From contig NW_021824887.1 in NCBI RefSeq assembly GCF_006345805.1, forward strand, positions 1 through 17,266: 17,266 bases of DNA, written 5' to 3'. The stretch comes from Octopus sinensis. Lineage: Eukaryota. The notes below the pieces were generated by a model that was not told the origin of the DNA, did no database searches, and was given only the letters and a program-made list of their open reading frames with translations. Both the position numbers and the translations under genes were made by a program. Of this stretch, positions 1 through 17,266 are shown in pieces; positions within the stretch are counted from its first letter, which is position 1, and each line of letters starts with the position of its first letter.

Positions 1-132
1 GTACTTATTCTATCGGACTTTATTGTCGTACCGTTAGTTACAGGGATGTAAACACACCGACATCGGTTGACAAGCAATGATGGAGACAAACACATACACA
101 CATACACACACACACACTCATATATATATATG

Positions 133-181
<49 letters not shown>

Positions 182-360
182 GTATATAATATATATATAT
201 ACGACGGGTTTCTTTCAGTTTCCGTCTACCAAATCCACCCACAAGGCTTTCGTCGGCCCGAGACTATAGCAGAAGACACTTCCTCAAGGTGCCACGAAGA
301 GGGACAGAACCCGGAACCATGTGGTTGGTAAGCAAGCTACTTACCACACAACTGCACCTC
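1..360 (-). mobile_element. CORE-like tRNA-derived SINE (family 1), cut by the window edge, with an internal (TA)/(CA) microsatellite
   Basis: The minus strand reads tRNA-like head gtgtggtaagtagcttgcttaccaaccacatggttccgggttc, then ggcaccttgaggaagtgtcttctgctatagtc (CORE-like) and ggtagacggaaactgaaagaaacccgtcg, then a microsatellite, then the tail half. The same blocks occur at 5069-5405 and 7403-7870. Confidence 0.85.
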
Positions 361-371
361 TATGTATATTT

Positions 372-405
<34 letters not shown>

Positions 406-550
406 TATATATTTATATATATGTATGTATACATTTATATATACATGTACATATATATGTCCCTATATACATATGCATGTACAGACCCTCACACCAACAC
501 ATATACATATATACTTACATACATGCGTACATGCATACATGCATCTGTAT
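361..550. repeat. Compound (TA)n/(CA)n/(TACA)n microsatellite
   Basis: Directly visible; it explains ORFs 289..552, 321..653 and 362..574. Confidence 0.9.
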
Positions 551-798
551 AGATTTGCAAAAGATGTATTGTGATACTGAAGCAACATACGCTACAGAGG
601 AAAGAGTAACTTTCTTGCCCATTTTTAGAGTACGGAGAGATCGACGTAATTAGGAGAGCTAATTAACTTGAAATAACAGTAGATGCTCGCCTTACCCCAA
701 ATAGCATTGGTAAGAGCTATCTCACAGAAGTTATAAAGCAATGAACCAGTTCTCTAAGAAGGTAGTGCACTTAGCATAAACAGCTTGGCAAAGAAATC

Positions 799-1172
799 AG
801 ATCTTTACCTTTTGACCTATAGATTTAAAAAATAATTTTTTGTAACTAAACACTTTTAAACTTCGGACACTGGTAGAATGTGTTAAATAAAACATCTTTT
901 ACTCTTAGCATTTTTGAGAAAAACTTATATTTACGAAATAATTTCACATTAAAGTAGACATATTTCGGTAATTTCAACCAATCAATGACGTGTATTCAGC
1001 TGAATAAAATTACTGCCGTTGTTTGTCCACAACAACTATCGGCGGTGTATTTTTCTCAAAAATGCTAAGAGTAAAAGATGTTTTATGACACATTCTACCA
1101 GTGTCCTAAGTTTGAAAGTGTTTAGTTACAAAATATTATTTTTAAAATCTGCAGGTCAAAAGGTAAAGATCC
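799..1172. mobile_element. Non-autonomous DNA transposon (MITE), 374 bp, with long TIRs and an 8-bp TSD
   Basis: The left arm 799-923 (agatctttaccttttgacc...gcatttttgagaaaaa) is the reverse complement of 1050-1172, with about 8 substitutions and a 2-nt gap by hand count. The direct repeat AAGAAATC lies at 791-798 and 1173-1180. Confidence 0.92.
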
Positions 1173-2356
1173 AAGAAATCTAACAAATTTATGACGGCCG
1201 ACTCTGAAGGTTAGTTCCACGCAAGTCAAGCTTGAAAGGAAGAAAACTTTGACAGAAATGAAGTAGGCTGTGCAAAACTGAGACTGAAGACTATCATATT
1301 AGTGTCAACTGTGAGAGAATGTCTCCTAGTTATTAGTTTATCATGAGACAGAACAGGCGGTCAGAACAATCTGGGACAGAATAACAAAATATACAATAAA
1401 TAGAATGAAATACTTGCAAATAAATACCACTGTAATGAGTGGTGGGTCAAAATAACATTGGTGAAACGTGAAAATGAAAACAGCTACCAAGTTATAACAC
1501 AAGTGACCATGTATTGTGTGGACCCACAACAAAAAAATATGCTCGGCGTGGAAATCAGCGGGCCCCTGGTCACCAATATGATAAGCAAAATACAGGAGAA
1601 AAAGAACATACATTGGCCATTGATAAGGAATTTCCAAATATAGTACCCAAGATAATCTTTCGATTTTTACCTATTATTTTGGGAGCAACAGAATATGTAC
1701 AAATCCGCCCTGAGCGAAATATAGCCGAAGAGGAAGTTTATTGTCAAGGGATTGACAATAAAGTCTGCATACTTCTCATGAGTCTTTGAGACTTCCCATG
1801 AGTCTTTGTTGTCAGTGTGCGCATGTGTCAGTGTGTTGTGCACTGAAGGTAGCCGGCAGTGTTTAGCCTGCCAAAAGAAGCTGCTGTAAGGTAAGACTTT
1901 ACAAAATCTGAGTTGCGCGAACGTTCTCTGCTATTTCTTATTCAGTTTGCTCTTCGTATTCAGGATTACTGCTGTGGACCCCTAGGAAGTTTTGAAGTTG
2001 TTTTCTAGAAAACCTGCTTCATCTGCAGTTTGAATTATATGAGAAAAATCACCTGCCTTGAATCTTTCAAAATCGTATTCCACTTCCATGTTGTACAGAA
2101 GCATTTTCCCACCATTGGCCAAAGTTCTAGTCATCAGTATGGTCCTAGATTGCCACTAAGCTGAATATTGAAGACTTAAGAAAAAGAAGAGAATATTATG
2201 TAGAAGTTGATATGAAGACCTTGTTAAATTCTTCGGCATCCAAACTCAAATATGGATGAGGAAAACATCAGACCGTGGTTGGTGAAAAGAACATACTGAG
2301 GCGTTCGGTCCTTGGTGGACTGATTTTGCGCAAGGATGATGATGTATGCATTATGT

Positions 2357-2396
2357 TTACATACATACATACATGCATACATACATACCTGCGTAC

Positions 2397-2439
<43 letters not shown>

Positions 2440-2482
2440 TATGAATCTGGGGTCCGTCTTATATATATATATGTGTGTGTGT
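2357..2482. repeat. Compound (TACA)n/(TA)n/(TG)n microsatellite
   Basis: Directly visible. Confidence 0.85.
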
Positions 2483-2984
2483 TTGTGTCTGTGTAGAGCT
2501 ATAGTCATCACTATAGTGTCTAAGCTTACTAGTTAGCACCAGCATAGCTAGAAATAAGCGTCAAAACAACTCTTAGCTACAATGAAGTTCCCTACAACCA
2601 TTAGCGACTTCGCTAAGCTGACTCACCTTGTCTATTTATTAAAGTTTATAGATATATACACAGAGTATCCCGTCTAAATTTGATGACTTTCATGTTTTTT
2701 CTTGTTCAGGAAAAACTTGATATATTGAAGAATAGTTTAAGATGGTAGACAGCATAGAAATCAAAGTTGTGGTTGAGAAAAAGTTAGTTGATATGGAGGA
2801 TTGGATGCCATCTGGAGATTGGAAAAGTGTTAGCTGATTATGAAATCCTGGTATCAACCTGCTGACATCAATACTGCTGTTCAATGCACTGTGAATAATG
2901 TAAAATAGATACGAGCATGTCTAGATATGCGATTATATACATGGGAATATATACGTAAAATATACAAATCTGCACATAAATACA

Positions 2985-3495
2985 TACATACATACATACA
3001 TACATACATACATACATACCCTGTTGATGTTGAAATCCCAATGAAGGAGCCTTCGATCTTGGTTAGAAACCGGTTCTTTATTAGCAAGAAATCTTGAAAT
3101 GAACTGAATAATGGCATGCATACATACATATATACGCACGTATATGTATATATATATATATATAGATATATATATATATATATATAATATATATAAATGT
3201 GTGTGTGTAAGTATGTATGTATATATATATACAGATATATTCACTTATATACAGGTATATATATATACAATAGTGTATATGTATGTATATATATATATAT
3301 ATATATATATGCATGTGTATATATATGAATATACATACACACACATATATACACATGTTATACATACATATACATATATACACATATATATATAGTACAT
3401 AGAACATATATACGTACATACATACAAACATATATACATACATACATACATACATGGATACATACATATATACATAACATACATACATATGTTTA
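2985..3495. repeat. Large compound (TACA)n/(TA)n microsatellite field with a short unique interruption (~3020-3112)
   Basis: Directly visible; it explains the Y/I/M/C/V-rich ORFs at 2881-3556. Confidence 0.85.
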
Positions 3496-3863
3496 TATAT
3501 CTTGCTGATAACAGCACACACGCACAGCATACACACGTGACTTTTCTAAATTGCATTAACTACTCATACATACACATAGGCGTATACAAGTCGAAAAACA
3601 CTACCAATATTACACAGATACATATGCGAGTGTGAGTGTGTGTGTATGTTGTTTATATATGTATATATTTATATCTATACACACAAACATTGGTGCATAC
3701 ACAAATCGTAGCATTTTGGTTATACAGACGTGGATGTGTTCATAGGCACAGAGCCATAGATACTGCGCACAGACAGAAGCACTTATCCATTGCAACAAAC
3801 ACACAGACACCGTTTACGCTACGAATTTAGAAGTTCTTAAATATAGATCACGTCACGAATCTG

Positions 3864-4032
3864 AGTGTTCGTGCGTGTGCGCGCGTGTGTGCATGTATGT
3901 GTGTGTGTGTGTGGTGTGTGTGTGTATGCGTGCATGTGTGTGTATGTGTGTGTGCATGTGTGGGAACGTGAGTGAGTGTGTGTGCGCATGTGAATTCGTT
4001 TGTGTGTATGTCTGTGAGTGCATATGTGTATC

Positions 4033-4066
<34 letters not shown>

Positions 4067-4258
4067 TGCGGGTGTGTGTGTGCGTACATGTGTGTGTGCA
4101 TGTGCAAGTATGTGTGTGCGGGTGTATGTATGTGCATGTGCGCATGTATATCTGTGACTGCATGTGTGTGTTTGGGTGTGTGTATGTGTGTGTATATGTG
4201 TGTGTGTGTGGTGTGTGTGTGTGCGAGTGTGTGTGTTTGTGCGTGTGTGTGTGTGTGT
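3864..4258. repeat. Degenerate (TG)n microsatellite, ~400 bp
   Basis: Directly visible; it explains the HT- and CV-repeat ORFs. Confidence 0.92.
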
Positions 4259-4484
4259 TTAACGGTATTTTATAACGCATTACGAACCCAAAGAGCCTTG
4301 ACTGAATAAAGAACTCAATAAATTCCTAGAGTCTAATTATATAATTTCATTGATAGGGATTTCGAAGGATTCGCGGGTCGTGCTGTAAGTATTCATAAAC
4401 GATTACACTTGCGCCTAAGTCTACACGCATGTTTTTATACCTCGTTTCTATACTCACATATATACAGCTAATAGCAGAAACTTA

Positions 4485-4486
<2 letters not shown>

Positions 4487-4548
<62 letters not shown>
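4487..4548. repeat. (CA)n-(CG)7 alternating purine-pyrimidine tract
   Basis: Perfect CA repeat over 4487-4532, followed by cgcgcgcgcgcgcg at 4533-4546. Confidence 0.95.
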
Positions 4549-4674
4549 TTTAATATATATGGATACAAGCGTGACAGTGTGGTTATGGGCAGGCGTGGCC
4601 GGATGGTATGAAACATACATACAAAGGTGAATTTGTGGGTATGTGTCTCGTATTTTATATAGCGAAATTCTCGG

Positions 4675-4835
4675 ACACAGAGTTGGGTTTGTGGTAAGGA
4701 GTTTCATTCCACCAGATCGTTCCAAGTTCAACCCCGCAACATGGCATCTGCATTCAAATTTTAGCCACTGGCCGACCAAAGCCTTGCGAGTAGATTTGGC
4801 AGACGGAAACCGAAAGAAGATCATCATATATATAT
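4675..4835 (+). mobile_element. Degenerate 5' half of the CORE-like SINE (family 1)
   Basis: gtggtaaggagtttcattcccacc...ggccgaccaaagccttgcgagtagatttggcagacggaaaccgaaagaag matches the corresponding blocks at 5069-5220. Confidence 0.75.
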
Positions 4836-4874
4836 CACCACTTTCGTTTTTTCAGTATGTGACCTCGTGAAGAC

Positions 4875-5015
4875 TACCTGCAATTTTTTTTCCCTCTGTC
4901 CTCCCGCCTCGGGATCTTTCTTTCTCCTATGTTTCCGACGAAGAGCGTCCAATAATACTTTATTTGTTCCACATCCTCGCGTTGTTGTCTTTTTGTTTTC
5001 TTGTTTGGATTAACT

Positions 5016-5016
<1 letters not shown>
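4875..5016 (+). mobile_element. Probable Penelope-like element terminal fragment abutting a (TA)n tract
   Basis: ctcccgcctcgggatctttc...tttccgacgaagagc|gtccaataatac...ttggattaact followed by (TA)n resembles, from memory, octopus repeats with a gacgaagagc...cgaaacg core. There is no second copy in the window to confirm it. Confidence 0.4.
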
Positions 5017-5068
<52 letters not shown>

Positions 5069-5072
<4 letters not shown>

Positions 5073-5405
5073 GAGTTGTAAGTAGCTTGCTTACCAACTA
5101 CATAGTTCCGGGTTCAATCCCACTGTGTGGCATCTTGGGCAAGTGTCTGCTACTATATCTTCGGACCGACCAAAGACTTGAGAGTGGATTTAGTAGACGG
5201 AAACTGCGTGGAACCCCGTCGCATATGTGTGTGTGTGTGTATTTGCATGTCTTTATGTTTGTCCTTTACATTGTTTGTGTACGTCCTTGTAATGTAGGAT
5301 TTGGCAACTAAACTTCTAAGCAGTGAAGTTAATTTGTCCCACAACTATCTTCAGTGCGGTTCCACAGCATAACCTCAGTCTAATCGCTGAAACACATGAA
5401 CGAAT
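5069..5405 (+). mobile_element. CORE-like tRNA-derived SINE (family 1), near full length
   Basis: Head gtaagtagcttgcttaccaactacatagttccgggttcaatcccactg (B-box-like ggttcaatccc), CORE-like ggcatcttgggcaagtgtct, an internal (TG)n tract, and a decayed tail ending cagtctaatcgctgaaac. Confidence 0.85.
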
Positions 5406-5414
5406 ATTAGAATA

Positions 5415-5826
5415 TATTTCTTTATTACCCACAAGGGGCTAAACACAGAGAGGACAAACAAGGACAGGAAAAGGGATTAAGTCGATTACATCGACCCAGT
5501 GCGAAACTGATACTTTATTTATCGACCCCAAGAGGATGAAAGGCAAAGTCGACCTTGGCGGAATATGAACTCAGAACATAACGACAGACGAAATACCTAT
5601 TTATTTATTACCCACAAGGGGCTAAACACAGAGGGGACAAACAAGGACAGACATAGGTATTAAGTCGATTACATCGACCCCAGTGCGTAACTGGTACTTA
5701 ATTTATCGACTCCGAAAGGACGAAAGGCAAAGTCGACCTCGGCGGAATTTGAACTCGGAATGTAAAGACAGACGAAATACCGCTAAGCATTTCGCCCGGC
5801 GTGCTAACGTTTCTGCCAGCTCGCCG
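5415..5826 (-). mobile_element. tRNA-derived SINE (family 2, tail A) dimer: head + body/tail (5598-5826), then a headless body/tail (5415-5597)
   Basis: The minus strand reads ggcgagctggcagaaacgttagcacgccgggcgaaatgcttagc-ggtatttcgtc...gagttcaaattcc (B box)...ccccttgtgggtaataaataaata, and then restarts at ggtatttcgtc. Confidence 0.92.
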
Positions 5827-6492
5827 AAAGTATAGACTTTTAACCTTACACCGTGGAACATTCTGCAGAAACGGATACTTCATGTTTTACACTTCACGCA
5901 TACGGTTCACAGTTCGTTGATTAGTCATCAAATTTTAACTAACCCACTTCCAATCTCTCGTTTTTCTTCAAGCAAAGACAATTTTCAGTTATTCATTATC
6001 TAAATATACCACAAACCAGAGCTTCAATATAATGGCTAAACTAATTTGCATACGTGCATATGTCAACGCGGCATGATTAAATAATAAATGATTATTTCTG
6101 CAACATTAACATGTAGTAGAAAATGAGATAAATTTGAATTTAATTATTTAATCATGGCACCGATTGACGTACGGTATGCAAATGAGTTAAGCCATTGCAG
6201 TTAAACACAATTTGTGCTGTATTTAAATGAGGATTTACTTTTTGGGTACTGAGCAGAGAAATGGGTGTGTTAGTATTTTTCCTCTAAAGTGGGTTCATCT
6301 TACCGTAACAGATATCAGGGTATTTTTCCTTTATTTTTCTGTGTACGAAGAGAATAAAAAGAATTATGGACTTCGGTTTTTCTATCAGAGCAAAAAGTTT
6401 TCAAAAAGCTTGTTTATATTTCTTTCAAGTTATCTTAATGTACACTGCTGTTATAGGAATTTATAAACCAAACACACAAACTCACATCTCTT

Positions 6493-6892
6493 AATAATCC
6501 CATCTGCTACAGGCACAAGGCCTGGAATTTTCAGGGAGGGAGTAAGTCGATTATCTCAATTCCAGTGCTAGATCGGTGGTTATTTCATCGACATCGGAAG
6601 TATAAAAAGTAAAGCTGACCCCGATGGAATTTGAACTCAACGTAAAGACGGACGAAATACCTATTTCTTTACTACCCACAAGGGGCTAAACACAGAGAGA
6701 ACAAGCAAGGACAGAGAAACGGATTAAGTCAATTATATCGACCCCAGTGCGTAACTGGTACTTATTTAATTGACCCCGAAAGGATAAAAGGCAAAGTCGA
6801 CCTCGGCGGAATTTGAACTCAGAACGTAACGGCAGACGAAATAGCGCTAAGCATTTTCCCCACTGTGGTAATGATTCTGCCAACTCATCACC
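6493..6892 (-). mobile_element. Composite family-2 SINE: diverged head (6846-6892), well-conserved tail-A unit (6662-6845), diverged tail-B body (6493-6661)
   Basis: Same aaata|ggtatttcgtc junction as at 5597/5598. The distal part ends ccaggccttgtgcctgtagcagatgggattatt, the same tail as at 13423-13450 and 16715-16747. Confidence 0.9.
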
Positions 6893-6947
6893 TTTCACAC
6901 ATATCTTAAGATTGGTAGAAAATAAGTCCGATGTGCAGGGGGCATAT

Positions 6948-7258
6948 GTTGTTGTTGTTTGTTCTTTCTCGTGCCATGCCTGACTCATAAGGGCCGGTTT
7001 CCCGGTTTCATTGGCGTATAAGTTCTCCACCTGAGCGGCACGCCGGTCCGTTGCAGGTGAGCTGCTAGATGCAGGAGGAAAGAGTGAGAGAAAGTCGTGG
7101 CGAAAGAGTCAGCAGAAGTTCGCCATTAACTTCTGCCGGAACCGCGTGGAGCTTAGGTGTTTCGCTTATAAACACAAACAACGCCCGGTCTGAGATTCGA
7201 ACCCGCGATCCCTCGACCGCGAGTCCACTGCTCTAACAACTAGGACATGTGCTTCCAC
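6948..7258 (-). mobile_element. tRNA-derived SINE (family 3) with an (AAC)n tail
   Basis: The minus-strand head gtggaagcacatgtcctagttgttagagcagtggactcgcggtcgagggatcgcgggttcgaatctc has a perfect B box GGTTCGAATC (plus strand 7194-7203). The element ends gaacaaacaacaacaac. Confidence 0.85.
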
Positions 7259-7402
7259 GCTGGAGCTTTGGTTTTCCAGAGGGCTGCATAGAATATTACT
7301 TTGTGTGTATGTGTGTGCATACATGTTTTGTCTTGATTCCTTTCTTTTCTGTTGCTGTCTTACTTTGGAGAGTTAATACACTTATCGTTTTCTTTCTTTT
7401 CT

Positions 7403-7638
7403 TCTTTTACGTGTTTCAGTCATTGGACTGCGGCCATGCTGGAGCACTGCCCCGAAGAGATTAGCTGAACAAAAAAAAAAGAAAAAAAACTAGTACATTG
7501 TTTTATTTTTTTTTTAACCTGGTACTTATTCTATCGGTCTATCTCGCCAAACCGTTAATTTGCGGGGTCGAAAACAAACCAACAACGGTTGTCAATCGGT
7601 AGTGAGGGACAAGCATAAAGACACACATACATATACAT

Positions 7639-7686
<48 letters not shown>

Positions 7687-7870
7687 ACCACACACACATA
7701 CGCACACATATTTGATGGGTTACTTTCAGTTTCTGTCTACCAAATCCATTCACAAGTCTTAGGTCATTTATAATGGAAGACACTAACCCTTCGTTGCACG
7801 CAATGGGATTGAAAACGGAACCATGTGGCTGAGAAACAAAATTTCTACTTGTACGCCTACGCCTACGCCT
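7403..7870 (-). mobile_element. CORE-like tRNA-derived SINE (family 1), full length, with an internal (CA)n tract
   Basis: Plus strand shows tttcagtcattggactgcggccatgctggagcac (tail), ggtacttattctatcggtc, (CA)n, tttcagtttctgtctaccaaatcc and ggaaccatgtgg (head), collinear with 1-360. Confidence 0.85.
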
Positions 7871-7904
7871 GTGTATGCCTGTGTGTATGTAAGAGTGCGT
7901 GCGG

Positions 7905-7935
<31 letters not shown>

Positions 7936-8227
7936 TGTGTGTATGTGTGTGTATGTAGGAATGTGGTTCTTTTCCTCAGTATATACATTCATCCGTGCAT
8001 GTGTGATAACATTGTTCTTTCTACCGTTGTACTACTCCCCTCACATTTTTCTGGACGTAGTAAGCACGATCTTAGGAGGAAATTAGCTGCTCTTTGTCAA
8101 GCGATTAGATATTGGCTCCGTGTTCGCTTGATGCTGGAAGTGCATCTCCTCCATAAATGTTGCGTCTGTATCTTGAAGCTTAATAAAATGAAACTAAGTT
8201 TATCATGTTCCTCATTAGAAAGTGTCT

Positions 8228-8231
8228 ACGA

Positions 8232-8278
<47 letters not shown>
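8228..8278. repeat. (CT)n microsatellite
   Basis: Directly visible. Confidence 0.95.
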
Positions 8279-8282
<4 letters not shown>

Positions 8283-8562
8283 ATTCAACGAAGCTGTTAC
8301 TGAAGAACGTGAGGTATCTACATCGTATACTATTTGGCAGTTTGACGGCTGTGGGCTGTAGGAAGAAAGTCTGAAAAAGGAGGAAACAGACGTGTCTTTT
8401 GCGGAGAATATGTTTGTATACGGGCATGTGTGTGTGTTTGCGTGTGTGTGTGTGTGTGTGTGTGCGTGCGTGTCGTTGTTTAGAAGTGATAACGTAAATA
8501 TTCTTTGTATAAAAAAATAATGCTTCGAGAAATCTTCCAAATGTAAGGTATATCTGGTGTTA

Positions 8563-8642
8563 TTGTTGTTGTTGTTGTTTAGTAACAGGTCAAACCTGGA
8601 TGGAGCAGATCCATCATCAAATACGCTCCAGTCTTGATCACC
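8563..8642 (-). mobile_element. Probable SINE 3' tail fragment ending in (AAC)n
   Basis: (GTT)n run followed by tagtaacaggtcaaacctggatggagcagatccatcatcaaa. Recognised from memory of an octopus SINE tail; degenerate. Confidence 0.4.
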
Positions 8643-9246
8643 CCCCCCCCCCCAACGTACAGGGAAACTAGGACTAAAATATCCAGTGTTCTTTACCATG
8701 ATGATACAGATTTGGTTTCTATCTTTAGCAGGCCGATTGACCGTACATAGGTTCCCGCGTAAGTTCGTGAGGAGTATTAGAATACATAGAATGTGGATCA
8801 GAGAAGGACTCTGTAGATATGCGTTTCTGATGAAATATTAGCGGAGGCAACGTTTTTTCATTTTATGGTCTGAAGAAAGGAGTATCGTCGATGTCACTTG
8901 CTGATCCTCCAAGACAATTGGAACCGTTTCGTCGTCACCGACAAGAAAAATTACGAAGAAGGTAGTAATTCTGGAGAGATGATTTTCTGTAGAAAACGGA
9001 ATGGTCTTAATGGTCAGGTTGCTTTCGTGCGCTACTGGTAACATGTAATCCAGTACAACTTGTTGCATGGTCGGATTGTCGACGACTAAACTGGCAACCC
9101 CGCTATTTGATGAGGAGAGTAATTATTGGATACCCTGAGAAATGAAAAACAAAACCCGACAAAGGCCAGAAGAACTCAGGAGATTCAGCGCCCATTCAAT
9201 ATTGTGTAAGAAACGAAAGGAGATGATAAGGGATGACAACCTTGTA

Positions 9247-9773
9247 GAAGGCTTGGCAAGCCTTCGCTATTCTTCGGCCGGTATGGAAGTCCACTGCTAT
9301 CTCAACTCGAACTAAACTCCGCTTGTTTCGTTCAAACGTACAATCTGTGCTGTTTTTGTATGGCTCTGAAACATGGTGAGCCACATGCAGCAACTACAAG
9401 AAGACCCAGACCTTCATCAACAAATGTCTCCGTCTGAAGTGGTTCGACAGACTGCCAAACACCGACCTGTGGGAAAGGGCCAACCAGGAGCCCATGCATG
9501 TTCAGATTAGACAAAGGAAAAGGAGATGGATCGGACACACACTGCGGAAAGAACCCTCAAATGTGACACGACAAGCACTTGACTGGAACCCGCAGGGGAA
9601 AAGGAAGCGAGGACGCCCGAAGCAGACATTGAAGCGGAGCATTTGGGACGAGCTCAGGACCACCAGCCTAACTTGGGAAGCAGCCAAGAAACACGCCAAT
9701 GACCACAAAAAGTGGAAAACAACTGATAAGGCCCTATGCTCCACTAGGGGCAAAAAGGATTAAGAAGAAGAAG
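9247..9773 (+). mobile_element. 5'-truncated RTE-clade LINE (ORF C-terminus), inactivated, with (GAA)n tail and 8-bp TSD
   Basis: Translates to KAWQAFAILRPVWKSTAISTRTKLRLFRSNV..(frameshift)..LYGSETW*...RRWIGHTLRK...ALDWNPQGKRKRGRPKQT...KD*. The YGSETW, WIGHTLR and GKRKRGRP motifs are typical of RTE. Stop at 9761-9763, tail gaagaagaag, TSD ACCTTGTA at 9239-9246 and 9774-9781. Confidence 0.95.
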
Positions 9774-10958
9774 ACCTTGTATGTGGATGTTACAAGGGGA
9801 CGTTGGTTATTCAGTAACATCACCCGAACGGAGTTCTCAGAAGCCACGTTTTCGTATTCAGCGACTGAAAGGATGAATAGTACAACCGCATAAAGCACAA
9901 GGGTTAGGAGTGGAAGTCGATCGTACTGAGAATTTCGACTGGTTGGGATTAGTTGTTTAACCAGGTCGAAGGACGACGATGATCACATTACTATTAGTAA
10001 TGTGAACTTCGTCAAGATGACGTAAAATATTTCAATATTTCAAAAATAGTTAACTTAATACTTCAAGTGTAGTTGAAACAACGAAAGCCTTTTCTGTACC
10101 CTCAGACAAATAGTTCACTTACGAAATATCAGATTCTTATTTTCTCTCCATGACGTATAAATTTACCTAAACTCACGAAGATCTCCGTTGAATTATTGTG
10201 AAGGCAGACGACATCTTGTGGCCACGGTAGTCAACTTTTCCTCTTTATGCCATATTGCTTAATAATGTGTTGTAGTTTTTATCCAGGTTAGTCTCAGTAG
10301 AGAAAGATTATAAAGTTCGACATTCCTTCGATATAAACAAGCTACAAATCTGAAGCGTTCTTCATTTTAAGACGATAATGTTTGATTTGGGGAAGATTTT
10401 GACCGCTGTTTTCCAGAAAATCGAGCAAGCACAAAATGGTTATCTCTCCGTAGAAAAGTACACTGTAGATTCGTATTGTATTTAATACCGAATATTGGTG
10501 TGGTGCTAAAAATTTCAACAATTCAAGTGCTTGTTCATACTTTTACACGAAATCCTACAAATTGTATTACATTAGTAGTTATTATTGTCAATGGTGTAGA
10601 TCTGTGAATATGTTTGTAAATACCCTCACTCCTTCTCCCTCCATTTATCATCTCATTCCTTCGCATATGTGTGTGTACGCGCGCATGTATACACACACAT
10701 ATATGCATACGTACATACATACATTCACACACATATGTATGTTTGTATGAAAACACCCGGAGTTCATATACTTTTTGGTCGTCTTAACCTCTCTTCTACC
10801 ACAAGTTTTATAGCTGATTGCATTGGAAAGGGGGATTCCGTGCTGTGCAGCACTTTAGCCACTCAACACAACTCCACGCACAGGAATTTCTGGGACACTC
10901 GAAACGTTTGCATGGTCTCACTGAACTTAGGAACTGGTTTTATTCGGTAACGAATTGA

Positions 10959-11245
<287 letters not shown>

Positions 11246-11414
11246 ATCTAATTATTAATTTTCATTGTCCAATATACTTAAGAGGGTCATGTGGGGAGAG
11301 TTCTGATGCCCATCCTCCATATGTATGCCTGTATGTGTGTATATATCTATGTGTATATTATATCATAAAGAATGTTATATATACATATTTACGTAAGTGT
11401 CTCGCTGTCTATAT

Positions 11415-11634
11415 GGCAGAATCGTTAGCACGTCGGGCGAAATCTGTAGCCGTATTTCGTCTGCTGCTACGTTCTGAGTTCAAATTCCGCCGAGGTCGGT
11501 TTTGGCTTTCATCCTTTCGGGGTCGATTAAATAAGTACCAGTAACGCACTGGGGTCGATGTAGTCGACTTAATCCGTTTGTCTGTCCTTGTGTGTTCCCT
11601 CTGTGTTTAACCCCTTGTGGGTAGTAAAGAAATA
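11415..11634 (+). mobile_element. Stand-alone family-2 SINE with tail A
   Basis: ggcagaatcgttagcacgtcgggcgaaat...gagttcaaattccgccgaggtc...ccccttgtgggtagtaaagaaata, followed directly by a TA/TG microsatellite. Confidence 0.92.
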
Positions 11635-11702
11635 TATATGTGTGTGTGTGTGTATAGATAGGTAGAGAGATAGAGAGAGAGAGAGAGAGACAGATAGATA
11701 GA

Positions 11703-12061
11703 TATGTTTCTTTGTTAGCCACACAGGGCTGCACACAGACAGAACAAATTACAAGGTAGAGCTTTTCTTTTGGGGTAAAAAAGAGGGGGTGGTTTTCGAT
11801 CAAAAGGGATCGTAAAAGGAAAGAAAGAGGATTAAAAAAGGAGAGGATTTTAAAAAAAAGAGGGGGAGAGGGAAAAAAAAGAAAAGGGGAGAGGGAAAAA
11901 AAAGGAAAGGGGAGAGGAAAAAGAAAAAAAAAAGGTTGATCAATTGGGATCGTAATCACAGAAATGTCAATATGAAGTGTAAAGGGGAGGACAGGTGAGG
12001 TCTACCCGTGGAAAGAAAAGCCTACGGAAAAGACCACGGTAACCTCGGTCAATGAAGTCAC
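11703..12061 (-). mobile_element. Probable LINE (L1/Tx1-like) 3' UTR fragment lying within a (GATA)n tract
   Basis: The minus strand has a long pyrimidine-rich tract and ends ccttgtaatttgttctgtctgtgtgcagccctgtgtggctaacaaagaaaca, which aligns with SINE tail A and more loosely with 16414-16467. GATA repeats flank both sides (11692-11702, 12062-12092). No coding part is present, so the clade is inferred. Confidence 0.55.
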
Positions 12062-12093
<32 letters not shown>

Positions 12094-12204
12094 CGTATGC
12101 AATCGTCACTTTCAGCCTGTTCCCTTTCCTTAATTTCACCATTCAATTCCAAATCTCTCTTTGTTACACACAAGTACGTTACATTCTTTCAGAATTTCTA
12201 TGTA

Positions 12205-12385
12205 TCACACAGACACACGTACACACGTACACACGCATGCATATACACAAATACACACACGAACACGCACACACACACACGCACACACACACGCATATAC
12301 TTACCCACATGCACACACATGGACACATGCCCGCCGACACATGCACGTATAGGCACACACACACACACACACACATACATACACA
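12205..12385. repeat. Degenerate (AC)n microsatellite
   Basis: Directly visible. Confidence 0.88.
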
Positions 12386-12519
12386 TGAAGGAATGTGCTA
12401 GAAACATCAGTCAAATCTCGCTCCCGTTATTTCAAACTATCATAAATACCCTGGATGCTGCTGTGGACGATACATATCCAAAAAGGCAGGATGGTCATCG
12501 AAGAAACGCCCCAATGCCG

Positions 12520-13450
12520 AGTCGCTGGCAGAATCGTTAGCACGCCGGACAAAATATTTACCGACATTTCTTTCGCATTTACGTTCTGGTTTCAAATTCC
12601 ACCGAAGTCAACTTTGCCTTTTATCGTTTCGGGGGGTCGATAAATTAAGTACCAGTCATGAACTGAGGTCGATGTTCGAGTATCCCTCTCCCCACAAATT
12701 CCAGTCGCTGGCAGAATCGTTAGCACGCCAGACAAAATATTTACCGACATTTCTTTCGCATTTACGTTCTGGTTTCAAATTCCACCGAAGTCAACTTTGC
12801 CTTTTATCGTTTCGGGGGGTCGATAAATTAAGTACCAGTCATGAACTGAGGTCGATGTTCGAGTATCCCTCTCCCCACAAATTCAGTGCTGCAGAATCGT
12901 TAGCACGCCAGACAAAATATTTACCGACATTTCTTTCGCATTTAACGTTCGGTTTCAATTCACCGAATCGTAGTCAACTTTCGGTCAATCCTTTCGTTGG
13001 GGTCGGTAAATTAAGTACCAGTCATGAACTGAGGTCGATGTTCGAGTATCCCTCTCCACCCAATCCAGTCGCTGGCAGAATCGTTAGCACGCCAGACAAA
13101 TTTACCGACAGTTCTTTCGCATTCCGTTCTGGTTTCAAATTCGCCGAAGTCAACTTGCCTTTTATCGTTTCGGGGGGTCGATCATTAAGTACCAGTCATG
13201 AACTGAGGTCGATGTTCGAGTATCCCTCTCCCCACAAATCCAGTTCGCTGGCAGAATCGTTAGCACGCCAACAAATATTACCGATTTTGACATTTCTTTC
13301 GCATTTACGTTCTGGTTTCAAATCCACCGAAGTCACTTTGCCTTATCGTTTCGGGGTCGATAAATTAAGTACCAGTCATGAACTGAGGTCGATGTTCGAG
13401 TATCCCTCTCCCCACAAATTCCAGGCCTTGCGCCTATAATAGAAAGGATT
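12520..13450 (+). repeat. Tandem array of five SINE-body units (183/182/182/175/181 bp) with a single tail B (13423-13450)
   Basis: Units begin with agtcgctggcagaatcgttagcacgcc (or close variants) at 12520, 12703, 12885, 13067 and 13242. Each contains ggtttcaaattcc-like, aagtaccagtcatgaactgaggtcgatgttcgagtatccctctcc blocks. Only the last unit continues into aggccttgcgcctataatagaaaggatt. Confidence 0.95.
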
Positions 13451-13815
13451 TTAATACTCCCCTAAAATTAACACAATAACGACACACTTACACACAGTTC
13501 CATCAACCCGCTGGCTAACGCTCTTATGTAAGTATGGAACACTCACGCTTTCAAACTTAGTTTTTCCTCCTCTCTCTATCTTGGTCTGCCGTACAACAAG
13601 CTCATTCATTCATTCATTTATTATCTCTCTCTATCTCGCAGACGAGCGCGCCTTTTCAAATATTGTTTGTCTGTCTATCTCTCTCTATTTAAACTCCTCT
13701 CTCTCTTTCACGATCTCTCTCTCTCTCCTACACTTAACTTCATTCATTGTTCTGAGGACCAGCGTGCTTCCATACATACCATCACATCCTCTCTCAGTTT
13801 TTTAGCAGACGTTAA

Positions 13816-13816
<1 letters not shown>

Positions 13817-13907
<91 letters not shown>

Positions 13908-14143
13908 GTCTGTCTATCTGTCTATCTATCTATTTTTCTTCTTTCTATCGCCATATTTTGCTCTCTTTCTCTTTTTCTATCGCCCCAACTTCTCTCTCTC
14001 TCTCTCTCTCGCTCGCTCGCTTTTCCTCACTTCCGCTCTCTGTCTATCTACTCAACCATCTCTATCTATCGCTGTATTTATTCTCCATTCTCTCTCCTTC
14101 CTTTCTCCCTCTCTCCTTCTTCACTTTTCTTTTCTTCCTCTCC

Positions 14144-14203
<60 letters not shown>

Positions 14204-14204
14204 T

Positions 14205-14239
<35 letters not shown>

Positions 14240-14254
14240 ATCTATCTATCTTTT

Positions 14255-14311
<57 letters not shown>

Positions 14312-14312
14312 A
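13817..14312. repeat. Pyrimidine-rich field of (TCTA)n, (TCTG)n and (TC)n microsatellites
   Basis: Directly visible; it explains the YLSI-repeat ORF. Confidence 0.9.
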
Positions 14313-14370
14313 CCCTCCCTTCTCGTTGGTTTCTCTGCCAAAATTCCACATTCATTTCATGCCTCTCGTA

Positions 14371-14752
14371 ACTGCTGCTGCTGCTACTTGTGCAACGGGT
14401 GCAACGGGTGTTGTTTCTGCAGCTACAAATGTTGTTTTAACTGATGTTATTGTTGTTTCTGCTGTCGCTGCCGCTGCTGCTGCTGTCGCTACTACTACTA
14501 CTACTACTACTACTACTATACTACTACTACTACTACTACTACTACTACCACTACCACCACCACCACCACACTACTACTACTACTACTGCTACTACTACTA
14601 CTACTACTGATGATGATGATTTTGCTGCTGATACTCCTGCTGCTACTGCTGCTACTGCTGCTGCTGCTGCTACTGCTACTGCTACTACTACTACTGATGC
14701 TGCTGCTGCTGCTACTACTGCTGCTGCTGTCGTCGTAGTCGTCGTCGTCATC
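14371..14752. repeat. Compound trinucleotide repeat field (CTG, CTA, CCA, ATG, GTC)
   Basis: Successive triplet runs; they explain the poly-A/T/L/Y/S/V ORFs. Confidence 0.92.
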
Positions 14753-14835
14753 CGCTAGTGCTCGCATCAATTCCTAAATTTAAAATCCGTTTAAAGGAAT
14801 CGGAGAATATAGAGAAATCATACATTCGGAAAACT

Positions 14836-15130
14836 ATTGTTGTTGCTGTTGTTGTAGTGGTGGTGATGGTGGTAAGGGAGGTGGTGGTGGCGTTGGTGGC
14901 GGTGAGTTGTAGTAATGGTGGTGGTTACGATGGTAATTGTATTATTGTGGTGGCTGTTGTCGGTGGTTGTGATGATGATAGTGGTGTTATAGTAGGGAGT
15001 GGCGGCAGCAACGGTCGTGGTGGTGCCGGTGGTGGTATCAAAGTGGTGATGGTGGTGGTGGTAGTGATGGTGGTGGTTGTATTGTCAGCAAGAAGTCATG
15101 TGGCTGGTGATAGTCATAAGTGGTGTTGAT
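14836..15130. repeat. Degenerate (GGT/GTT/GAT)n triplet field
   Basis: Directly visible. Confidence 0.85.
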
Positions 15131-15254
15131 GGTATGTTTGCGCTGATTGATACTCCGAGTAATTCTGTCGCTGGGTCTTGTGTGCGTCTGTATCGGCGAT
15201 GGATTACAGAGGTTGAAGTGTTTGTGAATCATTATCGTCATTGTCAGCACCTAT

Positions 15255-16467
15255 GTTATTTCTGATCAAGAAGACCTAAGCTCAAAGAAGTCCAGCCATA
15301 ACCATCCAGTCTAGGCAGTTTAGACATGCCGTGACTTCTTATGCGCAGACAACATGAGCTCAGGTTGCGACATCTGCAACGATTTCTAGACGGCGAGCGT
15401 GTGTGGGCTCCGTTTGTGAGACACGTCTTTCCGCAGTTCGTCCCCTTGACCCCTTGAAGGAGCTGTAGTCCTAGATGAAGGAAAGACCGAGACTAGGTGC
15501 GTGGTACCTATCAGTCGAGCAATGAGATCGGAGGATGTTCCACTTTAGCAATATAGAGAGAATTAGTAGCGAGGACAGGGGACGGGACGACGTTCTCAGG
15601 GACGTTGATGAAAACGAAGCGGCTAGTCTGTTCAGGAAGACTGTCCAGTTGGAGGCTTGTATGTATAATTTCCAGATGTCTTTCGCTTGGTAGTGTTATA
15701 AGGGGGGAACTACCGGTTTGAGATAAACTCTACAGGAATGGATGTGCTGCTAGACAGGCTTTTCGAGGTGTACACATCTACCAAACCGTTCTGCACGCAT
15801 TCGTTCAGTGTCCGGACATTGCTGATTTGTGGGGTTACATCTCGTGTGGGACGGACGAATCAGTCTATCATCTGCCGAGTCCATAGTGATGATCGCGCCG
15901 CCACCCCGGATTAATCGGGCAGGTAAGGCAGTTTTCCTTTGTCTGTTGGCTGTGGTGAAAGAGGTTGACTACTGGACGAAGTTGTAAGGCATCAAGTCAG
16001 AGACATTCCTCTTTGGCCAAGCTCTTATCGACTTTTTCAAGTTTCCCTTGAAAAGGAATGTGAGAGTGGAGAGGAAGGCGCTATCGTCAAGTGAATTTAT
16101 TGAAAGGTAGGTGAAAGTTGCGAAATTTGCAAGAGTGGATGGTACCGCTCTAAATATAGACTTGTGAGACGGAGAAAATGAACTGGTGAGGGAAGTTGCC
16201 CTGGGTGTTCAACGAGATCTTTAACGATGGAGTTGCCCGATTATTCGTCGAAGTCCTCCTGCATCGTCCATTTCCCCACTTTTATTCTTTCTTACTGTCC
16301 TATACTATATATGCTTCCATGCTTTGTTTTATTGTATACCGTGTATACTTTCTATCTAGATATATCATTCTTTTATTTTTTTATCTTTATCTTTATCATA
16401 TCAATATTTTATATCTGTCTTTGAATTGTCACTCTCATCCTTTACATGGTGACAAATAAAAGAAATC
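15255..16467 (+). mobile_element. Decayed, 5'-truncated L1/Tx1-type LINE: ORF2 C-terminus plus 3' UTR
   Basis: Broken frames give GSLDMP*LLMRRQHELRLRHLQRFLDGERVWAPFVRHVFP (GGLGMP-like), then QTVLHAFVQCPDIADLWGY (the H..C half of the C-terminal CCHC knuckle), then GKAVFLCLLAVVKEVDYWTKL*...FIER*VKVAKFARVDGTALNIDL* with the stop at 16165-16167. A T-rich UTR follows, with AATAAA at 16455-16460. The 5' boundary is approximate. Confidence 0.82.
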
Positions 16468-16520
16468 GTCGTCGTCGTCGTCATCATCATCATCATCATT
16501 ATTCCTGTTATTATGGTTTA

Positions 16521-16747
16521 GGCGACGTCTATTTAGGCAGCATCGTTATCATACCACACGAAATTATTAGCGGCATTTCTTCCGACTATGTGTTCTGAGT
16601 TCAAATATCGTTAAGGCCGACTTTGCCTTTTATCCTTTCGGATAGATTAAATCAAGCCCCTGTTGAGCACTGGAGTCGATGTAATCGACGAGTCACCTCT
16701 CCTAAAATATTTCGAGCCTCGTGCCTATTGTAGAAATGATTATTATT
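16521..16747 (+). mobile_element. Old family-2 SINE copy with tail B
   Basis: ggcagcatcgttatcatacc...tagcggcatttcttc...gagttcaaat...ccgactttgccttttatcctttcgg...gatgtaatcgac...gagcctcgtgcctattgtagaaatgattattatt. Confidence 0.85.
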
Positions 16748-17266
16748 GTTTTCTTTCTTCTGTCTTTTTTTCTTCTTCTTCTTCTTCTTCTGCTTTTGCA
16801 TATACAGCAGCACCAGAAAGTTCGATAAGTGTATACTTATGCTTAAAGTTAAAAGGGGGGAATTTGAAAGGAATTTGGTTTCACATCTTGCGGATGTACA
16901 GGTTGTACATAGTAATGATGACGGTGGCATTTATAGAGATGATATTTGCTCTGATTCTGCAGGTCTAGGATTTAAAGTATTTCTGGCTGCAACCATGGCA
17001 TTATATTTGTATTTACGCCATTTCTTAAAGAAGCTGAGTGAGAAAGATTTAGCTACTATATCTAGAAGATGGAGTAATCATACAGAACCTCCATAACTGG
17101 GCTTGTGGTAACTATCGTTTAAAAAGATGCTGAGAGTGGAGAAGTAATAAAGAAAAGGGAAAGAGAAAAGAGAAAGAGAGAAAGAGAGAGAGAGGGTGAA
17201 AAAGAGTAAAAGTAGGAAAGGAAGTGTGGGTGGGATGCCTTAGCGTGGTCCCAGTCAAAATAACTG

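What the first reader, a model, noticed from the sequence alone, without database searches (positions are those of the whole stretch)
12520..13450. SINE-born minisatellite: five head-to-tail copies of one SINE body with a single tail
All five units share private variants not seen in the other family-2 copies here (gacaaaatatttaccgacatttctttcgc, ggtttcaaattcc, gtcatgaactgaggtcgatgttcgagtatccc), so amplification was local and followed decay of one insertion. The junction ttccag|tcgctgg fuses the pre-tail ccag to the head-side ccgag|tcgctgg, a short microhomology consistent with circle formation and rolling-circle reinsertion, or with slippage and unequal exchange. Units 1-2 are nearly identical, while units 3-5 differ mainly by small indels. 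The B box is altered (gagttcaaa to ggtttcaaa), so Pol III activity is doubtful. This could be a satellite caught at birth. The indel-rich pattern also resembles unpolished long-read error, so copy number and divergence may be partly artefactual.
Basis: partly seen in the sequence, partly recalled or inferred. Interest (0 to 1): 0.7.

Follow-up and report, generated by a model that had tools for sequence, protein, structure and literature searches.

The report
Five-unit tandem array from a SINE
A 183-bp internal piece of one old, decayed copy of a very common octopus SINE was duplicated on the spot into five head-to-tail copies. This is an already described and fairly ordinary way for small tandem repeats to arise, and most of the apparent difference between the copies looks like assembly-consensus error.

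Summary
Window 12522-13424 carries five head-to-tail units of about 183 bp. Each unit is the body of a 'family-2' SINE. A 9-nt head remnant occurs once, before unit 1. One tail, GCCTTGCGCCTATAATAGAAAGGATT, follows unit 5.

The units share 22-28 of about 28 differences from the family consensus. The best dispersed copies share at most 6 of 27. A 34-nt private motif occurs five times in the 2.72-Gb assembly, all in this array. The junction 22-mer occurs once.

Differences private to single units are 26-30 small indels against 5-13 substitutions. Shared differences are 28 substitutions against 3-5 indels. A comparable array on chromosome scaffold C8 differs by substitutions only between its first two units. 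Unit divergence here is therefore probably consensus error, and it cannot be used to date the array.

The phenomenon is known as SINE-derived satellites in squamates. It is not rare in this genome. A second independent family-2 array exists on C8. The sister SINE family carries one fixed tandem junction at 59,175 or more sites.

Verdict: a real but ordinary single-locus array, a new member of a known kind. One oddity is unexplained: a 345-codon open frame runs through all five units.

The parts
12506..12512 (+). Candidate left target-site duplication ACGCCCC, directly abutting the SINE head remnant
   Evidence: It matches ACTCCCC at 13456-13462 in 6 of 7 positions and sits where a duplication should. 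The score is not above random segment pairs (P=0.61), so the result is inconclusive.
12513..12521 (+). SINE head remnant AATGCCGAG (family consensus AAGGCGGCGAG). It is present once only and is not part of the repeated unit.
   Evidence: Alignment to 16 dispersed family-2 copies and their consensus.
12522..12704 (+). Unit 1 (183 nt), covering about consensus positions 9-191 of the SINE. It keeps the ancestral G at unit position 26 (CCGGAC).
12705..12886 (+). Unit 2 (182 nt). It differs from U1 by G26A (at a CpG) and by one C deletion in TTCCAG.
12887..13068 (+). Unit 3 (182 nt). It is the most disturbed unit, with 10-14 indel events and a scrambled centre, but its 3' 60 nt are identical to the other units.
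13069..13243 (+). Unit 4 (175 nt), with six deletions, mostly 1 nt in short base runs, and four private substitutions.
13244..13424 (+). Unit 5 (181 nt), with nine indel events. It continues without a break into the tail.
13425..13450 (+). The single SINE 3' tail region GCCTTGCGCCTATAATAGAAAGGATT (consensus GCCTTGTGCCTATAGTAGAAAGGATT), followed by a decayed (ATT)n remnant TTAAT.
   Evidence: The intact body-to-tail string occurs 17,159 times or more in the genome.
13456..13462 (+). Candidate right target-site duplication ACTCCCC
   Evidence: inconclusive.
12696..12716 (+). The one clean unit junction AAATTCCAG|TCGCTGGCAGAA, with 2-nt AG microhomology to the head context CCGAG|TCGCTGG.
   Evidence: The 22-mer is unique in the assembly at up to 2 mismatches. 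Only this contig spans the junction in a DNA search, and all other hits stop at it.
12588..12600 (+). B-box-like motif of U1, GGTTTCAAATTCC (family consensus GAGTTCAAATTCC). All five units carry the same two changes.
   Evidence: columns 72-73.
12402..13439 (+). Stop-free reading frame of 345 codons running from the left flank through all five units into the tail.
   Evidence: Random re-placement of the observed indels keeps a frame open in 0.025% of trials. No protein relatives were found.

Best explanation
A family-2 SINE of Octopus sinensis inserted once at this site. The family is about 217 nt plus an (ATT)n tail, with at least 17,000 copies.

The copy sat there long enough to collect about 28 substitutions, roughly 13% divergence. 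These include CpG decay and two changes in the B-box-like motif.

A DNA-level, non-homologous event then duplicated an internal 183-bp segment in place. The segment runs from just after the first 9 nt of the head to the CCAG that precedes the tail. The event could have been replication slippage, template switching or end joining. At most 2 nt of microhomology was involved.

Once two units lay side by side, unequal sister-chromatid exchange or replication slippage between them raised the number to five. The G-to-A change shared by U2-U5 but absent from U1 suggests that the later copies descend from the second unit.

The array has no demonstrated function. It is a neutral structural variant at the 'library' stage of tandem-repeat evolution.

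Most differences private to U3-U5 are consensus errors of a PacBio-based assembly inside a tandem repeat, not evolution.

Shown here: the architecture, the single-locus origin, the fact that decay preceded amplification, and the abnormal indel spectrum.

Inferred: the molecular mechanism, the order of duplications, and that the indels are errors.
For: - Architecture: five units, one head remnant, one tail.
- Decay before amplification: 28 substitutions (16 transitions) and 3-5 indels separate the array from the family consensus. Each unit carries 22-28 of the 28 derived states. The 16 best dispersed copies and the other family-2 copy in the window share 0-6 of 27. The nearest genomic copies are only 80-86% identical to U1.
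- Single locus: the junction 22-mer occurs once. The junction-spanning DNA query matches in full only on this contig. The private 34-mer has five hits, all here.
- Not RNA-mediated: the junction joins an internal site (CCAG, about 26 nt before the 3' end) to an internal site (about position 9), not the ends of a transcript.
- The same structure exists on a chromosome scaffold: C8 near 101.496 Mb has three units of 198 bp, one head, one tail, its own junction and a 14/15 target-site duplication.
- Error reading of the indels: unit-private differences are 26-30 indel events against 5-13 substitutions, with Fisher P of 3e-4 or less against the shared differences. U4 and U5 events are nearly all 1-nt deletions in short base runs. 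The first two C8 units differ by 10 substitutions and no indel. Other SINE copies on this contig align to relatives without gaps.
- Assembly identity: it matches the PacBio and Hi-C O. sinensis assembly by its statistics.
Against: - No reads, second haplotype or other species could be consulted. Both flanks are unique in the assembly. Copy number and the error reading are therefore unverified.
- The contig is a 17-kb unplaced scaffold.
- The target-site duplication expected around a single insertion is not statistically supported.
- The indels are not spread evenly. U1 and U2 are clean, and the 3' 60 nt of every unit are identical.
- The net length change between successive units is always a multiple of three, so a 345-codon frame stays open. 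Purely random errors would rarely do that.
- The 2-nt microhomology does not point to any particular mechanism.
Confidence: 0.65

Rival explanations
1. The array was made at the RNA or cDNA stage. Reverse transcriptase switched templates repeatedly during one retrotransposition, or copied a multimeric or circular template, and the five units were inserted together.
For: There is one head, one tail and possibly one pair of target-site duplications. In the sister family 1, one fixed junction recurs at 59,175 or more sites. Its units within a locus are no more alike (88-95%) than units from different loci (88-92%). Multimers formed before or at insertion therefore do exist in this genome.
Against: The source would have had to be a unique copy about 13% decayed, with a damaged B-box-like motif, that left no other progeny. 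Both sides of the junction are internal sites rather than RNA ends. Four identical switches would be needed. The junction is found nowhere else.
Confidence: 0.07
2. Assembly artefact. The true locus has one or two units, and the consensus step inflated and scrambled the array.
For: The contig is a small unplaced scaffold of a PacBio CLR assembly. U3-U5 carry an error-like excess of small indels. No second copy of the locus exists to check against.
Against: Overlap assemblers do not invent direct tandem copies, and a 0.9-kb array lies well inside one long read (general knowledge). U1 differs from U2-U5 at a CpG transition shared by four units, so at least two unit types are real. An analogous clean array exists on scaffold C8. 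The rest of the contig aligns without gaps to related repeats.
Confidence: 0.1
3. Circle route. A 183-bp body circle formed by microhomology, was copied by rolling circle, and re-entered the resident copy by homologous recombination.
For: It gives the same end product, with head remnant and tail each retained once and all junctions identical. The period is close to nucleosome size.
Against: Nothing in the sequence separates this route from unequal exchange. The microhomology is only 2 nt. A burst would leave all units equally related, but G26A separates U1 from U2-U5, and that site fits stepwise growth better.
Confidence: 0.1
4. The array is, or is becoming, part of a translated sequence. The indels are real, and selection keeps the 345-codon frame open.
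For: The frame 12402-13439 is open through all units. Spacing of the invariant 3' blocks is 183, 183, 174 and 180, all multiples of three. Randomly re-placed indels keep a frame open in 0.025% of trials.
Against: The peptide is not conserved between units, since U4 is read partly in another frame. No related protein was found among 5.8 billion, and there is no exact record. The only Pfam hit is a summed repeat artefact with no single stretch passing.
Confidence: 0.03

Closest known systems
SINE-derived satellites (sSats) of squamate reptiles (Vassetzky, Kosushkin and Ryskov 2023, Mob DNA; PMC10702118)
   Same: These are tandem head-to-tail units made from a portion of a SINE. A longer terminal unit reaches the SINE terminus. 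Unit length is in the 150-200-bp range. Many genomes hold short single loci of a few units that arose independently. The proposed origin is a primary duplication followed by unequal recombination.
   Different: This is a mollusc, and the authors say they do not know whether sSats occur outside squamates. It is one locus with five units, with no multi-locus spread and no homogenisation. Both ends keep SINE termini, which that paper lists as the minor variant. Chromosomal position is unknown because the contig is unplaced.
Family-1 SINE multimers of the same genome (window 5415-5826 and 6591-6886, minus strand)
   Same: They come from a related SINE with the same head and central body. They are head-to-tail units without an intervening head, and the period is about 184 bp against 183 bp here.
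   Different: Their junction, AAAGAAATAG|GTATTTCGTCTG, joins the exact SINE 3' terminus to internal position about 50. It occurs at 59,175 or more sites. Units within a locus share no private variants. They behave as a dispersed multimeric element, whereas the array studied is private to one locus and formed after decay.
Second family-2 array on scaffold C8 near 101.496 Mb (locus L085)
   Same: It has the same SINE family and the same plan: one complete head, body units restarting at CTGGCAG, and one tail. The units share private variants. A 14/15 target-site duplication flanks the whole array.
   Different: It has three units of 198 bp. The junction lies 8 nt further into the tail (…CCAGGCCTTGTG|CTGGCAG). 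Divergence between its first two units is by substitution only. It is an independent event.
Minisatellites / VNTRs and transposon-derived tandem repeats in general (reviews listed, e.g. PMC9659126, PMC10048060)
   Same: It is a short array of tandem units at a single euchromatic-type locus, derived from part of a mobile element, and expected to vary in copy number.
   Different: The 183-bp unit is longer than the classical 10-100-bp minisatellite unit. Polymorphism has not been shown.

Membership tests
SINE (dispersed, non-autonomous retroposon), 'family 2' of this genome | High copy number, dispersed over all chromosomes | tested here: met
   The body-to-tail 35-mer occurs 17,159 times at up to 3 mismatches, against 0 for the reversed control, on all large scaffolds. 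There were 4,620 first-look candidates for U1.
SINE (dispersed, non-autonomous retroposon), 'family 2' of this genome | Defined 5' and 3' ends, a simple-repeat tail and target-site duplications | tested here: met
   Sixteen copies aligned with flanks start at AAGGCGGCGAG and end in GGATT(ATT)n. The C8 element has a 14/15 duplication. For the array itself the duplication is inconclusive.
SINE (dispersed, non-autonomous retroposon), 'family 2' of this genome | Head derived from tRNA (or 5S/7SL) with internal Pol III A and B boxes | tested here: inconclusive
   A-box-like TGGCAGAATCG and B-box-like GAGTTCAAATTCC are visible by eye. ARAGORN finds no tRNA. Rfam finds no tRNA match even at E up to 10 on single copies.
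SINE (dispersed, non-autonomous retroposon), 'family 2' of this genome | 3' region shared with a partner LINE | not tested
   No partner LINE was sought.
SINE-derived satellite (sSat, PMC10702118) | Tandem units derived from a portion of a SINE | tested here: met
   Units cover about consensus positions 9-191 of 217.
SINE-derived satellite (sSat, PMC10702118) | Terminal unit extended to the SINE terminus | tested here: met
   U5 continues into the tail, and U1 is preceded by the head remnant.
SINE-derived satellite (sSat, PMC10702118) | Satellite-like behaviour: many loci and/or long arrays with homogenised units | tested here: not met
   The junction and the private motif are confined to this one locus, and there are only five units. 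This corresponds to the 'few short loci' class of that paper, not to a satellite proper.
SINE-derived satellite (sSat, PMC10702118) | Subtelomeric preference | not testable with these tools
   The window is a whole unplaced 17,266-bp scaffold.
Dispersed multimeric (dimeric-master) SINE | The same unit junction at many loci | tested here: not met
   The array junction occurs at one place in 2.72 Gb. For contrast, the family-1 junction has 59,175 hits.
Minisatellite / VNTR | Copy-number polymorphism between individuals or haplotypes | not testable with these tools
   No reads or second haplotype are available, and the flanks are unique in the assembly.

The most novel reading that the evidence does not exclude
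The array is real and is one visible step of a genome-wide tendency of these octopus SINEs to turn into tandem repeats of about one nucleosome length: 183 bp here, 198 bp on C8, and about 184 bp in family 1.

Family 1 has already spread one fixed junction to 59,175 or more sites. That would make Octopus the first non-squamate, and the first invertebrate, with SINE-derived satellites on a large scale.

Two routes would operate side by side. One is post-insertion DNA duplication, as in this array. The other is formation before or at insertion, as in family 1. The second route could work by reverse transcriptase jumping from the 5' end of a head-less SINE RNA to the 3' end of the next.
Probability: 0.3. 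Interest if true: 0.55.

Novelty: new member of a known kind. Interest (0 to 1): 0.27.

Why it matters
On its own the array matters little. It is a probably neutral 0.9-kb tandem duplication inside a dead SINE. At best it could serve as a variable-number marker, and as a clean example of the first ('library') step of tandem-repeat birth in which decay clearly preceded amplification.

Its value lies in context. SINE-derived tandem repeats have been documented systematically only in squamates (PMC10702118). Recent octopus repeat annotations that put SINEs at 11.6% of the genome do not mention them (PMC13282606). The counts obtained here suggest that a sizeable share of the octopus 'SINE' fraction is in fact tandemly organised. 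That affects repeat annotation, copy-number and age estimates, and assembly quality in these genomes.

The finding is also a caution. Divergence between units of a tandem array in a long-read assembly should not be read as age.

Tried and rejected
- **Second allele or haplotig.** Both flanks (11940-12521 and 13425-13815) were searched in the assembly. Only repeats matched, and no second copy of the locus exists.
- **Independent assemblies through proteins.** The translated flank+U1+U2 frame had no hit among 5.8 billion proteins. The 255-aa ATG-started ORF is not on record.
- **tRNA origin of the head.** ARAGORN found none. Rfam on the whole window and on single copies gave only microsatellite-driven miRNA noise and a weak mir-344-like hairpin.
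- **Target-site duplication of the array.** ACGCCCC/ACTCCCC is correctly placed but not above chance (P=0.61).
- **Broad pattern AAGTACCAGT N{60,90} CGTTAGCAC for tail-less junctions.** It gave 669 hits, but most are ordinary adjacent or internally deleted SINEs.
- **Narrow junction pattern.** Of its 12 hits, only the window, C8 (two hits) and C30 are true body-to-body junctions. The rest are target-site or tail look-alikes.
- **Pfam hit of the array ORF to IRF-2BP1_2_M.** It scored 24.9 bits with no single stretch passing. I rejected it as a summed repeat artefact.
- **Similar restart point (CTGGCAG) in the window and C8 arrays.** I rejected it as evidence for a preferred breakpoint, because the search pattern demanded it.
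- **Dating the amplification from unit divergence.** I rejected this because the differences are mostly error-like.
- **The original O. sinensis genome paper.** It is not held in the library.

Full report
**Source of the window.** The window is the whole of scaffold C1358 (17,266 bp) of an assembly of 2,719,151,902 bases in 13,516 scaffolds, in which C10 is 105,892,736 bp. These figures are identical to those tabulated for the PacBio and Hi-C assembly of Octopus sinensis: 13,516 scaffolds, 2719.2 Mb and N50 105.9 Mb, with 86% in chromosome-scale scaffolds (PMC10700109). I take the identification as safe. The contig is one of the small unplaced pieces. It is full of microsatellites and contains several SINE copies.

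**The observation.** Tandem Repeats Finder reports a single long-period array at 12520-13424, with period 183, 5.0 copies, 88% matches and 6% indels.
- Anchoring on the invariant GAATCGTTAGCACGCC gives five units of 183, 182, 182, 175 and 181 nt.
- I aligned 16 dispersed relatives with their flanks. This gives the family-2 consensus AAGGCGGCGAGCTGGCAG…CACAAATTCCAGGCCTTGTGCCTATAGTAGAAAGGATT(ATT)n, 217 nt before the tail repeat.
- Against that consensus each unit covers about positions 9-191.
- The first 9 nt of the head (here AATGCCGAG) occur once, before U1.
- The last 26 nt plus a decayed ATT remnant occur once, after U5.
There is also only one head remnant.

**Local or dispersed?** All tests point to a local origin.
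- A 131-nt query across the junction matches in full only on this contig. Every other hit stops at the junction.
- The nearest dispersed copies are 80-86% identical to U1, whereas the units are 87-99% identical to each other.
- The array differs from the family consensus by 28 substitutions (16 transitions, several CG-to-CA or TG changes) and 3-5 indels.
- Each unit carries 22-28 of these 28 derived states. The best-matching dispersed copies carry 0-6 of 27.
- An exhaustive pattern search shows the 34-nt private motif exactly five times, all in the array, with nothing else within 3 mismatches.
- The insertion therefore decayed by about 13% (Jukes-Cantor about 0.145) before the segment was amplified, and the amplified form never spread.
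- With the calibration used for O. vulgaris repeats (JC 0.09 is about 25 My and 0.2 is about 56 My; PMC13282606), the insertion would be roughly 40 My old. That is only an order-of-magnitude estimate.

**Mechanism.**
- Both sides of the junction are internal SINE sites. The left side lies about 26 nt before the 3' end and the right side about 9 nt after the 5' end. This does not fit end-to-end template jumping of a reverse transcriptase.
- Amplification followed decay, which argues for a DNA-level event in place.
- The two breakpoints share only AG (CCGAG|TCGCTGG and TTCCAG|GCCTT). Random joins give 2 nt or more of microhomology about 16% of the time, so microhomology carries no weight.
- One informative site exists. 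U1 keeps the ancestral G of CCGG, while U2-U5 have A. This suggests growth from the second unit by unequal exchange or slippage. It also shows that at least two unit types are real.
- A circle with rolling-circle copying and homologous re-entry would give the same product and cannot be excluded.
- A target-site duplication, ACGCCCC/ACTCCCC, sits at the right places but is not significant.

**Are the differences between units real?** The evidence is mixed but leans towards consensus error.
- Differences private to single units are 26-30 indel events against 5-13 substitutions, depending on alignment parameters.
- The differences shared by all units, which must be real, are 28 substitutions against 3-5 indels. 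Fisher P lies between 8e-8 and 3e-4.
- U4 and U5 events are almost all 1-nt deletions in runs of two to six identical bases. Three of the four private substitutions in U4 are transversions.
- In the analogous array on scaffold C8, the first two units differ by 10 substitutions and no indel.
- Other SINE copies on this contig align to relatives over 120-220 nt without a gap.
- The excess of indels is thus specific to U3-U5. It has the signature of long-read consensus error that short-read polishing could not repair inside a tandem repeat.
- The reading is not proven. The disturbance is uneven, since U1, U2 and the last 60 nt of every unit are clean. It is also oddly frame-neutral, as described in the section on the open frame.
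- In either case the unit divergence cannot be used to date the amplification.
- I could find no second copy of the locus and no independent assembly.

**How unusual is it?** It is not very unusual.
- A search for the body end followed within 14 nt by the body start found 12 sites against 0 in the control. Four are true body-to-body junctions: the window, two on C8 and one on C30.
- The C8 locus has three 198-bp units, one complete head, one tail, its own junction (…CCAGGCCTTGTG|CTGGCAG), private variants shared by its units, and a 14/15 target-site duplication around the whole array. It is an independent event of the same kind on a chromosome scaffold.
- The search required 18 exact bases in a family that is 15-20% diverged, so the true number of such loci is surely higher.
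- Family 2 has at least 17,159 normal body-to-tail continuities, so these arrays remain a small minority.

**The sister family.**
- Two family-1 SINEs in the window (5415-5826 and 6591-6886, minus strand) each consist of a full element followed directly by a second unit starting at internal position about 50. Both have the same junction, AAATAG|GTATTTCGTC.
- That junction (22-mer, up to 1 mismatch) occurs 59,175 times in the genome, against 0-1 for the reversed control. It often occurs in runs spaced 183-185 bp. Up to seven successive junctions appear among the first hundred rows.
- A second fixed junction, AAAGAAATAAG|AAACGTTAGCAC, occurs 5,064 times.
- In the few multi-unit loci I hold, units within a locus are no more alike (88-95%) than units from different loci (88-92%). 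These multimers were apparently formed before or at insertion.
- They are thus a dispersed multimeric family. It applies to family 1, not to the array under study.
- I did not find this described in the octopus repeat papers I could search, but my search was limited.

**Comparison with what is known.**
- Vassetzky et al. (PMC10702118) describe SINE-derived satellites in 56 squamate genomes. They are tandem units from portions of SINEs, usually with a longer terminal unit reaching the SINE terminus, and with a minor variant in which both termini are kept.
- In that study many genomes have only a few short loci of independent origin. The authors place these loci in the first, 'library', step of satellite emergence and note that most primary duplications remain single instances.
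- The authors state that they do not know whether such repeats exist outside squamates.
- The array here meets the structural criteria. It does not meet the satellite-like criteria of many loci, long arrays and homogenisation. I therefore file it as a new member of a known kind, at the earliest stage, in a new phylum.
- Its tRNA ancestry could not be confirmed with ARAGORN or Rfam. The A- and B-box-like motifs are seen only by eye. All units have GGTTTC where the family has GAGTTC, so loss of Pol III promoter strength is plausible but untested.

**An unexplained detail.**
- A stop-free frame of 345 codons (12402-13439) runs through the whole array.
- U1 is open in one frame and 183 = 61 x 3, so a perfect array would be open trivially. 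After 26-30 small indels it should not be.
- The invariant 3' blocks are spaced 183, 183, 174 and 180 nt, all multiples of three. The simple chance of that is 1/27.
- Random re-placement of the observed indels keeps a frame open in 0.025% of 20,000 trials.
- The peptide is not conserved between units. It has no relatives, and the one Pfam hit is an artefact. I therefore give the coding reading about 3%.
It is nevertheless the one fact that sits badly with 'random consensus errors'. Reads and RNA data would settle it.

**Verdict.** The feature is real in structure with about 90% confidence. It is mechanistically ordinary and belongs to a known kind. The between-unit divergence is probably an artefact. 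The more interesting lead is the genome-wide tandem organisation of the sister SINE family, which lies outside the finding's coordinates and is recorded under things noticed in passing.

Noticed in passing
window 5415-5826 (-) and 6591-6886 (-); genome-wide: Family-1 SINEs occur as a head plus two or more units of about 184 bp with one fixed junction, AAAGAAATAG|GTATTTCGTCTG. The junction has 59,175 hits in the genome at up to 1 mismatch, against 0-1 for the control. Hits often form runs spaced 183-185 bp, for example seven junctions at C1:12139147-12140248. Units within a locus are no closer to each other than to units elsewhere. This looks like a dispersed multimeric SINE or a SINE-derived satellite on a large scale.
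   Followed up: partly
L083 (C3 near 59.62 Mb); genome-wide: A second fixed family-1 junction, AAAGAAATAAG|AAACGTTAGCAC, has 5,064 hits. L083 holds a three-unit array of period 204.
   Followed up: partly
L085/L086 (C8:101,496,100-101,496,720, minus strand): An independent family-2 array has three units of 198 bp, one head, one tail and the junction CCAGGCCTTGTG|CTGGCAG. A 14/15 target-site duplication, TATAG(T/A)TTTATTAGT, flanks it. Its first two units differ by substitutions only.
   Followed up: yes
L092 (C30 near 6.380 Mb): About 60 nt of a SINE body end is joined directly (…AAATTCCAG|GTGAGCTGGCAG…) to a nearly complete family-2 SINE. This is a 1.3-unit tail-less junction of yet another kind.
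   Followed up: no
window 12402-13439 (+): A 345-codon stop-free frame runs through all five units despite the many indels. Spacing between the invariant blocks is always a multiple of three. A simulation puts the chance at 0.00025. No protein relatives were found.
   Followed up: partly
L066, L073, L078, L079, L081 (alignment, right flanks): Several family-2 SINEs are followed, straight after their (ATT)n tail, by the head of another SINE. This suggests preferential insertion into ATT-repeat tails and explains many full-length head-to-tail pairs.
   Followed up: no
window 11650-12093: A young repeat has a 122-nt core that is 98-99% identical, without indels, to more than 30 copies on many scaffolds. 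It is interrupted and followed by variable microsatellites.
   Followed up: no
window 9380-9763 (+): An open frame with a basic motif (…NPQGKRKRGRPKQTLKR…) is reminiscent, from memory only, of the C-terminal part of LINE ORF2 proteins. It has no Pfam match.
   Followed up: no
window 13816-14312 and 14489-14729: A very long (ATCT)n tract of about 126 copies lies about 0.4 kb downstream of the array. It is followed by (CTA)n and (TGC)n trinucleotide tracts. Such surroundings may help explain why the contig stayed unplaced.
   Followed up: no
window 5658-5716; L085 1348-1408: The SINE body contains a conserved hairpin (GTCGAT…CCAGT…ACTGG…ATCGAC). Rfam picks it up only as a very weak mir-344-like match, with E of 2.9-4.9.
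   Followed up: no
window 206-347 and 5075-5216: A pair of inverted copies (142 nt, 82% complementary) belongs to another repeat family, which is also seen in loci L043 and L049.
   Followed up: no
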